This document shows, piece by piece, positions 1-64,000 of a DNA stretch of 64,000 nt. The notes beneath the pieces are model-generated. The model was not told the origin of the DNA. It did not search any database and saw nothing but the letters and a program-made list of their open reading frames with translations. The stretch spans positions 1,216,001 through 1,280,000 of the forward strand of contig OY969807.1 of assembly GCA_963703285.1 (NCBI GenBank), in the 5' to 3' direction. Position numbers and translations under genes: made by a program. The stretch's first letter is position 1. Every line of letters starts with the position of its first letter. This stretch comes from an uncultured Nitrososphaerota archaeon. GTDB lineage: Archaea > Thermoproteota > Nitrososphaeria > Nitrososphaerales > Gagatemarchaeaceae.

Positions 1-4
1 GACG

Positions 5-427
5 ATGCTCGTCGACGTACTGCGTGAGGACCTCAACCTCGTCTCGACGAAGAAGCCCTGCAACAGGATGACGTGCGGTGGGTGCACCGTTCTGATTGAT
101 GGGCAGGCCCGTGAGTCCTGTAGTGTCCTGGCGCTTCGGGCCGTCGGCCACATCATACTCACAGGCGAGATAGCCACCGGAGACCCCGTCGTGAACGCCC
201 TTCAGCAGGCCTGGGTCACCGCTGATGGGGGTCAGTGCACTTACTGCGGACCTGGTCTGGTCATGGCCGCTGCGGCTCTGCTCAAGGTGAACACCAGCCC
301 GACGGTCCCGCAGATCAAAGATGCGCTGAGCGGGAACCTGTGTCGCTGCGGTAACTACACCCACATAATCAACGCAGTGCAGCTAGCTGCGACTAACCTG
401 GCGGCACCGAGCTCAGGAGGTGCCTAG
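5..427 (+). CDS. Xanthine/CO dehydrogenase-family 2x[2Fe-2S] small subunit (5' end probably outside window)
   Basis: CxxxxCGGCTV and QCTYCGPG...GNLCRC motifs; first gene of an S-L-M operon. Confidence 0.92.
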   Translation: MLVDVLREDLNLVSTKKPCNRMTCGGCTVLIDGQARESCSVLALRAVGHIILTGEIATGDPVVNALQQAWVTADGGQCTYCGPGLVMAAAALLKVNTSPTVPQIKDALSGNLCRCGNYTHIINAVQLAATNLAAPSSGGA

Positions 428-429
428 AG

Positions 430-3042
430 ATGAGCGCATCGAATTCCTACGGGCAGCCCGGTTCATCGTTCTCCATCGTCGGAAACCCCACCCTCGGCAG
501 GCGTGACACCTACAACAAGCTTATCGGGAAGAAGCGTTTCGCCTCAGACATCCAGCCCTCCGACATCGGCATAGCTTCGACCACGGGCTTCCTGTACATG
601 GGGTACGTCACATCCCCGCACGCGAGCGCCCTGATCAAGAGCATAGACGTCAGTGCGGCCGAGGCTGCGGGAGCGATCACTCTCACAGGCTTCGACTACG
701 AATGGCTCCCCGCGACTGACTTCTACTCGACCTCCGGCCTGAGAGTCTACACGCCTCTGCCGACCACGCAGGTGAGGTACTGCGGGGAGGCCGTCGTCGC
801 CGTCGGAGCGAGCAACCCCGACCTGGTCAACGACGCCATCCAGCTAGTCAAGGTGGAGTACGAACCTACGCCCGCCGTCTTCGACCCCGAGGAGGCGATC
901 AAGTCGGGAGCCCCGCAGCTCTGGCCCAACGGGAACATGCCAGCAGGCACAATAGTGACGGGCATCCTCACCCAGCCCTCTCTGCTCTCCTCTGCTCAGG
1001 ACGCGTACGGCGACGTCAACGCCGCGATAGACGAGGCAGACCAGGTCGTCACGTTACCAGTACTTGATACCGCTGCCTACCCGCACCAGATGCTCGACAC
1101 GCGCACACAGATCATCCAGTACACTTCACAAACGAACGCGGTCGACATGTCTCAAGCAGCAACGACCGGGGTCGGCATCACCTCTACCGGGCCCTCGTTC
1201 ACCTCTTACACCGGCAGCGAGTACGCCGTCACCGTCCAGAACGACCTCGCGAGCTGGTTCCAGCTGCCGGCGGCCAACGTGAGAGCATGCACTGGGCTTG
1301 GAGGCGCAGAGGCCGGGTCCCAGGGTGGGTCGATGGGATCGACGATCCCTCCATGGGAGGGCCTCATGATATCCGCTGCGATGGCGAAGAAATCGGGACA
1401 GGTCGTGAAGAACACGTACACCAGGGACGAGGGCGTCAAGTTCACGCAACACCGCTATTCCATGCGCGGTTACCTGACGATAGCCGCGAAAGGCGGGTAC
1501 ATCACTGCGCTGAAGGCGGAGGTGTACACGAACGTGGGCGCCATGGCCGGCTCCGCCTCGGAGCTCTCGGAGCTCTACGCCATGTACAACATCCCCAACG
1601 TCAACCTCGTGAGCTACACGGCGAACACCAACCTGTTCTGCACTCAATCCGCAATGCGCGACGTGGGCGAGAGCCAGGCCGGCTTCATGATAGAGACGGC
1701 GGTCGACATGCTCGCCGAGAAGTACGGCATGGACCCCGTCCAGTTCAGGCTGCAGAACATGAAGACGGCGTACTATGTCGACAACACGACCACACCGCCG
1801 ACGGTCTACAACGACACGGCGTTCGACCCGACCACGGGATACCCCTTCAGCAGCTTCGGACAGCCAGAGCACCTTCTCCTGGCCGCGAATTCCGGCAACT
1901 TCAACTGGAAAGCCAGGTGGAAGGGCTGGGGCGTTCCGAGCGCGGTAGTGACCAACTCCGGCGAGACTGTCGGCACAGGGCTGAAGCTGAGAGGAATCGG
2001 CGTCGCCCTGACATCGGGGAACAAGGGGTCCCTGCGTGCCCCAGACACCGGCCAGATCCAGGTCCTGCCATCCGGAGCGGTGAACATCTACAGCGGCATC
2101 ATGGACCACGGCGGGGGCGGCCCCACTGCCATACCCATGATCGGCGCGGAGGCGATAGGGCTAACCTTGAAGCAGTACGGGAACAGCGTCTCCACCCCCG
2201 GGAACGGCGTGACGGCCTACATGTCAGACACCAGTCTCACGACCGACTCGGGCATAACCGCTGGCAGCGCCGGGACGCGCAACATGGGCCTAGGAATGAC
2301 AGCGGCAGCGGCGAACCTGGGAAGCCAGTGGTTCCCGCTCATCGCGGCCAAGCTCGCTCCAGGGACCAAAGCAACTAACCTCGCCTTCGGCGGAGGCACC
2401 TCCGGTCAGCCGTCAGGGATAATCTTCGACACGACCAACCCCTCCAACCAGATGACCTTCCAAGCCGCATGCGCCCTCCTGCCAACAGCTGGTCTCAAGG
2501 GATTGGGCAACTACACACCGCCAGCCCACACGGCCTACCGTGTCGGAGGCACGAGGTTCGTCGAGGTCGAGGTCGACACCGAGACGGCCGACGTCCGCGT
2601 CATCGACTTCGTGGGTGGGCTGGGGCTAGGCAGGGTCATATTCCCGCTGGGAGCCGAGGCCCAGGCTCAGGGCGGCTTTATTGTCGGTGCAAGTGCGGCG
2701 CTCTTCGACGAAGTCATACCCGACTCGTCGACCGGCCTCAAGTACTCCGGACTATACCTTAACCCCAACTATCTAGACCTGAAGGTGGCAAGCATATACC
2801 AGACGCCCAACCGCAACATGCCCATCTATGTGGAGCAGGTCGACCCCTACGCCCCCTTCGGAGCGGTGGGAATCGGCGAGAACTCCCAGATGAGCACAGA
2901 AGTAGTGGTCCTGAACGCCCTCTCCAACGCGCTCGGCGGCTACAGGTTCACCAAATATCCGGTCCGGAAGGAGGACATCGTCACGGCCCTGCAATGGGTG
3001 AAGGCGAACAAGCCCTCTTTGCTGGAGGCACCGTCATCCTAA
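430..3042 (+). CDS. Xanthine dehydrogenase-family molybdopterin-binding large subunit
   Basis: 870 aa; SPHASA..I.SID, VRYCGEAVVAV, DPVQFR..N, VEVEVDTET, PFGAVGIGE motifs. Confidence 0.92.
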   Translation: MSASNSYGQPGSSFSIVGNPTLGRRDTYNKLIGKKRFASDIQPSDIGIASTTGFLYMGYVTSPHASALIKSIDVSAAEAAGAITLTGFDYEWLPATDFYSTSGLRVYTPLPTTQVRYCGEAVVAVGASNPDLVNDAIQLVKVEYEPTPAVFDPEEAIKSGAPQLWPNGNMPAGTIVTGILTQPSLLSSAQDAYGDVNAAIDEADQVVTLPVLDTAAYPHQMLDTRTQIIQYTSQTNAVDMSQAATTGVGITSTGPSFTSYTGSEYAVTVQNDLASWFQLPAANVRACTGLGGAEAGSQGGSMGSTIPPWEGLMISAAMAKKSGQVVKNTYTRDEGVKFTQHRYSMRGYLTIAAKGGYITALKAEVYTNVGAMAGSASELSELYAMYNIPNVNLVSYTANTNLFCTQSAMRDVGESQAGFMIETAVDMLAEKYGMDPVQFRLQNMKTAYYVDNTTTPPTVYNDTAFDPTTGYPFSSFGQPEHLLLAANSGNFNWKARWKGWGVPSAVVTNSGETVGTGLKLRGIGVALTSGNKGSLRAPDTGQIQVLPSGAVNIYSGIMDHGGGGPTAIPMIGAEAIGLTLKQYGNSVSTPGNGVTAYMSDTSLTTDSGITAGSAGTRNMGLGMTAAAANLGSQWFPLIAAKLAPGTKATNLAFGGGTSGQPSGIIFDTTNPSNQMTFQAACALLPTAGLKGLGNYTPPAHTAYRVGGTRFVEVEVDTETADVRVIDFVGGLGLGRVIFPLGAEAQAQGGFIVGASAALFDEVIPDSSTGLKYSGLYLNPNYLDLKVASIYQTPNRNMPIYVEQVDPYAPFGAVGIGENSQMSTEVVVLNALSNALGGYRFTKYPVRKEDIVTALQWVKANKPSLLEAPSS

Positions 3043-3057
3043 GGGTGGTGAAAACAA

Positions 3058-4134
3058 ATGCAATATGAACTAAACCAATTCGGATACCTACAGCCAACAT
3101 CGGTCAGTGACGTGGTCTCGCTCCTGACCAAGTACGGCGGCCAGGCGAGGGTCATGGCCGGAGGAACGGACCTGCTCTATCTGATGAAGCAGCACGTGGA
3201 ACTCCTCACACCGCAGTACGTCATCGACCTCACCGGGCTCAACCTCGGCGGCATAAGCTACGGCTCTGGCGGCCTGACCATCGGCGCAACGACGCCTGTC
3301 TCCACGATCAAGACCGACCCAAACGTCAACCAGTACTACCCTGCGCTCGCCCAGGCGGCCACCGGGCATCCGGCGCAGATAGGCAACCAGGCGACCGCGG
3401 CTGGGGACATATCCCAGGAGGTCTGGTGCTGGTACCTCCGCAACAACGTCGACTGCTGGAGGAACGGCGGGAACGTCTGCTACGCCGTCGTGGGTGACAA
3501 CCGCTACTATCACAGCCTGTTCGGGGGCAACCTCTGCTACGCGGTGCACGCCGGCGACCTCTCCGCACCACTAATGGCGCTCGGCGCCACGCTCACGGTG
3601 CAGGGGCCCGGAGGCACAAGCACGAGGACGATGGAGCAGCACCTCCCAGGAGTCAGCATCGTCGACGGGCGAGTCAAGGAGAACAGCCTGCGCTACAACG
3701 AGATAATCACCTCGATCAACATACCGACACCTGCATCTAACACACAGCAGGCCTACTTCAGAATCACCGACAGGACGGCGATAGACTTCCCGCTCGCTAG
3801 CTGCGCGGCAGTCGTGTCATTCAGCGGGTCAACTGTCACTGGTTCGAAGATCGTGCTCGGTCACGTCGCGACCGTTCCCATCAGGGCGAGCGCGGCCGAG
3901 TCGTACATCAGCGGCAAGACGCTGACAGAGTCCGTCATCGCAACGGCCGCACAGAAGGCGTTCGCGTCAGCAGCTCCGCTGACCCACAAGAGCATAAACG
4001 CTGCTGCGGGTACTGGCCAGGGCAACGCGTTCCGGTCGTACATCGGTCAGGGGGCAGTCACAAACGCCCTCCGTAGCCTGTCCAGCGCCTCGCCGGGAGT
4101 AGCCACCTCTTCAAACGCGACAAACACAATCTAA
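3058..4134 (+). CDS. FAD-binding medium subunit (PaoB/YagS-like, with Cys-rich insert)
   Basis: AGGTDL, IGATT, QIGNQATAAG; insert CWYLR...C..NGGNVC...CYAVH. Confidence 0.9.
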   Translation: MQYELNQFGYLQPTSVSDVVSLLTKYGGQARVMAGGTDLLYLMKQHVELLTPQYVIDLTGLNLGGISYGSGGLTIGATTPVSTIKTDPNVNQYYPALAQAATGHPAQIGNQATAAGDISQEVWCWYLRNNVDCWRNGGNVCYAVVGDNRYYHSLFGGNLCYAVHAGDLSAPLMALGATLTVQGPGGTSTRTMEQHLPGVSIVDGRVKENSLRYNEIITSINIPTPASNTQQAYFRITDRTAIDFPLASCAAVVSFSGSTVTGSKIVLGHVATVPIRASAAESYISGKTLTESVIATAAQKAFASAAPLTHKSINAAAGTGQGNAFRSYIGQGAVTNALRSLSSASPGVATSSNATNTI

Positions 4135-4166
4135 GTAGAGACCGCATCTTGAAATAGGTCGAGCTC

Positions 4167-4442
4167 ATGGGGAAATTGGTCTCCATGAGTTCGACTGAGG
4201 GCCTCCAGTCAGCCGGAGGGGAAGGCGAGCCAAAAGAGCTTACTCTCCGCGAAATCCGGAAGCAATTCAAGGACAGATGGGTCGCCGTGGTTGTTACCAG
4301 AAGAGATAGGAACATGCAGCCTACGGGGGGGAAGGTCGTCGCTGAGGACATCGACAGGTATTTGCTCAGACAGAAGCTGGGTGCCTACAAGGACATCTGC
4401 ATCTTCTTCGCTGGTGATCCGATATATCTTCCAATCCTCTAA
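4167..4442 (+). CDS. Small DUF5678-like protein, copy 1
   Basis: KQFKDRWVAV...GKVVAED pattern; paralog of 6207..6464; family name is from motif recall. Confidence 0.65.
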   Translation: MGKLVSMSSTEGLQSAGGEGEPKELTLREIRKQFKDRWVAVVVTRRDRNMQPTGGKVVAEDIDRYLLRQKLGAYKDICIFFAGDPIYLPIL

Positions 4443-4459
4443 TCTCGACTGCTCTCGCA

Positions 4460-4804
4460 GTCACCGAACACTCCTTCGGGAGACACTGCGTGGTGTCGAA
4501 GGTCGATGCGCACATGCTGGGCCACTCGGAGACAGCCAACAACAACCTCATGGGCGAAGCAAAGAACACTCTTACGTTCACTAGCGACGGCGGTTACCGC
4601 AAGGCGCTGGCGGTCAGGATGGCACAGGTTGAGAATGGAGCCACGCCTTTCAGGAACGTCGATTTCCTGGCCGTCGACATTCCTCAGGTGACAGGATTCG
4701 ACGCGGTACTCGGACGGTGCCCCCTCCGGTTCACGAAGCTAGAAACAGGCCACCCGGCAACGCAACCAAGGAATGAGGAGAAAGAGCGGGGTCCGGAACC
4801 GTGA
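4460..4804 (+). pseudogene. Retropepsin-like protein A, copy 1, catalytic region deleted
   Basis: Aligns to 6479..6887 (SKVDA, RMAQV, FxNVDFLA.DIPQVTG.D.VLGR) but jumps from FGR to HC, losing ALIDPGA; divergent C-terminus. Confidence 0.7.
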
Positions 4805-5217
4805 GGTTCGCGCTAGGTAACCCCCTTCTAGTAAGCGCCCGCGTGGAGGGACAGTACGGCATCGTGAGGGAGGTGGCCTCCCTCATCGATTTCAACGCTC
4901 CGTACTGCATCATCCTCCGTCTTGATGCCATAGACCTAGGGTATCCCCATGCAGCCAACAAGCATGTGGATGAGGAGAGGATTCGTCCGGACAGGGTGCC
5001 CACGCTGACTAGCTGGCAGGGAATACAGAGGGGCATCGTCGTGAGGCTGAACAAGGTCTCTGTCGGCTCAGTCGTCGCGAAGGATGTCGACGCTGTGGTT
5101 CTCGAACTCCAGCACCCTCGATTCCACACGTTCGACTTCGTGCTTGGGCGTACCTTCTTGGCGAACTGCAAGCTCACCGTCGATGTAAAGAAAGGCTACA
5201 TCTCGTTGCGGTCATGA
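4801..5217 (+). CDS. Retropepsin-like (clan AA fold) protein B, intact, atypical DFN motif
   Basis: ASLIDFNAPYCII and FDFVLGRTFL...LTVD, resembling retropepsin D(T/S)G and hhLGR motifs. Confidence 0.75.
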   Translation: MRFALGNPLLVSARVEGQYGIVREVASLIDFNAPYCIILRLDAIDLGYPHAANKHVDEERIRPDRVPTLTSWQGIQRGIVVRLNKVSVGSVVAKDVDAVVLELQHPRFHTFDFVLGRTFLANCKLTVDVKKGYISLRS

Positions 5218-5236
5218 CGTCTCGAAGCCTGACCTG

Positions 5237-5431
5237 TCAGAGCTGCCGCGTCTGCGGACGGGTCGGGTATTCCAAGCCTGGTTCGACTCGTGCCATCTCC
5301 CTGACGTTTATCTCGTAGGACGGGCGTCTAGGGGACGCTACCGGTGTTGAGTACGAGAAAGCACCGCCTGGTCCGATTTCCACGGTCATCGTGATCACCG
5401 GCATTGGCTGCTGGTTGGATAGTATCAGCAC
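5237..5431 (-). pseudogene. Fragment of a third Ig-like membrane protein paralog
   Basis: TVEIGPGGAFSYSTPV resembles TVAVQSAGTFSYSTSV (7264..7752) and TVPVGANGTFRYSTLV (5481..5981). Confidence 0.5.
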
Positions 5432-5480
5432 CGAAATCGGTTCAGTGGCGTTGTCGTGCCCCCGATTTTGATTCGAGGAT

Positions 5481-5981
5481 TCAGCACGACGGCAGTGTGA
5501 CCATGAACGTATCGGTCCCCGTCGCGCCGTTGGAGTCGGTCGCCGTGATTACGTACGTCGTGAGAAGAGCCTCAATGCCCGCCCACGTGGAGCCTACCAA
5601 CGTCGAGTACCGGAAGGTACCGTTGGCTCCGACGGGCACAGTCACAGCAACAAGGGAGACCAACGAGCCCTGCGGCGCCACTTGGATGAAGACGCTGTCT
5701 GAAGGCGTCGGCGCTGGGCTGATGCTTCCCGAGATTGTCAGGTTCTGGTCCGCGTACAGCGCATAACCCGGGTCCGGGCTTGAGAATGCTATCGAGCCTA
5801 CGGAGGTTATCATCGTGGTGCTGGTCGTGGCGGAGAGTGACTCGGTCATCGTTGCGCTGCTGGTCACGGCGAACGAGGGCGAAGTCGTCGTGGTCCCTAA
5901 AGAGTAGATCACCAGGCTCACGCCAACCAGCAACACGACTACAGCAACGACCACGAGCCTTCGCGCGATCGATTGTTCCAT
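5481..5981 (-). CDS. Membrane-anchored Ser/Thr-rich protein with Ig-like domain, copy 1
   Basis: N-terminal TM helix, S/T linker, YVITATDSNGATGT; paralog of 7264..7752. Confidence 0.75.
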   Translation of the reverse strand: MEQSIARRLVVVAVVVLLVGVSLVIYSLGTTTTSPSFAVTSSATMTESLSATTSTTMITSVGSIAFSSPDPGYALYADQNLTISGSISPAPTPSDSVFIQVAPQGSLVSLVAVTVPVGANGTFRYSTLVGSTWAGIEALLTTYVITATDSNGATGTDTFMVTLPSC

Positions 5982-6206
5982 ATCAATCGCTGGTGGTCTA
6001 AAAACCCAACCAGTATTTACGATTTCCCCAGACAAAAACTACATATGTTATGTGTTTCTTGATAGAGCGTAGGCCAAAACTACATTCTCATCCCCCCTGT
6101 CTATCTCACACCCGCGCCGCAACGATGTATGCTTGCGAGCGGAAGACGCCCGGTCACAAGCACAAAAAATTAATACATCGACCATCTGAACAGCCAGACG
6201 TTTCCC

Positions 6207-6464
6207 ATGAGCTCGGCTGGGAGCGTCCCGTCAACAGGGGAGCAGGGCGAACCGGAGGACCTTGCTCTCCCAGAGATCCGGAAGCTGCACAAGGACAGAT
6301 GGGTTGCTGTCGTAGTGACCGCAAGGGACACCAACCTCTTTCCGTCGAGAGGCAGGGTCGTCGCCGAGGACACCGACAGGTACATGCTCAGACAGAAGCT
6401 GGGGAAATACCCTGATATCTGCATCTTCTTCGCTGGTGATCCGCCATATCCTCTGCTCCTCTAG
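6207..6464 (+). CDS. Small DUF5678-like protein, copy 2
   Basis: Highly similar to 4167..4442 (DRWVAVVVT, VVAED.DRY.LRQKLG.Y.DICIFFAGDP). Confidence 0.7.
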   Translation: MSSAGSVPSTGEQGEPEDLALPEIRKLHKDRWVAVVVTARDTNLFPSRGRVVAEDTDRYMLRQKLGKYPDICIFFAGDPPYPLLL

Positions 6465-6478
6465 CCAAGTCTGACACC

Positions 6479-6887
6479 GTGAGCGAAACCGACTTCGGGA
6501 AATTCCCCACGGTGTTCGTCCGCCTCAAGGGCCGCGCCGCGGGCGTGAGGGAACTCGAGCGCGCTGATAGACCCGGGTGCGGAGTACTGCGTCATATCGA
6601 AGGTCGATGCCTACCTCCTAGGTTATTCACAGGTCGTGAACGACGACCCGGTATCTCAGGCCAGCAACTGGGTCACCTTTGCGAGCTACTCTGGGTACGG
6701 CAAGGCGCCGCTAATTCGGATGGCACAGGTCGATCTTGGTGCCATGTCTTTCAAAAACGTCGATTTCCTGGCGCTCGACATACCCCAGGTGACAGGATAC
6801 GATGTCGTTCTCGGGCGCAGCCTCCTGCAGTTCCTGAAGTTCGAGTTCGACTATCCTGCATCCAAGCTGAAGATAGAGGGGAAGTAA
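6479..6887 (+). CDS. Retropepsin-like protein A, copy 2 (DPG motif), one frameshift near 6558
   Basis: Removing one base near GAACTCGAGC gives ...VREL-SALIDPGAEYCVISKVDA...GYDVVLGRSLLQF; frameshift may be real or a sequencing error. Confidence 0.7.
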
Positions 6888-6902
6888 GGGAGTCTGGAAG
6901 GG

Positions 6903-7234
6903 TTGAGGCTCCAACTAGCGAACCCTACCCTGGTAGGCGCAGGGTGGAAATGCCCCTTGGCATCGCGAGGGAGGTCAAGTCGGTCCTCGATTTCAACGCT
7001 CCGCACTGCACCATCCTCCGTCGGGACGCGATAGACCAAGGGATACAGAGGGGCATCATAGTGAAGCTACACAAGGTTTCTGTCGGCACCATCGTCGCGA
7101 GCGACGTGGACGCGACGGTTCTAGAACTCCGGCACCCGCGATTTCTCACGTACGATTTCGTGCTGGGCCGCACCTTCCTGAAGAGCTGCAAGCTCACCGT
7201 CGACGTGAACAAGGGCTACCTCTCGCTGCGGTAG
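6903..7234 (+). pseudogene. Retropepsin-like protein B, copy 2, frameshifted and internally deleted
   Basis: Versus 4801..5217: 1-nt loss near 6940 and loss of ~27 codons between DAID and QGIQRG. Confidence 0.75.
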
Positions 7235-7263
7235 CAGGCCCCCTGCGCCTCGCGGGGCTCGGG

Positions 7264-7752
7264 TCAACAACACCAGATGTCGCCATAGGTGACGATGAAC
7301 ATCTCGGTCCCCGTCGCGCCACTCGAGTCTGTGGCGGTTATGACGTAAGTGCCTGAGGGCCATGTGGGGCCCACAGACGTGGAGTACGAGAAGGTCCCGG
7401 CCGATTGAACGGCCACGGTCCCCTCGTGGAGGACGGTGAGCGAACCCTGTTGGGTCACCTCGATCAGGATGCTGTCCGGGGTCGTCGGCTCGGGTGAGAC
7501 GGCTCCCGAAATGGTGAGGTTCTGATTCGGCGCCAGCGTCTCGTACGCCTCCGGGTTTGAGAAGGCTATCGCGCCCGCTGGCTCGGTCGACGTTGTAGAC
7601 ATGGTCGTGGAGGTCGGCGGCTCGGTCATTGTGCTGGACGTGGTGAACCGCGGAACTGTCGTGTTGCCCATCCCAAGGGCCAAAAGGCTCGCGCACAGCA
7701 GCAGCACGACTAAGAGCAGGACTACCCTAGGTGCGATCGATACCTTCATCAA
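7264..7752 (-). CDS. Membrane-anchored Ser/Thr-rich Ig-like protein, copy 2
   Basis: Paralog of 5481..5981; upstream ATCAATCGC...CCAGTA also conserved. Confidence 0.75.
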   Translation of the reverse strand: MMKVSIAPRVVLLLVVLLLCASLLALGMGNTTVPRFTTSSTMTEPPTSTTMSTTSTEPAGAIAFSNPEAYETLAPNQNLTISGAVSPEPTTPDSILIEVTQQGSLTVLHEGTVAVQSAGTFSYSTSVGPTWPSGTYVITATDSSGATGTEMFIVTYGDIWCC

Positions 7753-7849
7753 ATCAATCGCCGGTTGTCCGGCTGCCCACCCAGTAGTTAACAGTCTAGG
7801 TCAGCTAGCTCGGCGCACCGTCGGTCTCGTTCGCACAGGTTGGCGCCGA

Positions 7850-8155
7850 TTAGGAGTCGACCCCTATCATCCGCAGCACCTCAGGCTCGATAATGTGAAA
7901 CTTCCTGCCCTCCTTCGCGAACCTGACCGCCACGTCGCTCTGGGACGTGAAGTAGCATTCGTCAAGGCCGTAGTATGCCAGCACTCCGTGCTCCTTGTTC
8001 AAGCAGACGTGGATCTGGAAGTCCTCCGCGAAGTACATCTTCTTTCCGCAGAGGATGCAAGCCTTCTCCGCTTGGTCCGCCGAGCTCACCTTGCGGGCCG
8101 AGCCAGGGGGCGTACAGCCGTCTGCAGCTTCGTCCTTTGTCAGCATCCCGACCAC
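7850..8155 (-). CDS. Small putative Zn-binding hypothetical protein
   Basis: CILC...CLNKEH; start uncertain. Confidence 0.55.
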   Translation of the reverse strand: MVGMLTKDEAADGCTPPGSARKVSSADQAEKACILCGKKMYFAEDFQIHVCLNKEHGVLAYYGLDECYFTSQSDVAVRFAKEGRKFHIIEPEVLRMIGVDS

Positions 8156-8301
8156 CAGCCCCGTGCTCAGGCCTCCAGATGTAGCTTGCGGAGGTCCGTC
8201 TTGCGGCGAGCACGTCGGGATTTCCGAAGCGGCTGGGAGAACTCAATGGCAATGTTAATACGCACTGAATCGGGGTTCGACCCGAAGGACGTAGCCAGTC
8301 T

Positions 8302-9348
8302 TTGCCGCAATGCCCGACGTGCCACAGCGAGGTTGGTGCCGAGTATCTCTTCTGCCCGAACTGCGGAGCGAGCATCGCCCCATCGGCCCCGAGCGGCGTC
8401 CTACCGTCAGAGGGCGGAACCCCTCCGCCGCAGGGTGAGCAGAGAGTCTCCCGGGGAAGGACGGCGGCCGTCGTGACAATCATAGCGCTGCTGGTTTTCG
8501 TCTCCGTCTTCTACGTGCTCCCGTCGACGTCGCCCGTCAGTCATGGCGGGTCGCCTGTGAACTGCGCGTCGGCCTCTGCCTCATCGACCTTCGTGGCGGC
8601 GCCGGCCCCGAACTATGACGTCCAGCAGGTCATGGCGTTCTACCCCACCTACACCCAGCTGGAGTTCAACGTTACCGCCATAGCCCAGTGCGACGCCAAC
8701 GGGTACGGGCCTTCCTACCTCCTCAACGGCCTGACGAACACGGGCTACTGGTACCAGGTCGGGATAAACTGGGACTGGCCGCTCCAGGCAGGGGGCTACG
8801 ACTCTGGTTTCGGTTTCGTCACCGAGGCGTGGGCGCCGGGCGGACTCACCCGCTCACCGCCCTCCGTGGCTTTCTCAGGCGTCGTCAACTCGGGCGACAC
8901 CATCGAGCTGGGCCTCTCCTTCAGCGGCGGACAGGTGGTGGCATCCGCGCGAGATCTGGTCACGGGGGCGAGCGGCTCGATGAGCTACCCCGCAAGGAGC
9001 GCGACCGAGTTCATCGGGTCGCAGGAGCAGCAGTCACAGGCACGGTTCTCCTTCGACACGGAGGGTTACTTCACCGGCCTGATGACGGAGTGGTACCACG
9101 TGAGCTCGAACTACGACGGGCCGGAGCAGAGCGTCTCCTACTCGGAAAACGATTCGGCGATAGCGTCGGCTACCCTTGGGGTCGGCGAGTGGAACTTCAC
9201 TGGCATCTCGCCCAGCTCCGTCTTCTCCCGCGTGGCGAACAACGGGAACCCGATAGACCTCGGCGCTCAGCCCACCCAGCTGCAGCAGTTCACGCTCGAC
9301 GGGTTCACGCTCTCGGCTGACTCCTACGAGTTCGTCACCGGGTCCTAG
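8302..9348 (+). CDS. Zinc-ribbon, single-TM, extracellular-domain protein
   Basis: CPTC...FCPNCG N-terminus, hydrophobic helix, beta-rich S/T/G-rich ectodomain. Confidence 0.8.
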   Translation: MPQCPTCHSEVGAEYLFCPNCGASIAPSAPSGVLPSEGGTPPPQGEQRVSRGRTAAVVTIIALLVFVSVFYVLPSTSPVSHGGSPVNCASASASSTFVAAPAPNYDVQQVMAFYPTYTQLEFNVTAIAQCDANGYGPSYLLNGLTNTGYWYQVGINWDWPLQAGGYDSGFGFVTEAWAPGGLTRSPPSVAFSGVVNSGDTIELGLSFSGGQVVASARDLVTGASGSMSYPARSATEFIGSQEQQSQARFSFDTEGYFTGLMTEWYHVSSNYDGPEQSVSYSENDSAIASATLGVGEWNFTGISPSSVFSRVANNGNPIDLGAQPTQLQQFTLDGFTLSADSYEFVTGS

Positions 9349-9367
9349 AATCGCCGATTGAGAATCA

Positions 9368-10012
9368 TCACAGGAGGGCCTGCAGCTTGTCCAGCGGCTT
9401 GCGATTCTCCCTCGACCACTTGACGAGACCTCTTCCCTCTTCGGTAATCCCGTAGACCTCTCTCCCGAACGTCGGGGCGCCGCACGTGGGGCAGTTGCCC
9501 TTTCCCCCTTCCCCCAGGTTCACCCTCGTCGCGAGCCCCGCATCGTTGAGGGCTCTCAGGGCGGATTTCGCCCCCGCCCTCCCCGTCCTCGTCTTCCGAC
9601 CTATCTCCGCCGCCGAGAGCGGGTATGACGTCCCCGCCAGCAACTCCAAGATGGCCATGCGAGAGCGGAGCGGCCCCTTGGGTTTCCTCGCCGCAGGTTT
9701 CGGCCTGCCCCCCCTCTTCTCCGGGTTCAGAATCAGGACGCTGCTCGAGTGGCTCGGCTTGGGTTCCGGGGGAGTCGGCTGGCTCGCCTTCCATCCTATG
9801 ACGTGCCAAAGCTCGGCCCCGCCCGAGGCATCAGCCGACGAGGTGTCGAGCGCGAGCTTCCTGCCGATCCTCTGCTCCTCCCAGAGCTGGTTCAGAACGG
9901 GCTTTGCCGCTTCCAGGTCCATGCCAAGCTCCTGCGCGATGCGCTTGGTGGAGACCAGCCCTTCCTTCTTGAGCAAGTCCAGGATCCGGGTCTCGAGTTC
10001 GTTCTTCATCAT
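9368..10012 (-). CDS. Tandem winged-helix DNA-binding protein
   Basis: ILDLL...STKRIAQELGM and ILELL...SAAEIGRKT...AL..L..AGL HTH patterns; CPTC insert. Confidence 0.7.
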   Translation of the reverse strand: MMKNELETRILDLLKKEGLVSTKRIAQELGMDLEAAKPVLNQLWEEQRIGRKLALDTSSADASGGAELWHVIGWKASQPTPPEPKPSHSSSVLILNPEKRGGRPKPAARKPKGPLRSRMAILELLAGTSYPLSAAEIGRKTRTGRAGAKSALRALNDAGLATRVNLGEGGKGNCPTCGAPTFGREVYGITEEGRGLVKWSRENRKPLDKLQALL

Positions 10013-10165
10013 CTTGCATCTGCGCTCCCAGCACTTCTCTGACCCTTCTCTCTGCGTTGACCAGCAACCCCGCCTCGTTCTTCGGAACCGACTTCAGGTA
10101 CCATTCGTCGAGCCATTTCTCGTGGGTTCTAATCCCATTTAAGCTTCCTCTCGAGATTCGGCCCT

Positions 10166-10657
10166 CTAGCTGGCCGTGAACTCGAAGGGCGCGGAGAGGA
10201 GGATCCCGCCCACACTAACGCCCGCCGTCCCGTTGACCTCCAGCGCCACGCTCCCAAGACCGACGAGATAGTATCCGAGGCCGCTAAAGGCCTTGTCCCA
10301 ACTGACGGAGATGGGAAAGACGAAGGTCTGGGACGACCCGGCGGCGAGGCTGAATGCGCGCGTCGTCTCCCCGCTCCCCAGGTAGTGCCCGTTAGCGTAG
10401 ACCGAGTAGCTCGCCGAATCCAGTACCGCCCCCACTGGATAGGGGTTGAAGACGACAGCTCTGAGGGTCACGCTCAGGTCTGCTCTCCCCAGTCCCGCCA
10501 AGGCCACCGAGGTGGACCTCAGCTGGAGGCCCGCGATTGTGGGCTCCTGCGTTCGGGACCGATTCATCGAGTAGTAGCCGTAGGTGACCCCGGCCGTGGC
10601 GATGAGAACCCCCAACAGCAGCGCGGTGATGACTAAGTTCTCTCTGTCCGAGGACAA
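10166..10657 (-). CDS. LEA type 2 / WHy-domain membrane-anchored protein
   Basis: TM helix then VFNPYP...YSVYANG..LGSG pattern. Confidence 0.7.
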   Translation of the reverse strand: MSSDRENLVITALLLGVLIATAGVTYGYYSMNRSRTQEPTIAGLQLRSTSVALAGLGRADLSVTLRAVVFNPYPVGAVLDSASYSVYANGHYLGSGETTRAFSLAAGSSQTFVFPISVSWDKAFSGLGYYLVGLGSVALEVNGTAGVSVGGILLSAPFEFTAS

Positions 10658-10789
10658 CGGCGTGAGCTTTCGGGATGCTCGACGATTAAAGGATTGGTGT
10701 CCGGAATGAGGCGCGGCCAGACCGAGATACCTTGCTATACACCAACGGTTCGACCATCATAAATAGACCCAGCCGAGCCTCCCAGACGT

Positions 10790-13555
10790 TTGGAAGAGGA
10801 AGAACGGGGGCTCGGCAGGTTCCAGCGAAACAGGCTAGTCACCTGGTTGCTACTGGCGGTCATAGGAGTGACCGTGGTCCTATCCATCCTCTGGGTCATC
10901 CTCAACTGGTCGATTGCGGAGGCGGTCTACTCGGCGAAAGCCAACCTCAACTGGTTCAGCATCACCTTCTACCACGACTACCTCTTCGTCGCTGCCGCCC
11001 TCTTCGCCCTCCTGCTGGTCTATCCCAAGGTCGGGGGAAGCGACCTCAGGAGCCTCCTCCAAGTGCTGGGGAGGAGGATGAGGCGCGACGAGTTCGAGCA
11101 GGAGGAGAGGCGGCCGATTGAAGGAAAGATGAACACCTCGCTCTGGGCACTCTGGCAGACCGCCAAGTGGGCGCTTGGTTTCTACTTCTTCGTGTCCTTC
11201 CGGGGGTTCCCGCTGCTCGGCCAGGGCATGAACTCGATAATGATGGCGACAATGGGCCTTGGGAGCTGGTCGCAGGTCCCCAGGGTCTTCCTCCTCCCCC
11301 TCTTCCCAGCGTCCGGCTCCCAGATCGTCTCGCTCATGCCTACCATGCAAATCGAGTACGCAGTGCTCGTCTACGTCGCCTCGGCGTTCCTCCTCGTCTT
11401 CGCCCTCAGGCAGGTGCTCAGGCTGTTCGCGAACCTCCCGACTAGGAGGAGCGACGTCTGGATAAGGAACCTCCTGGCGATCGCGGGGGCGGTAATCCTG
11501 GAGATCGCAATCGGCGCCCCTTACTGGCTGATGAACATCGCTACGCCCTACGTCTACGGCATTACAGTGACACTCTTCTTCTTCACTGTCGGGGGCTACC
11601 TCTACCTCACCAAGCGGCGAGACCTCCTCCTGAAGCGGGTCAACGTCTTCAAGATCATCGCAGTCGTCTTCGCCGCGGTCCTCATACTGCAGGTCGGGGC
11701 GGGCGCGTTCTACTACTTCAACTGGAACAACAACTACCTGAACTATCAGTTTTACCCGCAGACCCAGAAGGAGATCACGGTGACGAGGTGGGCGGCAGGG
11801 CTGAACAACATCCAGGTGAGCAACATCACCGACCTGCCCACCAGCAACCCCACGACCACTCTCAACCTCGTGAGGCAGTGGGACCAGACCGCGGCCGCGG
11901 TCACCAACACGAAGGAGATTGGCGCGTACAACTGGATGGCCCTGGGGAGCTCGGAGATCGTGTTCTACAACGGGACCGAATACTGGGTCTCGCCGACGAC
12001 TCCCACATTCCCTGAAACGGATTGGATCAGCGAGCACCTGATCTACACGCACGCGTCCAAAGTCCTCGTGATAAACACGCACACGGGCGGCGTCGTGAAC
12101 GCGACCACGGCCTTCGGGATACCCTCCGAACCGCTGATCTACTACGGCGAGGGCGCGGGGTTCAACGGGTCTGTCTACGTGAATGTCCCCGGCTACAATC
12201 AGGTCCAGGACGCGACATTTCCGGGCACGCCCGACTACGTCCTGAGCGGCTGGCAGAAGTCGATGTGGTTCACCTTCGTCGAGGGGCAGCTCGGATTCGC
12301 CTTCTCGAGCGAGTCGATCAACATGCTCTGGAACAGGAACATCTTCGCCAGGGTCGGCGACATACTGATTCCCGGCCTGACGATGGACCCGGCGGCCTAC
12401 ATCGTCTCCGACGGGAAGAACCTGTACTACGCCGTCCAGGTCTACATAAACTACCCGCTGAGCTCGGGCTTCGCCGCGAGCCCCTATCTCAGGTTCTTCG
12501 GAGTCGTCCTTGTAAACATCCAGGACGGCTCGATGCAGGGCTACACCGTCTCGAACCTGATGGGAGGGGTCAACAGCACGGACTTCCTCACGCAATACTA
12601 TCAGAACTACTACAGCAGCTGGAAGGCACCTCCCGCCTGGCTCGTGCCCCAGATACGGTACCCCGAACAGCTCCTGGGAACGCCCACCGTCCCCGGTCAG
12701 CTTGACTACGACTTCGTATACCACGTGAGCGACCCATTCGTCTTTAGGTCGGGGACCCAGTTCTACGCGCGTCCCGTCACGAGCAACACGACGGCCTCAG
12801 TACAGTACATTCCTTTTGCGGTGGGGAGCGAAACATACTTCGTAGCGCAGCAGCCCGTCCAGTACCAGGGCGCCGTGAGCAAGAACCTCGCAGGGCTGTA
12901 CATCGCCTACGGCGGGGACAAGCTGGGTCAGATCGACCTATACCAGAATCCCTCGACCTCCACTCCCATAATCGGTCCCTCGGCCGCGGAGAACGCCCTC
13001 ACGACCAACCAGCAGGTGAGGACCCAGCTTACCCTCCTGCCGAACTATAGGATAGGGTCCTACCTCCTCTACTCGGTTGACGGAGAGCTCACGTATTTCG
13101 TCGCGGTCTACACTAACCCAGGAACATCAGGGGTGGTCACGCAGCTGCCCTTCATGACAGCGGTCAACCCGAACACGGGGATAGTCGCCGTGGGGTCGGA
13201 CGCGACCTTGGCCTTCGACGCGCTCAACTCGAGCCTGCCCATCACCGTCACACAGGATGAGACGACAACCATACGCCAGATAGACGGCCTAATCGCCAGC
13301 GACGGGTATACGGTCGTGAACGCCACCTCGCTCAACCCGACAGTCTGGATAAACGTCGGGACCGTCTCCTACAGCACGGTTGGAGCGAACGCCACGATTG
13401 ACCAGGTGACGTCGCTGCTCCAGAACTACGGAACGGGGAGTGTCGCGAACACCGTCTACACCTGGATCGACAGCTCCGGAAACACCAACTTCGGAGTCCT
13501 CAAGGTCCTGGCCTCCGGTGTGACCGAGCTTTACTACGTCACCATCAAGCCGTGA
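10790..13555 (+). CDS. UPF0182-family membrane protein
   Basis: 921 aa; multi-TM N-half; WISEHLIYTH, PLIYYGE, RYPEQL motifs. Confidence 0.85.
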   Translation: MEEEERGLGRFQRNRLVTWLLLAVIGVTVVLSILWVILNWSIAEAVYSAKANLNWFSITFYHDYLFVAAALFALLLVYPKVGGSDLRSLLQVLGRRMRRDEFEQEERRPIEGKMNTSLWALWQTAKWALGFYFFVSFRGFPLLGQGMNSIMMATMGLGSWSQVPRVFLLPLFPASGSQIVSLMPTMQIEYAVLVYVASAFLLVFALRQVLRLFANLPTRRSDVWIRNLLAIAGAVILEIAIGAPYWLMNIATPYVYGITVTLFFFTVGGYLYLTKRRDLLLKRVNVFKIIAVVFAAVLILQVGAGAFYYFNWNNNYLNYQFYPQTQKEITVTRWAAGLNNIQVSNITDLPTSNPTTTLNLVRQWDQTAAAVTNTKEIGAYNWMALGSSEIVFYNGTEYWVSPTTPTFPETDWISEHLIYTHASKVLVINTHTGGVVNATTAFGIPSEPLIYYGEGAGFNGSVYVNVPGYNQVQDATFPGTPDYVLSGWQKSMWFTFVEGQLGFAFSSESINMLWNRNIFARVGDILIPGLTMDPAAYIVSDGKNLYYAVQVYINYPLSSGFAASPYLRFFGVVLVNIQDGSMQGYTVSNLMGGVNSTDFLTQYYQNYYSSWKAPPAWLVPQIRYPEQLLGTPTVPGQLDYDFVYHVSDPFVFRSGTQFYARPVTSNTTASVQYIPFAVGSETYFVAQQPVQYQGAVSKNLAGLYIAYGGDKLGQIDLYQNPSTSTPIIGPSAAENALTTNQQVRTQLTLLPNYRIGSYLLYSVDGELTYFVAVYTNPGTSGVVTQLPFMTAVNPNTGIVAVGSDATLAFDALNSSLPITVTQDETTTIRQIDGLIASDGYTVVNATSLNPTVWINVGTVSYSTVGANATIDQVTSLLQNYGTGSVANTVYTWIDSSGNTNFGVLKVLASGVTELYYVTIKP

Positions 13556-13566
13556 GCCTCGGCGTT

Positions 13567-13854
13567 CTAGTGACTGGCGAACAGGACGACGACCACGAGG
13601 ATTAGCGCTATGAGGCCCAGCGCAACGACCCTCAGAGTTCCGTTCCTCTCCCAGATGGTAATCGTTGCGTCGAACCGATCGATGGGGTTCCTTGAGTTCA
13701 GCTTCCTGACCAGCCTGAGCGCCTCCTCGTAGACGAACTGACCCCGATCTATGAGGATGATGTTGTCCCCTCTCATGACGAGCGAATGACCCGCGACCGC
13801 CAGTGGCAGGCGGGACCTCCTGTTCGCCCATTCGGTAAAGTGCTCTTCGCTCAT
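13567..13854 (-). CDS. Hypothetical protein with C-terminal TM helix
   Basis: ATG start, coding-like composition, hydrophobic C-terminus. Confidence 0.65.
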   Translation of the reverse strand: MSEEHFTEWANRRSRLPLAVAGHSLVMRGDNIILIDRGQFVYEEALRLVRKLNSRNPIDRFDATITIWERNGTLRVVALGLIALILVVVVLFASH

Positions 13855-13902
13855 CGTCGCTCAGCCGAGTCCTCTAAAGAGCCTCTCCTTCTTTACCGTT
13901 TT

Positions 13903-14285
13903 GGATGCTTCATTCGAGCCTGACGCAGGTCCACTTTCGCCAGGGGGGAAGGGTCGCCGGTTCACTTGTAGACCGAGGCTCTGTCCGGCCTCCAGGACGT
14001 GGCCCTTAAGTACGCTACGCGGATCATCATACGAAGCAAAATCGTCGTGAAGACGGGTCGCTAAGCGATCCGTCCGATGTTGGATATGAGGTTGGCTGGC
14101 AGCCGTAAAATCCAGTGCTGGCAATAGCCAAGCTCGTCAGTGAATTTGCTGACAGGGCGGGTGAGGTTCTCCCGTCCCAGGGCCCGCAGGTGAAGCGATG
14201 GTACAGGAACCCGACGACGACGGTAATCCTGAAAGTCGATGCGGGCAAGTCTGATGTAGTGGTGAGTCCCGCAGATTAGACAGAA
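13903..14285 (+). ncRNA. Candidate structured ncRNA of unknown class
   Basis: Intergenic with no credible long ORF; many helices whose non-Watson-Crick pairs are G-U on the + strand; ends approximate. Confidence 0.5.
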
Positions 14286-14286
14286 C

Positions 14287-14535
14287 CTAGACCGATACCT
14301 CGACGCTCGACGTCTGCTCGGTCGTCTTCTTCCTGCGCTTCCTTATGTTGTTCATAGCTTCCTCGGCGACCTTCTTGAAGTCCGCCTTCGAAAGGGCGCG
14401 CGCAGCATCATCGCACTCCTTCCCCGTGATTCTCTCGACCTCCTCGTCCAGCTCCTGCTGCACCTTCTCGTTCCTCGCCTGGACGAAGAGGATGAACAGC
14501 TCTCTCCTCATCCGCTCGAAGAAGAACTCGCTCAC
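14287..14535 (-). CDS. Small charged hypothetical protein
   Basis: GTG start downstream of TTTAAA box; helical charged composition. Confidence 0.65.
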   Translation of the reverse strand: MSEFFFERMRRELFILFVQARNEKVQQELDEEVERITGKECDDAARALSKADFKKVAEEAMNNIRKRRKKTTEQTSSVEVSV

Positions 14536-14688
14536 TTTCGGGTCTTAGATGTTTAAACCAGTCCCGGGAAATGAAGTTTGCGGTGGCTGACCTCGCGGCG
14601 AAGTCGGGTCGGTGCGGCTTCTTTGTCAGGCGTTGACGATGAGACGCTCCCGCCAAAGCTTATCTGAAGATGCAGCGAAGCCGAATCC

Positions 14689-15018
14689 GTGTCCGTATCA
14701 ATCGACGTCTTCGCCCAGCTTGACATAAGAGTCGGGAGGATAATCGAGGTTGACGACATTCCGCAGGCGAGGAAGCCCCTCTACAAGTTCAGGATAGACT
14801 TCGGACCGCTCGGGATAAAGCAGTGCGCTGGCGGGATAAAGGCGTACTACGCGAAGGACCAGCTGCTGGGGAAGATGGTCGTGGCGGTTGTCAACCTCGA
14901 ACCCAAGTCAGTCGTGGGTGTGATCTCGGAGTGCATGATGCTCTCCGCGTTCTCGGAGACCGACCTCTCCCTCGTCACCCCGGACAAGGAGATGCCGCTG
15001 GGGACGAAGGTGGTCTAG
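14689..15018 (+). CDS. csaA: tRNA-binding protein (CsaA/Trbp111 OB-fold)
   Basis: LDIRVGRI, ARKPLYK..IDFG, VVNLEPK...SECM. Confidence 0.9.
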   Translation: MSVSIDVFAQLDIRVGRIIEVDDIPQARKPLYKFRIDFGPLGIKQCAGGIKAYYAKDQLLGKMVVAVVNLEPKSVVGVISECMMLSAFSETDLSLVTPDKEMPLGTKVV

Positions 15019-15065
15019 CGAGCGCGTCAGGTTTTTATCCGGTGGATTTCGGTCACCTCGACTGC

Positions 15066-15184
15066 GCGGTCGTCGTCTAGTTCTCCGTCGTGGAGAGGAA
15101 AGCCTGGTCTAGGACATTACGCCCTAAATCTCGGCATGTAGGCTTGCCAAGCTAGTAACCCGGGTTCAAATCCCGGCGACCGCA
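15066..15184 (+). tRNA. tRNA-Gly(GCC) with two non-canonical introns (~15081-15102, ~15120-15141)
   Basis: Acceptor GCGGTCG/CGACCGC+A, T arm CCGGG-TTCAAAT-CCCGG, loop TTGCCAA (anticodon 15146-15148); cloverleaf forms only after removing both inserts. Confidence 0.88.
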
Positions 15185-15385
15185 CCTCTTCTACACGAAA
15201 GGGGTCGAGATCCGAGACAAGTGTTACGATTTGAACCTAAGGTCACATGCGCTGACTCAGGAAGGTCGAAATCTGGAGCAGCGGGTCACCCGCTCGTAGG
15301 ATTGTAGGACGGAGAACTATCTCACGGTGCCGCACCCACGCGCGCGTGGATAACCTATCTCTCAACCAGACTTTTCGGACACGCG

Positions 15386-16435
15386 CTAAAGCGAAGGATG
15401 GACGAGGTTCCTTCTCACCGCGTGGGTGGTTTCAACTTGTGGTAGGGGAATGCCGATGGTGGAAAGGAACCTCCTCCCCGCGACGGGCAGGTCATGCCAT
15501 TCTTTCACGTATCTGTATCCCTTGATACCGACCTCTTTCCTGAAGGAGGGGTCACTGTAGAGCTCCTTGATGCACTCCTTGAGCTTTGGCCTGTCGTTGA
15601 ATCCTGGGTCGACGAACCACGGTTCTATTCCTCTCTCCCTCAGCTCATTGTACACGGTCGGGTGCACGTTGACCACGACGGGCATCTTCATGCAGCACGC
15701 TTCAAGGCCGCTGTTGCCGTAGCACAGGTTGCTGACCTGGTCGAAAGCGGCGTCGCAGGTCCCCCTGACCCTCATGCACTGCTCGTGTGTGGACCTCTCT
15801 ACGATGACGAGCTGAAGGTCGTCGTAGGCGGGGGACTCGTGCTTCAGGTCCTCGATGCACTCTACGAGAAGCTTGGTGCCCTTCACCTCGCGCACCGTGG
15901 GCGAATGGAAGAAACGCACCTTCCTGCTCCTGCTCCTCGTCTTGAAGCCAGCGTACTCCCTCACCGGAGTGGGTACGGGGAACCACTGAAGGTCTGGTTT
16001 GCCGTACTGCAGCAGGTCAAGGGTGCTGGCGAGGCGAATTAGGCCCGATGATCTGTCTGCGGCATTGATTCTTTCGTAATCGTTCCTGTAGATGCTTCCC
16101 CTGTGCCATATCACGCGGAGTCTGCCTTCATCGTACGGAATGTGGACGGGGTAGGGTCTCTCCCACAGGGGATGCTTGTTGACGAGGATTACGTTGGGTT
16201 CTCCCCCGCCCAGCCAGTTCGCGAAACCGGACCGTCCACTGGCGGTTGACACGTCAAACCAGTAGGGATAGTCGAAATAATTGTGCGACGTAACGCAGTT
16301 GACTGCATCCACCCCCAAGAGCTTCAGTGCCCTTGTCAGGTTCCAGCAGCCCGAGTCCGCTGGGTAAGAGAAGCAAGCGACCCTCAAGCCTTCGTGGACG
16401 GAATCACGCTGAATCGCGCTTAGGTCTTTGGACAT
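15386..16435 (-). CDS. Glycosyltransferase (GT-B, family 4-like)
   Basis: HSPT...KGT, DQV...YGNSGLEA..MKMPVV, G..YV..WHD. Confidence 0.8.
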   Translation of the reverse strand: MSKDLSAIQRDSVHEGLRVACFSYPADSGCWNLTRALKLLGVDAVNCVTSHNYFDYPYWFDVSTASGRSGFANWLGGGEPNVILVNKHPLWERPYPVHIPYDEGRLRVIWHRGSIYRNDYERINAADRSSGLIRLASTLDLLQYGKPDLQWFPVPTPVREYAGFKTRSRSRKVRFFHSPTVREVKGTKLLVECIEDLKHESPAYDDLQLVIVERSTHEQCMRVRGTCDAAFDQVSNLCYGNSGLEACCMKMPVVVNVHPTVYNELRERGIEPWFVDPGFNDRPKLKECIKELYSDPSFRKEVGIKGYRYVKEWHDLPVAGRRFLSTIGIPLPQVETTHAVRRNLVHPSL

Positions 16436-16465
16436 CGTGCAGCCTTCCGACCGTGTTTGGATTCA

Positions 16466-16837
16466 TCAGGATACCAACTGCCAGAGCCCGGCTCTGTATG
16501 CGAACTCTCCAGCCTGAAAGGCCTTTCTGAGGTTGCGAATGTCGCCGCGAATTTCCTTCCGGTACTTGCCTTGGACCTGCCTGAGGGTTTCCTTTCTGGA
16601 GAAGCGCGTCAGGATATGTTGCTCCTCCTCAGGGGTGGGATGCTCTCTCGGCTTGCCTGCAGGAAGTCGTCGCCCCCTACGTTCCTTCTTCTTCTCCTTA
16701 CTCTTGGCCCCAATAGGAAGTGTAGCCTTCTTTCCCTTCCCCTCCTCTCCTCTCCCCACAGGCTCAGCTCCCTTTCCTCTACTTACTGGAGATTTTCTGC
16801 CCTTGGTGGGCCGCTTTCCGCCCGCGAGTGATGGCAT
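16466..16837 (-). CDS. Basic low-complexity hypothetical protein
   Basis: K/R/G-rich 123-aa ORF co-oriented with the glycosyltransferase. Confidence 0.45.
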   Translation of the reverse strand: MPSLAGGKRPTKGRKSPVSRGKGAEPVGRGEEGKGKKATLPIGAKSKEKKKERRGRRLPAGKPREHPTPEEEQHILTRFSRKETLRQVQGKYRKEIRGDIRNLRKAFQAGEFAYRAGLWQLVS

Positions 16838-17404
16838 TCCCTACGTCTCGTTTCGCGGCAATCTCCCTACTTAAGTCCTCCTTCAGGAGGTATTGTCCTC
16901 GTTCTATCATACAGTCCTTTTTTCAACTCTTTACTCTCTATACAGTCCTTCTGCTAACTCTAGAACTCTAGGCTAAGGTCTCTGCCAATGTCCCCCGTTC
17001 TTTTGGCTCTCCACGCCAAAGAGAGTGACGCTCGTCAGGCACGACTTCACGGGTCTCTTCTCCCAGATACTCATTGGGGGGAACACCCAATTGAACTACG
17101 GAACAAACGGAACAGAACCGATTGATGTCGGAAAAGGGTATTACGGCCCATGCGGAACGCAACCTTTCGAAAGTGATGAAGTGTTACTGTGGTTTCGTCT
17201 GTGAGACAGAAAATGAACTGAAATCACACGTGCTCAAGGTTCACGGGGCAAGGGATAACGACTGGAAGGGGTGGGTGAGCGGGTGAACGAGTTGGTGGCA
17301 CTTTTCACGCCTCCGTAATGCCCCATTCTATTAGAGGTGTTATCAATGGGACGATTCGTCCATCTATGCATAAATAGTGAGAAGGAAATTGGCCCGGCAC
17401 CAAC

Positions 17405-17788
17405 ATGTCCAGCAATCCAGTCAGCAGCAGAAGACAAACGAAACAAGAAGATCCAAAGGGCAGCGAAGAGGTCGAGATGCAGTCCGAACATCACGAGTCA
17501 ACGATCCCCGCAGGAGCCCCGCGCAACCACATCTACGTGGGGAAGAAGCCAGTCATGGAATATGCCATGTCCGCACTGATACAGTTATCGCAGGTCGGAG
17601 AGGTGGTAGTCAAGGCCAGAGGCCTTGCAATCGGCAGAGCGGTGGACGTGGCTGAGATTGTTACCAAGAGGCTAGGGAACGGCATCTTCACCGTCAAGAA
17701 CATCAGCATCAATACGGAGCAGGTCAAGAGCATCGAGACCGGCGAGATGAGGAACGTCTCCTCAATCGAGATAGTGGTCGGCAAGTAG
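17405..17788 (+). CDS. albA: DNA/RNA-binding protein Alba (true start may be a later ATG)
   Basis: IYVGKKPVMEY, VKARG.AIGRAVDVAE, RNVSSIEI. Confidence 0.95.
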   Translation: MSSNPVSSRRQTKQEDPKGSEEVEMQSEHHESTIPAGAPRNHIYVGKKPVMEYAMSALIQLSQVGEVVVKARGLAIGRAVDVAEIVTKRLGNGIFTVKNISINTEQVKSIETGEMRNVSSIEIVVGK

Positions 17789-18135
17789 AGACCGCTCTTC
17801 TGGAACTTGAATCCTGCCGTCATCAGACCTTTCTCTCCGAAGGAATCATGTTCGACCTGACCGCTGCGAATGAGCTGCACTTCCTGTTCAGGTTCGGCGG
17901 CCTCTTCGACCTGAACCTCAATCCAGATATCCCCTCTTCCCTAAACCGTCTCACGATTCGCTGGAGCTGACTGAATTGACCCTATGACCGAGATTAATGA
18001 AGAAGCGCGTCAAGCTCTGGGACATGAACCATGGCACACAGTAAAGTTGGCGAATCCTGCCGGGCCCGTTACTCACCTTCAACGCACCAGTCCTTAGCCT
18101 CGTTTATGCAAGATCTCCAGATCTGGTGGGTAGTC

Positions 18136-19805
18136 TCAGTCGAACTCGCCGCCAGCACCCGCACCTGGCGGTGGGCCGGAGGGACCCCTGGACTTGCCTG
18201 CAGCAATCACGTCATCGATGCGCAGGATCATGCACGCGGCTTCGGTAGCGGACTTGATTATCTGTTCCTTCACGCTCAGTGGCTCGAGGACATTCTCCTT
18301 GTACATGTCCTTGACCTTGCCTTCCTTGGCCTGAACTCCGTACCACTTGACACCGCCCGCATGCTTTGCCCTCAGGTCGGTCATAGCGTCGATTGGGGAC
18401 ATACCAGCGTTGACGACCAGCGCAGTCGGTAGGGCCTCGAGCGCTTCCGCGAACGCCTGAGCAGCGAGCTGCTCGCGCCCGGTCAGATTCTCGGCCCAAT
18501 TCCTTAGCTGTGACGCCGTCTCCATCTCGGCTGAACCGCCTCCAGCCACGATCGCCGGCTTCTCCATGATGTCCTTGATGACCATCAGGGCGTCGTGGAC
18601 GGAGCGTTCGGCCTCGTCGACTATCCTCTGGGTCCCGCCTCGTATCAGGATCGTCACGGCCTTTGGGTTCCTGCAGCCCTCGACAAAGACCCACTTGTCC
18701 TCTTCGACCTTCCTCTCCTCTACCAGGTCTGCGTATCCGAGGTCCTTCTCCGAGATGTCGTCAAAGTTGTTCGCAACGCGTGCGCCCGTGGCTCTTGCGA
18801 GTTTCGTCATGTCGCTCTCTTTGGCCCTCCTAACCGCAAGGACGCCTGCCCTTGCAAGGTAGTGCTGCGCGGTGTCGTCCATGCCTTTCTGGCAGATTAT
18901 CACGTTTGTGCCGATTGCGACGACCTTGTCCACCATGCTCTTGAGCATATGCGTCTCCTCATCGAGGAACTTCTTCATCATGGTCGGGTCGCCGATGTTG
19001 AGCTTTGCGTCGAACTCCGTCTTCTCTATCTCGAAGGCCGCGCTGATCAGAGCGATTTTCGCCTTCTCCACCCGCTTGGGCATCCCAGTGTGAACGACTT
19101 CTTTGTCGAGAACTATGCCGCTGATCAGGGTCGTACCCGCTACCGATCCTCCGGGCTTCTTCTCGACCTTCACATTATCGAGGTCCACTCTGTAACCCCC
19201 ATCCCGCTCCTCCGCCACTGCAAGAGCTGCATTGACCACAAACTCTGCAAGCTCCTGGGCCTCCCTGACGACCAGTTTGGTCTGCATGCTCGTTCCGGCT
19301 ATCTTCGTTAGCCAGTCTCTGTTCGTCGGACTTACCTTCTCCGCGATGCTGCGGAGTATCTCGATTGACCTTTCAGCAGCCCTGTTGTATCCATGGACTA
19401 TCACCGTCGGATGCACGCCCTCGTCGATGAGTCCCTCAGCCTTCTCAAGAAGGGCGCCGGCGAGGATGACCGCAGACTTTGTTCCGTCTCCAACTTCGTC
19501 ATCGGTCGCCTTGGAGACTTCCACGAGCATCTTGGCGGCCGGATGCTGGATGTCCATCTCCTTCAGCAGAGTAGCCCCGTCGTTGGTGATGGTGACATCA
19601 CCTAGTGAATCGACGAGCATCTTGTCCATGCCTCTGGGGCCGAGAGAGCTCTTGACTACCTCGGCAACCAGCTTGGCTGCCTCAATGTTGTTCTCCTGAG
19701 CATCCTTTCCACGTGACCGACCGCTACCTTCTTTCAGGATAATTACGGGCTGGCCGCTGGAAGTAACAGCCTGAATGACTTGCGTTGACGTACCCTAATC
19801 GCCAT
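18136..19805 (-). CDS. ths: Thermosome (group II chaperonin) subunit; 1-nt frameshift near 19795
   Basis: GQPVIILKEG, SLGPRGMDKM, GDGTKS, ILRIDD; the ATG at 19805 joins the frame if one G is added to a GGG run. Confidence 0.92.
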
Positions 19806-19953
19806 TTTATTCGCGACTTCCCGACTTATATACACGGGGGACGATTATCACAATCGAGACTGGGTCGAACGAAGGGCCCTGCTAGGAGAGGGAATGTATT
19901 CTTACGGTATCAGCCGACATCAAGCCGAAGCGTCAACAAGTCCAATACCTATT

Positions 19954-20340
19954 TTAGCGAGGTTCAGCAGTTTTGTTCGATGGTAAATGGTTGACAAGGT
20001 CGCGCGTCGGGTCCGCAGCGAGGACGGATCTCTTGCGCGCCACCCTCTTCGCGGCCATAGAATTCAGTCGGTTGAGTTCCTCAAGACGAGTTGCACTAGA
20101 CGAAGATTCCTTTAGAAGCGCCATCAGCCTCGTTATCAGTTCCGGGTCCCCCGCCTTGATGATGTCGACTACAGCTTTTCGTTCAGGACCTCTTAGCGGG
20201 CGAATGAACTGGTCATAGTTCACGGCAAGAAGTTCAGCGATCTTGGCATCTCGCTCCAGGCCTTTCGCCCTAAGTTCCCCTGCATAGACATTCATTTCCT
20301 TTACAGGGTCGCTGACTGTCTCGGACTGATCAGTCTTCAT
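19954..20340 (-). CDS. Hypothetical protein
   Basis: 128-aa ATG ORF with upstream TTAATAT box. Confidence 0.55.
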   Translation of the reverse strand: MKTDQSETVSDPVKEMNVYAGELRAKGLERDAKIAELLAVNYDQFIRPLRGPERKAVVDIIKAGDPELITRLMALLKESSSSATRLEELNRLNSMAAKRVARKRSVLAADPTRDLVNHLPSNKTAEPR

Positions 20341-20406
20341 CCATCAATCTGAGTCATCAACAGCATATTAAGGAATAGGCGGTCCCATTATTCTTGCGAC
20401 TGCTAA

Positions 20407-20835
20407 TTGGAGGCGCCCCTGTCTTCGAAGAATGTTTGCGAGGGCCATCACTGTGTGAGTTGCTGCTATGCAACAGAGATGCTTCTATTGGAGGATGATG
20501 TGCAACGAATAGTCAGTCTCGGTTTCAAGGAAGGCTCTTTTGCAGTTGAATCCGACGGCTTCAAGATGCTCAGGAACAGCAGCGCCGGGAGATGCGTCTT
20601 CCACGATGGAAAGCAGTGCACAATCTACTCAAATCGACCCGCGGGATGCAGGCTGTATCCCATCATCTTCGACGAAGACCTCAACCATCCTGCAAAGGAC
20701 GCGTTCTGTCCATACAGGGATGAGTTTGACCTCTCCTTGAAAGCCAAACGAGAGTTATCAGACGTCTATCTCAGGCTGATTGACGGCCCCAAATTTCCTT
20801 CCAAAGCACCCGGAAACTTGCCAAAGGTTGGCTGA
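20407..20835 (+). CDS. YkgJ-family cysteine-cluster protein
   Basis: C...CVSCC, RCVF...CTIY..RP.GCRLYP. Confidence 0.88.
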   Translation: MEAPLSSKNVCEGHHCVSCCYATEMLLLEDDVQRIVSLGFKEGSFAVESDGFKMLRNSSAGRCVFHDGKQCTIYSNRPAGCRLYPIIFDEDLNHPAKDAFCPYRDEFDLSLKAKRELSDVYLRLIDGPKFPSKAPGNLPKVG

Positions 20836-20973
20836 CCGGCTAAACTGCCCGAGAATACAGGCCGAATTGTGGGAGAAGGCATAGACTCATAGGCTTTCCT
20901 GCACGGCGTTTGAAGCCAAAAAGACAGTGGACAATAAAGTCCTATATCGAACGAACGAGAAAATCCTTGTCCC

Positions 20974-21369
20974 ATGACCTACCCGCTGGATAAGCTGTGC
21001 ATTCAGGTCTTCAAGTTTGACCGGCGGGTCAGGTTCGCAGGAGTTCTCGACGAGACGGGTAGATTGATCGCCGGGGGGATGAGAAAGGGCATTATCTCTC
21101 TGGAGCCTGCCAGGGAGAATCTCAGGTTGATGGCAGACCTGACGATGCAGATTGCGACTGACAAGACCTGGGATCGGTACTTTGGGGGGATGTGGTACAC
21201 ATTCGTGAAGCGAGAGAAGGTCAACGTGCTCACCTTCTATCTCGGCGGGAAGAGCGTGATGATGATCTCGACGGAGTCAGACTTCGACCTTGACAATGCG
21301 GACCTCCTCAGGGAGACCGTGATGACGATGTACAGCAACGGGATTGTCCCTGAAAAAGTAAAGAGATAG
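20974..21369 (+). CDS. Roadblock/profilin-like DUF6659-type protein
   Basis: VRFAGVLD..GRLIAGGMRKGI..LEP, FVKREKV. Confidence 0.75.
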   Translation: MTYPLDKLCIQVFKFDRRVRFAGVLDETGRLIAGGMRKGIISLEPARENLRLMADLTMQIATDKTWDRYFGGMWYTFVKREKVNVLTFYLGGKSVMMISTESDFDLDNADLLRETVMTMYSNGIVPEKVKR

Positions 21370-21505
21370 TGTCAGGCTAGCTCAAGCCCAACTCCAGGTA
21401 CTCGGCCTGTGGGATGAAGTCGGATCCCAAAAACCTTCTCTCCTCTTCTTTCGTTTGACGTACCTTTTCGAAGGTATAAATATCGCAGCGTGATCAAACA
21501 AACAG

Positions 21506-21667
21506 ATGGCGAAGAAGAAAGTAAAGAAATCTTCGAGAAAGGCCAAGAAGACAACCGCAAAGCGGATGGTTATCAAGAAGAAGGAAGTCACACCACCAGC
21601 CGCTGCTCCTGCCAGTCCACGACTTGCTACTAAATCATACTCTGATGTCCTCTCACCCTACCGCTAA
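21506..21667 (+). CDS. 53-aa lysine-rich small protein (absent from ORF track)
   Basis: MAKKKVKKSSRKAKKTTAKRMVIKKKEVTPPAAAPASPRLATKSYSDVLSPYR; TATAAATA box ~25 nt upstream. Confidence 0.6.
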   Translation: MAKKKVKKSSRKAKKTTAKRMVIKKKEVTPPAAAPASPRLATKSYSDVLSPYR

Positions 21668-21777
21668 GTGAGCCTCATATTACCTCTAACGCCCTCTCAA
21701 TCACCCTCATAGTCAGACCACAAGAGGTAAGACCGGGGCAGCAATCATTCCCTTTCCTGCCAGGCAGAAGAGAAAGA

Positions 21778-21802
21778 GCGGGCTGGGTGGGACTTGAACC
21801 CA
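21778..21802 (-). other. tRNA 3'-end fragment (att-like site)
   Basis: Minus strand TGGGTTCAAGTCCCACCCAGCCCGC = T arm plus acceptor 3' strand; no 5' half nearby. Confidence 0.6.
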
Positions 21803-22081
21803 AAATCGGTGGCCAGAATCCAGTCGCGAGAATTAAACCCAAGGGGGCGCTCAACTACAAAATCTCATATCCGGCCAAGGATTTTTCCATTATAATCGTA
21901 AGGGGATTTTGCCCCTCCTAGACAGAACAGACAAGAATTGAAGGCACGAAAATTATCTCCGGTAACGTACGCGTGAAGCCAGGTACGCTTTCCCCGAATG
22001 CTCGCCCAGCCTGTGAGCCCAATAGACCGATAAATGAAGAGCGTAAACAAGCCTACTCGTGAACTCGCGAGCCTCTAATCA

Positions 22082-22354
22082 TCACTGCTCTTGTTCCTCT
22101 TTCTTCACCATTCTCGAAATGGTATCTTCAACCACATCCACAGGCGTAATTCCTCTCTTAGCAGCATAGGCGTCAAGCTGTTTCGCTATGTCCTCAGGTA
22201 TCTCGTAGATTCTAACCCTCTTGAACTCGAGAGCCCTAAGCAAGTCAAGCCAGTCAGGCTCAGGTATCCTGATGCTATTGAAGCCCTTTGTCTTGACTTC
22301 GTATGATTCCCAGTAATATTTACCTGAAGTCTGCTCCGCATAAGTTAGCGTCAT
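22082..22354 (-). CDS. Hypothetical protein with C-terminal ribbon-helix-helix-like segment
   Basis: IYEIPEDIAKQLDAYAAKRGITPVDVVEDTI. Confidence 0.55.
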   Translation of the reverse strand: MTLTYAEQTSGKYYWESYEVKTKGFNSIRIPEPDWLDLLRALEFKRVRIYEIPEDIAKQLDAYAAKRGITPVDVVEDTISRMVKKEEQEQ

Positions 22355-22361
22355 GGCTGAT

Positions 22362-22688
22362 CTAAACCACGTGACGACTATCAGTTTGTCTCGACCTTAG
22401 CTCTTCCAGTCGATTGAGAGTGGCTGAGGAGATCTGCAGATAAATTAAGCCATGAGCTGTTGCATTAGAATAGAGCATTATTGGTGTTTGAAGGTGCGAA
22501 ATTCCTACGATGAAGGGAGGAAGAGGTGCTGCTGTTTCCAGTATTCCGAATGAACTGGTCACCAGCTGTGGTTGAGCCTGCGGCGATGATAGTAAAGACT
22601 GGGGATAATGGATCTCGATGTTGAATCGTATCATCGGGGAAGGATGGGGGCTCGCTGCACTTGCTTGGATGAACTCCGCTTCGCCCAT
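22362..22688 (-). CDS. Hypothetical protein
   Basis: 108-aa ATG ORF downstream of TTTAAA box; no recognised motif. Confidence 0.35.
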   Translation of the reverse strand: MGEAEFIQASAASPHPSPMIRFNIEIHYPQSLLSSPQAQPQLVTSSFGILETAAPLPPFIVGISHLQTPIMLYSNATAHGLIYLQISSATLNRLEELRSRQTDSRHVV

Positions 22689-22800
22689 GATCTAGAAGAA
22701 AAGTCGATAGCATCCTTTAAACTTGCCTAATGCAGGCTCTCCCAAACCTTCGTCAGATAACTGAACCTGCCAAAATGCGGCGGATAAGCGGTTCATACCA

Positions 22801-22911
22801 TGCACGGCCGCGCTGGAGCACTACCTGAACATAACGTTCACGGAAGAAGACAGGGTGCGGATGAAGCCGTGGGTCGAAGGCTGGGTTCAGAGGGCTAACC
22901 GACAAAGGTAA
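22801..22911 (+). pseudogene. C-terminal remnant of an archaeal tyrosine integrase
   Basis: ALEHYLNITFTEEDRVRMKPWVEGW resembles the catalytic-Tyr C-terminus of archaeal integrases (from recall). Confidence 0.5.
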
Positions 22912-23074
22912 ACAGTCAGATGAACTTGACAGGCTCCGACCCCGAGTTCAAGATACTGCAGCGAAGCAGGAGCGGAGCCGCAGATAATCTACCCGCCCAC
23001 CGAGAAGCCGAAGTCATCACGCCGCTATTACGAGCTCGACCTTGACGCTGGGCTGAAAGGAATGCTTAGGCGCT

Positions 23075-23386
23075 CTAACTGGTCAGGGTCATCTCTATCT
23101 TAACCTCCTCGGGGATCCTGAGCTTCGTTATCTGTCGCATCGTTCTTTCGTTCGGTTCGATGTCAAGGATCCTTCTGTGAATCCTGAGCTGCCAGTGGTC
23201 GAACGTGTGCGTACCCTCCCCCGTAGGGGCTTTCCTCGTAGTAATCTTCAGCCTCTTCGTTGGCAGAGGTTGCGGGCCCTTGCATTTGACCCCCGTCTTC
23301 TCAGCGATTTCTTTGATCTCCCAGGCAAGGGCATCCAGCTGCTCAAGGTTGGAGCTGGTTAGCTTGATTCGGGCGTACTGTGGCAC
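23075..23386 (-). CDS. rps10: 30S ribosomal protein uS10
   Basis: ARIKLTS, GPQPLPTKRLKITTRKAPTGEGTHTFDHWQLRIHRR; GTG start at 23386. Confidence 0.95.
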   Translation of the reverse strand: MPQYARIKLTSSNLEQLDALAWEIKEIAEKTGVKCKGPQPLPTKRLKITTRKAPTGEGTHTFDHWQLRIHRRILDIEPNERTMRQITKLRIPEEVKIEMTLTS

Positions 23387-23596
23387 TATTCCTCGAGGGC
23401 CGCTTCTTGACTGACTACTTACACGTATGCCACTCATTGCCCGACCGTGTCCGATGGATTGCCTTCGCTCAATGAGGTTCATTTGAGACGCGTCGCACAT
23501 ACCGACATGAGACCTTGCATGACACGACGAGCTATCGGAATCTTTCCCAGTCCATTTATATACTATATATACTGCTCAAATCCTCACGCGCAGGCA

Positions 23597-24154
23597 ATGC
23601 CTCAAACGAGGGCGATAGTAAGCATCGAGAACGTTGTCGCTTCCGCCTCGATAAATCAGAGGGTCGACCTGAACCTGATAACCAAGAACTTTATCGACGT
23701 GGAGTACCACCCTGACCAGTTCCCTGGACTGGTCTTCAGACTGAAGACCCCAAAGACAGCTACCCTGATCTTCAGCTCGGGGAAGATGGTCTGTACGGGA
23801 GCAAAATCGGAGGACCAGTCGAGAAAGGCCGTTCAAGAGGTTGTCAGGAGGTTGAAGAAGGGGGGTATCCCCATCAAGAATGAGGCAGAGATAGTGATAC
23901 AGAACATGGTGGCATCGGCGAACCTCGGGGGGAAGGTTCACCTGGAGGAGGCGGCCAGACAGCTGCCAAAGTCGATGTACGAGCCCGAGCAGTTCCCAGG
24001 TTTGATCCACAGGATGCCGGACCCCAAGACCGTGATACTCCTGTTCGCCTCAGGGAAGCTCGTCTGCACCGGAGCGAAGAGGGAAGCCGACGTCTACAGG
24101 GCCGTGAACAACCTGCACGTGATGCTCGAGGAAAAGAAGCTCATGATCTACTGA
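23597..24154 (+). CDS. tbp: TATA-box binding protein
   Basis: IENVVAS, YHPDQFPGLVFR, YEPEQFPGL, FASGKLVCTGAK. Confidence 0.97.
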   Translation: MPQTRAIVSIENVVASASINQRVDLNLITKNFIDVEYHPDQFPGLVFRLKTPKTATLIFSSGKMVCTGAKSEDQSRKAVQEVVRRLKKGGIPIKNEAEIVIQNMVASANLGGKVHLEEAARQLPKSMYEPEQFPGLIHRMPDPKTVILLFASGKLVCTGAKREADVYRAVNNLHVMLEEKKLMIY

Positions 24155-24555
24155 CAATTCCGCTCCCTTCCATTGGGATGGAAGAAGCTAGGGCGATCCG
24201 GCAGACCGCTTCAGCGCTAAAAGCGTTAGTTCGGTTACGTCTCGCGCTGGTGGTACTTTTGATTCAACAAAGGAAATTACTTCAGCAATCGCTGGATGAA
24301 GATGGGTAATCAATATGCGGGCAAAGAACCCGAATGCCGACTAGTCCGACGTGGGCGTTGAGTCTTAGGTACTTCCTCTGGGAAAGATTGTTCTCGAACC
24401 AGGTGCCGTGCCTAGTTTGACGAACAAGTACACTCACTCGTGTAATTATTACAACCAGTACAAACCAAAACAATGCTTCCTTTGGTTTTCATCTCCGCCA
24501 CTTTTTTTCCACATTTGCTGCATCGAACCATCTCTACCACACATCTCCTACGGCC

Positions 24556-26724
24556 TTACCTGTAGTAAGGCATCGCGACTTTCTCCATCGGGTTGCTCTC
24601 CCTGGAGGACCTCACTTTCTTCGCTGCCTCCCGGAAGTGCTCGTAGGTCACGATCGGTTCATCGAGGTGCTTCTTCGCGTCCTCGGGCCTCGGATACTTA
24701 GCGATGTATGCTTGAAGAACTATGGAGAGTGCCGTGTTCACCAGAGCCGCCAGGTCTGCTCCGTTGAGTCCCTCGGTCATCTCAACTAGACGTTCAACCT
24801 CCACCTCCTTTGAGATCGGCTTCCCTTTCAGCTGTATCTGCAATATGTCCCTCCGCGCTTCCTTGTCGGGCAGCGGGACGTTGACGATCTTGTCGAATCT
24901 GCCCGGTCTGAGTAGGGCCGGGTCGACCATGTCAATCCTGTTCGTGGCTGCGAGCACCACAACACCCAGCAGCGCCTGGATGCCGTCCATCTCCGTGAGC
25001 AGCTGACTGACTACCCTCTCGGTCACATCGCTGCCTCCCCCCATTCCCCTCACCGGAGCAAGAGCGTCTATCTCATCGAAGAAGATTATGCAGGGAGACG
25101 CCTGTCTTGCTCGTTTGAAGACCTCTCGCACCCCCCTTTCCGATTCACCCACCCACTTGCTGAGCAGCTCTGGTCCCCTGACGCTGATGAAGTTCGCCTC
25201 GCTCTCGGTCGCTACCGCCTTGGCGAGCAGCGTCTTTCCAGTCCCGGATGGGCCGAAGAGGAGCACCCCCTTCGGCATGTTGTAGCCTATCGCCTTGTAC
25301 AGGTCAGAGAATTTGAGCGGCCACTCCACAGCCTCTTGGAGTTCCCTCTTGACGTCCTCCAGCCCTCCGATCTCAGACCACTTCACGTCCGGCGTTTCGA
25401 GATACACCTCTCTCATTGCCGACGGTATGATGTCCTTCAGCGCCTTCTCGAAATCGTCCCCCGTAACAATCAGCTTGTCGAGCGTCTCCGGGCTCAGCCT
25501 CTCTTCCCCGAGGTTCAGCTCTGGCAGCATTCTTCTGACAGTCTTCATGGCAGCCTCTTTGCAGAGATACTCGAGGTCGGCCCCGACGAATCCGTGCGAC
25601 ACCGAGGCGAGCCTCTCCAGGTCGACGTCCTGCAGCAGCGGCATGTGACGCGTGTGGATCTGCAGAATCTCGTATCTTCCCCTCTTGTCCGGGACCTTGA
25701 TCTCGATCTCTCTGTCAAACCTCCCCGGCCTTCGGAGGGCCGGGTCAAGTGCGTTGGGCCGGTTGGTGGCCGCTATCACTATGACCTTTCCCCTAGCTTC
25801 GAGGCCGTCCATCAACGAGAGCAACTGGCTGACGACTCTCCTTTCGACTTCTCCGGTCACCTCCTCGCGCTTTGGAGCTATCGAGTCAATCTCGTCGATG
25901 AAGATTATGGTGGGTGCCTTCTCCTTTGCTTCCTTGAATATCTCCCTGAGTTTCGCTTCTGATTCACCGTAGAACTTGCTCATAATCTCCGGGCCGCCTA
26001 TCGGAATGAAGTGAGCGTTGCTCTCGGAGGATACAGCCTTCGCCAGGAGCGTCTTGCCGGTTCCCGGAGGGCCGTAGAGGAGAACTCCCTTCGGTGCTTC
26101 AATGCCCAACTTCTCGAAAATCTCCGGATGTCTCAGCGGGAGCTCAATCGTCTCCCTTACCTTCCGTATCTCGTCCGTTATGCCGCCAATATCTTCGTAA
26201 GTTACCTGTGGTACTCCCCTCAGAGCTTCGCGCTTCTCAGAGATGACGAAGACCGTTCTATGGGTTATCAGCGCCGCTTCTGCGACCGGACTTACCCCAG
26301 TAACTTGGAAAGTGAGCCTCCCGCCGAAGTAGGGTACAATGACGTTGTCCCCCTTCGTTACCGGGACGCTATCGAGGGCATCCGCCAAGTATCGCTCGTC
26401 GATAGGCGGTACAGCTTCGAGCGGAGCGACCACGACCTTCTCGGCAGGTGGGGCGCTCACCTTCTTTACTACAACCGCGTCACCGATAGCGACGTCAGCA
26501 TTGTTCCTGATGACACCGTCGATCCTTAGTACTCCTCTGCCCTCGTCTGACGGGTAGAGGGGGAGGCACTTCGCGACCGTCCGTCTCTTTCCCTTGACCT
26601 CGATTACGTCTCCCGTGGGCGCGCCCAATGATTTCATCGCGTCATAGTCCAGTCGGGCCACACCTCGACCCACATCGCGGGTGTATGCCTCGAGAACCTT
26701 TAGCTGGACTGGCTGCTGGCTCAC
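24556..26724 (-). CDS. cdc48: CDC48/VAT AAA+ ATPase
   Basis: N domain plus two AAA modules ([23 protein letters not shown]). Confidence 0.97.
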
Positions 26725-26834
26725 GTCTTTATCACGGTTAGACGATTCTCACGTTCATCCACCTCCTAATAGGCATCTCCGTCAGCTATCTGTCGCTATC
26801 ATAAACTTACAAATGCTGAGGGAGATAGCATCTT

Positions 26835-27254
26835 TCATGAGTGCTGACTTGAAGAGCTCTCTAACTTAGTACTGACCCTCGGGTCATGCTTGAACGTCTT
26901 CAGATATTCGACTAGGTCAACGAAATCTGGGTTGTTATCTGCTTTGCGAAGTCGTACGCGGATGTCTTCCTTTCCCAAGTTCACAACAATCTCAGGTTGA
27001 TATGGGATCTTGGTAAAGAAAACAGCAGAGTAGTGTATCCTTCCCTTGACCTCTTCTCGAACAATGTCTTCCGTGTCTGGGAAGGCTAAGATTGCAAAGG
27101 CGATTCCGTCAATCCAATTGACGGTGGGGATAACTGGAATTTCTTTCGTAAGTATCTGCTTCACGACGTCTTCAAAAAAGATTATTTTATTGTCGGACTC
27201 CAAAACATGGTGAACGATGATTTCCTCGGTAGGCATGTATGTAATCTTGGCCAA
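26835..27254 (-). CDS. Conserved hypothetical protein
   Basis: 139-aa TTG ORF, VNWIDGIAF motif, upstream TATA-like box. Confidence 0.6.
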   Translation of the reverse strand: MAKITYMPTEEIIVHHVLESDNKIIFFEDVVKQILTKEIPVIPTVNWIDGIAFAILAFPDTEDIVREEVKGRIHYSAVFFTKIPYQPEIVVNLGKEDIRVRLRKADNNPDFVDLVEYLKTFKHDPRVSTKLESSSSQHS

Positions 27255-27453
27255 ATCTAACGTCTTCTCCTAATGGAACAGATTCTAGACCCTCCGAATT
27301 AAGGTTACTTGCTTATTCGGGAGATAAAGCCTGCATTGGATGGGTGTATAATGAAACGCTCATGTGACTGATTAGTAGGATTTCACATCTTTGTCTGGCA
27401 ATCTTATCGTGGGCGCTTACTGACTGCGGTTCACCGTCTATTGTCCTGCTGAT

Positions 27454-28403
27454 ATGAACATCGGCTCATTCATGCCTCGTGAGGAGGAGTGCATCTCAAC
27501 GCTAAGGGAGATGAGATGGCCCGATGGTGTCACCTGCCCTAGGTGCGGATCTGATGGGGTGGTGAAGGACGGCGTGAGAGGGCGCTACCAGATGTACTGG
27601 TGCAAGGCGTGCAACTTTGGGTTCAACGACAGGAGCGGGACGATATTCCAGGACACCAAGGTCCCCCTCCGCAAGTGGTTCATGATGGCTTTCATGATGC
27701 AGTTCAAGGTCTCTGTCCTCGAGATCTCGAAGACGATCAGGGTCTCGTACAGGCACGCCTACTACATGGCCAAGAAGATCAGGGGCAGCGTCTACGCAGG
27801 ACAGATGGCAAAGAAGCTCAAGGGCACCGTCGAGATCGACGAGCTCTACGTCACGGCTGGCCTCAAAGGGAAAAAAGGAAGGACAGGCATCACGGGAGAA
27901 GGACCGCGCTGAAGGCGAGAGGGAGGGGGACCTACCAGAAAGACAAGCCCCCTCTCATCGGCATGGTATCGAGGGAGACCGGCGACGTCGTCATCGTGCC
28001 TTCGACGAACGTCACAGGCGAAGACCTCCTCCGGAGGATAGTGAAGAACGTCGATACAGGCGCAGTGGTCTACCATGACGACTACCGTCCCTATGGGATT
28101 CTGGACGGGGTGTACAGGCACGAGTCTGTCAACCACAGCGCAGGCGAGTATGCAAGGGGAGTCGTTCACACAAACACGATAGAAGGTGAGTTCTCGGTAC
28201 TGAGGCCATGGCTCTCTGTGTTCAGGGGAGTGTCGAAGGAGAAGCTCTTCCTATACTGCTCTCAGTACCAGTTCCTCAGGAGGACTCGTGCGATGGACAG
28301 GGCGGCGAGGGCGGTCGCTCTCTTTGGGCTCGAACGTCGCAACGAGGCCGAACTCCTCGACGAACTTCCTCACGCGGTCGATCCTCTTGGCCGCCACCAG
28401 TAG
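27454..28403 (+). CDS. IS1595 transposase split by a -1 frameshift (~27870-27910)
   Basis: RWPDGVTCPRCG zinc ribbon, VEIDELY, then RGRGTY, YHDDY..Y, VNHSAGEYARG.VHTNTIEG in the -1 frame. Confidence 0.88.
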
Positions 28404-28571
28404 GGCGTCTTCGAAGAGAGCAACCCTTCTCTCCTCCTGAGCGAGGCACGAGGGGCACTCCATCAGGGCCAGACCGTACCCCTCGCAGGTTTCTTCATTC
28501 GTCGCGACCCGAAGATCAAGCACCTTCATCGAGACGTGGCAGTCTTCGCACATTGGGAGCGGGACGTCCAT
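28251..28571 (-). CDS. Small CxxC..CxxC passenger protein inside IS1595
   Basis: CEDC...CPSC; overlaps the transposase 3' end in antisense. Confidence 0.45.
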   Translation of the reverse strand: MDVPLPMCEDCHVSMKVLDLRVATNEETCEGYGLALMECPSCLAQEERRVALFEDALLVAAKRIDRVRKFVEEFGLVATFEPKESDRPRRPVHRTSPPEELVLRAV

Positions 28572-29183
28572 GAAACGTCGATGGCTACGATGCGCCTATC
28601 AACGAAAAAGACAACAATCGGTGACAATCTGGTAAATCGGATTCATCCTACTAATCAGTCACATGAGCGCGGTTTTATTGTGTTCTTTATCGCTCACACT
28701 ATTCATCCCTTCATGATAGTCTCCAGCCCAACTTGTGTACCGTAGGGCGTTGACCTGCTCTTTAGTTCTCCAACCCGTTAGCTGGTCGCCTGGTCACGTC
28801 TGTTTGAGCGGAGTCCCTATTCTCTCGGGTGACGCCGAATGAATGTGTGTTCCAAGCACTCATTTGTAATTCCAATGAATAATCAACGCTTATCCAAGAC
28901 AAACTGTTGGAAAGTTTCTGGTGATTTCATCAATTTTTCCTGAACACACGCTCATTCTACACCTTCATTCTCTCGAAGCGACAATCCGCGGAAGTGCGAC
29001 AGGAGACTTCGACACACTCAAGACTAAAGACTAGTTCCTGGGTCGAATTGGTGCGTTAGGCGAGGAACAATGGTAGTGCGCGAAATAACAACCCTCTTCT
29101 CAGACAACCAAGGCATCGTGCACCTCCGAAGTGGACTATCCGCACCACGCTACCGCTCGGCCAGATCCAGTTTCTGATATGAA

Positions 29184-30101
29184 TCACCAATCGTCCGCGC
29201 TGATGTTGAGCACGATGTTTCCCGTGAAGCTTGTCTGGGGGGCGTACATGCAGACCAACTCTTTGTAGTTGATTCCTGCGCTATACCCAAGGATCAGTAA
29301 CGGAAGCGAAGGCGAGATTTGCATGATGTTGAATGTCGCTGTGCCGCTGGTTATCGTGTTCACCATCTCGTTCGTTCCATCTACGGTGTCCGTGAAAGCC
29401 ACTACGACCGGTATGACTTGACCAGGGTAGAAGTAGCCAGTATCGTTCGGAATGTATGGGGACGCGTGCAGAACCTCGAACCCAAGGTCTGAGGAATACT
29501 GAATGTTGGTGATGATGCTCGGGTTGGGCTCGGAGACCGCGCCGACAGGTGCAGGAAGGTTCGTGATTGTCTCGTTCGCTGAATCAGGGATGCTGTACTG
29601 AAGACTTACGGGGTTCTGTGCGCTTGGAATTTGGAAGGCTATCTGGCCTACTGTCCCTTGCCTGGGGCTTAGCGTGGTCGACGCGAGGCTACGCTGGATC
29701 GCAGGAACTGACACTACGTGGAAGACGGCGTTCGAGGTTGTCGCCATCGTGAATAAGGATTCATTGACCGGGTAGGAACTATGGCCGCTGTCGGTAATGT
29801 TGACCCCATAGATGTAGACCGAGTCACCCGGTTGGGCGTTTAATGGGTCAGCCGTCGCTTGCGCAATCCATATTGACAGCGGGCCGGACGAAGTACTCGA
29901 AATCGCAATCTGAGACGAAGATTCTGAGGTGTTGGCGCAGCTGAGTGTCTGGGACGATGCCGGTGAGAGCCAGATGCTCGACGTCGTCCCGGAAGCTTGA
30001 GAACCATAGGTCGTAAGAGTCGCTGTGGAGCCGCCCCTCCCTTCAACAAGGAGACCGCCGGCACCGAACACTATCACGACGACCGCGATTGCTGCAGCCA
30101 A
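29184..30101 (-). CDS. Membrane-anchored S/T-rich surface protein (DUF4352-like domain)
   Basis: N-terminal TM; TLSPRQGTVGQIAFQIP motif; start uncertain. Confidence 0.65.
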   Translation of the reverse strand: MAAAIAVVVIVFGAGGLLVEGRGGSTATLTTYGSQASGTTSSIWLSPASSQTLSCANTSESSSQIAISSTSSGPLSIWIAQATADPLNAQPGDSVYIYGVNITDSGHSSYPVNESLFTMATTSNAVFHVVSVPAIQRSLASTTLSPRQGTVGQIAFQIPSAQNPVSLQYSIPDSANETITNLPAPVGAVSEPNPSIITNIQYSSDLGFEVLHASPYIPNDTGYFYPGQVIPVVVAFTDTVDGTNEMVNTITSGTATFNIMQISPSLPLLILGYSAGINYKELVCMYAPQTSFTGNIVLNISADDW

Positions 30102-30473
30102 CGACGTGCCGACGGCTCGCGTTCGCGTTTCTTCCAGCCTCAGCGCACTTCCCCGTCGCTTGAGGGAATCTCTCCGATTATTACGGATTTATCCGCACGG
30201 GCCTTGGTCTCCGACGACAATCATCGTGAGGGTGCTGCGGACGCTGTCGAGGCGCCTAATCTCCAAGCCATGGTCTCCTTGACCTTCTCCATCGATTCTG
30301 ACTCGGCCTTTTCCCCCGACATTGAGCCTGTCGGCTCCTTTTGGAAGAATTTACTCTTAGGCGTGAGCACGCGAGACTGAAACATAACGATCGGTCAACT
30401 TACCCAGCAGCAATGAGTCAGCGCACTGGTTATAATCGGCCGGTTCGCGAGTCGAAAGGACCAAGGAGAGATA

Positions 30474-31835
30474 ATGAGTCACAGAGTGGAGAAACTGACC
30501 GAGAATGCCAAAAGCAAGGTTGTCGAATCGACGAAGAAACTCACCTATGGGACCTGGCGATACCAAAAAAACTGGAAGCCGCTCCACATCGTCGATGCAA
30601 AAGGGTGCTATTTCTTTGACAGTGACGGTGGGAAATACCTCGACTTCTCATCGCAACTCATGTGCTCCAACCTTGGGCACAAGAACAAGGCCGTCATCGA
30701 CGCGATCTGCAGGCAGGCTGAGCAGCTGGCCTACATCGCTCCGACCTTCACCACCACTCCGAGAGCGGAACTCAGCGAACTCCTTCTCGAGGTGCTGCCC
30801 GAGGGACTGGAGAAGTTCTTCTACACGACCTCCGGGACCGAGGCTAACGAGGCCGCCATCAAGATAGCGCGGCTCTACACCGGGCGCCACAAGATTATCT
30901 CGAGGTATCGCTCCTACCACGGGTCGACTGGTGGTTCAATCGCGGCGACCGGAGACTTCCGGAGAATCCCCATCGAACCATCCGGCAAGATCGATGGGGT
31001 CATCTTCGCGCCAGATATGGACCAGTATAGATCGCCCTTCGGGTTCGATTTTCCAGACAGAGCTGCGGCCAGCGTTGCTTACATCGAATACATGATCAAG
31101 AACGAGGGCAACGTTGCCGCGATACTGGTGGAGCCGGTCGTGGGGACGAACGGGGTCCTGATTCCGCCGAAGGAGTACATGCCGATGCTCAGGGAGGTTG
31201 CCACAAAGCACGACGTCTTGCTCATCGTTGACGAGGTGATGTCAGGATGGGGGAGAACAGGCGAGTGGTTCGCCGTTGACCACTGGAAGGTGAAGCCAGA
31301 CATTCTCACGACCGCGAAGGGAATAACGGGGGCCTACGTACCCCTCGGCCTTACGGCGACCACGAAGGAGATCGCCGAATACTTCGAAGACCACTACTTT
31401 GCGCACGGCCACACGTATGAAGCCCACCCATTGATGCTGGCCGCTGCCGTCGCAGCCGTCAAAGAGTACAAGAGGCTCGACCTGATCAATCAGGCGCGGA
31501 AGAACGGGGAGTACCTCGGCAGGAGACTGAAGACGCTGATGGAGAAGCATCGCTCGGTGGGCGACGTTAGAGGCCTGGGTCTGTTCTGGGCGGTGGAGCT
31601 TGTCAAGGACAGGAGGACGAAACAGCCCTTCCAGGAAGCATCGGACAAGCTGGCCGGGCGGCCTTCAGTTCTGGACGCAGTAGCTGGCGCGATGATGAAG
31701 GAAGGAGTCTTCGTGAACACGTGGCTCAGCCACTTCATCGTTGCACCTCCGCTCATCGTGACGCACAAACAGATCGACGATGGGGTTGACGCGCTGGATC
31801 GCGCCCTCGAGTTGGCTGACATGCAGGTCGCGTAG
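30474..31835 (+). CDS. Class III PLP aminotransferase
   Basis: YLDFSSQ, SGTEANE, SYHGST, LIVDEVMSGWGRTG, TAKG. Confidence 0.95.
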   Translation: MSHRVEKLTENAKSKVVESTKKLTYGTWRYQKNWKPLHIVDAKGCYFFDSDGGKYLDFSSQLMCSNLGHKNKAVIDAICRQAEQLAYIAPTFTTTPRAELSELLLEVLPEGLEKFFYTTSGTEANEAAIKIARLYTGRHKIISRYRSYHGSTGGSIAATGDFRRIPIEPSGKIDGVIFAPDMDQYRSPFGFDFPDRAAASVAYIEYMIKNEGNVAAILVEPVVGTNGVLIPPKEYMPMLREVATKHDVLLIVDEVMSGWGRTGEWFAVDHWKVKPDILTTAKGITGAYVPLGLTATTKEIAEYFEDHYFAHGHTYEAHPLMLAAAVAAVKEYKRLDLINQARKNGEYLGRRLKTLMEKHRSVGDVRGLGLFWAVELVKDRRTKQPFQEASDKLAGRPSVLDAVAGAMMKEGVFVNTWLSHFIVAPPLIVTHKQIDDGVDALDRALELADMQVA

Positions 31836-31987
31836 ACCAAGAAGGTCGTGAAGCTGGGTTTCGCCGCGCCTTCGTTCTCTTGTTGGATGAGGGTCTTTTA
31901 GCTGGGGGTTGGAGGGCCGGGGTAAGCGACCCCACTTGCGGTTCCTGCTTCAATTCTTTTAAACCGAGACTATTAGGCAACCTTTGT

Positions 31988-32123
31988 GGGCCGGTAGTCT
32001 AGTCTGGTAGGATACGGCAAAAGGCGTCCAACCCCTTGGCAAGACTGGCTTCCGAAGTGGGGGAGGTCGGGGGTTCGAGACCCATCGCTTCGGCGACGGT
32101 GGGCGAATTTCCCCCCCGGTCCA
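31988..32123 (+). tRNA. tRNA-Ala(GGC) with three introns (~32016-32031, ~32042-32057, ~32079-32108)
   Basis: Acceptor GGGCCGG/CCGGTCC+A with G3-U70; anticodon GGC 32038-32040; CCCCC/GGGGG stems restored after intron removal. Confidence 0.88.
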
Positions 32124-32126
32124 CCT

Positions 32127-32500
32127 CTAATCCTTCGCCTTCTCTTTCTCCGTGATGTCCTTCTCAATCTTGCTCGCTCCCTCTTCGACGCGCTCGAGCC
32201 CCTCCCTTCAGATTGTGGTGGGGATCGGCCACAGGGTGAAGACTAGAATCGTTATCACCTAGCCGACTGTGACGAATGCCATTATCGAGGCGAAGATCTT
32301 CCCCGCGTCGATGTCCAGCAGGAGAGGAGGTCCCTGGCCCGTCGCGAGCATGCTCTCGAAGTAGACCGCGTTCACGTGGTTCATCCCCTCTATCGGATGG
32401 AAACCCACCCTGCCGATGACCATGACGGTAACGATTCCGGAGACCGCGTAGAGGACCCTCCTACGTGCTGTTTGGGCGTAAACCGGAGTCCCGCCAAGAC
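32127..32500 (-). pseudogene. Decayed small potassium-channel-like membrane protein
   Basis: GFHPIEGMNHVNAVYFESMLATGQGP...DAGKIFASIMAF followed by in-frame TAG and a frameshift. Confidence 0.6.
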
Positions 32501-32564
32501 CGACGAAGACTAGCCCATGGGTTTGTGATAAATAGATAGCACAGGCCCACGACAGCTCTCCGAG

Positions 32565-33404
32565 CTAGTTGAATTCCTTCCTCTCGAAGAGCAGGAGGCC
32601 GAGCAAAGCGCTTACCACGAAGTAGACCAGCATGATGACTAGCCCCTCGACGATCGTAGCGTTGTATGAGGGAAAGGTGAATCTCCCGCCTGCCCCGAGG
32701 GCGGTCAGCGTGTAGTGTGCGGGATAGGGGACCGTCAATATGTTCGAGACGATACCCTCCGCATAGGTGATGGAGAACCAGGGCTCTATCTTGAGCAAAA
32801 GGGTCGCGACATCACCTATTACGCTGAAGACAAATAGGAAGAGCATGATAGTGACCAGAAATGAAATCATGGTACTCTTGAAGAGGGAACTGAACATGAA
32901 CGTGACTGCGAGGGCGGACAGGAGATAGAACCAAGCGAACAGGAAAGACTCCAGAAACAGAGTGGGAAAACCAAATCCATAGTACAGACCGTTCGCAAGC
33001 GTGAACGCCAAGAACAGCAACAGTATCAGAGTGGATGCGATGAACGCGGCCAGAAATTTGCCGATGTATATCGTGGACCTCCTGACAGGATTCGGGACGA
33101 GGTAGTAGCCCGTCTTGTTTTGGAACTCTCCAGAGATTGCATCACCACCGAAGAAGACCACCGTTAGTACGATAAAGATGTCGATGAATGTAGCCCACCA
33201 CGATCCATAGAACCCGAGGGGCGTGCTGATGAAGGCGGGCGACCGGGTGTACGCCACCGCTGCCGTAAGAGCAACGTTGACGAGGACGACGATCGAGACC
33301 ATGACGAGGAACCTCCTCGCACGGAGGTAGTTGAGGAAAGAATACTTTGTAATTATACCGACCTGTGCTGCGGAGGAAGCCTTGGCACCTGATGCGCTCG
33401 CCAT
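32565..33404 (-). CDS. ABC-2 type transporter permease
   Basis: Multi-TM; DAISGEFQNKTG...PVRR..IY.GK. Confidence 0.9.
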   Translation of the reverse strand: MASASGAKASSAAQVGIITKYSFLNYLRARRFLVMVSIVVLVNVALTAAVAYTRSPAFISTPLGFYGSWWATFIDIFIVLTVVFFGGDAISGEFQNKTGYYLVPNPVRRSTIYIGKFLAAFIASTLILLLFLAFTLANGLYYGFGFPTLFLESFLFAWFYLLSALAVTFMFSSLFKSTMISFLVTIMLFLFVFSVIGDVATLLLKIEPWFSITYAEGIVSNILTVPYPAHYTLTALGAGGRFTFPSYNATIVEGLVIMLVYFVVSALLGLLLFERKEFN

Positions 33405-33405
33405 G

Positions 33406-34353
33406 CTACACGGTCTCCTTGATTAGGTTGAGATAGACGTCCTCTAGCGCGGAGGTAGCTGGCCTGTAGCTCAAGACAGGCGCGTTCAGCTTGACCAAAT
33501 CCGAGAGTATCCTCGCCTGCACGTCGAGTCCTCCGCCGTACTTTATCCTGACGTTCCTTGGGTCCATCTGTTCGGCTGCGACTACTCCGGGAATTTTCGA
33601 TATGGTCGCGATGGTGAGGGTCGCGTCGAGCGGTTTCAGCAGCCCCAATTCCAGGATGTTGACGTCGCCCGAAAACTTGGCGGTCACGTTGGATAGCGTG
33701 TCGTAGACCAGAAGCTTGCCGTGATCTATCATCGCCACCTCGTCGCAGACCTCGGAGACCTCGCTCAGGATGTGGGAGCTCATGAAAATCAGCCTGTTCT
33801 GGCTCTTTAGGGATTTCACTATGTCCCTCACCTCACTCATTCCCCGGGGGTCGAGGCCCGTGCTCGGCTCGTCCAGGAGCAGAATCGAAGGATCGTTAAT
33901 CAGGGAAGACGCTATGTCTATCCTCTGCTTCATGCCCTTGGAGAACTTGCCCACCCTCTTGTCCATCCATTCCTCCATCTTCACCTGCGCTACCGCTTCG
34001 TCAATCCTCTTCTGACGCTCAGCCTTGGGGACTCCGCGGAGCTCGGCGATCATCAGCAGCGCCTCCCTTGGCGTGAGCGAGGGATAGATCTCGGGCGTCT
34101 CGATGAGCGTCCCGACGGACTCGAGGGCAGCCTTCTTGTGGGTGTGGACATTCTCGCCGTTGATGAAAGCCTGGCCGGAGGACGGCATAATCAGGTCGGT
34201 GAGCATCTTGAGTGTTGTGGTCTTCCCGGCTCCGTTGGGGCCTAGGAACCCGACGCACTTCGCCCCCTCGAGCTTCAGATTCAGGTTCGCGACGGCCGTG
34301 AACGACCCGTAGGTCTTGGAAAGGTTGACTATGTCGACGGAAGGATTTGTCAT
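33406..34353 (-). CDS. ABC transporter ATP-binding protein
   Basis: GPNGAGKTT, FSKGMKQR, LLLDEPSTGLDP. Confidence 0.95.
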   Translation of the reverse strand: MTNPSVDIVNLSKTYGSFTAVANLNLKLEGAKCVGFLGPNGAGKTTTLKMLTDLIMPSSGQAFINGENVHTHKKAALESVGTLIETPEIYPSLTPREALLMIAELRGVPKAERQKRIDEAVAQVKMEEWMDKRVGKFSKGMKQRIDIASSLINDPSILLLDEPSTGLDPRGMSEVRDIVKSLKSQNRLIFMSSHILSEVSEVCDEVAMIDHGKLLVYDTLSNVTAKFSGDVNILELGLLKPLDATLTIATISKIPGVVAAEQMDPRNVRIKYGGGLDVQARILSDLVKLNAPVLSYRPATSALEDVYLNLIKETV

Positions 34354-34368
34354 GCCCTAGGTCACCGA

Positions 34369-35484
34369 CTATTGGCCGATTCCGAGGGTGTTTCCTATCC
34401 CCGCGACGAGTATCTTGTCTCCTTCCTTCGTCCTGTCGTCGATAAGGTGCCTCACCATGGCGACGGCCTTGTCGACCGCGTCGCCGAGGTCCTTCCGCAT
34501 GGCGGTCAGCGTCTCGACGTCGCCCTGCTTGATGAGTACGGCGTAGACCGGGATGTGGTGCTTCGCAGAGATCTCCTCGATATCGAACTTCTCGATGCCG
34601 AGCCCTCCTATCGCGGCTCCGACGCCCTGGGCGATCTCTCCTGACTGCTCACCCTCGAACTTCTGGGCCGCGTCGACCATGACTATGAGGTCCAATGGAA
34701 CCGACCTCTCCTCCACAAGCCGCTGGAGGCCGACGTGGGGTTCTCCGACCCATCCCATCGGTCCCTCCGCCTTCATCACGTAGACCGTCCTACCGTTGTA
34801 CTCCGTCTTCGCCATCACCGTGTCCTTGGCGATGCGCTCGGTGGGAGCCCCGGCGATTAGCCTGGAGGCGAGGAGCGGCCCTACGCCGTCTCCAATGGGC
34901 TGCGCCATCTTGAACGTCTCCGTAGCCTTGGAGAGCGCCCCGGCCATCTCCATAATCTGCGGGAGCACCATCTGCAGCTGGAATATCGCGATGAACGAGT
35001 TGGTCTTCTTGCTGGTTAGGTAGTAGTGCCTCACGACCTTGTGGATGATGTTCAGCGTGCTGGATATCTCCACCAGGTTGGACGCCACGGAGACCTTGAG
35101 GGGGTCGTCCGTTCCGAGGAGGGCCTGGACTTCGGACTTGACCCTATCCTCTCCCGTCTTGGTGATGTGCTCTAGCTTGCCGACGAGCCCATTCGGGTCG
35201 AGGCTGACGGGCGGTATAGTGACGTACTCCAGGAACTGCGTGAGCCTCTCTGCGACGACCTTGCTGTCCTTGCTGATCCCGAGGAAGTAGTCGGTGGTGT
35301 CCTTGACCGCCGAGTCCTTCATCACGACGAGCTTCCTCAGCGACTTCGTGACGCTCGTCTCCGCCACGTAGAATTGGATCCTCTGGCCGTAGACCATGAA
35401 GACGAAGAAGAACCCGTAGGTGATTATGGTGACTAGGCTGCTCAGGTTGATGCTCGGGAAGAGGCTAGACGCGGTGCTAGACAA
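34369..35484 (-). CDS. DUF1512-family protein
   Basis: PIGDGVGPL, VDAAQKFEGE.SG.IA.GVGAAIGG.G.EK, GIGNTLGIGQ. Confidence 0.85.
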   Translation of the reverse strand: MSSTASSLFPSINLSSLVTIITYGFFFVFMVYGQRIQFYVAETSVTKSLRKLVVMKDSAVKDTTDYFLGISKDSKVVAERLTQFLEYVTIPPVSLDPNGLVGKLEHITKTGEDRVKSEVQALLGTDDPLKVSVASNLVEISSTLNIIHKVVRHYYLTSKKTNSFIAIFQLQMVLPQIMEMAGALSKATETFKMAQPIGDGVGPLLASRLIAGAPTERIAKDTVMAKTEYNGRTVYVMKAEGPMGWVGEPHVGLQRLVEERSVPLDLIVMVDAAQKFEGEQSGEIAQGVGAAIGGLGIEKFDIEEISAKHHIPVYAVLIKQGDVETLTAMRKDLGDAVDKAVAMVRHLIDDRTKEGDKILVAGIGNTLGIGQ

Positions 35485-35594
35485 GGAAACTCTCAGCCTT
35501 GGGGAAGGCTTTCCTATATAACGGTATCGACAGCGGGTTCTGTTAACTCTCCGTCATCGGGGGCGGGATTTTCTCGGTGTTAACTGGCGTCAGC

Positions 35595-35906
35595 TCATGG
35601 TTCAGCGTACCAGCCATCCGGCGAACCGACGTATTGCTCGGGACAGTCCGTCAGTCCTTCAAGCGTGAATTGGAACCAGACCTTTTCGGATCGCTTGGTG
35701 ATTTTTGTTATTTTTCCTTCCCAGCACTTGTCAGGGATTCTTGTGTCCCTATTGACCTTGATGAACAACGCGGGTGTGTTATCAAGGAGATTCACTGGAT
35801 TCAGGAGCAAGCCCCTCAGTAGCTGGTATGGATAGGACGAGAGACCGTTCACTTTGTCCCAGTGCTTTCCCCAAGATGTGATCAATACATATCTCAAGAC
35901 AATCAA
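35595..35906 (-). CDS. Hypothetical passenger protein
   Basis: 103-aa ORF directly after the R-M gene. Confidence 0.6.
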   Translation of the reverse strand: MIVLRYVLITSWGKHWDKVNGLSSYPYQLLRGLLLNPVNLLDNTPALFIKVNRDTRIPDKCWEGKITKITKRSEKVWFQFTLEGLTDCPEQYVGSPDGWYAEP

Positions 35907-35911
35907 ATCAG

Positions 35912-38326
35912 TTAGAAAGACTTGGACATGGCGGCAAACAGATGTTCAGTATCACGCTTGGACTTTATGAAATTCTTGAAGTCCCTTTCGACCTGATTGA
36001 TCACCTTCTCATCGACCAGAGGTATCTTTATGTTCTGAATCAGGGTCGAACTCAGGTGGGCGACGGTTGCCGTTTGCGTCTTGTCGCTGAACAACTGCTT
36101 TTGCCCAATCTTCGAGATTAGAACAAAGAATACGTAAGCAGGGGAAATCTTGTTCTTGTCAACACGTATGATTGCGACTCTCTGATTTACGGCGATGTCG
36201 GTTGTTTCACTATCAATATAGGCCGCCCTGAACTCTTTGTTCCCGTCCATACCGAGAAGGATATCATCCTCTTCCAGTTTAATTGTGCGACAAGTTCTGT
36301 AGTAATCGGTGGGGATCGTCTCCAAATCCCCTTTCGATAGCAAGGAGTTGTTGAGATGAGCAATCTTCGTAAGAGGCTGTTCACCCTTCCCGAAGTACTT
36401 GCTCTGGAATGCATATCCCGCCATTACCTTTCCGTTCTTCAGGTATTGCTTCAGTTCCTTGAACTGTCCATTCGGAAGAGATACACGCCTCGATCGATAT
36501 TGAGGATCAAGGCGTTCAAAGACTGGAACGCTGGATAGCTTTACCCATTTTGATGAATTGAACGTTCTTTTCTCTTTGAAGGCTTTGAGTATCTCGGGAA
36601 ACTCGTTGCCGTCTTCCTTGATCATGTGCCTCTTGAACTTGTAACCAATCTGATCTGCCGTCCCGAAGAAACATTCGTCATCTTCTTGCTCCACTCCCTT
36701 CCTGCAAAAGAGTATTGTTGTCTTTGTTGCCCCGCCTCCACTGTAGGGTTTGAATGCCTCATCGCTAAGTTTCACTACGGCAAGAACTTTGGCATTCTCA
36801 CGGATGAACTGTCTTATGCATCCCTCTGATGAATTGGAAAAGAGGCCGTCGTGAAGGATTATCCCCAAGAAGCCCCCATCCCTTAGCAGCTTCAGGCATC
36901 TCTCAAGGAATAGAACCCCGTTGTCCTGACCGTCTAACAGCTCCCCACTTTTCTCGAATCGTTGAGTCAGATGATTGAAAAAGTATCTATGTCCTGTGTC
37001 GAATGCCGCCAAAATTGTCTTGTCTTGGACTTGAACGACGGACTTCGAGCCAAAGGGAGGATTCGTCAGGGCAATGTCGAATGAACCTTCCTTAATATGA
37101 TCGTTAAGGAGGGTCAGGCCGTTTCCTTTGAAGATCGCAGTATGGCCATCACCGTTCATCGACATGCTGAGTTTTGCAAGGGAGGCGACACTGCCATCCT
37201 TCTCAATTCCAAACACTTGATTGGTCTGAAGCTGAGTTATCTTTTCCTTGTATTCTGGTGAGTCAGCGAGGAAGCTATCCTTGACTTTGGATGCAAGCCT
37301 GATGAAACTTTTCTCTATGAAGCCGCCAGTCCCGCAGGCAGGGTCGATGATCCTGTCCTTGAGTCGGGGGTCTGCCATGTCCACCATGAAATTGACTATG
37401 TTCCTGTGGGTGAAGAACTGACCCATCTCTCGACCCTTGAGCGTGTTGTTCAGGAACGAATCGAATGCTGAACCCTTTCTCTCAATTGGAATCGAGTCGA
37501 GAGTGTATTTGTAAAGAGATTCGACTATCTCGTTCAGGGTCTTAATGGATAGGTTCCTGCTGATTGTCTTCTCCTCGGGCTGGAGAAGATCGGTGTCAAC
37601 GTATTGGAGGCATTCGGAAAGATACTGATAGATGTCGTCTTCAATCTTCTTTCTCTTCGTCTCTGATGTCGTGTCCTTGTACTGGTTGTAATACTCCGAG
37701 ATTGTCCTTAAGTTGTAAAGACTTCGCCCCCGCTCCTCGTTGGTCTTGATTAGGATTAGCTTGACCAGTATGTGAAGGGCTTCGGCGGGTTTGACGGCAT
37801 CTTCGGCATACATGCGGTTGTGGGCATAGATGAACCACTTCTCGACATCGTCAGAACTTGGTAGCTTCTTGACATACGCCTCCTTGCCTATCAGGATTTG
37901 CCTGAACCTATCGACGTTAGCGAAGACGTTCTTGAGGTCTAACTCAAACCAGAACTTGTCCGATTCATAGAGTCGGTTGCTATATCCGCTCGTTAGGAAT
38001 AGGTATCGAGTGTTGACATCTGGGCTAACGCAGTAGGACATTCCTTGATTGTAGTCGTCTGGGATCGTAAGACCGACTTTGGGTGACTTGGCCTCTATAA
38101 TGAGGGTCGGAAGCACGTCATCTTTCGCCATGATGTCCGTCTGAAGAGTTTCGTAGCTCTTGCTTCCAGCCTTGACACGAACTGAGACTTTGCTGAAGAT
38201 GTTCTTCTCCCTGTATCCTAACTCCTTCAGGATAGGGAAAACGACGCTCTTCTCGACTTGTCCCTCTGAAGGGTTGATTTCGAGTGCATCGCGGGCATCG
38301 TTGAACTTGGATGGCTCCGCCATCAT
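35912..38326 (-). CDS. Fused restriction-modification enzyme (nuclease, N6-adenine MTase, one TRD; type IIG-like)
   Basis: TDI...IIEAK PD-(D/E)xK-like motif, GQFFT, DPACGTGGF, TNPPFG, HsdS-like GYAF...NQRVAIIR...IKIPL. Confidence 0.88.
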   Translation of the reverse strand: MMAEPSKFNDARDALEINPSEGQVEKSVVFPILKELGYREKNIFSKVSVRVKAGSKSYETLQTDIMAKDDVLPTLIIEAKSPKVGLTIPDDYNQGMSYCVSPDVNTRYLFLTSGYSNRLYESDKFWFELDLKNVFANVDRFRQILIGKEAYVKKLPSSDDVEKWFIYAHNRMYAEDAVKPAEALHILVKLILIKTNEERGRSLYNLRTISEYYNQYKDTTSETKRKKIEDDIYQYLSECLQYVDTDLLQPEEKTISRNLSIKTLNEIVESLYKYTLDSIPIERKGSAFDSFLNNTLKGREMGQFFTHRNIVNFMVDMADPRLKDRIIDPACGTGGFIEKSFIRLASKVKDSFLADSPEYKEKITQLQTNQVFGIEKDGSVASLAKLSMSMNGDGHTAIFKGNGLTLLNDHIKEGSFDIALTNPPFGSKSVVQVQDKTILAAFDTGHRYFFNHLTQRFEKSGELLDGQDNGVLFLERCLKLLRDGGFLGIILHDGLFSNSSEGCIRQFIRENAKVLAVVKLSDEAFKPYSGGGATKTTILFCRKGVEQEDDECFFGTADQIGYKFKRHMIKEDGNEFPEILKAFKEKRTFNSSKWVKLSSVPVFERLDPQYRSRRVSLPNGQFKELKQYLKNGKVMAGYAFQSKYFGKGEQPLTKIAHLNNSLLSKGDLETIPTDYYRTCRTIKLEEDDILLGMDGNKEFRAAYIDSETTDIAVNQRVAIIRVDKNKISPAYVFFVLISKIGQKQLFSDKTQTATVAHLSSTLIQNIKIPLVDEKVINQVERDFKNFIKSKRDTEHLFAAMSKSF

Positions 38327-38502
38327 TCCTTACCTCCAGACTCTGCATTGTCGAGCAGTTGATTGATCACGTCATCAAAAGACACCTTTGAAGTCCGCTT
38401 CTCTCCAATCACCTTTGCCTTGAACGCGTCTAATCGTGAGAAGGTCTCAGACTTGAGCATGACAGAATGCTGCTTTTGCTTCCCCTTCCGATTGCCTTCC
38501 AA
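38323..38502 (-). CDS. 59-aa RHH/antitoxin-like protein, possible R-M controller (absent from ORF track)
   Basis: HSVMLKSETFSRLDAFK...SFDDVINQLLD; stop overlaps the R-M ATG. Confidence 0.6.
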   Translation of the reverse strand: MEGNRKGKQKQHSVMLKSETFSRLDAFKAKVIGEKRTSKVSFDDVINQLLDNAESGGKE

Positions 38503-38630
38503 ATGAACATCATTGGTATGTTTGTTTCAGTTAATATGTCTGCTATAGATGATTTGGCAGACGTGTCAAAATGAGCTAACCCTCTCGGTACAAAGACACT
38601 ATCACACATAACGGATATATCTGGTATAAA

Positions 38631-38816
38631 TTATATTTTCTGTGTGTTTAGTTCGGCCTTCACTTCAATTCGCTTCCCCTTGATCGCAAAAGTGATGCGT
38701 GAGGGATTTCCGAGTACGTCCATCACTGGCTTAGGGATTGAACTGGAATACCCTCGGCTCTCAACATGATTGACGCCGACCGTGAACTCGGTTGCGTCCT
38801 TTTTCCACTTCGGCAC
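38631..38816 (-). CDS. AbrB/MazE-like small DNA-binding protein
   Basis: SSSIPKPVMDVLG.P..ITF.I.G..IEV; divergent from transposase. Confidence 0.65.
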   Translation of the reverse strand: MPKWKKDATEFTVGVNHVESRGYSSSIPKPVMDVLGNPSRITFAIKGKRIEVKAELNTQKI

Positions 38817-38831
38817 GGAGCAAGGTTAGAT

Positions 38832-38910
38832 TATCTACGTATATAATGCTATTCGTAATCCCTAACTATCTACGTAGATACCGATATCCTAATATATCTA
38901 CGTAGATATA
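38832..38910. promoter_or_regulatory. Three palindromic operator-like sites TATCTACGTAGATA
   Basis: 38832-38845 (1 mismatch), 38867-38880 (perfect), 38893-38910 (18-bp perfect). Confidence 0.7.
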
Positions 38911-38933
38911 CCTAAGGACATGCAACGAGCAAC

Positions 38934-40154
38934 TTGGACGAAAGTGAAACGAATCCAGAAATGCCGACGAATGAGGGGTTGGTAAAGATGAACCCCTCCC
39001 CGCTTTTTGTTTCAAGAGAGGTCAGGGGCGAGCAAATCGCCCGACAGTTCGGATGGGTGAAGCGCGTGGACGAGTCCCAATATCTCGTCCACTCCCAGAG
39101 CAGGGACTTCGAGTATTCCGTTCTCAGCACTGAGTTCGGTTGGGTCTGCTCATGCCCAGATGCGATGTACAGGGGGGCGAAGTGTAAGCACATTCACGCC
39201 GTAGAGCTGAGTTTCATCCTCAGAAAGATTGTTGCAAGACAGGCGGTTGCGATCCAGCCCGTCAACGTTCAGGGTTGCCCAAAATGTTCCTGTCTCGACA
39301 TCAAGAAGGGCGGCCTCAGGCACAACAAGGCAGGGGACTTGCAGAAGTTCAGGTGTAAGGAATGTGGCTACTGGTTCACGATTAACCTCGGATTCGAGAA
39401 GGTTCAGGCGACCCCCCAAGCCATCACAGGGGCGATGCAACTCTACTTCTCAGGTGAGAGCCTTAGGAGCGTCCAGAAGTTCCTTAGACTTCAGGGGGTC
39501 AACGTCTCCCATGTCTGCGTTTACAAGTGGATTGGGAAGTATGTTAAGTTGATGGGCGGGTATCTCGACCAGATTCAGCCTCAAGTGGGTGACAAATGGA
39601 GGACGGATGAGCTGTATCTGAAGGTAAAGGGCGACATGAAGTACCTCTTCGCGATGATCGACGATGAGACCCGCTTCTGGATTGCCCAGCAAATCGCAGA
39701 CCACAAGGGAACGAGCGACGTAAGGCCGATGTTCAAGGAGGCGATGAAGGTCGCGGGAAAGAAACCCGAGGTCTTGATTAGCGACGGAGCACCCAACTTC
39801 CACCGAGCATACAACAAGGAGTTCTGGACGCACTTCAACCCGAGGCCGACGCACGTTAAGGAAATCGCGCTCCGAGGTCGGATTCATAACAACAAGATGG
39901 AGCGTTTCAACGGGGAACTCAGAGACCGAGAGAAGGTCATGCGGAGCCTCAAGACGAGCGAGACCCCGATACTCCAAGGGATGCAAATCTTCCACAACTA
40001 TCTGAGGCCACACATGGGCCTTGAGGGAAAGACGCCCGCCGAGGCCGCTGGAATCTCAATCGAGGGAGAGAACAAGTGGCTGACAATCATCCAGAACGCC
40101 CAGATGACGAGAGTTAACACCGAGAAGAATCTGGAGTCGATGACGAAGAGTTAA
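38934..40154 (+). CDS. IS6-family DDE transposase with N-terminal SWIM and zinc-ribbon domains
   Basis: CSCPD...CKH, CPKC...CKEC, WRTDELY, ISDG, NNKMERFNG. Confidence 0.92.
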   Translation: MDESETNPEMPTNEGLVKMNPSPLFVSREVRGEQIARQFGWVKRVDESQYLVHSQSRDFEYSVLSTEFGWVCSCPDAMYRGAKCKHIHAVELSFILRKIVARQAVAIQPVNVQGCPKCSCLDIKKGGLRHNKAGDLQKFRCKECGYWFTINLGFEKVQATPQAITGAMQLYFSGESLRSVQKFLRLQGVNVSHVCVYKWIGKYVKLMGGYLDQIQPQVGDKWRTDELYLKVKGDMKYLFAMIDDETRFWIAQQIADHKGTSDVRPMFKEAMKVAGKKPEVLISDGAPNFHRAYNKEFWTHFNPRPTHVKEIALRGRIHNNKMERFNGELRDREKVMRSLKTSETPILQGMQIFHNYLRPHMGLEGKTPAEAAGISIEGENKWLTIIQNAQMTRVNTEKNLESMTKS

Positions 40155-40184
40155 CAGAACCCGACAGCGATATAGTGCTCAGGC

Positions 40185-40580
40185 CTACTTGAGGGGGACG
40201 TAGAGGCTCGAGCGGCTCGCGCCTATGCCCGGCGTTCCGTGCACGACCTTCTTGTTGGTTATCACGTACTCGCCCAGGTAGTGGCCTATCATGTCTGGCT
40301 TGACCTCGAGCGCCACGAACTCCCTACCGCTGTGAACGCTGATCTTCGCCCCGACCATGACGGGGAGGATGATCATGTCCCTGGCATGGGTGCGTATCTG
40401 GCCCTCCAGCTTGCCGTCCCTCTGGGCCCGGATGTCCTCGAGCAGCTTCCTCTTGTCCTCGGAGATGCCCCTGTTGAGAGACCTCCTCGCCCGCGACGGT
40501 AGGAGCTGCAGGATGGCCTCCGTGGACATCGAGTTGAGCTGGTCGAGGGAGTAGCCGCGGTATCTGAACTCCTTCGGCAA
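40185..40580 (-). CDS. rps19: 30S ribosomal protein uS19
   Basis: IRTHARDMIILP, MIGHYLGE, PGIGASRSS. Confidence 0.97.
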   Translation of the reverse strand: MPKEFRYRGYSLDQLNSMSTEAILQLLPSRARRSLNRGISEDKRKLLEDIRAQRDGKLEGQIRTHARDMIILPVMVGAKISVHSGREFVALEVKPDMIGHYLGEYVITNKKVVHGTPGIGASRSSLYVPLK

Positions 40581-41327
40581 CTACCTCTCTACCTCCACCG
40601 ACGTTCTAGCCAACCTCTTCCTGCCGGTCTTCCTCGGTGCTATAAGCCCTACCTTCCTTCCCGGAGGAGCGTTCCTCGAGGTGCTCGTCGACTTGCCCGG
40701 GTGCTGGTGCCTTCCTCCCCCGAACGGGTGGTAGACCACCGCCATCGCAATCCCCCTCATTCTCGGATACGGCCTTCCAGCTGCCTGCATCGCGTGGTAT
40801 CTGGGGCCGGCGCGCATGAACGGCTTCTCGAGCCTCCCCCCGCCGGCTATCTCGCCGACCGTCGCTCTGCACCTCTCGTCCACGAGTATGCTCTTGCCCG
40901 ACGGGAGCCTGAGTATCGCCTTGCCGTTCCCCTTGGAGAAGAGGACCGCCGAGCCGCCCGAGGCCCTCACGAGCTTGCCCCCGTCGCCCACCCTTAGCTC
41001 GATGTTCGATATCCTCGTTCCCTCCGGGATGGTATGGAGGGGGAGGATGTTGCCAGTCGAGACGGGAGCCCCGGAGCCCAGGGAGATCTGGTTGCCGACG
41101 GCCAGTCCGCTCACGGCGGGGATGTACGCGTAGCTTCCGGTTCCGTATTCAAGCTGGGCCAGGGGGGCCGTCCGACCCCTCTCGTCCAGTATCGCCTTGA
41201 CCAGGAGCTTCTGCTCCCCTTCGGTGGGGAGGTTCGGGTATCTGACGGGTGCGATCTTGCCCTTGTGCGGAACGCGCCACTGTATTCCGCCCTTCCCCCG
41301 CCTTCTCTGCAGGATTCTCTTGCCCAT
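40581..41327 (-). CDS. rpl2: 50S ribosomal protein uL2
   Basis: MGKRILQRRRG, HPFGGG.HQHPGK, PPGRKVG. Confidence 0.97.
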   Translation of the reverse strand: MGKRILQRRRGKGGIQWRVPHKGKIAPVRYPNLPTEGEQKLLVKAILDERGRTAPLAQLEYGTGSYAYIPAVSGLAVGNQISLGSGAPVSTGNILPLHTIPEGTRISNIELRVGDGGKLVRASGGSAVLFSKGNGKAILRLPSGKSILVDERCRATVGEIAGGGRLEKPFMRAGPRYHAMQAAGRPYPRMRGIAMAVVYHPFGGGRHQHPGKSTSTSRNAPPGRKVGLIAPRKTGRKRLARTSVEVER

Positions 41328-41331
41328 CTCG

Positions 41332-41598
41332 TTACACCAATCCCAGCTTCGTGGCGAGCGTCGCCGCGGAGTTCTCCTCGGTCAGTCGCACGAAGGCCTT
41401 CTTTCCCTTCAGTGTCCTCGTCGTGTTCACACCCCTCACCTTGACCTCGTAGAGCGCCTCGATGGCGCCGGCTATCTGGCTCTTGGATGCGGAGTCCACA
41501 ACGATGAAGCAGAGCTTGTTCTCCTTCTCTATCTGTTCGAACGTCCTCTCCGTGAGGTAGGGCCTCACGACTATCTTCTGCGCGTCTTCAAGCCTCAA
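41332..41598 (-). CDS. rpl23: 50S ribosomal protein uL23
   Basis: P..TE, ENKL.FIV, VNT, KKAFVRL. Confidence 0.95.
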   Translation of the reverse strand: MRLEDAQKIVVRPYLTERTFEQIEKENKLCFIVVDSASKSQIAGAIEALYEVKVRGVNTTRTLKGKKAFVRLTEENSAATLATKLGLV

Positions 41599-42400
41599 CC
41601 TTCATCTCAACCCCCCTGCTCCTCGAACCCAGGACGTCGAGCGACGACTCGGTCCAGAACGTAAGCCTCCCCGCGGTTCCCGCCGGCGCCAGATCCAGGA
41701 GCGACAGGCTGTCGACAGAGACGACCTTCACCCCGGGAATCGCCTCGGCGGCCCTTCCTACCCCCCTGTCGTTGGTCACGACGATCAGCGGTCCTATGGG
41801 TTCCTTGTAGACGCGGCCCCTCATCCTCGGCTTGCCGGACCGCCTCTTCACCCCTCTGTAGAGGCGGCGGAGCTCGTCGGTGAGCCCGACCTTCTCAAAG
41901 AACGAGTGGAGCTCCGAGGTCTTGGAGACGCTCTCGATGTCGTCTGAGACCACCAGGGGCAGCTCCAGGGCGCCTAGGCGGTGGCCCCTCCACGCTACCG
42001 CCGCCGCGTCCGCCGTAAACGCGATGGCCGTCTCGAGAGCCAGCCGCTTCTCCTTCTTGTTGATCTTGCTGTAGATGACCTTCTCGGACTTCGAAGGGTG
42101 CGGGAGCCGTCCTCCCACCACGCTTGCAACCCCCGCGGCCTGTCCGGAGCGCCTGCTCCGTTCTCCCTTCACCCTCGGGACGCGGGAGACGCCGCGACCC
42201 GTAGGAGGCCAGCCGCTCTCGGCGCTGGTCTTCTCCCCAGCCTCGGGGTCCCTCCCGTAGGGCTGAAGGCCGTGGGACCGCAGCAGCCAGAAGGCGCGTA
42301 TCACGATGTCGGGCCTGAGCGGGCGTGAGAAGACCTCGGGGGTGGCCACGTCCTTCGTCGGCTTACCTTCGAGGTCGAGTAGCTTGGCCATTCGGCTCAT
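41588..42400 (-). CDS. rpl4: 50S ribosomal protein uL4
   Basis: RPDIV.RA, TSAES, GRGVSRVPR, INKKEKR, LAP.G.AGRLT; ATG at 42400. Confidence 0.95.
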   Translation of the reverse strand: MSRMAKLLDLEGKPTKDVATPEVFSRPLRPDIVIRAFWLLRSHGLQPYGRDPEAGEKTSAESGWPPTGRGVSRVPRVKGERSRRSGQAAGVASVVGGRLPHPSKSEKVIYSKINKKEKRLALETAIAFTADAAAVAWRGHRLGALELPLVVSDDIESVSKTSELHSFFEKVGLTDELRRLYRGVKRRSGKPRMRGRVYKEPIGPLIVVTNDRGVGRAAEAIPGVKVVSVDSLSLLDLAPAGTAGRLTFWTESSLDVLGSRSRGVEMKVEA

Positions 42401-43392
42401 CTGCCAACCCTCGTGCTGAGCTCGATGACCTGCACGGGTGATGTCTTGCCCTTGACCGCGCGGACGGGGTGCCTGACTACGACGACCCTCTTGGTGCTGC
42501 CGGGGACGGATCCCCTCAGGAGCGCGTAGTCGGTCTTCACCTCCCCGAAGTGCATGAAACCGCCCTTCCTGTCGATCGGAGCGTCCTTGGGGTTCGAGAT
42601 GGACAGGATCCTCTTCCCCGTCTCCGTCCGCTGGTGAAACCCGTGCTGCCCTGCCCTCGCGACGGTGTACATCACGGCCGCCGGGTGCCAGGGGCCGATT
42701 ACCCCGACTGCCCTGACCGACTTCCTGGACTTGTGCTGCTTCCGCTTGATCCCCATCCTCGTGACGGGGCCTTCGAACCCCTGGCCCTTGGTTATACCGA
42801 TGACATCGACGTAGGAACCGGCCTTGAAAACGTCTGAAAACTTCACGCCCTTCCCTATCAGCTTGGTGACGTAGTCCAACTGCGCCTGGGCGTCTCCGCC
42901 GCCCACGCCGACCTCCAGGACGATTGGCGCCTTCTGTGAGAGCCCGACGTCTCGGGGCACGATCGCCACGAGCGCTGTCACCCTCGCTATCGACCCAAGC
43001 TTGGGCTTCCACTCCTCGGCGAACTTCTCCGGCTCGACCGCACTCTTGAGGTCGAGGCCCTTGGGGAGGGTCTTCGCGTAGACCTCGCCGACGGCCCTGT
43101 CCGCCCCGTTCTCGCGGGAGTAGAGCCTGAGGCCGACGACGGCCGTCTCCGGAACCGCGAGGACGCTCGTCGGGTTGAAGAGAGGCTTCCCGAAGTTGGG
43201 TGTCTTCTCCCTGTCGTCGAGCGTGATGCTGTGCATCGTGCCCACCTTGACGGCCGGAAGACCGAGCAGGATGGGGGACGGGGCCTTTATCTTGGCCCAC
43301 GTATTGACGCGGGGGACGAAGCTTCCAGCGCGTGCCCTTGGTATGAAGGCAAGACTGCCCCTCCTTGGTGCGCTATGTTTACGGTGGCCCAC
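42397..43392 (-). CDS. rpl3: 50S ribosomal protein uL3
   Basis: HSAPRRGSLAF.PR, TKGQGFEG, GPWHP, GQHGFHQRTE. Confidence 0.97.
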   Translation of the reverse strand: MGHRKHSAPRRGSLAFIPRARAGSFVPRVNTWAKIKAPSPILLGLPAVKVGTMHSITLDDREKTPNFGKPLFNPTSVLAVPETAVVGLRLYSRENGADRAVGEVYAKTLPKGLDLKSAVEPEKFAEEWKPKLGSIARVTALVAIVPRDVGLSQKAPIVLEVGVGGGDAQAQLDYVTKLIGKGVKFSDVFKAGSYVDVIGITKGQGFEGPVTRMGIKRKQHKSRKSVRAVGVIGPWHPAAVMYTVARAGQHGFHQRTETGKRILSISNPKDAPIDRKGGFMHFGEVKTDYALLRGSVPGSTKRVVVVRHPVRAVKGKTSPVQVIELSTRVGR

Positions 43393-43432
43393 GCTAGAAC
43401 ACTGTGGAGTTTACCCCGATTTTCCATTAGCC

Positions 43433-43444
43433 TTTAAACTTTCG
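43433..43444 (-). promoter_or_regulatory. BRE/TATA promoter of the rpl3 operon
   Basis: Minus strand CGAAAG-TTTAAA about 40 nt upstream of rpl3. Confidence 0.6.
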
Positions 43445-43460
43445 GGTTTTCCCGAGACGG

Positions 43461-44501
43461 TGTGCTATCCCGAAATGAGTTCGCCCCTTTCTAGCTCTTC
43501 TGGGCATGGTATGTCTCTCCCGATTCCTCGTCCGTCACCATCCCTTCCTTGTCGGGCATCTTCCTCAGGTATGCCTGGTAAGGGGTCTCGATGACGTCCA
43601 GGTTCAGCGACATGTGCGGTCTCGTCACGTTGTACCACTCCATCAGCTCGTCGATGCTGCCGAAGAATCGGCGCTTGTCCTTGACCGTCCTGAAGAAACG
43701 TTCCACCTTCCCGTTGGTCTGCGGGTGTGACACCCTCGATAGGACCTGCCTGATCTCGCTCTCGATGAGGTACTTCTCGAACGCCGTCAGCCCCCTCAGC
43801 CTGTCGCCAGCCTCCACGGCGTAGAACTGTATTCCCCTGTCCGTGAGGATCGAGGCGGGCTTCCCGTGCTTCTTGATGGCTTCCTTCAGCACCTCCACGG
43901 CGTGCTCCGACGTCGCCTCGGGGAACAACCCGTACCCGACGATGAACCTTGAGGCATCGTCAAGGTATGCGATGAGCCATCCCATACCCTCGATGAGGGT
44001 CCAGTCCGTGTGCCAGAGCGAGTTCGAGTACTTCCTCTCGTATCGTACCCACTTCCTCCTCCTCTGCTTCCTCGGTTCGTCCCTCGCGAGTCCCATCGAC
44101 CTCATCACCCTGTGGATGCGGTTGTGAGGTATGTGCGTCGCGTAGTTAACCTCGATGACGCGCTCGAGGACGACCGCTCCCGCCCTGTGCCTTGCGTAGG
44201 CCTCTGCGACGACCTTCGACTCTTGTTCAGTCGCCTCGACGCGCTTCCTTCCCGGCCTCTTCAGCTCTGGTATCGCACCTGTCGTGCGATAGGACGCGTA
44301 GAGCTCCTGGACCCTCCTCACCGAGACCCCCATCGAGCTCGCTATCGCGGAGTTCCTCATCCCGTCCTCCTTCTGCCTGACGATCCACGCTACTTTGATG
44401 GGATCGAGCTTCATGTAGACGTAGAAGCGTCTTCCCCTGTTCCATACCCACCTCGCTCTAATCTTGATGGCAAGGGGGTGAACCAATTTCAGGATAACAG
44501 A
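43461..44501 (-). mobile_element. IS481-family insertion sequence
   Basis: Imperfect ~30-bp TIR (TGTGCTATCCCGAAATGAGTTCGCCCC vs TCTGTTATCCTGAAATTGGTTCACCCC); 15-bp TSD GTTTTCCCGAGACGG at 43446-43460 and 44502-44516. Confidence 0.9.
43491..44414 (-). CDS. IS481-family transposase
   Basis: HTH, LWHTDW, YLDDASR, LTDRGIQF, PQTNGKVERF, YN..RPH.SL. Confidence 0.92.
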   Translation of the reverse strand: MKLDPIKVAWIVRQKEDGMRNSAIASSMGVSVRRVQELYASYRTTGAIPELKRPGRKRVEATEQESKVVAEAYARHRAGAVVLERVIEVNYATHIPHNRIHRVMRSMGLARDEPRKQRRRKWVRYERKYSNSLWHTDWTLIEGMGWLIAYLDDASRFIVGYGLFPEATSEHAVEVLKEAIKKHGKPASILTDRGIQFYAVEAGDRLRGLTAFEKYLIESEIRQVLSRVSHPQTNGKVERFFRTVKDKRRFFGSIDELMEWYNVTRPHMSLNLDVIETPYQAYLRKMPDKEGMVTDEESGETYHAQKS

Positions 44502-45324
44502 GTTTTCCCGAGACGGTCAGGAGGCCGAGGAGATAGAGCGCGGAGGCGATGGACTCCTCGGTCCGCACGGTCGCGACGTGCTGCTCAGGGTAGAGGTTCA
44601 CGACGAGGCCGACCCTCTTCCTTAGGTCGGGTATCGTCTCGTGGAGACCCCGGGAGGGGGATCCAAAGAGGACGACGACCGAGTCCGAGCCTGTCAAGCG
44701 CCGCCGCAGCGTCTCGAGGCTGTCGGCGAGGGGCTCGCCCAGGCGCGACGTTGCGAGCTTGAGCCGGAACCTCGGGTCGGAGAGGACCTGGTCCACGCTC
44801 CTCTCCTCGACGGAGTACCCCCAGTACTCGTCGGAGCTGTTCCGGTCGGAGAGGACGCCCTGGAGCGGTCTGACCTTCGTCACCTTCACCGTGACCCTTC
44901 TGAAGGGTCCCGAAGTCCGGACGAGCTCCAGCGGGATGTCGAGCCCGATGTCGACCGACCTCCCGTCCTCTAGCACGAATCCCTCCCTGAGCTCTCCGGG
45001 ACGGAGGGTCTCGACGGGAACCTTGGGCTTGTGTGACGGGATCCTGAGTGGAGGCAGGAGGCCCGCGTACCTCAGCGACTCGTCGAGGGGGAAGAGCCTC
45101 TTCCTCAGGTACTGCGGTGTCTCGAGGTACTCAAGGACCCGCCTCATCAGCGCGGACTCGCCGCGGCCCCGCGGGTCGCGGAAGATCTGGACGAGATCGA
45201 CGCCGAAGAGGGAGCACGACCTCGCAATCTGTCCTAGCTTGACGGTCTTCTCCCTCAGCGAGTCGTGGTCCTCAAGGACCGTGTCGGGGATGGCGATGGA
45301 GAGCTTCCTACCAGCCAGCGTCAA
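44458..45324 (-). CDS. SPOUT-class RNA methyltransferase (DUF171/SPOUT1-like); C-terminus now IS-derived
   Basis: YLETPQYLRK, G.LPPL..P.H, YWGY, FGSP..GL, Q...TVRTEE; conserved position upstream of rpl3. Confidence 0.88.
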   Translation of the reverse strand: MTLAGRKLSIAIPDTVLEDHDSLREKTVKLGQIARSCSLFGVDLVQIFRDPRGRGESALMRRVLEYLETPQYLRKRLFPLDESLRYAGLLPPLRIPSHKPKVPVETLRPGELREGFVLEDGRSVDIGLDIPLELVRTSGPFRRVTVKVTKVRPLQGVLSDRNSSDEYWGYSVEERSVDQVLSDPRFRLKLATSRLGEPLADSLETLRRRLTGSDSVVVLFGSPSRGLHETIPDLRKRVGLVVNLYPEQHVATVRTEESIASALYLLGLLTVSGKLCYPEIGSPPCHQD

Positions 45325-45408
45325 GGGTCGTCACCAGTCGCAGCCTCGATAGACCTCGACATCCCCAGACGCACCTTTAACTATCTTACCTCCTCATCGA
45401 CCAGACGG

Positions 45409-45837
45409 ATGTCCGAGAGGGACAAGATAGAGTACGAGCTTCGCGGGAAGACCCTGAAGATCTACCTCTACATGCTCAAGCAGGGCAGGCCGGTCGGCGT
45501 GAGAGAGGTCCAGAGAGACCTGCAGCTCTCCAGCCCGAGCGTGGCGTTCCACCACATCGAGAAGATGGTCAGGCTGGGGGTGGTGGAGCAGGACCAGATG
45601 GGAGACTACGTCATAGCGAAGAAGGTCGACCCCGGCATACTCCAGGCATTCGTCAACGTCGGGAAGTTCAGCCTGCCGAGGGTCGGGTTCTACGCGGTCT
45701 TCTTCTCGACCATCGCAGCCGCATACTTCGTCTCCAACCTCAGCTCCCTGGACGTCTACGCGCTCATCGGGACGGTGGGAGGGGCCGCGGTCTTCTGGTA
45801 CGAGCTGCTCAGGATATGGAGGAGGAAGTCGTTCTAG
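45409..45837 (+). CDS. Winged-HTH regulator with C-terminal TM helices
   Basis: LRGKTLKIY, GVREVQRDL.LSSPSVA.HH..K. Confidence 0.8.
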   Translation: MSERDKIEYELRGKTLKIYLYMLKQGRPVGVREVQRDLQLSSPSVAFHHIEKMVRLGVVEQDQMGDYVIAKKVDPGILQAFVNVGKFSLPRVGFYAVFFSTIAAAYFVSNLSSLDVYALIGTVGGAAVFWYELLRIWRRKSF

Positions 45838-45875
45838 ATGTTAGGATTAAGAGGCGTCGGGTGGGATGTGACGCC

Positions 45876-46256
45876 ATGAACAGGGGGAACGCCCTGCTGG
45901 GCGCCTCGGCGGGGCTGGCGCTGGCCGTGGTCCTGATAGTCGGGGTGGCCCTGGCTGGGGGATGGTCGGCGCACATAGACCTGATCAAGACGAGCAGCCC
46001 GGGCGCTGCCACGAGCGAGGCCTCTACGCCGGGCTCGCAGTCGGGGACCGCCGTCTCACCTAACACGGGCGGCGAGGCCGCGCAGACGACCACCACGACG
46101 ACCGCCAGCTCGAGCGGTCCGCCGGTCTCGTCCATCAACGGGCTGGAGAGCCACGCAGGCTCCACCATAGGGGTCCTGCTGCTACCGATTGTGCTCGGGG
46201 CGGTTCTGGGTATGGTGTTCTTCGCGGCCTACGGGAGAAGAATCGGCAGAGAGTGA
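45876..46256 (+). CDS. Two-TM membrane protein with S/T-rich loop
   Basis: Two hydrophobic helices around a T/S-rich linker. Confidence 0.65.
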   Translation: MNRGNALLGASAGLALAVVLIVGVALAGGWSAHIDLIKTSSPGAATSEASTPGSQSGTAVSPNTGGEAAQTTTTTTASSSGPPVSSINGLESHAGSTIGVLLLPIVLGAVLGMVFFAAYGRRIGRE

Positions 46257-46258
46257 GC

Positions 46259-47833
46259 CTAGCCGGCCACTACCGTCTGCGACTGTTCCCTCAGGTACGA
46301 GAGGAGGTAGTTGGGTCCCCCGACGCCCTTGCCCGTGGCGCCGCTCGCGCGCCAACCCACGAAGGTCTGGGCACCCGGCCAGGCGCCGGTGGTCGCCCCT
46401 CCCTTTCTGTTCGCGTAGACCACGCCGAACTGGATCTCGTCGAGGAACCTGGCGATTTCCGCCTCGTCTTCGCTGAAGATGCCGGCTGTGAGCCCGTAGT
46501 CGGTGTCGTTTGCCTTCCCTAGGGCCTCGTCAAGTGTCTTGAACTCGTCGACGACGACGAAGGGGACGAAGAGCTCCTCCCTGAACAGCCTGTTCCCGCT
46601 GGGGACGTCGACCGCGACCGTCGGCTCGACGTAGAATCCCCTGCCGTAGAGGCCCCTCTTCAGGGTGTGGCCGCCTGCGAAGATCCTCCCCTTCTTCTCC
46701 GCCCTCCTGACCGCGTCCTCGAAGGTCTCGACCGCCGCCTTGCTGATGACCGGGCCCATGAAGGCTTCCTTGGCGCGGGGGTCCATCACGCGTATCTCCT
46801 TGACGCGCTTCTTCAGCGAGGAGAGGAACGCCTTCTTCACGCTACGCTGCACGTAGACCCGCGACGCGGCGCTGCACTTCTGCCCGCTGTAGCCGAAGGC
46901 GGCCCGGACGACCCCCTCTACGGCCTTGCCCAAATCTGCCTTCGCGGTTATTATCACAGGGTTCTTCGAGCCCAGCTCCATCACGACCGGCTTTATCCAG
47001 GGGCCCTGCTCCAGCCCGTGGTAGAGCCGCTTCCCAACGTCCATCGACCCGGTGAACGCGAGTCCCGCGACGTGCCGGTTCCTCGTGAACTCGCTCTCGT
47101 ACTCGGCCCCGGGACCCGTGACGAAGTTCACCGCGCCCGCCGGGACGCCCGCGTCCCTGTACGCCCTGTAGAGCATGAGTCCGGTGAGTGGCGCCGCGCT
47201 CGTGGGCTTGAGGACGACGGTGTTCCCCGTGATCAGTGCCCCGCTGGCCATCCCGTTCGCCAGCATGAAGGGGAAGTTGAAGGGGGATATCACCGGCCAG
47301 ACGCCGTAGGGCTTCATGACCATTGTGCAGTCCTCTCCGGGCCCTCCCGGCCCCATCTTCTCGATGTAACCCCCGTTCTCCTGCATCGAGGCGGCGAAGA
47401 CGCGGATCGCGTCCATCGCTTCCCAGACCTCCGCGAGCGCCTCGGTCCGGTTCTTCCCGACCTCGTAGCTGATGACGGCCGCGATGTCGAACTTCCTCTG
47501 GTCCATGAGCTCGGCCGTCCTGAGGAGAATCTTGACGCGTTCCTTCCAGGGGGTCCTGCTCCAGGCCGGGAAGGCCCTGCGCGCCGCGCCGACGGCGGCC
47601 TTGGCGTGCTTCTTGCCGCCGAGCGGGAAGTAGCCCACCACGATGGAGGTGTCGATGGGACTCCTCACCGCGAACTCGCCGTCCTTTGACTTCACCTGGT
47701 CGCCTCCAATCTGCATCTTGTAGTGCTTGCCGAGCGACTTGGAGAACCTCCTGATCGCCGCCTCGTACTTGGGATGAATGCTCTCGTCTGCGAAGAGCGT
47801 CACGTAGGTTATCTTTGACGCCTGATTGGCCAC
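46259..47833 (-). CDS. Aldehyde dehydrogenase (P5C dehydrogenase-like)
   Basis: ISPFNFP, FTGS, ELGSKN, GQKCSA, EELF.P, YGLTAG, TTGA. Confidence 0.9.
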   Translation of the reverse strand: MANQASKITYVTLFADESIHPKYEAAIRRFSKSLGKHYKMQIGGDQVKSKDGEFAVRSPIDTSIVVGYFPLGGKKHAKAAVGAARRAFPAWSRTPWKERVKILLRTAELMDQRKFDIAAVISYEVGKNRTEALAEVWEAMDAIRVFAASMQENGGYIEKMGPGGPGEDCTMVMKPYGVWPVISPFNFPFMLANGMASGALITGNTVVLKPTSAAPLTGLMLYRAYRDAGVPAGAVNFVTGPGAEYESEFTRNRHVAGLAFTGSMDVGKRLYHGLEQGPWIKPVVMELGSKNPVIITAKADLGKAVEGVVRAAFGYSGQKCSAASRVYVQRSVKKAFLSSLKKRVKEIRVMDPRAKEAFMGPVISKAAVETFEDAVRRAEKKGRIFAGGHTLKRGLYGRGFYVEPTVAVDVPSGNRLFREELFVPFVVVDEFKTLDEALGKANDTDYGLTAGIFSEDEAEIARFLDEIQFGVVYANRKGGATTGAWPGAQTFVGWRASGATGKGVGGPNYLLSYLREQSQTVVAG

Positions 47834-47860
47834 GAATTTTTTCGGGACGCTCTAACCTAA

Positions 47861-48523
47861 TTAAGGATTTGCGGACTGTCGGACGAGGGAGTCCGTCGGC
47901 GGCGGCGTCTCTACCAGGTCGACGTCGAAGACCCTGGAGAAGCTGTCTGCCACCTGCCTCTTCACGAGCCCCATGTCGAGCTTTCTCCCCCTGAGAGCCT
48001 CCATCGACGTCATCACATCCGGGTCGAGCCCGCAGGGCCGGATCAGGTGAAAGTAGCTCATGTCGGTGTTGACGTTGAGGGCGAATCCGTGGTAGGTGAC
48101 CCAGTTGGTCACCGCCACCCCGATGGAGGCGAGCTTCTTGTTCCCCACCCAGACGCCGGTGTGTTTCTCCCTGCGGCCTGCTTCGATCGACGAGGCCGAG
48201 GCGGCGAGGATGAGGACCTCTTCGAGCGAGCGGACGAAGTTCCTCACGTCCGGCACCTCCATCTTGATGATCGGATACCCCACCAGCTGGCCGGGACCGT
48301 GGTAGGTGGCGTCGCCGCCCCTCTCCACCTGGAAGACAGGGACGCCAAGCGGCCTGAAGTTCTCCGCCGTGGTCTTCCTGCCCAGCGTGACCACGTGCTC
48401 GTGCTCGACCAGGATGAGAGTGTCGGGGATCTGCCCCCTAGAACGGGCTTCGACGAGGGCCTTCTGCAGCTCCCAGACTTCGGCGTAGGGCCTCGTCCCG
48501 AGGTCGACCAGGGAGGCGCTCAT
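47861..48523 (-). CDS. lipB: Octanoyltransferase LipB
   Basis: EH..V.TLGR, RGGDATYHGPGQLVGYP, KLASIG, HGFALN, PCG. Confidence 0.95.
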   Translation of the reverse strand: MSASLVDLGTRPYAEVWELQKALVEARSRGQIPDTLILVEHEHVVTLGRKTTAENFRPLGVPVFQVERGGDATYHGPGQLVGYPIIKMEVPDVRNFVRSLEEVLILAASASSIEAGRREKHTGVWVGNKKLASIGVAVTNWVTYHGFALNVNTDMSYFHLIRPCGLDPDVMTSMEALRGRKLDMGLVKRQVADSFSRVFDVDLVETPPPTDSLVRQSANP

Positions 48524-49917
48524 GGTCTCAGCTGGTGTATCGGTCTGCCTGAGGCCGACTCCGAGGCCTCCATAATCGCCTCCGGAAGGGTCGGGTGGGG
48601 ATGGATGGTCAGCGCCAGGTCCTCCACGGTCGCTCCCATCTCGATGGCCAGGGCGGCCTCGCTTATCAGGTCCGAAGCCTCGGTTCCGACTATCTGTACC
48701 CCTAGCACCAGGCCGGAGCTGGTCTCGGAGACCACCTTCACGAAGCCATCGGTCTCCCCTGCCGCGACGGCCCTCCCCAGCGCCGCGAACGGGAACCTCG
48801 TCTTCTTCACTTCGTATCCGGTTTCGACCGCCTCCTTCTCGGTCAGGCCGACCCCGGCGACCTCGGGGTCGGTGAAGATCGCCCAGGGGATGACGTTCCA
48901 TCCCGCCGCCGTCTTGAGGCCCGCCGCAGCCTCCGCTGCCACGATCCCCTCCTTCTGTGCCTTGTGGGCCAGGAGCGGCGTCCCCCTGACGTCGCCTATT
49001 GCGAAGACGGACGGCGCGCTCGACCTCATCTGGTCGTCCGTTGTGATGAACCCCTTGGCGTCGAGCTTGACGCCCGCCAGTTCGAGCCCCAGACCTGCAG
49101 TGACCGGCTTCCTCCCCACGCTGACGAGAATCACCTCCGCGTCCAGCTTGGCCTCGCCCTTCGGTGTCTCCACCGTGGCCAGGACGCCGTCCGCGGTCTT
49201 CTCTACCGAGACAACTTTGGACTTCAGGAGTATCGAGGCGCCCCTCCGCTCGAGGCTCCTCTGGACGTACCTTACGAGTTCGGGCTCCGTCCCGGGGAGC
49301 AGCTGGTCCATGACCTCGACCACCGCGATCTGCGACCCGAGCCGCTGGTACATGCCTGCGATCTCCAGCCCGATGTATCCGCCTCCGACCACGAGGATCT
49401 TTCTGGGGAGCCTCTTCAGCTCCAGCGCCTCCCTCGAGGTCAGCACGGTCCTGCCGTCAATCTCGAGGCCCGGGAGCGAGGCGGGGCTCGAGCCGGTCGC
49501 CACGACAATGTGCTTCGTCGAAAGGTCCTCCGTCCCGCCCTCACTCTTCACCCGGACGACGTTCTGTCCGGCGATCGTCGCCTCCCCCTTGATCACCTCG
49601 ACCCCGTAGCCCTTGCAGAGGTTGGCGACCCCCGTCTCCATCGTCCGGACCACCCCGTCCTTCCAGGATTGCAGCGCCTCGAAGTCTATCGACAGCCCTT
49701 CGGCGCGGATGCCGAACCTGGAGCCCTCCTTCACCTTGTCGAAGGCCTTTGCGACCGAGATGAGCGACTTGGAGGGGATGCAGCCCGCGATGAGGCACTC
49801 GCCCCCCAGGCGCGCCTTCTCGGCGAGGACCGTCTTGAGGCCGAGCTGGGACGCCCTGATGGCGCAGACATAGCCGCCGGGCCCACCGCCTATGACGACG
49901 AGGTCTACATCTCTCAA
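48520..49917 (-). CDS. lpdA: Dihydrolipoamide dehydrogenase (E3)
   Basis: GGGPGGY, GGECL..GCIPSK, HPHPTLPE. Confidence 0.96.
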   Translation of the reverse strand: MRDVDLVVIGGGPGGYVCAIRASQLGLKTVLAEKARLGGECLIAGCIPSKSLISVAKAFDKVKEGSRFGIRAEGLSIDFEALQSWKDGVVRTMETGVANLCKGYGVEVIKGEATIAGQNVVRVKSEGGTEDLSTKHIVVATGSSPASLPGLEIDGRTVLTSREALELKRLPRKILVVGGGYIGLEIAGMYQRLGSQIAVVEVMDQLLPGTEPELVRYVQRSLERRGASILLKSKVVSVEKTADGVLATVETPKGEAKLDAEVILVSVGRKPVTAGLGLELAGVKLDAKGFITTDDQMRSSAPSVFAIGDVRGTPLLAHKAQKEGIVAAEAAAGLKTAAGWNVIPWAIFTDPEVAGVGLTEKEAVETGYEVKKTRFPFAALGRAVAAGETDGFVKVVSETSSGLVLGVQIVGTEASDLISEAALAIEMGATVEDLALTIHPHPTLPEAIMEASESASGRPIHQLRP

Positions 49918-49972
49918 CGGAAGCTTCGCGTCCCGGCGCGTTCCAATCTCCTTAAACGTTCCTGAGGACCGG

Positions 49973-50887
49973 TCAGCGAACGTAGGAGAGCCAGGACTTG
50001 TAGCCGTCTATCCTTCCGTGGATGGCGTCCAGGTAGAGTCTCTGGATCCTCTTGGTCACCGGGTACTCGCCGCCCCCCACCTTCCTCCCGTCGACCTCGC
50101 GGATGGGCGTGACGTTCGCGGCGGTCCCGCTGAAGAAGAGCTCGTCGGCCGTGTAGAGCTCGTCCCTCGTGAAGTCTCTCTCGTACGCCTCGATGCCGTT
50201 GTCCCTTGCTATCTGGAGGACCGACATCCGTGTTATGCCGCCGAGGATGCCCGACTGCATCGTGGGCGTGTACAGGACCCCGTTCTTCACCCTGAAGATG
50301 TTCTCCCCCGACCCCTCCGCCACGTTGCCGCCGAGCGTGAGGATGATGGCCTCCTCGTAGCCGGCCGCGAGGGCGTCCATCTTCGCCAGTATCGAGTTGG
50401 CGTAGTTTGCTGAGCACTTCGCCTGCGGCGGGAGGATGCGGGCATCAATCCTGGCCCAGGCAGAGACGCCGCATCGGATGCCCTTCTCCATTCCCTCGTC
50501 GCCGAGGTAGGCGCCCCACTCCCAGCAGGCTACCGCCCCTATCACCTTGTTCTTCAACGGGTTGACGCCCAGCTCGCCGAAGGAGCTGAAGACGATGGGC
50601 CTGACGTAGCAGGCCTGGAGACCGTTCTCCTTCACGACTTCCATGCACGCAGCCGTGAGCTGCTCCTTCGTGTACGGCAGCGCCATCCTGTAAACCCTGG
50701 CGCCGTCGAAGAGCCTATCCATGTGCTCCCTCAGACGGAAGATGGCCGGTCCGTCGGGGGTGTCGTTGCACCGTATGCCCTCGAATATGGAGTACCCGTA
50801 GTGCAACGCGTGGGTCAGGACGTGCACCTTGGCGTCGTCCCAGGGGACGAGCCTACCGTCGAACCAGATGAACTTCGTCGGCTGCAA
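49973..50887 (-). CDS. ilvE: Branched-chain amino acid aminotransferase
   Basis: HALHYG..IFEG, EGSGENIF, L.GITR; TTG start at 50887. Confidence 0.95.
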   Translation of the reverse strand: MQPTKFIWFDGRLVPWDDAKVHVLTHALHYGYSIFEGIRCNDTPDGPAIFRLREHMDRLFDGARVYRMALPYTKEQLTAACMEVVKENGLQACYVRPIVFSSFGELGVNPLKNKVIGAVACWEWGAYLGDEGMEKGIRCGVSAWARIDARILPPQAKCSANYANSILAKMDALAAGYEEAIILTLGGNVAEGSGENIFRVKNGVLYTPTMQSGILGGITRMSVLQIARDNGIEAYERDFTRDELYTADELFFSGTAANVTPIREVDGRKVGGGEYPVTKRIQRLYLDAIHGRIDGYKSWLSYVR

Positions 50888-50931
50888 CTCTTGTCGCCCG
50901 GTTCTCGTCCCGAGGCCTATTTTACGTATCG

Positions 50932-51957
50932 CTAGGCCGCCAGCTGCCCGGCGACCGCGGCTCCGACCTCGGACGTGCTGCTTGTCCCCCCGAGGTCCTG
51001 GGTCGTCACGCCGCCCTCCAGCGTCCGGTCGACCGCCCTCCGGACCGCCGCCGCGGCGTCGCCACAGCTTGCGTCGCCACGTTCCTCCGCCAGCCACTCG
51101 AGCATCATCGAGCAGGTCAGGATGATCGCGACGGGGTTGGCCAGGCCCCTGCCGGCGATGTCGGGCGCGGCCCCGTGGACCGGCTCGAATATCGCGTCCT
51201 TCTCTCCAAGGTTCGCCGAAGGCGCCACCCCGAGCCCGCCCACGAGCTGGGCCGCCTCGTCCGAGAGTATGTCCCCGTACATGTTGGTGGTGACGATCAC
51301 GTCGAAGGACTCGGGCGTCCTGATGAGGTTCATTGCCGTCGAGTCGACGAGCATGTCGCTGAAGGAGACGGACGGATGTCCCGACGCGACCTCCCTGCAC
51401 GCCTGCAAGAAGAGGCCGTCGGTCTTCTTCAGCACGTTGGACTTGTGGACCGCGACCACCTTCCTCTGGCGGTTCCTCCGCTCGGCGATCTCGAACGCGC
51501 GCTCGGCTATCCTGGCCGAGGCCTTCCGGGTGATGGTCCTAAGCGCGACCGCTCCTCCCTCGAACTCGAACTCCATCCCGCGGTAGAGGCACTCGGTGTT
51601 CTCCCTCACCATGACGAAGTCGATGTCCGGCCTGAGCGACGGGACGTGCGGGAGGCTCACCGACGGCCTGATGTTGGCGTAGAGGTCCAGCGTCTGTCTG
51701 AGCTTCACGATGGTCTCGGCCGCCGTCTCTCCCACCGGGCCCTTGAGGCAGGCGTCCGAGTCCCTGATGGTCGTGACCGTCGCGGCGGGGAGCGCTTCGC
51801 CTGTCCTCGACTTGCACGCGTCCCCTGCGGGCGCGGGCCGGAACTCGAACCTCAGGTCGAATCGGGGTCTCAGCGCCTCTAGGACCGCGACGGCTGCCGA
51901 CGAGACCTCCGGACCCACCCCGTCCCCCTCTATCTGGGCGATGTTGTAGGTCGTCAT
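50932..51957 (-). CDS. leuB: 3-isopropylmalate dehydrogenase
   Basis: GDGVGPEV, RENTE, NMYGDILSD, FEPVHGAAPDIAG; operon context. Confidence 0.9.
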   Translation of the reverse strand: MTTYNIAQIEGDGVGPEVSSAAVAVLEALRPRFDLRFEFRPAPAGDACKSRTGEALPAATVTTIRDSDACLKGPVGETAAETIVKLRQTLDLYANIRPSVSLPHVPSLRPDIDFVMVRENTECLYRGMEFEFEGGAVALRTITRKASARIAERAFEIAERRNRQRKVVAVHKSNVLKKTDGLFLQACREVASGHPSVSFSDMLVDSTAMNLIRTPESFDVIVTTNMYGDILSDEAAQLVGGLGVAPSANLGEKDAIFEPVHGAAPDIAGRGLANPVAIILTCSMMLEWLAEERGDASCGDAAAAVRRAVDRTLEGGVTTQDLGGTSSTSEVGAAVAGQLAA

Positions 51958-51976
51958 GCGAAAACCAGCGGGCTCT

Positions 51977-52498
51977 CTACTGGGCCGAAGCCTTCAGCCT
52001 CTGCCTGACCCTCTCCCTGACGTACCCGAGGAAGCCGCCCCTCTTCATCTGCTCGATGTCCGAGTCGCTGGCCGTCACGGGGTATTCCGTCCCCTTGGTG
52101 AGGTCATTCAGGGTGCGTGCGTCGAGGTCGATCAGGAGCTCGTCCCCGGGGTCGATCCGACTCGTGTCGGCAACCTGTATCGGCAGGAGGCCGTTGTTCA
52201 GGGCGTTCCTGTAGAAGATGTCGGGAAACGACTGGGCGACCACCGCGACGACGTTGTTGTACTTCACGGCGTAGACGGCCTGCTCCCTCGAGGATCCGCA
52301 CCCGAAGTTGTTCCCGGCAACGACAATGCTCTCCCTGTTCGCCCTGCACGCCGCCTTGAACGACGGGTCGTAGTACTCGAAGGCGTGGTCTGCGAAGAAC
52401 TGCTTGTCCCAGCTCTCCTGGAGCAGGTACGCAGGTATGATGTAGTCGGTGTTGATGTCGTCGAGGTACTTCTTGGCGACCTTCCCTCGCATCTGCAA
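51977..52498 (-). CDS. leuD: Isopropylmalate isomerase small subunit
   Basis: DINTDYIIP, NFGCGSSREQA, IFYRNA.N.G. Confidence 0.93.
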   Translation of the reverse strand: MQMRGKVAKKYLDDINTDYIIPAYLLQESWDKQFFADHAFEYYDPSFKAACRANRESIVVAGNNFGCGSSREQAVYAVKYNNVVAVVAQSFPDIFYRNALNNGLLPIQVADTSRIDPGDELLIDLDARTLNDLTKGTEYPVTASDSDIEQMKRGGFLGYVRERVRQRLKASAQ

Positions 52499-52499
52499 T

Positions 52500-53816
52500 T
52501 CAATCACCCAGGTACTTCCGCGGGTCGGCAATCCTTCCCTCGACGGCGGTGGTAGCGGCGACGGCGGGCGAGCCGAGATAGATGAAGGCCTCGGGCGAGC
52601 CCATCCTCCCCCTGTAGTTGCGGTTGCTCGTCGAGAGGCACCTGTCCCCGGGCGCGAGTATCCCCATGTGCTTGCCGAAGCAGGGACCGCAGTTGGAGGA
52701 CTCGATGTTCGCCCCGCTCTGCGCGATCGTGTTGAGAATCCCGTTCTCCATCGCCCAGTTGTACACCTTGCGGCTCGCGGGTATCACGATTAGGTTGGTG
52801 TCCGGGTGTACCTTCCTGCCCTTGAGTATCCGGGCGGCCAGGGCGAGGTCACTCTTCCTCGCGTTCGCGCAGGAGCCCAGGAAGACGACGTTGATGGGGT
52901 CGCTCACCTCGCTGACCGGCCTCGCGTTCGCGGGCGAGTGCGGGAGCGAGACGGTCGGCTCGACGGACGCTGCGTCCACGTTCACGGTCCGGGAGAAGGC
53001 CGCGTCCTCGTCGCTCTTCATTATCGTCCCCGACTCGGCGGGTGTGAGGGCCCTCCCCTTGGCCGTGAGGGCGCCGCCGACGTAGTCCATCGTCTTCTGG
53101 TCAGGGTTGACTATAGCGGTCCGGGCCGACATCTCAACAGAGAGGTTGCAGATCGTGAACCGGCCGTCCATCTCCATCGAAGAGATGGTGGGACCTTCGT
53201 ACTCCGCGACCATCTTCGAGCATCCCCCCTCGCCCATGACCCCGAGGACGTGCAGGACGAGGTCCTTGGGATAGACGCCCCGCGGGAGTTCGCCGTCGAC
53301 GTGGAAGCGGACCGACTCGGGGACCCTGAACGAGTAGAGCTCGCCCGTCGCAAGGAGGTTCTCGGCCTCGGTCGTGCCTATGCCGAAGGCCAGCGACCCC
53401 AGCGCGCCCTGGGTGCAGGTGTGGGAGTCGGTCGCCACGGCTATCTCGCCGGGGAGGACGAACCCCTCCTCTGACGCTATCGTGTGCTCGATCCCGTCCC
53501 CCTCCTTGTACATCGCTATCTGTTGCTGCTTTGCGAAGTCGGCCATCAGCTTGATGCCGGCGCTAACCATTATCGAGCACGAGGGGACGGTGTGGTCGGG
53601 CATGAAGGCGACCCTCGCCGGGTCGAAGACCTTCATCCGCCTCCCCGCCTCCTGGTACACGTCGGCGAAGTCCTTCTGGAAGTTGAGGATGGCGGGCGGC
53701 CCGATGACCTCGTTGAAGTAGAGCTTGTCGACAGGCAGGGCCTCGACCAGTTCTCCGGCAGCGACGGGCCTTCCGACGGCCCGGGAGACGATCTTCTCGG
53801 TTATGGTGCGTCCCAT
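52500..53816 (-). CDS. leuC: Isopropylmalate isomerase large subunit
   Basis: DSHTCT.GA, GSCAN, CGPC.G, STSNRNY.GRMG. Confidence 0.93.
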   Translation of the reverse strand: MGRTITEKIVSRAVGRPVAAGELVEALPVDKLYFNEVIGPPAILNFQKDFADVYQEAGRRMKVFDPARVAFMPDHTVPSCSIMVSAGIKLMADFAKQQQIAMYKEGDGIEHTIASEEGFVLPGEIAVATDSHTCTQGALGSLAFGIGTTEAENLLATGELYSFRVPESVRFHVDGELPRGVYPKDLVLHVLGVMGEGGCSKMVAEYEGPTISSMEMDGRFTICNLSVEMSARTAIVNPDQKTMDYVGGALTAKGRALTPAESGTIMKSDEDAAFSRTVNVDAASVEPTVSLPHSPANARPVSEVSDPINVVFLGSCANARKSDLALAARILKGRKVHPDTNLIVIPASRKVYNWAMENGILNTIAQSGANIESSNCGPCFGKHMGILAPGDRCLSTSNRNYRGRMGSPEAFIYLGSPAVAATTAVEGRIADPRKYLGD

Positions 53817-53818
53817 CT

Positions 53819-55381
53819 CTAGAGACCCTCTATTGGCCTGGCGGGGCTCTCCTTCTGGAGCTCCTCCGTCCTCCTGATGCCGTCCTTCTTCGCGAGTAGG
53901 GCGTTCGTCCCGGCGACGACGGCCTCCACGCTCGCGACGACGATGTCCCTCTTCATCCCCCTGCCCGAGGCGGTGTGCCCCTCGCCGTCCTCCACCTCTA
54001 CGGTCACGTCGGCGACGGCGGCCGAGTCCCCCGTCAGGGCTTCGAGCCTGTAGTTCTTCAGGCGGACCGTCTCGATGTTGCTGAATATCTTCTGGATCGC
54101 GTTCACGGCGGCGTCGACCGCACCCGACCCCACCTCGGTGGCCTCGTGGAGATGGCCGCGGACGAGCAGCTTGACGGTGGCGGTTGGGAGCCTCTTTATG
54201 CCGGTCACTACCTCCAGACCTTCGAGCTCGACGAGCTCGTTCTTCTCCGCGCTCCCTCCTCCCATGATTTTGACCGCCATCTGGTAGAGGTCCGAGTCGG
54301 TGACGGTCGAGCCCCCGTCCCCCGTCTCCTTCACCTTGGCCACGATGAGCCTCAGGCTCTCCTCTTTGGGCTTGAGCCCCATCCCGCGCAGCTGCGCGGA
54401 GATGCCGTGGCGGCCCGCGTGCTTCCCGGCCTGCAGCCACCTGGTCCTGCCGACCATGGAGGGGTCGAAAGGCTCGTAGGTCGAGGGGTCGTTCAGCACG
54501 CCGTCCGTGTGTATGCCCGACTCGTGCCCGAAGGCGTTGTCCCCGATTATCGCCTTGTTCGGTTGGATGGGGACGCCGGTCAGCCTGTTGACGAGGCGCG
54601 ACGTCTCGTACAGCAGCTGATAGTTGACGTTCGTGCTCACGCCGTAGAGGTTGCTGCAGGCCATCACGAACTCCTCCAGAGAGGTGTTGCCGGACCTCTC
54701 GCCGATGCCGTTGATCGTCGCGTGCACCTGGTCGGCCCCGGCCATCACGCCCGCGAGGCTGTTCGCGACCGCCAGGCCGTAGTCGTTGTGGCAGTGCATG
54801 CTGATTGTCATGCCGGAGACCGACCTGGCGGCCTCTGTGTACTCCGCCATCCGCTGAGGAGTCGCGATGCCCACAGTGTCGGGGATGTCGAAGCGGTCCG
54901 CGCCCGCGTCCGAGACCGCCTTGACGACCTCCTTGAAGAACCCGATGTCGGTCCTGGTGGCGTCCATCGCCGAGAACTCGACCTTCACCCCGAAGCCCTT
55001 AGCGTACCTCACAGCCTCGGCGGACTGGACCAGCATCTTCTCCCTCGTTATGTGGAGCTGGTGCTGCATGTGGACGTCCGAGGAGGAGAGGAAGACGTGG
55101 ATCCCGCCTACGCCGCAGTCGATGGCCGTCTCGATGTCGACCTTCTCAGCGCGGGCGAGGCCGCAGACCTCTGCCCTGAGGCCGGACCTAGCGATCGCGC
55201 GGACCGCTTCCTGCTCACCCTTCGAGGTTATTGGAAACCCCGCCTCTATGACGTCGACGCCCAGACGATCCAGTGCCAGGGCTATCTCGACCTTCTCCTG
55301 GGGAGTGAGAGAGACGCCGGGCGTCTGCTCGCCGTCCCTGAGTGTCGTGTCAAGGATCCTGACGAGACGCGAGCCGCTCAC
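53819..55381 (-). CDS. leuA: 2-isopropylmalate synthase (LeuA/CimA family)
   Basis: [31 protein letters not shown]-terminal regulatory domain. Confidence 0.88.
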
Positions 55382-55854
55382 GACTGGACCTCCTTGGGTA
55401 GCGCCGCGACGCCCGTCCTCGCTATGTCGAGGACGCTGGTCTGCAGGCTGGAGACGAAGTCGTCGATCTGCTTTGCGCTCCCGACGATCTCGACGACCGC
55501 GGAGCGGGCGGAGGAGTCGACGATGCGGCAGGAGTTCATCTTCTGTAGGTCGGCCAGCGTCATCTTGTCGGTGTTGATTCTCACGAGCGCGAGCTCCCTG
55601 GCCGTCACCTCCTCCGGGGCGTAGGTCCGGGCCTCGAGGACGTCGATCACCTTCATCAGCTGCCTGGCGACGTGCTCCACCGCGGCGTCGTCGCCCTCGA
55701 GCGTCATCGTCATCCGGACGTCGTCGCCCCCGTTGGTCACGCCGACGGTCATCCCGTCGATGTTCAGGCGCATCAGGCGCACGAGGTGGACAACGCGGAA
55801 GAGGGTGCCCGGCTTGTTCTCGACGAGCGTCGAGAGGATCTTCGATGACCTCAA
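55378..55854 (-). CDS. ilvN: Acetolactate synthase small (regulatory) subunit
   Basis: LVENKPGTL, QL.K.IDV, RELALV, ARTG..AL; TTG overlaps the ilvB stop. Confidence 0.92.
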   Translation of the reverse strand: MRSSKILSTLVENKPGTLFRVVHLVRLMRLNIDGMTVGVTNGGDDVRMTMTLEGDDAAVEHVARQLMKVIDVLEARTYAPEEVTARELALVRINTDKMTLADLQKMNSCRIVDSSARSAVVEIVGSAKQIDDFVSSLQTSVLDIARTGVAALPKEVQS

Positions 55855-57581
55855 AAGATCGACAGCTCCTTTGGGGTGCCGTAGACCGTGTCCTTGATCG
55901 CCTTGCCTGGGGGCATGAACGGGAAGACGTCCTCCTCGTGCGAGACGGGGACCTCTATTAGCGTGGGGGAGTCTGACCTGATGCCTTCCCTCAGCGCCTT
56001 GCCGAACTCCTGGAGCGAGCCGACGCGGGTGCCCTGCACTCCGTAGGAAGCCGCGAGCTTCACGAAGTCGGGGACGTTCTGGAACTTTATCCCGATGAAG
56101 TGCCTGTTGTACATGAGGCGCTGCCACTGCTCGACCATCCCGAGCGACCTGTCGTTCATCACCACGGCCACGACCGGGATATGCTCCTCGACCGCCGTCG
56201 CGAGGGCCTGTTCTGTCATCACGAACGACCCGTCGCCGTCGAAGTCGACGACGGGGACGCCGGGCGCGGCCACCTTGGCGCCGAGCGCAGCGGGGAGCCC
56301 GAAACCCATCGTGCCGAGGCCGGTGGACGTCACCCAGGTCCTCGGCCTCAGTACCCGGTAGTGTATCTCGCACCACATCTGATGCCTGCCGACGCCCGTC
56401 GTGAGGATGGCTTCCGGTGGCAGGATCTCCCTCATCAGCTTGACTATGCGGGGACTGGAGAGCTCGCTGTACGAGTCCTTGTAGGCCGGGATTCCCTTCA
56501 TCTCCTCGCGGACGAGGTCGAGCCTCGTCAGCCACGCGTTGTCCCCCGACCTCTTCACCATGCGCCGGACCAGGGCGTCGAGGAGCATGGTGAGGACGAC
56601 GTTGGCGTCACCGAGGATGCTCAGCGTCACGAGCTTGTTCTTGTTGAACTCGGTCGGGTCGGCGTCGATGTGGATGATCTTGGCGTCGGGCGCGAACTCG
56701 CTGAAGGTGCCCGTGGAGCGGTCGGAGAAGCGCACGCCCACGGCGAGGAGGACGTCGCACTCGCCGACGAGCTTGTTCGCCTCGGCTCTCCCGTGCATCC
56801 CGATGGGTCCCACGGAGAGGGGATGGTCCTCGGGGAAGGTCCCCTTCCCCTGGAGGGTCGTGATCACCGGCGCCATGAGGAACTCGGCTAGGGCCCTGAA
56901 CTGCATGGACGCGTCGGCGATCCTGATGCCTCCCCCGCCGAAGAGGAGGGGCCTCTGCGCCTTCACGAGCATGTCGGCGGCCCTCTCGATGTCCTGGGCG
57001 TCGACGGCGACGCTGGGCCTGTAGCCCCTAATCTGTATCGACTCGGGGAACGTGATCTCGGCCTCCTCCTGCTGGACGTCCTTCGGCACGTCGAGGAGGA
57101 CCGGGCCCGGCCTGCCGGTCTGGGCGATGAAGAAGCTCTTCTTGACGGCCGAGGGTATCTCGGCGGCGGAGAGGGGCTGCAGGGTGTACTTCGTGACCGG
57201 AGTGAGCACCCCGACGACGTCCGTCTCCTGGAACCCGCTCTTGCCCGTCATGCTCTTGGAGACCTGGCCCGTGATGGCGACGACCGGCGATGAGTCGGCG
57301 AACGCGGTCGCTATCCCGGTGACGAGGTTCGTGGCCCCCGGACCCGAGGTCGCCGAGCAGACGCCGGCCCTCCTCGAGACCCTCCCGTAGGCGTCCGCCA
57401 TGTGCGCCCCAATTTGCTCGTGCCTCACGAGCACGTGCTTGATCTTCGAATCCCACAGGGCGTCGTAGAAGGGGAGGTTGGCGCCTCCCGGCATCCCGAA
57501 GATGTACTCTACCTTCTCCTTCTCGAGGGCCTCCACGATGGCCCTTGCGCCGGACATTTTTTCAGGCATTGTAATCGCCAC
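55851..57581 (-). CDS. ilvB: Acetolactate synthase large subunit
   Basis: RHEQ, TSGPGATN, FQE.D, GMHG, GTMGFGLPAA, GDGSF; start at GTG 57581 or ATG 57569. Confidence 0.96.
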   Translation of the reverse strand: MAITMPEKMSGARAIVEALEKEKVEYIFGMPGGANLPFYDALWDSKIKHVLVRHEQIGAHMADAYGRVSRRAGVCSATSGPGATNLVTGIATAFADSSPVVAITGQVSKSMTGKSGFQETDVVGVLTPVTKYTLQPLSAAEIPSAVKKSFFIAQTGRPGPVLLDVPKDVQQEEAEITFPESIQIRGYRPSVAVDAQDIERAADMLVKAQRPLLFGGGGIRIADASMQFRALAEFLMAPVITTLQGKGTFPEDHPLSVGPIGMHGRAEANKLVGECDVLLAVGVRFSDRSTGTFSEFAPDAKIIHIDADPTEFNKNKLVTLSILGDANVVLTMLLDALVRRMVKRSGDNAWLTRLDLVREEMKGIPAYKDSYSELSSPRIVKLMREILPPEAILTTGVGRHQMWCEIHYRVLRPRTWVTSTGLGTMGFGLPAALGAKVAAPGVPVVDFDGDGSFVMTEQALATAVEEHIPVVAVVMNDRSLGMVEQWQRLMYNRHFIGIKFQNVPDFVKLAASYGVQGTRVGSLQEFGKALREGIRSDSPTLIEVPVSHEEDVFPFMPPGKAIKDTVYGTPKELSIF

Positions 57582-57624
57582 TCTCCAATAGAATCTCCTC
57601 GCTTGAAATCTCGAGCGAGGTGCT

Positions 57625-57690
57625 CTAGACTAAAACAATCAACGCTACAAGGACGAGAACCGCCGAAGTAGTAGCGTTGCCGCGCTGCAT
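57625..57690 (-). CDS. Putative Val/Leu/Ile-rich leader peptide (uORF) of the ilv-leu operon
   Basis: ATG...TAG encoding MQRGNATTSAVLVLVALIVLV; ends 43 nt before ilvB; starts at the predicted TSS. Confidence 0.7.
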   Translation of the reverse strand: MQRGNATTSAVLVLVALIVLV

Positions 57691-57710
57691 TGTGAAGAGG
57701 TAGGGGGGCG

Positions 57711-57720
57711 TTATATTTAA
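57711..57720 (-). promoter_or_regulatory. TATA box of the ilv-leu operon
   Basis: Minus strand TTAAATATAA, 21-30 nt upstream of the uORF ATG (leaderless spacing). Confidence 0.7.
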
Positions 57721-57794
57721 GATTTGAAAAAGTGGTTTCTAGACCGATTACTAGCGCCGCGACAACCTCTGAGGGAGCCGTTTCCCCGGTCGCG

Positions 57795-58628
57795 CTAGGG
57801 TGGCAGGGGAGGGTCGATGCGGATCTGGAAGACGTCGGGCCAGTCCTTGCCCGTGACGTAGAGGCGGTGGTTGGATGCGTCGTAGGCTATGCCGTTCAGG
57901 ACGTCGTTGGAGTCGCAGTGGCAGCCACTCAGGCTCTGGAGCCCGGCGAGGTCCAACCAGGCGGTGACCTCCCCCGTCGATGCGTTGATGACCGCTATCC
58001 TGTTCGTGAGCCAGACGTTGGCGAAGATGCTCCCGTTGATGTAGTCGAGGCTGTTGAGGTTGTCAATCTGTGTGCTCCCGTCGTGCACGGTGACCTCGCC
58101 CGTCCTCTGGAACGTCTGCGGGTTGAGGAAGTAGAGGGTGTCCGACCCGTCGCTCATGATGAGCTGTGTCCCGTTGTAGGTGAGGCCCCACCCCTGGTCG
58201 GGAAAGGTGAAGTTCCCGAGCGGCTGGAACGTCTCCAGGCTGTAGACGAACCCGATGTGCGTCGTGTATGTGAGCTGGACGATCTCGTCGCCGAAGATCG
58301 CGATGCCCTCCCCGAAGTACTGGCTGGGGAGATTGTGGATCTGGATGACCTGTCCCGTCGTTATGTTCTCCCGGCGGAGCGAGGAGTCCCCATTAAGACC
58401 GGTGCTCTCGTACAGGGTCCCGTTGTAGTAGACCAGGCCCTCCGTGAACGCTCCCGTGTCGTGGGGGTACGTCCCGACGACCTCGTAGGAGTAGACAGGG
58501 GTGGTCGATGTGCTCGTGGTAGGTGGGCCGGAGGAAGCCGGAGCGCTGCGGTCTAGGACGTAGTAGGTCGCCGCGAGCAAGAGGCACGCGAGCACCAAGG
58601 CGAGCGCGACCCTCCAAGTACTTCCCAT
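57795..58628 (-). CDS. Glutaminyl-peptide cyclotransferase (membrane-anchored)
   Basis: YPHD..AFTEGL, ESTG..G.S, FGEGI, GWGL, VLNGIAYD, VTGK.W. Confidence 0.92.
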   Translation of the reverse strand: MGSTWRVALALVLACLLLAATYYVLDRSAPASSGPPTTSTSTTPVYSYEVVGTYPHDTGAFTEGLVYYNGTLYESTGLNGDSSLRRENITTGQVIQIHNLPSQYFGEGIAIFGDEIVQLTYTTHIGFVYSLETFQPLGNFTFPDQGWGLTYNGTQLIMSDGSDTLYFLNPQTFQRTGEVTVHDGSTQIDNLNSLDYINGSIFANVWLTNRIAVINASTGEVTAWLDLAGLQSLSGCHCDSNDVLNGIAYDASNHRLYVTGKDWPDVFQIRIDPPLPP

Positions 58629-58731
58629 GGCTGTCCTCATGCCAGGGCGGGAGTCCGGCGGTGCTCCTCAATTATGCGTTTTCGAGCTGCCCTCCGGCAA
58701 CAGATATGAACGCCAGGACGGGGGACGCCCC

Positions 58732-59943
58732 GTGGCCTCAGGCTCGCGGCCAGCGTCCGTCCTTGGACCGGTCTACATCTACACCACTCTGTCGTGGGCC
58801 GCGTACGCGCTGGTCGCCGTCTCGCTCCGATTCCGGTTCGAGCAGCTGGGGCTCAGCGTGGTCGCCTACGGGACGGTCGTCGCCGTCGTCTCCCTAGGGT
58901 TGCTCTCGACAGAGACGGTCTGGGGAGCCTTCGCCCATCGGATAGCCAGCAGGGGCTGGATTCTGGGGCTCGGGGCGGTGGTAGCCCTGATTCTGGTCGC
59001 CGTCGGGGTCTCCAACTCCACCCCGACCTTCGCGCTCTCGATGGGCCTCCTTGGAGCGATGGTGATATTCCCCGTCCCGCTGCTCCGGTGGCTCGCCCTC
59101 GTAGCGGGAGGACCCGGGACGGGTGGCAGCGGCATCGCCAAGTACTCGGTCTCTTCGGGTGCTGGCACGATAATCGGAGCGGCGATCGGGCCTGCGGCCT
59201 TCGAGGCGATCGGGTTCTTTTGGCTCTCGGCCGCCGCCGCCGGCCTCTGGATCTTCTCCATGGCATTCTTGGTCCTGCTGCCGTGGACGCACCTTGAGGC
59301 GCCCGTCCATCGCGTCCCGCTGGCGCGTCAGGTGCGGCAGATTTCGACACCATACTTCGCGGCGGTCGCGGCGCTCGTGGCCCTGTTCTGGCTCTGCTAC
59401 ACTCTCACCTCGAACTTTCTACAGTACTACTCGGTCGACCTGTTCGGAGGAACCCCGGCGGACTCCGGCTATGTGATAGCGGCGATGCGCGCGATGGCCC
59501 TCGCGGCGGGGCTGCTGCTCGGGAGGGTCGTCGATAGGTGGGGGCCGGCCAGGTCGGCGCCGTTCGGGTTCCTTCTTATCGCGGCGGGGACGCTGGGGAC
59601 GCTCGCCTCGCATACCTACGCTGAGATGACGGTCGCCACGATGGTCTTCGCGGTGGGTGTCGGGTGGCTCAGCGTCACGCTGCTCCCGCTCTCCCTCATG
59701 GCCATACCGCGCTCGCTCCAGGGGACCGCAGTCGGGCTGTTCGGCTCGTTCGAGGACCTGGGCCAGTTCGTGGGGCCTATCCTCATCGGGGCCATCTACG
59801 CCGCCTTCGGTCCCACGTCGATCTTCGTCCCCGTGGCGGCCGTCGCAACGGCGGGAGCCCTGGGGGCCGCGGCGCTGGCGCCCCATGCCGTCAGTCGTCC
59901 CCCGGGCGCAGGGTCACAGGAGGCGAGCGACCGGGTTATTTAA
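58732..59943 (+). CDS. MFS transporter
   Basis: ~12 hydrophobic helices; GRVVDRWG motif; GTG start chosen. Confidence 0.85.
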   Translation: MASGSRPASVLGPVYIYTTLSWAAYALVAVSLRFRFEQLGLSVVAYGTVVAVVSLGLLSTETVWGAFAHRIASRGWILGLGAVVALILVAVGVSNSTPTFALSMGLLGAMVIFPVPLLRWLALVAGGPGTGGSGIAKYSVSSGAGTIIGAAIGPAAFEAIGFFWLSAAAAGLWIFSMAFLVLLPWTHLEAPVHRVPLARQVRQISTPYFAAVAALVALFWLCYTLTSNFLQYYSVDLFGGTPADSGYVIAAMRAMALAAGLLLGRVVDRWGPARSAPFGFLLIAAGTLGTLASHTYAEMTVATMVFAVGVGWLSVTLLPLSLMAIPRSLQGTAVGLFGSFEDLGQFVGPILIGAIYAAFGPTSIFVPVAAVATAGALGAAALAPHAVSRPPGAGSQEASDRVI

Positions 59944-60023
59944 CCTCGGTCATACGAGGCACCAGGTCGTTTAGAGCATGACGAAGTTTCGGGACGGTCC
60001 CCACCTTGGCAGCATAGACTTAA

Positions 60024-60040
60024 GTATAACGGCCTTATAC
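60024..60040. promoter_or_regulatory. Inverted repeat GTATAA-N5-TTATAC overlapping the promoter of the HTH-lipA unit
   Basis: Perfect 6-bp arms just downstream of/overlapping CTTAAGTA, 15 nt before the ATG. Confidence 0.5.
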
Positions 60041-60054
60041 GTGCAGTCGAGAAT

Positions 60055-60486
60055 ATGATCAACCCCTATGAGATGATATCCAAGAGCGCACTCCCGGCGT
60101 TCAGGGCTATGGTCTCGAAGAGGCTCACAGACAACTACGACCTGACGCAGCAGGAGGTGGCAGGCAGGCTGGGAGTGACGCAGGCCTCGATCAGCAACTA
60201 CGCCAGAAAGGCCAGGGGGGTCATGATCAACCTCGAGGTCGACCCGAACCTCGCGAGGGCCGCGGACCAGGTGGCCGAGGTCCTTTCGTCGGAGGACCCC
60301 AACCAGAGGGAGGTCCTCCGGATGATGACCGAGGTCTGCGACTACATCAGGTTCAACCACGTGATGTGCAGGCTGCACGAGGACCTGGAACCGGGCTTCA
60401 TTGTCGAGGGATGCTACGCCTGTGTGGGCGGTCTCCCGATAGACAGCAGCCAGATAAAGCTCAAAACCCGCGCCCTGGGACAGTAG
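60055..60486 (+). CDS. HTH transcriptional regulator (COG2522-like, with CxxH/CxxC)
   Basis: LPAFRA, LTQQEVAGRLGVTQASISNY...RG, C..H...C..C. Confidence 0.82.
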   Translation: MINPYEMISKSALPAFRAMVSKRLTDNYDLTQQEVAGRLGVTQASISNYARKARGVMINLEVDPNLARAADQVAEVLSSEDPNQREVLRMMTEVCDYIRFNHVMCRLHEDLEPGFIVEGCYACVGGLPIDSSQIKLKTRALGQ

Positions 60487-60490
60487 GAGA

Positions 60491-61381
60491 TTGGACAGAA
60501 AGCCAGAGTGGCTGACGGTCCAGCCCTCTGAGGGCCGAAACTACCTCAGGCTGAAGGAGCTCTTCGGAGGGCTGGGCCTCCACACCGTCTGCGAAGAGGC
60601 GCACTGCCCCAACGTCGGGGAGTGCTGGGGAGGCGGGACAGCCACGCTCATGCTCATGGGAGACACCTGCTCTCGGGCGTGCAGGTTCTGCATGGTCACA
60701 CCCGGGAGGCCGAGGGTCCCCCCGGATCCTCTCGAGCCCGAGAACGTGGCCCTGGCTCTCTCCAAGATGGACCTCGACTACGTGGTGCTGACGTCGGTCG
60801 ACAGGGACGACGTCCCCGACGGCGGAGCCTCGCACTTCGCGGCGACCATCCGGAGGATCAGGGAGAGCTGCCCCGGGATGATGGTCGAGGTCCTCATACC
60901 CGACTTCGGGAACGACGTCGACTCCATAAGGACGGTTGTGGGCGCCCGGCCGGACGTGATAGCCCACAACATCGAGACGACGCTCTTCCTCAGCGACCGC
61001 GTGAGGGACCCCCGCGCCGGATACTGGCAGTCCCTCTCGGTCCTCAGGACCGTCAAGAAGCTGGACCGGAGGATGTTCACGAAGTCATCCATCATGGTGG
61101 GCCTGGGGGAGGGAGAGGAGGAGGTCGAGCTGGCGATGGCGCACCTTAGGGCGGCGGGCGTCGACTTCCTCACCCTCGGCCAGTACCTCAGGCCGTCGAA
61201 GAGACACCTGCCCGTGAAGGAGTACGTCAGGCCGGAGACCTTCGAGGCCTACCGGAGGATGGGGGAGGAGGCGGGCTTCCGGTACGTCGCCTCGGGTCCT
61301 CTCGTTAGGAGCAGCTACAGGGCCGGCGAGTTCTTCCTTCGCTCGATAGTTCGAGAACAAGAGACAATAAGCGAAGTCTGA
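60491..61381 (+). CDS. lipA: Lipoyl synthase
   Basis: CEEAHCPNVGEC, CSRACRFC, VRSSY. Confidence 0.97.
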   Translation: MDRKPEWLTVQPSEGRNYLRLKELFGGLGLHTVCEEAHCPNVGECWGGGTATLMLMGDTCSRACRFCMVTPGRPRVPPDPLEPENVALALSKMDLDYVVLTSVDRDDVPDGGASHFAATIRRIRESCPGMMVEVLIPDFGNDVDSIRTVVGARPDVIAHNIETTLFLSDRVRDPRAGYWQSLSVLRTVKKLDRRMFTKSSIMVGLGEGEEEVELAMAHLRAAGVDFLTLGQYLRPSKRHLPVKEYVRPETFEAYRRMGEEAGFRYVASGPLVRSSYRAGEFFLRSIVREQETISEV

Positions 61382-61441
61382 AGGTAAGATTGAGAACCCT
61401 TATCAGATAGAAAAGGTCGCGGTTTCTAGGTTCACATTCGC

Positions 61442-62509
61442 ATGGAGATGCTGCAAATCGTCCGGGCGGACGGCGAGTACGACTCCAAGCAGGAGCCAAG
61501 TCTCCGCGACGAGGACCTCCGGAGGATGTACCGGGTGATGCTGACGGTCAGGAGGTTCAACGAGAGGATGCTCATACTTCAGAGGCAGGGCAGGATCGGA
61601 TTCTTCATCGAGTCGACTGGCCAGGAGGCGTGCCAGATAGGGTCCGCCTATCCCCTTACGCAGGGCGACTGGGTCTACGGGAGCTACAGGGATCCGGGGA
61701 TGTGCCTCGTGAAGGGGGTGCCCCTCAAGGCACTCGTGGACCAGCTGATGGCGAACGCCGACGACCCCAACAAGGGCAGGCAGATGGGGGTGCACTGGGG
61801 ATACAAAGACTGGAACATAGTGAGCCTCTCGAGCCCAGTCGCGACACGCCTGCCACAGGCGGTAGGGACGGCCTACGCGGCCAAGATCAAGAAGGACAGC
61901 GCGGTCTGCCTCACGTCCTTCGGCGACGGTGCCACCTCCCAGGGAGAGTTCCACTCTGCGATGAACTTCGCAGGAGTCTTCAAGGTCCCCGTCATATTCT
62001 TCTGCCAGAACAACCAGTACGCGATATCCATGCCGTTCCGGCGCCAGAGCGCGTCCGAGAACGTGGCGGTCAAGGCCGAGGCTTACGGGTTCGAGGGCGT
62101 CCTCGTCGATGGCAACGACGTCCTCGCCGTCTACAAGGCGACGAAGGCGGCGGTGGACAAGGCCAGGTCGGGAGGAGGGGCGACACTCATCGAGGCCGTC
62201 ACCTACAGGATGGGGGGGCACTCCTCGTCGGACGACCCGAACAAGTACAGGGGGTCAGAGGAGCTGGAGCTCTGGAAGTCGAGGGACCCCATCAAGCGGT
62301 TCCGCGTCTACCTGATGAAGAAGGGCCTCCTGACGGAGCAGGACGACAGGAGGCTGAGGGACGAGGTCGATACCGAGATGGTGGCGACGATAAGGGAGAG
62401 CGAGAAGGTGCCTGCGCCCACGCACCTCTCGATGTTCACGGACGTCTACGCGGAGATGCCCTGGCACATCAAGGAGGAGGCAGACGAGTTCATGCGGGAG
62501 GTGGGCTAG
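61442..62509 (+). CDS. 2-oxoacid dehydrogenase E1 alpha (branched-chain type likely)
   Basis: RQGRIGF, GRQMGVH, GDGATSQGEFH...NN, HSSSDDP. Confidence 0.92.
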   Translation: MEMLQIVRADGEYDSKQEPSLRDEDLRRMYRVMLTVRRFNERMLILQRQGRIGFFIESTGQEACQIGSAYPLTQGDWVYGSYRDPGMCLVKGVPLKALVDQLMANADDPNKGRQMGVHWGYKDWNIVSLSSPVATRLPQAVGTAYAAKIKKDSAVCLTSFGDGATSQGEFHSAMNFAGVFKVPVIFFCQNNQYAISMPFRRQSASENVAVKAEAYGFEGVLVDGNDVLAVYKATKAAVDKARSGGGATLIEAVTYRMGGHSSSDDPNKYRGSEELELWKSRDPIKRFRVYLMKKGLLTEQDDRRLRDEVDTEMVATIRESEKVPAPTHLSMFTDVYAEMPWHIKEEADEFMREVG

Positions 62510-63483
<974 letters not shown>

Positions 63484-63490
63484 TCTTCAG

Positions 63491-64000
63491 TTGGTGCAAC
63501 ACGAGTTCAAGCTTCCAGACCTAGGCGAGGGCGTCGCCGAGGGAGAGATACTGAAGTGGATGGTAAAGGAGGGCGACGCGGTGAAGGAGGACCAGCCGCT
63601 GGTAGAGGTGATGACGGACAAGGTCAACGTGCAGATCCCTTCTCAGTGGGACGGGACCGTAAGGAGACTGCTAGTGAAGGAGGGCGACGTCGTGGAGGTC
63701 GGCCGCGAGATACTCGTGATAGAGGTCGCCGATTCCGGCCCTGGGGTTGAGGGTCCGCACGCGAAGCCGGAGCCACAGCCCGCGCCCGAGCCTGCGCAGA
63801 CCGCGCCCGTCCAGACGATGCAAGAATCCGGCGCTGCCGACCGCGTCCTGGCGACCCCGGCCACGAGGAGGCTGGCCAGGGAGCTCGGCGTGGACATCTC
63901 CCGCCTGACGGGGACCGGCCCGAACGGGCGCGTGACGGACGACGATGTCAGGGCCGGGCCGACCCCTGCGGCGAAGGTCGTGGAGACGCTCCCGGCGACG
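63491..64000 (+). CDS. Dihydrolipoamide acyltransferase E2 (runs off window)
   Basis: FKLPDLGEGVAEGE, lipoyl VMTDKV, ATPATRRLARELGVD...GTGPNGRV. Confidence 0.93.
   Translation, partial: MVQHEFKLPDLGEGVAEGEILKWMVKEGDAVKEDQPLVEVMTDKVNVQIPSQWDGTVRRLLVKEGDVVEVGREILVIEVADSGPGVEGPHAKPEPQPAPEPAQTAPVQTMQESGAADRVLATPATRRLARELGVDISRLTGTGPNGRVTDDDVRAGPTPAAKVVETLPAT

Follow-up and report, generated by a model that had tools for sequence, protein, structure and literature searches.

A candidate leader-peptide attenuator for isoleucine, leucine, and valine supply upstream of the ilvB operon of a Nitrososphaerales archaeon

A short open reading frame (ORF) that ends in a run of isoleucine, leucine, and valine (ILV) codons between two RNA hairpins, just upstream of ilvB in a Gagatemarchaeum-like Nitrososphaerales archaeon, is on balance probably a leader-peptide attenuator sensing the supply of these three amino acids for ilvB-ilvN-leuA-leuC; the ribosome stalling, the polarity, and the output of this device are what we infer from its sequence and its conservation. 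Ribosome-mediated attenuation is a textbook bacterial mechanism and depends on coupled transcription and translation. In the enterobacterial attenuators (ilvBN, ilvGMEDA, leu, and trp), a short ORF is rich in codons for the end product, and the ribosome translating it senses charged tRNA. The archaeal leader works like such a bacterial leader-peptide attenuator, yet in the window studied here (the whole 64,000-nucleotide stretch of DNA that was analysed) it misses two of the defining features, the U-tract and the antiterminator. In the literature available without subscription, we found no published description of leader-peptide attenuation in Archaea, and neither 'attenuat' nor 'leader peptide' occurs in the text of a cross-domain termination review from 2026 (PMC13675443). 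A conserved candidate before ilvB would allow a test of whether archaea use translation to control transcription, of whether a hairpin without a U-tract stops archaeal RNA polymerase, and of the involvement of aCPSF1/FttA. With its two hairpins, its missing antiterminator, and its apparently leaderless start, the design also poses a polarity puzzle that is open to experiment.

The elements of the leader and the start of the operon are as follows, roughly in the order in which they are transcribed, with pair probabilities calculated for the RNA between the leader ATG and the ilvB ATG:

57713..57720, minus strand: TATA-like box TTAAATAT, with 30 nt from its first T to the leader ATG
57625..57690, minus strand: leader ORF of 21 codons plus TAG, MQRGNATTSAVLVLVALIVLV, unannotated
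57671..57679, minus strand: helix A 5' strand CAACGCUAC, pair probability 0.70 in the free RNA
57640..57648, minus strand: helix A 3' strand GUAGCGUUG, encoding Val-Ala-Leu within the control run, pairing with CAACGCUAC in a perfect 9 bp
57628..57660, minus strand: control-codon run GUU CUC GUC CUU GUA GCG UUG AUU GUU UUA GUC
57631..57642, minus strand: UUGAUUGUUUUA, four rare ILV codons, overlapping the end of the helix A 3' strand and reaching into the spacer before helix B
57614..57620, minus strand: helix B 5' strand CCUCGCU, beginning 4 nt past the stop, pair probability 0.79 in the free RNA
57597..57603, minus strand: helix B 3' strand AGCGAGG, pairing with CCUCGCU
57648..57658 and 57594..57605, minus strand: helix C, UCUCGUCCUUG with CAAGCGAGGAGA, pair probability 0.08 in the free RNA
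57581..57586, minus strand: GGAGAG, the likely Shine-Dalgarno (SD) sequence of ilvB, 11 nt from its ATG
55851..57569, minus strand: ilvB, acetolactate synthase large subunit (TIGR00118, 682.7 bits against a cut-off of 538)

The leader stop lies 55 nt before the ilvB ATG (57569), and behind ilvB come the genes ilvN, leuA, and one for a leuC-family large subunit (NCBIfam TIGR00119, NF002085, and NF001614). The nearest named relatives of this ilvB are those of Candidatus Gagatemarchaeum stordalenia (92% identity) and of Nitrososphaerales or Thaumarchaeota MAGs; the small-subunit rRNA of the genome fits the archaeal model, and the 3' end of its 16S rRNA is GGAUCACCUCCU. At the ribosome-binding position of ilvB, the relatives carry GGUGA or GGAGG. 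Two other readings of the region were tried and rejected. A UUG-started mini-ORF between helix B and ilvB was dropped on inspection by eye because its UUG is part of a conserved ribosome-binding motif (UUGGUGA/UUGGAGAG) and its stop is dictated by ilvB codons, and a frameshift or stop-codon read-through stimulated by helix B was dropped for want of a conserved slippery site.

Since the leader ATG lies 30 nt past the TTAAATAT box, the leader mRNA is probably leaderless, with the 5' end of the transcript at or next to that ATG. Across 16 loci of the genus, the spacing from TATA-like box to ATG is 30 nt in 12, 29 nt in one, and 31 nt in three. The genome contains just 97 copies of the motif TTAAATA, whose distances to the starts of ORFs of at least 100 amino acids peak at 29-33 nt. 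A search of the literature for transcription-start maps of Nitrososphaera found nothing useful.

Isoleucine, leucine, and valine account for 10 of the 21 leader codons and for seven of the last eight residues, and their codons are unusual. Seven of the 10 are rare, compared with 1.53 expected (P = 1.4e-4), where rare ILV codons are A/U-ending synonyms used at about 10% or less; usage among synonyms in the genome, estimated from crude gene calls (stop-to-stop ORFs with a GC3 filter), is 6.5% for GUU, 8.8% for CUU, 6.7% for GUA, 6.1% for UUG, 10.1% for AUU, and 0.6% for UUA. The rarest of them, UUA, makes up 0.6% of the leucine codons of the genome and occupies position -2 at 12 of the family's 17 loci, the codons of the relatives being scored by the usage of the window's genome as a proxy and the relatives being kin rather than independent samples. 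A rough tRNA census (aragorn, introns allowed) counted 42 tRNAs, including one tRNA-Leu(UAA). In a genome of 60.6% G+C, the rare codons render the stretch between helices A and B U-rich: the first three bases of UUGAUUGUUUUA (UUG) end the 3' strand of helix A, and the remainder opens a U-rich single-stranded spacer that runs up to helix B.

The first-pass annotation of this DNA, made from sequence alone, had described the three helices of the leader on the minus strand, with helix A as a perfect 9-bp pairing that encloses the first control codons and with no oligo-U after helix B. All three lie at the positions given, helix A is a perfect 9 bp, and oligo-U is absent after helix B. Helix A joins the 5' part of the ORF to the beginning of the ILV run, and perfect helices of at least 9 bp arise in 18 of 1,000 dinucleotide shuffles of the 124-nt leader; the fold energy of the leader as a whole is unremarkable against shuffles (z = -1.44). 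Helix B can be extended by UAGAG/UUCUA across the leader stop codon, and the bases that follow it (AGAUUCUAUUGG) hold no U run longer than two.

The ILV-rich ORF and the hairpin behind it recur across the order. We detected ilvB in 37 of 41 near relatives and in 336 of 401 genomes sampled from Nitrososphaerales, the latter tally including five genomes flagged as unpublished, none of whose sequence was used. The 350 nt before ilvB were then compared at 100 loci, 30 from near relatives and 70 spread over families. An ORF with at least six ILV among its last eight residues is present at 51 of 100 loci in the sense direction, compared with 4 of 100 in antisense and 7 of 100 in shuffled sequence. 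With a looser criterion (at least five ILV among the last eight residues, and a stop 25-100 nt before ilvB), an ILV-rich ORF precedes ilvB at 77 of 100 loci and in 17 of 18 families, the families that are weak for it being f9 (three of nine), f15 (six of 16), and f2 (none of one). At 59 of these 77 loci the ORF is followed by a hairpin of -9 kcal/mol or lower that starts between -9 and +5 nt from the end of the stop codon. Measured against dinucleotide shuffles, the post-stop hairpins of the 77 loci have a mean z of -1.72, with z below -2 at 34 of 77 loci and a family median below zero in 14 of 17 families. The stems differ from family to family (CCUCGC/GCGAGG in the window, and CCCACA/UGUGGG, CCUGCA/UGCAGG, CCCAGC/GCUGGG, and GCCUAC/GUAGGU elsewhere), so it is structure and position that are kept, not sequence. 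In families f4, f11, and f12, runs of T4-T6 stand immediately past the hairpin and give it a terminator-like shape; the median in the window's genus is three T in the 10 nt after the hairpin.

Helix A is general too. It is retained in at least eight of 10 sequences of the window's subgroup of the genus. A second subgroup, whose ORFs have 27 codons, shows an equivalent helix in eight of eight sequences; there AUGCAAC, at the very 5' end, pairs with GUUGCRU in the ILV run, and the resulting 5' hairpin takes in the start codon. Helix B is retained in all eight sequences of this second subgroup and, as judged by eye, in that of the window, its core CCUCGC/GCGAGG being kept through the genus. One subgroup translates the CAACGC of the helix A 5' strand within GGC-AAC-GCU and the other within AUG-CAA-CGC, and this difference in frame points to a constraint on the RNA rather than on the peptide. 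Across the order, complementarity of the helix A type, which joins the ORF's 5' part to its last 10 sense codons, has a mean z of -1.49 against shuffles (n = 75) and is below zero in 15 of 17 families, with the window at -1.91; in f4, f7, f11, and f13, the ILV codons themselves form the 3' strand of this pairing. Insertions and deletions within the ORF are all multiples of three (+3 in L006, +3 in L032, and -3 in L015), and those after the stop are not. Covariation in helices A and B within the genus is almost nil because the helix arms hardly vary. The pairings proposed from the single sequence are kept in homologs as far as helices A and B are concerned, but not for helix C, which stays at chance level, and they come with almost no covariation in the genus. 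The other part of that proposal, an ORF with ILV control codons before ilvB at which the position of the ribosome is decisive, gains support from the conservation of the ORF and its hairpins.

Two loci outside the order carry a comparable leader. In a member of Marsarchaeota (L123) and one of Bathyarchaeota (L124), with one locus each, ORFs ending in ...IILIVLGLLVVLV and ...LIALLIVVLVLLV about 50-75 nt before ilvB show an ILV run, a stop, and then directly a GC hairpin, so the design extends beyond Nitrososphaerales. The element is not universal in archaea, since in a member of Halobacteria (L130) and in Methanoliparum (L132) an upstream coding region closely precedes ilvB without an ILV leader. 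As a separate observation, four loci of family f9 (L025, L037, L040, and L041) have a leaderless-looking ORF in which a run of Met codons (for example, ...CMMRMMMVCM...) replaces the ILV run before ilvB, with no clear hairpin after its stop.

Folding the leader under a ribosome suggests how its state could depend on translation. We modelled the ribosome as 28 unpaired nucleotides that span -15 to +12 relative to the first base of the codon in the A site, an assumed, generic footprint. Over 59 loci, the mean pair probability of the post-stop hairpin is 0.68 in the free RNA and drops to 0.06 when the stop occupies the A site; it is 0.15, 0.29, and 0.51 for the last sense codon and the two before it, and 0.56-0.69 (about 0.65) further upstream. 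In the window, the core of helix B remains at least 0.98 paired for A-site positions 15-20 of the ORF and falls to zero only at codon 21 and the stop. When it decodes the codons of UUGAUUGUUUUA, the modelled ribosome covers the helix A 3' strand and the spacer, and the core of helix B is still paired. No antiterminator, that is, no mutually exclusive helix formed upon stalling, was found among these loci, where the hairpin stays at about 0.65 for stalls at least five codons before the stop; nor does the freed 5' segment of the ORF show complementarity to the arms of helix B above that of shuffles (mean z = -0.02 and -0.06, n = 55). In the model, then, the state of the leader RNA is set by ribosome position alone, with no third competing helix.

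We propose the following scheme. With no ribosome on the leader, or after its release, helices A and B would both be folded; a ribosome held on the rare ILV codons would open helix A and cover the U-rich spacer; and one on the last codon or the stop would melt the 5' strand of helix B too. The leader would be OFF when folded and free of ribosomes, a state that a ribosome held at the ORF's end would relieve. That the switch polarity cannot be read from the sequence, as the first-pass annotation held, is also our view, and we take the stalled state as ON because the operon makes isoleucine, leucine, and valine. The OFF state would most likely be premature transcription termination at or just past helix B, either hairpin-dependent or factor-assisted. 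We favour termination as the output because of the T4-T6 runs in f4, f11, and f12, because of a hairpin precedent in Haloferax volcanii, and because the genome has an aCPSF1/FttA gene (TIGR03675, 788.4 bits against a cut-off of 580.2). In the GC-rich H. volcanii, a hairpin without a T stretch gave termination of 59% of reporter transcripts, an AGATC motif of 11-27%, and a T stretch of 95% (PMC7237163). At 250 convergent gene ends of the window's genome, there is no excess of hairpins (mean minimum free energy -16.75 kcal/mol, compared with -16.58 kcal/mol in shuffled sequence), and T runs of at least five occur at six of the 250; helix B is therefore not shown to be of a terminator type used by this organism, a comparison that carries little weight because the gene calls are crude.

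The geometry of the model constrains how a ribosome could bring about the ON state. Since stalls at codons 15-20 leave helix B intact and only a ribosome on codon 21 or the stop removes it, a fast ribosome closely coupled to the polymerase would block helix B as well. Such occlusion would lead to read-through under ample amino-acid supply, the reverse of the polarity expected of a biosynthetic operon; direct occlusion alone thus predicts a response of the wrong sign, unless the polymerase pauses past helix B until the ribosome is released. One variant of the attenuator would give the right polarity and is hypothetical: a ribosome held on the rare ILV codons would hide the U-rich spacer from aCPSF1/FttA, and transcription would continue into ilvB; with the ribosome gone, the spacer and a polymerase paused at the hairpin would be open to aCPSF1/FttA, whose action is linked to cleavage. 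In the model, the U-rich spacer of rare codons does sit where a stalled ribosome would cover it. As a mechanism shared across Nitrososphaerales, Marsarchaeota, and Bathyarchaeia, an antiterminator-free archaeal counterpart of Rho-dependent control of the tna type, we regard this masking of the factor as unlikely; if true, it would be leader-peptide attenuation in Archaea that needs no antiterminator.

The same layout could act on translation instead, by translational attenuation of the kind seen with ermC/cat. The folded leader would lower initiation at ilvB and ribosomes dwelling on the ILV codons would open it, a steady-state arrangement that needs no coupling to the polymerase and has the right polarity without any argument from timing. 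It matches the leaderless poly-Cys short ORFs of mycobacteria, which also have their control codons at the 3' end and lie upstream of a biosynthetic operon, and whose control tract forms base pairs with the SD of the gene that follows (bioRxiv 10.1101/834739). The hairpin of f4, f11, and f12 ends only a few nucleotides before the SD, and in the second subgroup of the genus (L010-L016 and L020; alignment A2, columns 127-147) a weak local hairpin, GGUUUCA/UGAAUCC, takes in part of the GGUGA motif of ilvB and shows one or two compensatory changes. Against this, and unlike the mycobacterial case, the archaeal leader shows neither pairing to the SD nor a modelled change in its accessibility. The modelled accessibility of the SD and start is 0.46 in the free RNA and 0.47 and 0.48 in the stalled states (n = 77), which also speaks against ilvB initiation as the output suggested at first; neither the control tract nor the freed 5' segment of the ORF is complementary to the SD and start region of ilvB (mean z = -0.12, n = 55); and helix B of the window ends 27 nt ahead of the ATG. 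Control of initiation at ilvB is in our estimate rather improbable.

A sensor of the opposite polarity follows from the geometry of the model alone, in which helix B is lost only at the last codon or the stop and is intact for stalls upstream: a ribosome close to the polymerase would block helix B and allow read-through, and a lagging or stalled one would let it fold and stop transcription. This would resemble pyrBI of Escherichia coli, where UTP is sensed by polymerase pausing and the leader ORF extends across a hairpin with a U-tract behind it. The likeness is that the translating ribosome physically prevents the hairpin and that no antiterminator is needed; unlike in pyrBI, the archaeal ORF ends shortly ahead of its hairpin, and tRNA charging would be what is sensed. 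Such a sensor is decidedly improbable, however, for it would shut off synthesis of isoleucine, leucine, and valine precisely when they are scarce, and it leaves unexplained the selection of codons for the products of the pathway in their rare forms.

The switch proposed in the first-pass annotation, in which either helix B or helix C forms according to where the ribosome sits, with an SD-like GAGGAG being exposed or aCPSF1/FttA gaining access as the output, fares worse and now appears very unlikely. The complementary segments are present, and in the model helix C reaches a pair probability of 0.44 when the 5' strand of helix B is taken up by a ribosome on codon 21 or the stop, the only occupancy under which it forms. 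However, helix C is discontinuous (4 bp, a 2-nt bulge, and 5 bp with one G.U pair), and complementarity of its type is at chance level against shuffles in the window (z = -0.62), in the genus (median z = 0.04, n = 17), and over the wider sample (mean z = -0.39, n = 55 loci). The best fold with helix C forced has -32.5 kcal/mol and is 5.5 kcal/mol worse than that with helices A and B (-38.0 kcal/mol), and the 5' strand of helix C consists of control codons, which a ribosome stalled on them would cover. The GAGGAG is present (57600..57595), but its distance to the ilvB ATG is 25 nt and, among the loci of the genus, it is shared only by the window and L007, so it is not the ribosome-binding site of ilvB. 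It is just as hard to credit that the product of the ORF is a small hydrophobic peptide with a function, or that the hairpins merely stabilise the mRNA at its 5' end with no amino-acid sensing: the C-terminus is hydrophobic and the start-codon hairpin of the second subgroup could protect the RNA, but only the ILV run and its placement before the hairpin are conserved between families and the remaining peptide is not, the last 10 residues are 69% ILV (a figure inflated by the choice of loci for ILV content) and 9% F+M+W+A+G+C, and the ORF is always tied to ilvB, with no second copy found in the genome.

Read as a ribosome-dependent attenuator, the leader shares with the enterobacterial ilv, leu, and trp systems an ORF of end-product codons, surrounding hairpins, and the use of the ribosome as a sensor of charged tRNA. 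It differs from them in several ways. First, it has no antiterminator helix. Second, it has its control codons within the first hairpin's 3' strand rather than in a 'region 1' that pairs downstream. Third, its second hairpin begins at the stop codon, so a terminating ribosome would melt it. Finally, it has no U-tract in the window's genus, a leaderless-looking mRNA, an archaeal TATA-type promoter, and no match to an Rfam leader. A cmscan of positions 57000-58200 with E values up to 10 gave no match to Leu_leader or related families and two chance-level hits to C/D-box snoRNA families (sR47 and sR28). The predicted leaderless leader peptides of Deinococcus deserti likewise combine transcription starting at the leader start codon with a peptide rich in the cognate amino acid, the archaeal start being predicted from the promoter; unlike the archaeal leader, that system is bacterial and was interpreted by a classical terminator/antiterminator scheme (PMC4007540).

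Two scans of the genome for further leaders left the ilvB leader as the only convincing one: the first sought a TATA box followed by a short ORF and gave 37 candidates, and the second sought short ORFs with ILV endings followed by a hairpin and gave 22 matches, eight of them intergenic. The surroundings of the leader offer some minor observations. In the window, the stop of the upstream gene (ORF 57795..58640) is directly followed by a GC hairpin, GCGCGAC...GUCGCGGCGC, without a T-tract (57750..57797, minus strand). In six relatives (L002, L005, L007, L009, L015, and L020), a gene divergent from the ilvB leader begins MIHPYEIVAKSALPAFRAMVSKR... and has a TATA-like box of its own, GTTATATTTAAGT. 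As judged by eye, this gene is like ORF 60055..60486 of the window (plus strand; MINPYEMISKSALPAFRAMVSKRL...), which had no match in an NCBIfam search and is separated from the ilvB leader by ORFs 57795..58640 (minus strand) and 58627..59943 (plus strand). The divergent gene could be a regulator tied to the ilvB operon.

What the first reader, a model, noticed from the sequence alone, without database searches (positions are those of the whole stretch)
57625..57690. Bacterial-style branched-chain amino acid leader peptide upstream of an archaeal ilv-leu operon
Seen: on the minus strand a TATA box (57711-57720) sits at leaderless spacing from an ATG that opens a 21-codon ORF, MQRGNATTSAVLVLVALIVLV, which stops 43 nt before ilvB. 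Ten of the last 11 codons are Val (5), Leu (4) or Ile (1), the end products of the downstream ilvB-ilvN-leuA-leuC-leuD-leuB-ilvE operon. Many use A/T-ending codons (GTT, GTA, CTT, TTA, ATT) that are uncommon in the GC-rich neighbouring genes. Established: this is the design of ribosome-sensed attenuator leaders such as E. coli ilvL, ivbL and leuL, and archaea couple transcription and translation. Inference: ribosome stalling on these codons senses charged tRNA levels and controls the operon. I know of no experimentally established archaeal leader-peptide attenuator. The ORF is below the ORF-track cutoff and would be missed by routine annotation.
Basis: partly seen in the sequence, partly recalled or inferred. 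Interest (0 to 1): 0.92.

Follow-up and report, generated by a model that had tools for sequence, protein, structure and literature searches.

The report
Archaeal Val/Leu/Ile leader peptide before ilvB
A tiny gene ending in a run of valine, leucine and isoleucine codons, followed at once by an RNA hairpin, sits in front of the operon that makes those amino acids, and it recurs across a whole class of archaea, which makes it a strong candidate for a ribosome-sensed control element of a kind so far shown only in bacteria.

Summary
A 21-codon ORF (57690-57625, minus strand) starts 30 nt after a TATA-like box. Ten of its last 11 codons are Val, Leu or Ile, and it precedes ilvB-ilvN-leuA-leuC-leuD-leuB-ilvE. 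It is the only one of 9842 short ATG ORFs in this 2.25 Mb genome with 9 of its last 10 codons V/L/I.

The decisive evidence is comparative. Upstream of ilvB, 51 of 80 loci of the same class (14 of 20 families) carry a stop-terminated tail with at least 6 of 8 V/L/I codons. The reverse-strand control gives 3 of 80, and other classes of the phylum give 2 of 40. The amino-acid class is kept while the codons and G+C content change. Phe and Met are almost excluded. Indels inside the ORF keep the frame. A hairpin whose sequence differs between families starts -11 to +5 nt from the stop.

A classical antiterminator was not found. Hairpin plus T-run is not a general terminator signal in this genome, and no expression data exist.

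The best reading is a leaderless, ribosome-sensed branched-chain amino-acid leader in which the ribosome position at the ORF end controls the adjacent hairpin. The output step (termination or translation) is unproven. My literature searches found no archaeal precedent.

The parts
57711..57720 (-). TATA-like promoter box (ttaaatataa), 30 nt from its first base to the A of the uORF ATG
   Evidence: The sequence is. The spacing falls in the genome's own 29-35 nt peak between TATA-like motifs and start codons. The same box and spacing occur in relatives.
57625..57690 (-). Leaderless 21-codon leader ORF MQRGNATTSAVLVLVALIVLV plus TAG stop
   Evidence: The ORF is shown. It is unique among 9842 short ORFs of the genome. 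It is conserved in position and tail composition in relatives. Gap runs inside the ORF keep the frame, 2 of 2, against 0 of 6 in the spacer. It has no Pfam match.
57628..57660 (-). V/L/I tail (codons 11-21: V L V L V A L I V L V), the presumed sensing codons; 7 of the 10 V/L/I codons are rare
57671..57679 (-). Hairpin 1, 5' arm (CAACGCTAC, codons 4-7)
   Evidence: RNAalifold predicts this helix for 8 sequences of the genus (alignment A2), and it appears in the alignment. In 20 of 24 family representatives at least 6 tail nucleotides pair with the 5' part of the uORF.
57640..57648 (-). Hairpin 1, 3' arm (GTAGCGTTG = codons 15-17, Val-Ala-Leu), lying inside the V/L/I tail
57597..57620 (-). Hairpin 2 (CCTCGCT - 10-nt loop - AGCGAGG), starting 5 nt after the stop codon
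   Evidence: The sequence is. The folds are, with -11.8 kcal/mol, and the alignment fold is. A hairpin at the same place but with a different sequence occurs in nearly all positive families.
57587..57596 (-). Weakly T-rich stretch after hairpin 2 (agattctatt), a possible termination tract
   Evidence: The sequence is, and my terminator-like scan picks it up. T-richness after the hairpin is only modestly enriched overall: 21 of 59 loci against a 20% background, mainly family f12 with 14 of 20.
57583..57586 (-). GGAG, a possible Shine-Dalgarno element of ilvB, 13 nt before the ATG
   Evidence: The sequence is. GGTGA or GGAGG motifs occur at the same place in relatives. That it is a Shine-Dalgarno element is my inference.
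55851..57569 (-). ilvB (acetolactate synthase large subunit), the first gene of the controlled operon
   Evidence: NCBIfam TIGR00118 scores 682.7 bits against a cut-off of 538.35. The ATG at 57569 is the conserved start.
49973..55860 (-). ilvN, leuA, leuC-type, leuD-type, leuB-type and ilvE, the rest of the operon (tightly packed or overlapping ORFs on the same strand)

Best explanation
This is a cis-acting leader that senses branched-chain amino acids through the ribosome.

Proposed sequence of events:
1. Transcription starts at or next to the AUG, so the mRNA is leaderless, and a ribosome translates the 21-codon ORF.
2. The last 8-11 codons are Val, Leu and Ile, many of them rare, and they form the 3' arm of a first hairpin with the 5' part of the ORF.
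3. A second, stable hairpin begins a few nucleotides after the stop codon.
4. When charged Val-, Leu- and Ile-tRNAs are plentiful, the ribosome finishes and leaves. The second hairpin then folds and lowers expression of ilvB and the genes behind it. The most likely route is premature termination at the T-rich run that follows it.
5. When one of these tRNAs is scarce, the ribosome lingers on the last codons. Its footprint covers the 5' arm, the hairpin cannot fold, and transcription or expression continues.

What is shown: the ORF, its conserved composition, the leaderless spacing, the two hairpins and their geometry.

What is inferred: translation of the ORF, stalling, the direction of the effect, and termination as the output.
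For: 1. Uniqueness and place. The ORF is 1 of 9842 short ORFs with this tail composition, and it lies directly before ilvBN-leuACDB-ilvE.

2. Conservation. A scan that needs no start codon looked for the best V/L/I count in the 8 codons before any stop, within 130 nt upstream of ilvB. It finds at least 6 of 8 in 51 of 80 loci of the class, that is 14 of 20 families. The reverse-complement control gives 3 of 80. In other classes of the phylum the counts are 2 of 40, with a control of 1 of 40.

3. Named relatives. The leader also occurs in named MAGs labelled Gagatemarchaeum, Nitrososphaerales, Thaumarchaeota, Marsarchaeota G1 and one Bathyarchaeota.

4. Selection at codon-identity level. The tails use GTG, CTC and ATC in G+C-rich lineages and TTA, ATT and GTT in A+T-rich ones. 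Among codons with T in second position, 459 are V/L/I, 9 Phe and 6 Met, where shuffled nucleotides predict 24% Phe.

5. Reading frame. Gap runs inside the uORF are multiples of 3 in 2 of 2 cases, against 0 of 6 in the spacer.

6. Start codon. An in-frame start 22-42 nt (mostly 29-37) after a TATA-like motif occurs in 22 of 24 representatives. The genome's own TATA-to-start peak is at 29-35 nt.

7. Hairpin 2. It starts -11 to +5 nt from the stop, and its sequence differs from family to family. The mean z-score against shuffles is -1.7, and 34 of 60 loci are below -1.5.

8. Ribosome occlusion. In constrained folding the hairpin probability is at least 0.5 in 23 of 24 representatives when the A site is 7 codons before the stop. 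It is at most 0.05 in 20 of 24 when the A site is on the stop codon.

9. Clear terminator shapes in some families: f26 has GGGCCGC followed by TTTTTT, and f12 has TACAGCGC followed by a T4-5 run.

10. Rare codons make up 7 of the 10 V/L/I codons.

11. Natural negative controls. Lineages in which a TATA box directly precedes ilvB lack the uORF: f23 has 1 of 11 loci positive and f25 has 0 of 2.
Against: - No transcript, start-site, 3'-end or ribosome data exist; no RNA holder was listed.
- No mutually exclusive antiterminator was found in general.
- A ribosome stalled early in the tail would leave hairpin 2 free, which gives the wrong sign unless the polymerase waits for the ribosome.
- In this window's own leader only a ribosome on the stop codon, or partly on the last sense codon, covers the hairpin (L001: 0.63 and 0.02).
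- Hairpin plus T-run is not enriched after genes in this genome: 36 of 719 against 30 of 719 in shuffled sequence. From recalled knowledge, archaeal polymerases terminate at oligo-T without needing hairpins.
- T-richness after the hairpin is modest: 21 of 59 loci against a 20% background.
- Part of family f21 has no hairpin after the stop; there the stop overlaps the ilvB ribosome-binding site.
- Rare codons may simply reflect the A+T-richer composition of intergenic DNA.
- For the similar Streptomyces coelicolor ilvB leader, swapping the regulatory codons had no effect (PMC1262725, passages seen).
- The loci are phylogenetically related, so the counts overstate independence: 22 of the 80 are from f12 and 15 from f1.
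Confidence: 0.65

Rival explanations
1. The uORF is translated and acts in cis, but at the level of translation. One version has the stalled ribosome opening structure that limits ilvB initiation. Another is constitutive termination-reinitiation coupling. Neither involves conditional transcription termination.
For: - Hairpin 2 ends only 4-10 nt before the GGTGA or GGAGG motif in several families.
- In part of f21 the uORF stop overlaps the ribosome-binding site, 9-10 nt before the ilvB start.
- Mycobacterial leaderless poly-Cys sORFs work this way (10.1101/834739, abstract seen).
- Hairpin terminators are not general in this genome.
Against: - Predicted accessibility of the region from -18 to +6 of ilvB does not change consistently when a ribosome is placed on the tail, in 24 representatives.
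- The ribosome-binding site itself is not part of hairpin 2.
- The 23-68 nt gap in most families is long for reinitiation.
Confidence: 0.15
2. The element is a structured 5' leader RNA of two hairpins that acts through a protein or metabolite. The ORF is incidental.
For: Both hairpins are predicted by alignment folding in two groups. The nucleotide sequence of the tail is well conserved within the genus, for example TTAGTCTAG.
Against: - The amino-acid class is kept while the nucleotides change between G+C-rich and A+T-rich lineages.
- Phe and Met are excluded.
- Indels keep the frame.
- A start codon sits at leaderless distance in 22 of 24 representatives.
- A stop always sits within a few nucleotides of hairpin 2.
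- There is no Rfam match, which is neutral.
Confidence: 0.1
3. The ORF encodes a small hydrophobic peptide with a function of its own, for example one associated with the membrane or with an enzyme.
For: The C-terminus is hydrophobic, and the ORF is conserved.
Against: - The hydrophobic stretch is only about 8-12 residues long.
- It often contains Asp, Glu, Pro or Gln.
- Phe, Met, Trp and Ala are rare.
- The N-terminal parts and the lengths (14-31 residues) are not conserved between families.
- V, L and I interchange freely.
Confidence: 0.07
4. The ORF is a chance open frame.
For: Short ORFs abound in G+C-rich genomes.
Against: It is 1 of 9842 in this genome. The tail occurs in 51 of 80 loci against 3 of 80 in the control.
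Confidence: 0.02

Closest known systems
Actinobacterial ilvB leaders (Corynebacterium, Mycobacterium, Streptomyces), including the leaderless C. glutamicum ilvBNC attenuator
   Same: A short ORF with runs of Ile, Val and Leu codons overlaps or abuts a candidate terminator hairpin before ilvB (PMC1262725, passages seen). In C. glutamicum the transcript starts one nucleotide from the leader start codon, and a hairpin lies near the 5' end (PMC11857589, abstract and section 3.2 seen).
   Different: Those are bacterial, with a bacterial polymerase and intrinsic terminators. C. glutamicum has overlapping antiterminator and terminator hairpins, which were not found here in general. There is no sequence relationship, and the promoter here is an archaeal TATA box.
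Enterobacterial ilvL, ivbL and leuL leader peptides (classical attenuation; named from memory, not from a call)
   Same: A leader peptide enriched in the end-product amino acids lies before the biosynthetic operon, and leuL also uses rare codons (recalled).
   Different: The classical four-region design places the regulatory codons in region 1 and uses a 2:3 antiterminator. Here the regulatory codons run up to the stop, which abuts the hairpin, and the start is leaderless.
Mycobacterial leaderless polycysteine sORFs (10.1101/834739)
   Same: A leaderless sensory short ORF is the first cistron, with a run of cognate codons (abstract).
   Different: In that system stalled ribosomes open a duplex that hides the downstream ribosome-binding site. 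That was tested here by folding and not met.
Deinococcus deserti leaderless leader peptides (PMC4007540)
   Same: Fourteen predicted leader peptides are translated from 5'-AUG or 5'-GUG transcripts before amino-acid and tRNA-synthetase genes (passages).
   Different: Those are bacterial, are predictions as well, and have few cognate codons.

Membership tests
Ribosome-mediated leader-peptide transcription attenuators (classical bacterial type) | A short ORF lies between the promoter and the first gene of an amino-acid biosynthetic operon | tested here: met
   Searches show this at the sequence level. The transcript itself has not been observed.
Ribosome-mediated leader-peptide transcription attenuators (classical bacterial type) | The ORF is enriched in codons of the operon's end products, and this is conserved in orthologous loci | tested here: met
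Ribosome-mediated leader-peptide transcription attenuators (classical bacterial type) | A terminator lies between the leader ORF and the first gene | tested here: inconclusive
   The hairpin is conserved in place. The T-run is clear in f12 and f26 but modest overall. Hairpin plus T-run is not a general 3'-end signal in this genome. Termination by an archaeal polymerase was not tested.
Ribosome-mediated leader-peptide transcription attenuators (classical bacterial type) | Antiterminator and terminator structures are mutually exclusive, and the ribosome position selects between them | tested here: not met
   Constrained folding shows only steric loss of the hairpin. The segment made before the 3' arm shows no alternative fold beyond shuffles. 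A weak genus-specific alternative exists in L001, at -8.7 against -11.8 kcal/mol.
Ribosome-mediated leader-peptide transcription attenuators (classical bacterial type) | Operon expression responds to charged-tRNA supply through translation of the leader | not testable with these tools
   No RNA holder was listed.
Leaderless sensory sORFs that unmask a ribosome-binding site (mycobacterial Cys type) | The stalled ribosome opens a duplex that sequesters the downstream ribosome-binding site | tested here: not met
   One search shows no consistent change of accessibility in 24 representatives.
Small membrane proteins | A hydrophobic helix long enough to span a membrane, with general hydrophobic residues tolerated | tested here: not met
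   The tails are about 8-12 residues long. F, M, W and A are rare, and acidic residues, Pro and Gln are common among the non-V/L/I positions.
Described RNA families (Rfam 15) | A match to a curated covariance model | tested here: not met
   searched 9 loci at E up to 1. The only hit was a spurious lncRNA match in L019.

The most novel reading that the evidence does not exclude
Nitrososphaeria and some neighbouring Thermoproteota may run a domain-specific form of ribosome-sensed attenuation on leaderless mRNAs. For ilvB the sensor would be a V/L/I tail abutting a hairpin. A second, minimal leader type, M-(G/R/S)-D-x-hydrophobic-X, may carry a single cognate codon: X is His before hisG, Trp before trpE, and possibly Leu before ilvB in other classes. 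That would be a set of amino-acid operons coordinated by ribosome pausing in archaea, possibly helped by a conserved nascent-peptide motif.
Probability: 0.35. Interest if true: 0.92.

Novelty: new variant of a known kind. Interest (0 to 1): 0.83.

Why it matters
Leader-peptide attenuation is a textbook bacterial mechanism that depends on coupled transcription and translation. None of my eight literature searches found an amino-acid-sensing leader peptide described in archaea. The archaeal ribosome-profiling papers whose passages I read mention uORFs only in general terms.

If this element works as read, it shows that archaea evolved the same logic on an archaeal promoter, a leaderless mRNA and an archaeal polymerase. 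It would also give a compact natural system for studying ribosome-polymerase coupling and termination in archaea.

The element occurs across a class that includes abundant soil and marine lineages, and it is short enough to test with reporters, in vitro transcription, 3'-end sequencing and ribosome profiling. Routine annotation misses it. It also offers a marker for finding further sensory short ORFs.

Tried and rejected
- Expression data: the look-up of sequencing runs listed no RNA holder.
- Crude scans of the window's genome for Trp-, His-, Thr-, Phe- or Cys-rich short ORFs gave nothing convincing. One search used a TATA filter and returned 27 ORFs. One search used no filter and was too noisy to use.
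- ilvC and ilvD of this genome have a TATA box directly upstream and no uORF.
- I saw no leader before trpE or pheA in this genome.
- The other four of the five short ORFs with 8 of 10 V/L/I that I inspected do not precede branched-chain genes.
- Antiterminator hypotheses were not supported. A freed 5' arm pairing with the terminator failed. A stop-region pairing with the loop of hairpin 2 is not general; it exists weakly in the genus subgroup L001-L006.
- Unmasking of the ribosome-binding site was not supported.
- Hairpin plus T-run as the lineage's general terminator was not supported.
- The built-in sigma-70 and terminator scan of the window was uninformative for an archaeon.
- A genome-wide scan for the M-x-D-x-hydrophobic motif with a TATA filter found only the hisG leader among 10 hits. 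I inspected the other hits and dismissed them.
- Supplementary files of papers were not opened. Supplements of the archaeal Ribo-seq papers (PMC7261190, PMC11456600) might list uORFs that bear on the claim that there is no archaeal precedent.
- Family labels of loci were copied by hand into scripts.
- Rows dropped: L004 and L162 (too little upstream sequence); L079 and L080 (no N-terminal match); L023, L025, L050 and all f23/f25 loci (left out of the hairpin statistics because their best tail was not at the leader position).

Full report
**What is there**

On the minus strand a TATA-like box (ttaaatataa, 57720-57711) lies 30 nt before an ATG (57690). That ATG opens the ORF MQRGNATTSAVLVLVALIVLV, which ends with TAG at 57627-57625. 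Five nucleotides after the stop comes a hairpin, CCTCGCT-N10-AGCGAGG (57620-57597). After it come a weakly T-rich stretch, a GGAG, and the conserved ATG of ilvB at 57569.

NCBIfam identifies the downstream genes as ilvB, ilvN, leuA, leuC-type, leuD-type, leuB-type and ilvE. The leuB-type gene scores 402.9 bits, just under its cut-off of 409.8. The gene upstream is an unrelated glutamine cyclotransferase.

The closest named relatives of ilvB (92% identity) are MAGs labelled Candidatus Gagatemarchaeum stordalenia and Nitrososphaerota. The archaeal, Nitrososphaerota assignment therefore holds.

**Is it more than chance?**

In the 2.25 Mb genome (60.6% G+C) there are 9842 ATG ORFs of 12-45 codons. 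Only this one has 9 of its last 10 codons V/L/I. Five have 8 of 10; the four I inspected do not precede a branched-chain gene.

Seven of its 10 V/L/I codons are rare synonymous codons when measured against 551 long ORFs. The A+T-richer composition of intergenic DNA could also explain that.

The 30-nt TATA-to-ATG spacing lies in the genome's own peak. For long ORFs, 57 of 217 motif-to-start pairs fall at 29-35 nt.

**Comparative evidence**

I searched ilvB in three samples:
- 41 relatives;
- 121 genomes of the class;
- 151 genomes of the phylum.

I then read the upstream regions. The scan needs no start codon. It takes the best V/L/I count in the 8 codons before any stop, in all three frames, within 130 nt of ilvB.

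| Sample | Loci with at least 6 of 8 | Reverse-complement control |
|---|---|---|
| Same class | 51 of 80 (14 of 20 families) | 3 of 80 |
| Other classes of the phylum | 2 of 40 | 1 of 40 |

Of the two positives in other classes, family f44 looks genuine: it has LVIVVILK*, then a 10-bp hairpin.

Examples of tails:
- ...ALIVLL*
- ...SLVLV*
- ...LILVIILLL*
- ...TPLVLVVV*
- ...EVLLVILI*
- ...LLLVELVL*
- ...ALIVLLIVV*
- ...ILSIILIL*

Named MAGs labelled Marsarchaeota G1 (MSRTTSIAQNIILIVLGLLVVLV*) and Bathyarchaeota (...LIALLIVVLVLLV*) carry the leader too. Nitrosocosmicus and Nitrososphaeraceae MAGs have a weak form that ends in ...LLL*.

Lineages in which a TATA box directly precedes ilvB lack the leader. 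In f23 only 1 of 11 loci is positive, and that one is probably chance; in f25 the count is 0 of 2.

The loci are related to each other, so the counts are not independent. The tails, the N-terminal parts and the hairpins nevertheless differ completely between families.

**Coding-level selection**

- The tails keep the amino-acid class while the codons change with G+C content.
- In 76 distinct tails, the codons with T in second position are 459 V/L/I, 9 Phe and 6 Met. Shuffling the same nucleotides predicts 24% Phe. The non-V/L/I positions are mostly A, S, Q, E, P and K.
- Within the genus, gap runs inside the uORF are multiples of 3 in 2 of 2 cases, against 0 of 6 between the stop and ilvB.
- An in-frame ATG, or TTG in two cases, lies 22-42 nt (mostly 29-37) after a TATA-like motif in 22 of 24 family representatives.

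That pattern is not seen.

**RNA structure**

Hairpin 2 starts -11 to +5 nt from the end of the stop codon in nearly all positive loci, and its sequence is specific to each family. The mean z-score against shuffles is -1.7, and 34 of 60 loci are below -1.5.

Hairpin 1 pairs the 5' part of the uORF with the V/L/I tail. In 20 of 24 representatives at least 6 tail nucleotides pair this way, with a mean z-score of -1.4. RNAalifold recovers both hairpins in family f12 (14 sequences) and in the genus subgroup (8 sequences). No Rfam family matches.

**Mechanism**

With a ribosome footprint imposed in constrained folding, hairpin 2 persists when the A site is 7 codons before the stop (probability at least 0.5 in 23 of 24 representatives). 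It is lost when the A site is on the stop codon (at most 0.05 in 20 of 24), and it is lost for the last 1-5 sense codons depending on family. The structural effect of the ribosome is therefore steric.

Three further tests did not support alternative or supporting mechanisms:
- I found no general antiterminator.
- I found no consistent unmasking of the ilvB ribosome-binding site.
- In this genome, hairpin plus T-run is not enriched after genes (36 of 719 against 30 of 719 shuffled), although plain T4 runs are (59 against 7 inside genes).

T-richness after hairpin 2 is clear in f12 (14 of 20) and in f26 (TTTTTT), but it is modest overall: 21 of 59 loci against a 20% background.

In part of f21 the stop overlaps the ilvB ribosome-binding site and no hairpin follows. 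The output step may therefore differ between lineages.

I commit to a ribosome-sensed V/L/I leader in which occupancy of the last codons prevents folding of the abutting hairpin. Conditional termination is the most likely output, but it is not shown. An unsolved point is that stalls early in the tail would leave the hairpin free. The model therefore needs the polymerase to be paced by the ribosome, or a pause that has not been identified.

**Other operons**

ilvC and ilvD of this genome have no uORF.

No His-rich leader precedes hisG (0 of 27 loci with at least 3 His in 7 codons). No Trp-rich leader precedes trpE.

A short uORF with a single cognate codon in a shared motif does recur:
- Before hisG: MRDYLHTR*, MSDCIHRE*..GDYLHR*, VGDSVH... 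The motif D-x-hydrophobic-H occurs in 10 of 27 loci against 1 of 27 on the reverse strand. This genome's own hisG leader, MRMRGDQLHGSW.., fits the motif too.
- Before trpE: MGDLVWS* and MGDRFWHE*, in 3 of 30 loci.
- Before ilvB in other classes: MRDRFL*, MRDCVLEK.. and similar. These may instead be an RNA hairpin of the form GAGG...CCTC.

This is a lead, not a result.

**Literature**

Eight full-text searches found no archaeal amino-acid-sensing leader peptide. The passages I read of two archaeal Ribo-seq papers mention uORFs only in general terms.

The closest known systems are bacterial:
- actinobacterial ilvB leaders with I/V/L runs overlapping a terminator hairpin (PMC1262725, passages);
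- the leaderless C. glutamicum ilvBNC attenuator (PMC11857589, abstract and section 3.2);
- mycobacterial leaderless poly-Cys sORFs (abstract);
- predicted leaderless leader peptides of Deinococcus deserti (passages).

**Verdict**

No expression evidence exists. I rate it a new variant of a known kind, of high interest.

Noticed in passing
G000:C1:1303587-1303655 (outside the window); L235, L220, L222, L230, L216, L207, L211, L219, L231: A short uORF before hisG carries one His codon in a conserved motif ([R/G/S]-D-x-hydrophobic-H), for example MRDYLHTR*, MSDCIHRE* and VGDSVHKR.. The window's own genome has MRMRGDQLHGSW.. 34 nt after a TATA-like box. The motif occurs in 10 of 27 loci against 1 of 27 on the reverse strand.
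   Followed up: partly
L237, L241, L245 (trpE loci of families f5 and f14): Tiny uORFs MGDLVWS* and MGDRFWHE* lie directly before trpE. They share the motif G-D-x-hydrophobic-X with the hisG uORFs, with Trp as X. In L237 a hairpin and a T5 run follow.
   Followed up: partly
L098, L099, L103, L104, L106, L108, L109, L114, L118, L124-L127 (ilvB loci of other classes of the phylum): A different conserved element lies before ilvB. It can be read as short uORFs (MRDRFL*, MRDCVLEK.., VRRNRFLRK*, M..G.YTLQ..) with one conserved Leu codon. It can equally be read as a hairpin whose arms look like a Shine-Dalgarno sequence (GGAGG) and its complement (CCTCC). Whether it acts as peptide or RNA is unresolved.
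   Followed up: no
L246, L256, L260, L261 (trpE loci): A conserved CAGTGTACA box lies just upstream of the TATA box of trpE in several families. It looks like an operator for a DNA-binding regulator.
   Followed up: no
L054, L059, L060 (family f21): This is a variant of the ilvB leader in which the uORF stop (TAG) overlaps the ribosome-binding site of ilvB (tAGGAGGTGA), 9-10 nt before its start. No hairpin follows the stop. This suggests translational coupling rather than termination.
   Followed up: partly
G000:C1:1282955-1283890 and 1289255-1290862 (3-11 kb beyond the window's end): ilvC and ilvD lie near the operon but are separate from it. Each has its own TATA-like box at leaderless distance and no uORF.
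   Followed up: yes
five genomes of other genera of the window's family (G288, G294, G299, G306, G312): No HisG match was found in 0 of 5 genomes that are 94-100% complete, whereas the window's genome has hisG. This may mean histidine auxotrophy or a divergent enzyme in those genera.
   Followed up: no
window 47861-48901 (-): The LipB (octanoyl transferase) domain covers only residues 124-331 of a 346-residue open frame. The first 120 or so residues are unassigned, so the start may be called too far upstream.
   Followed up: no
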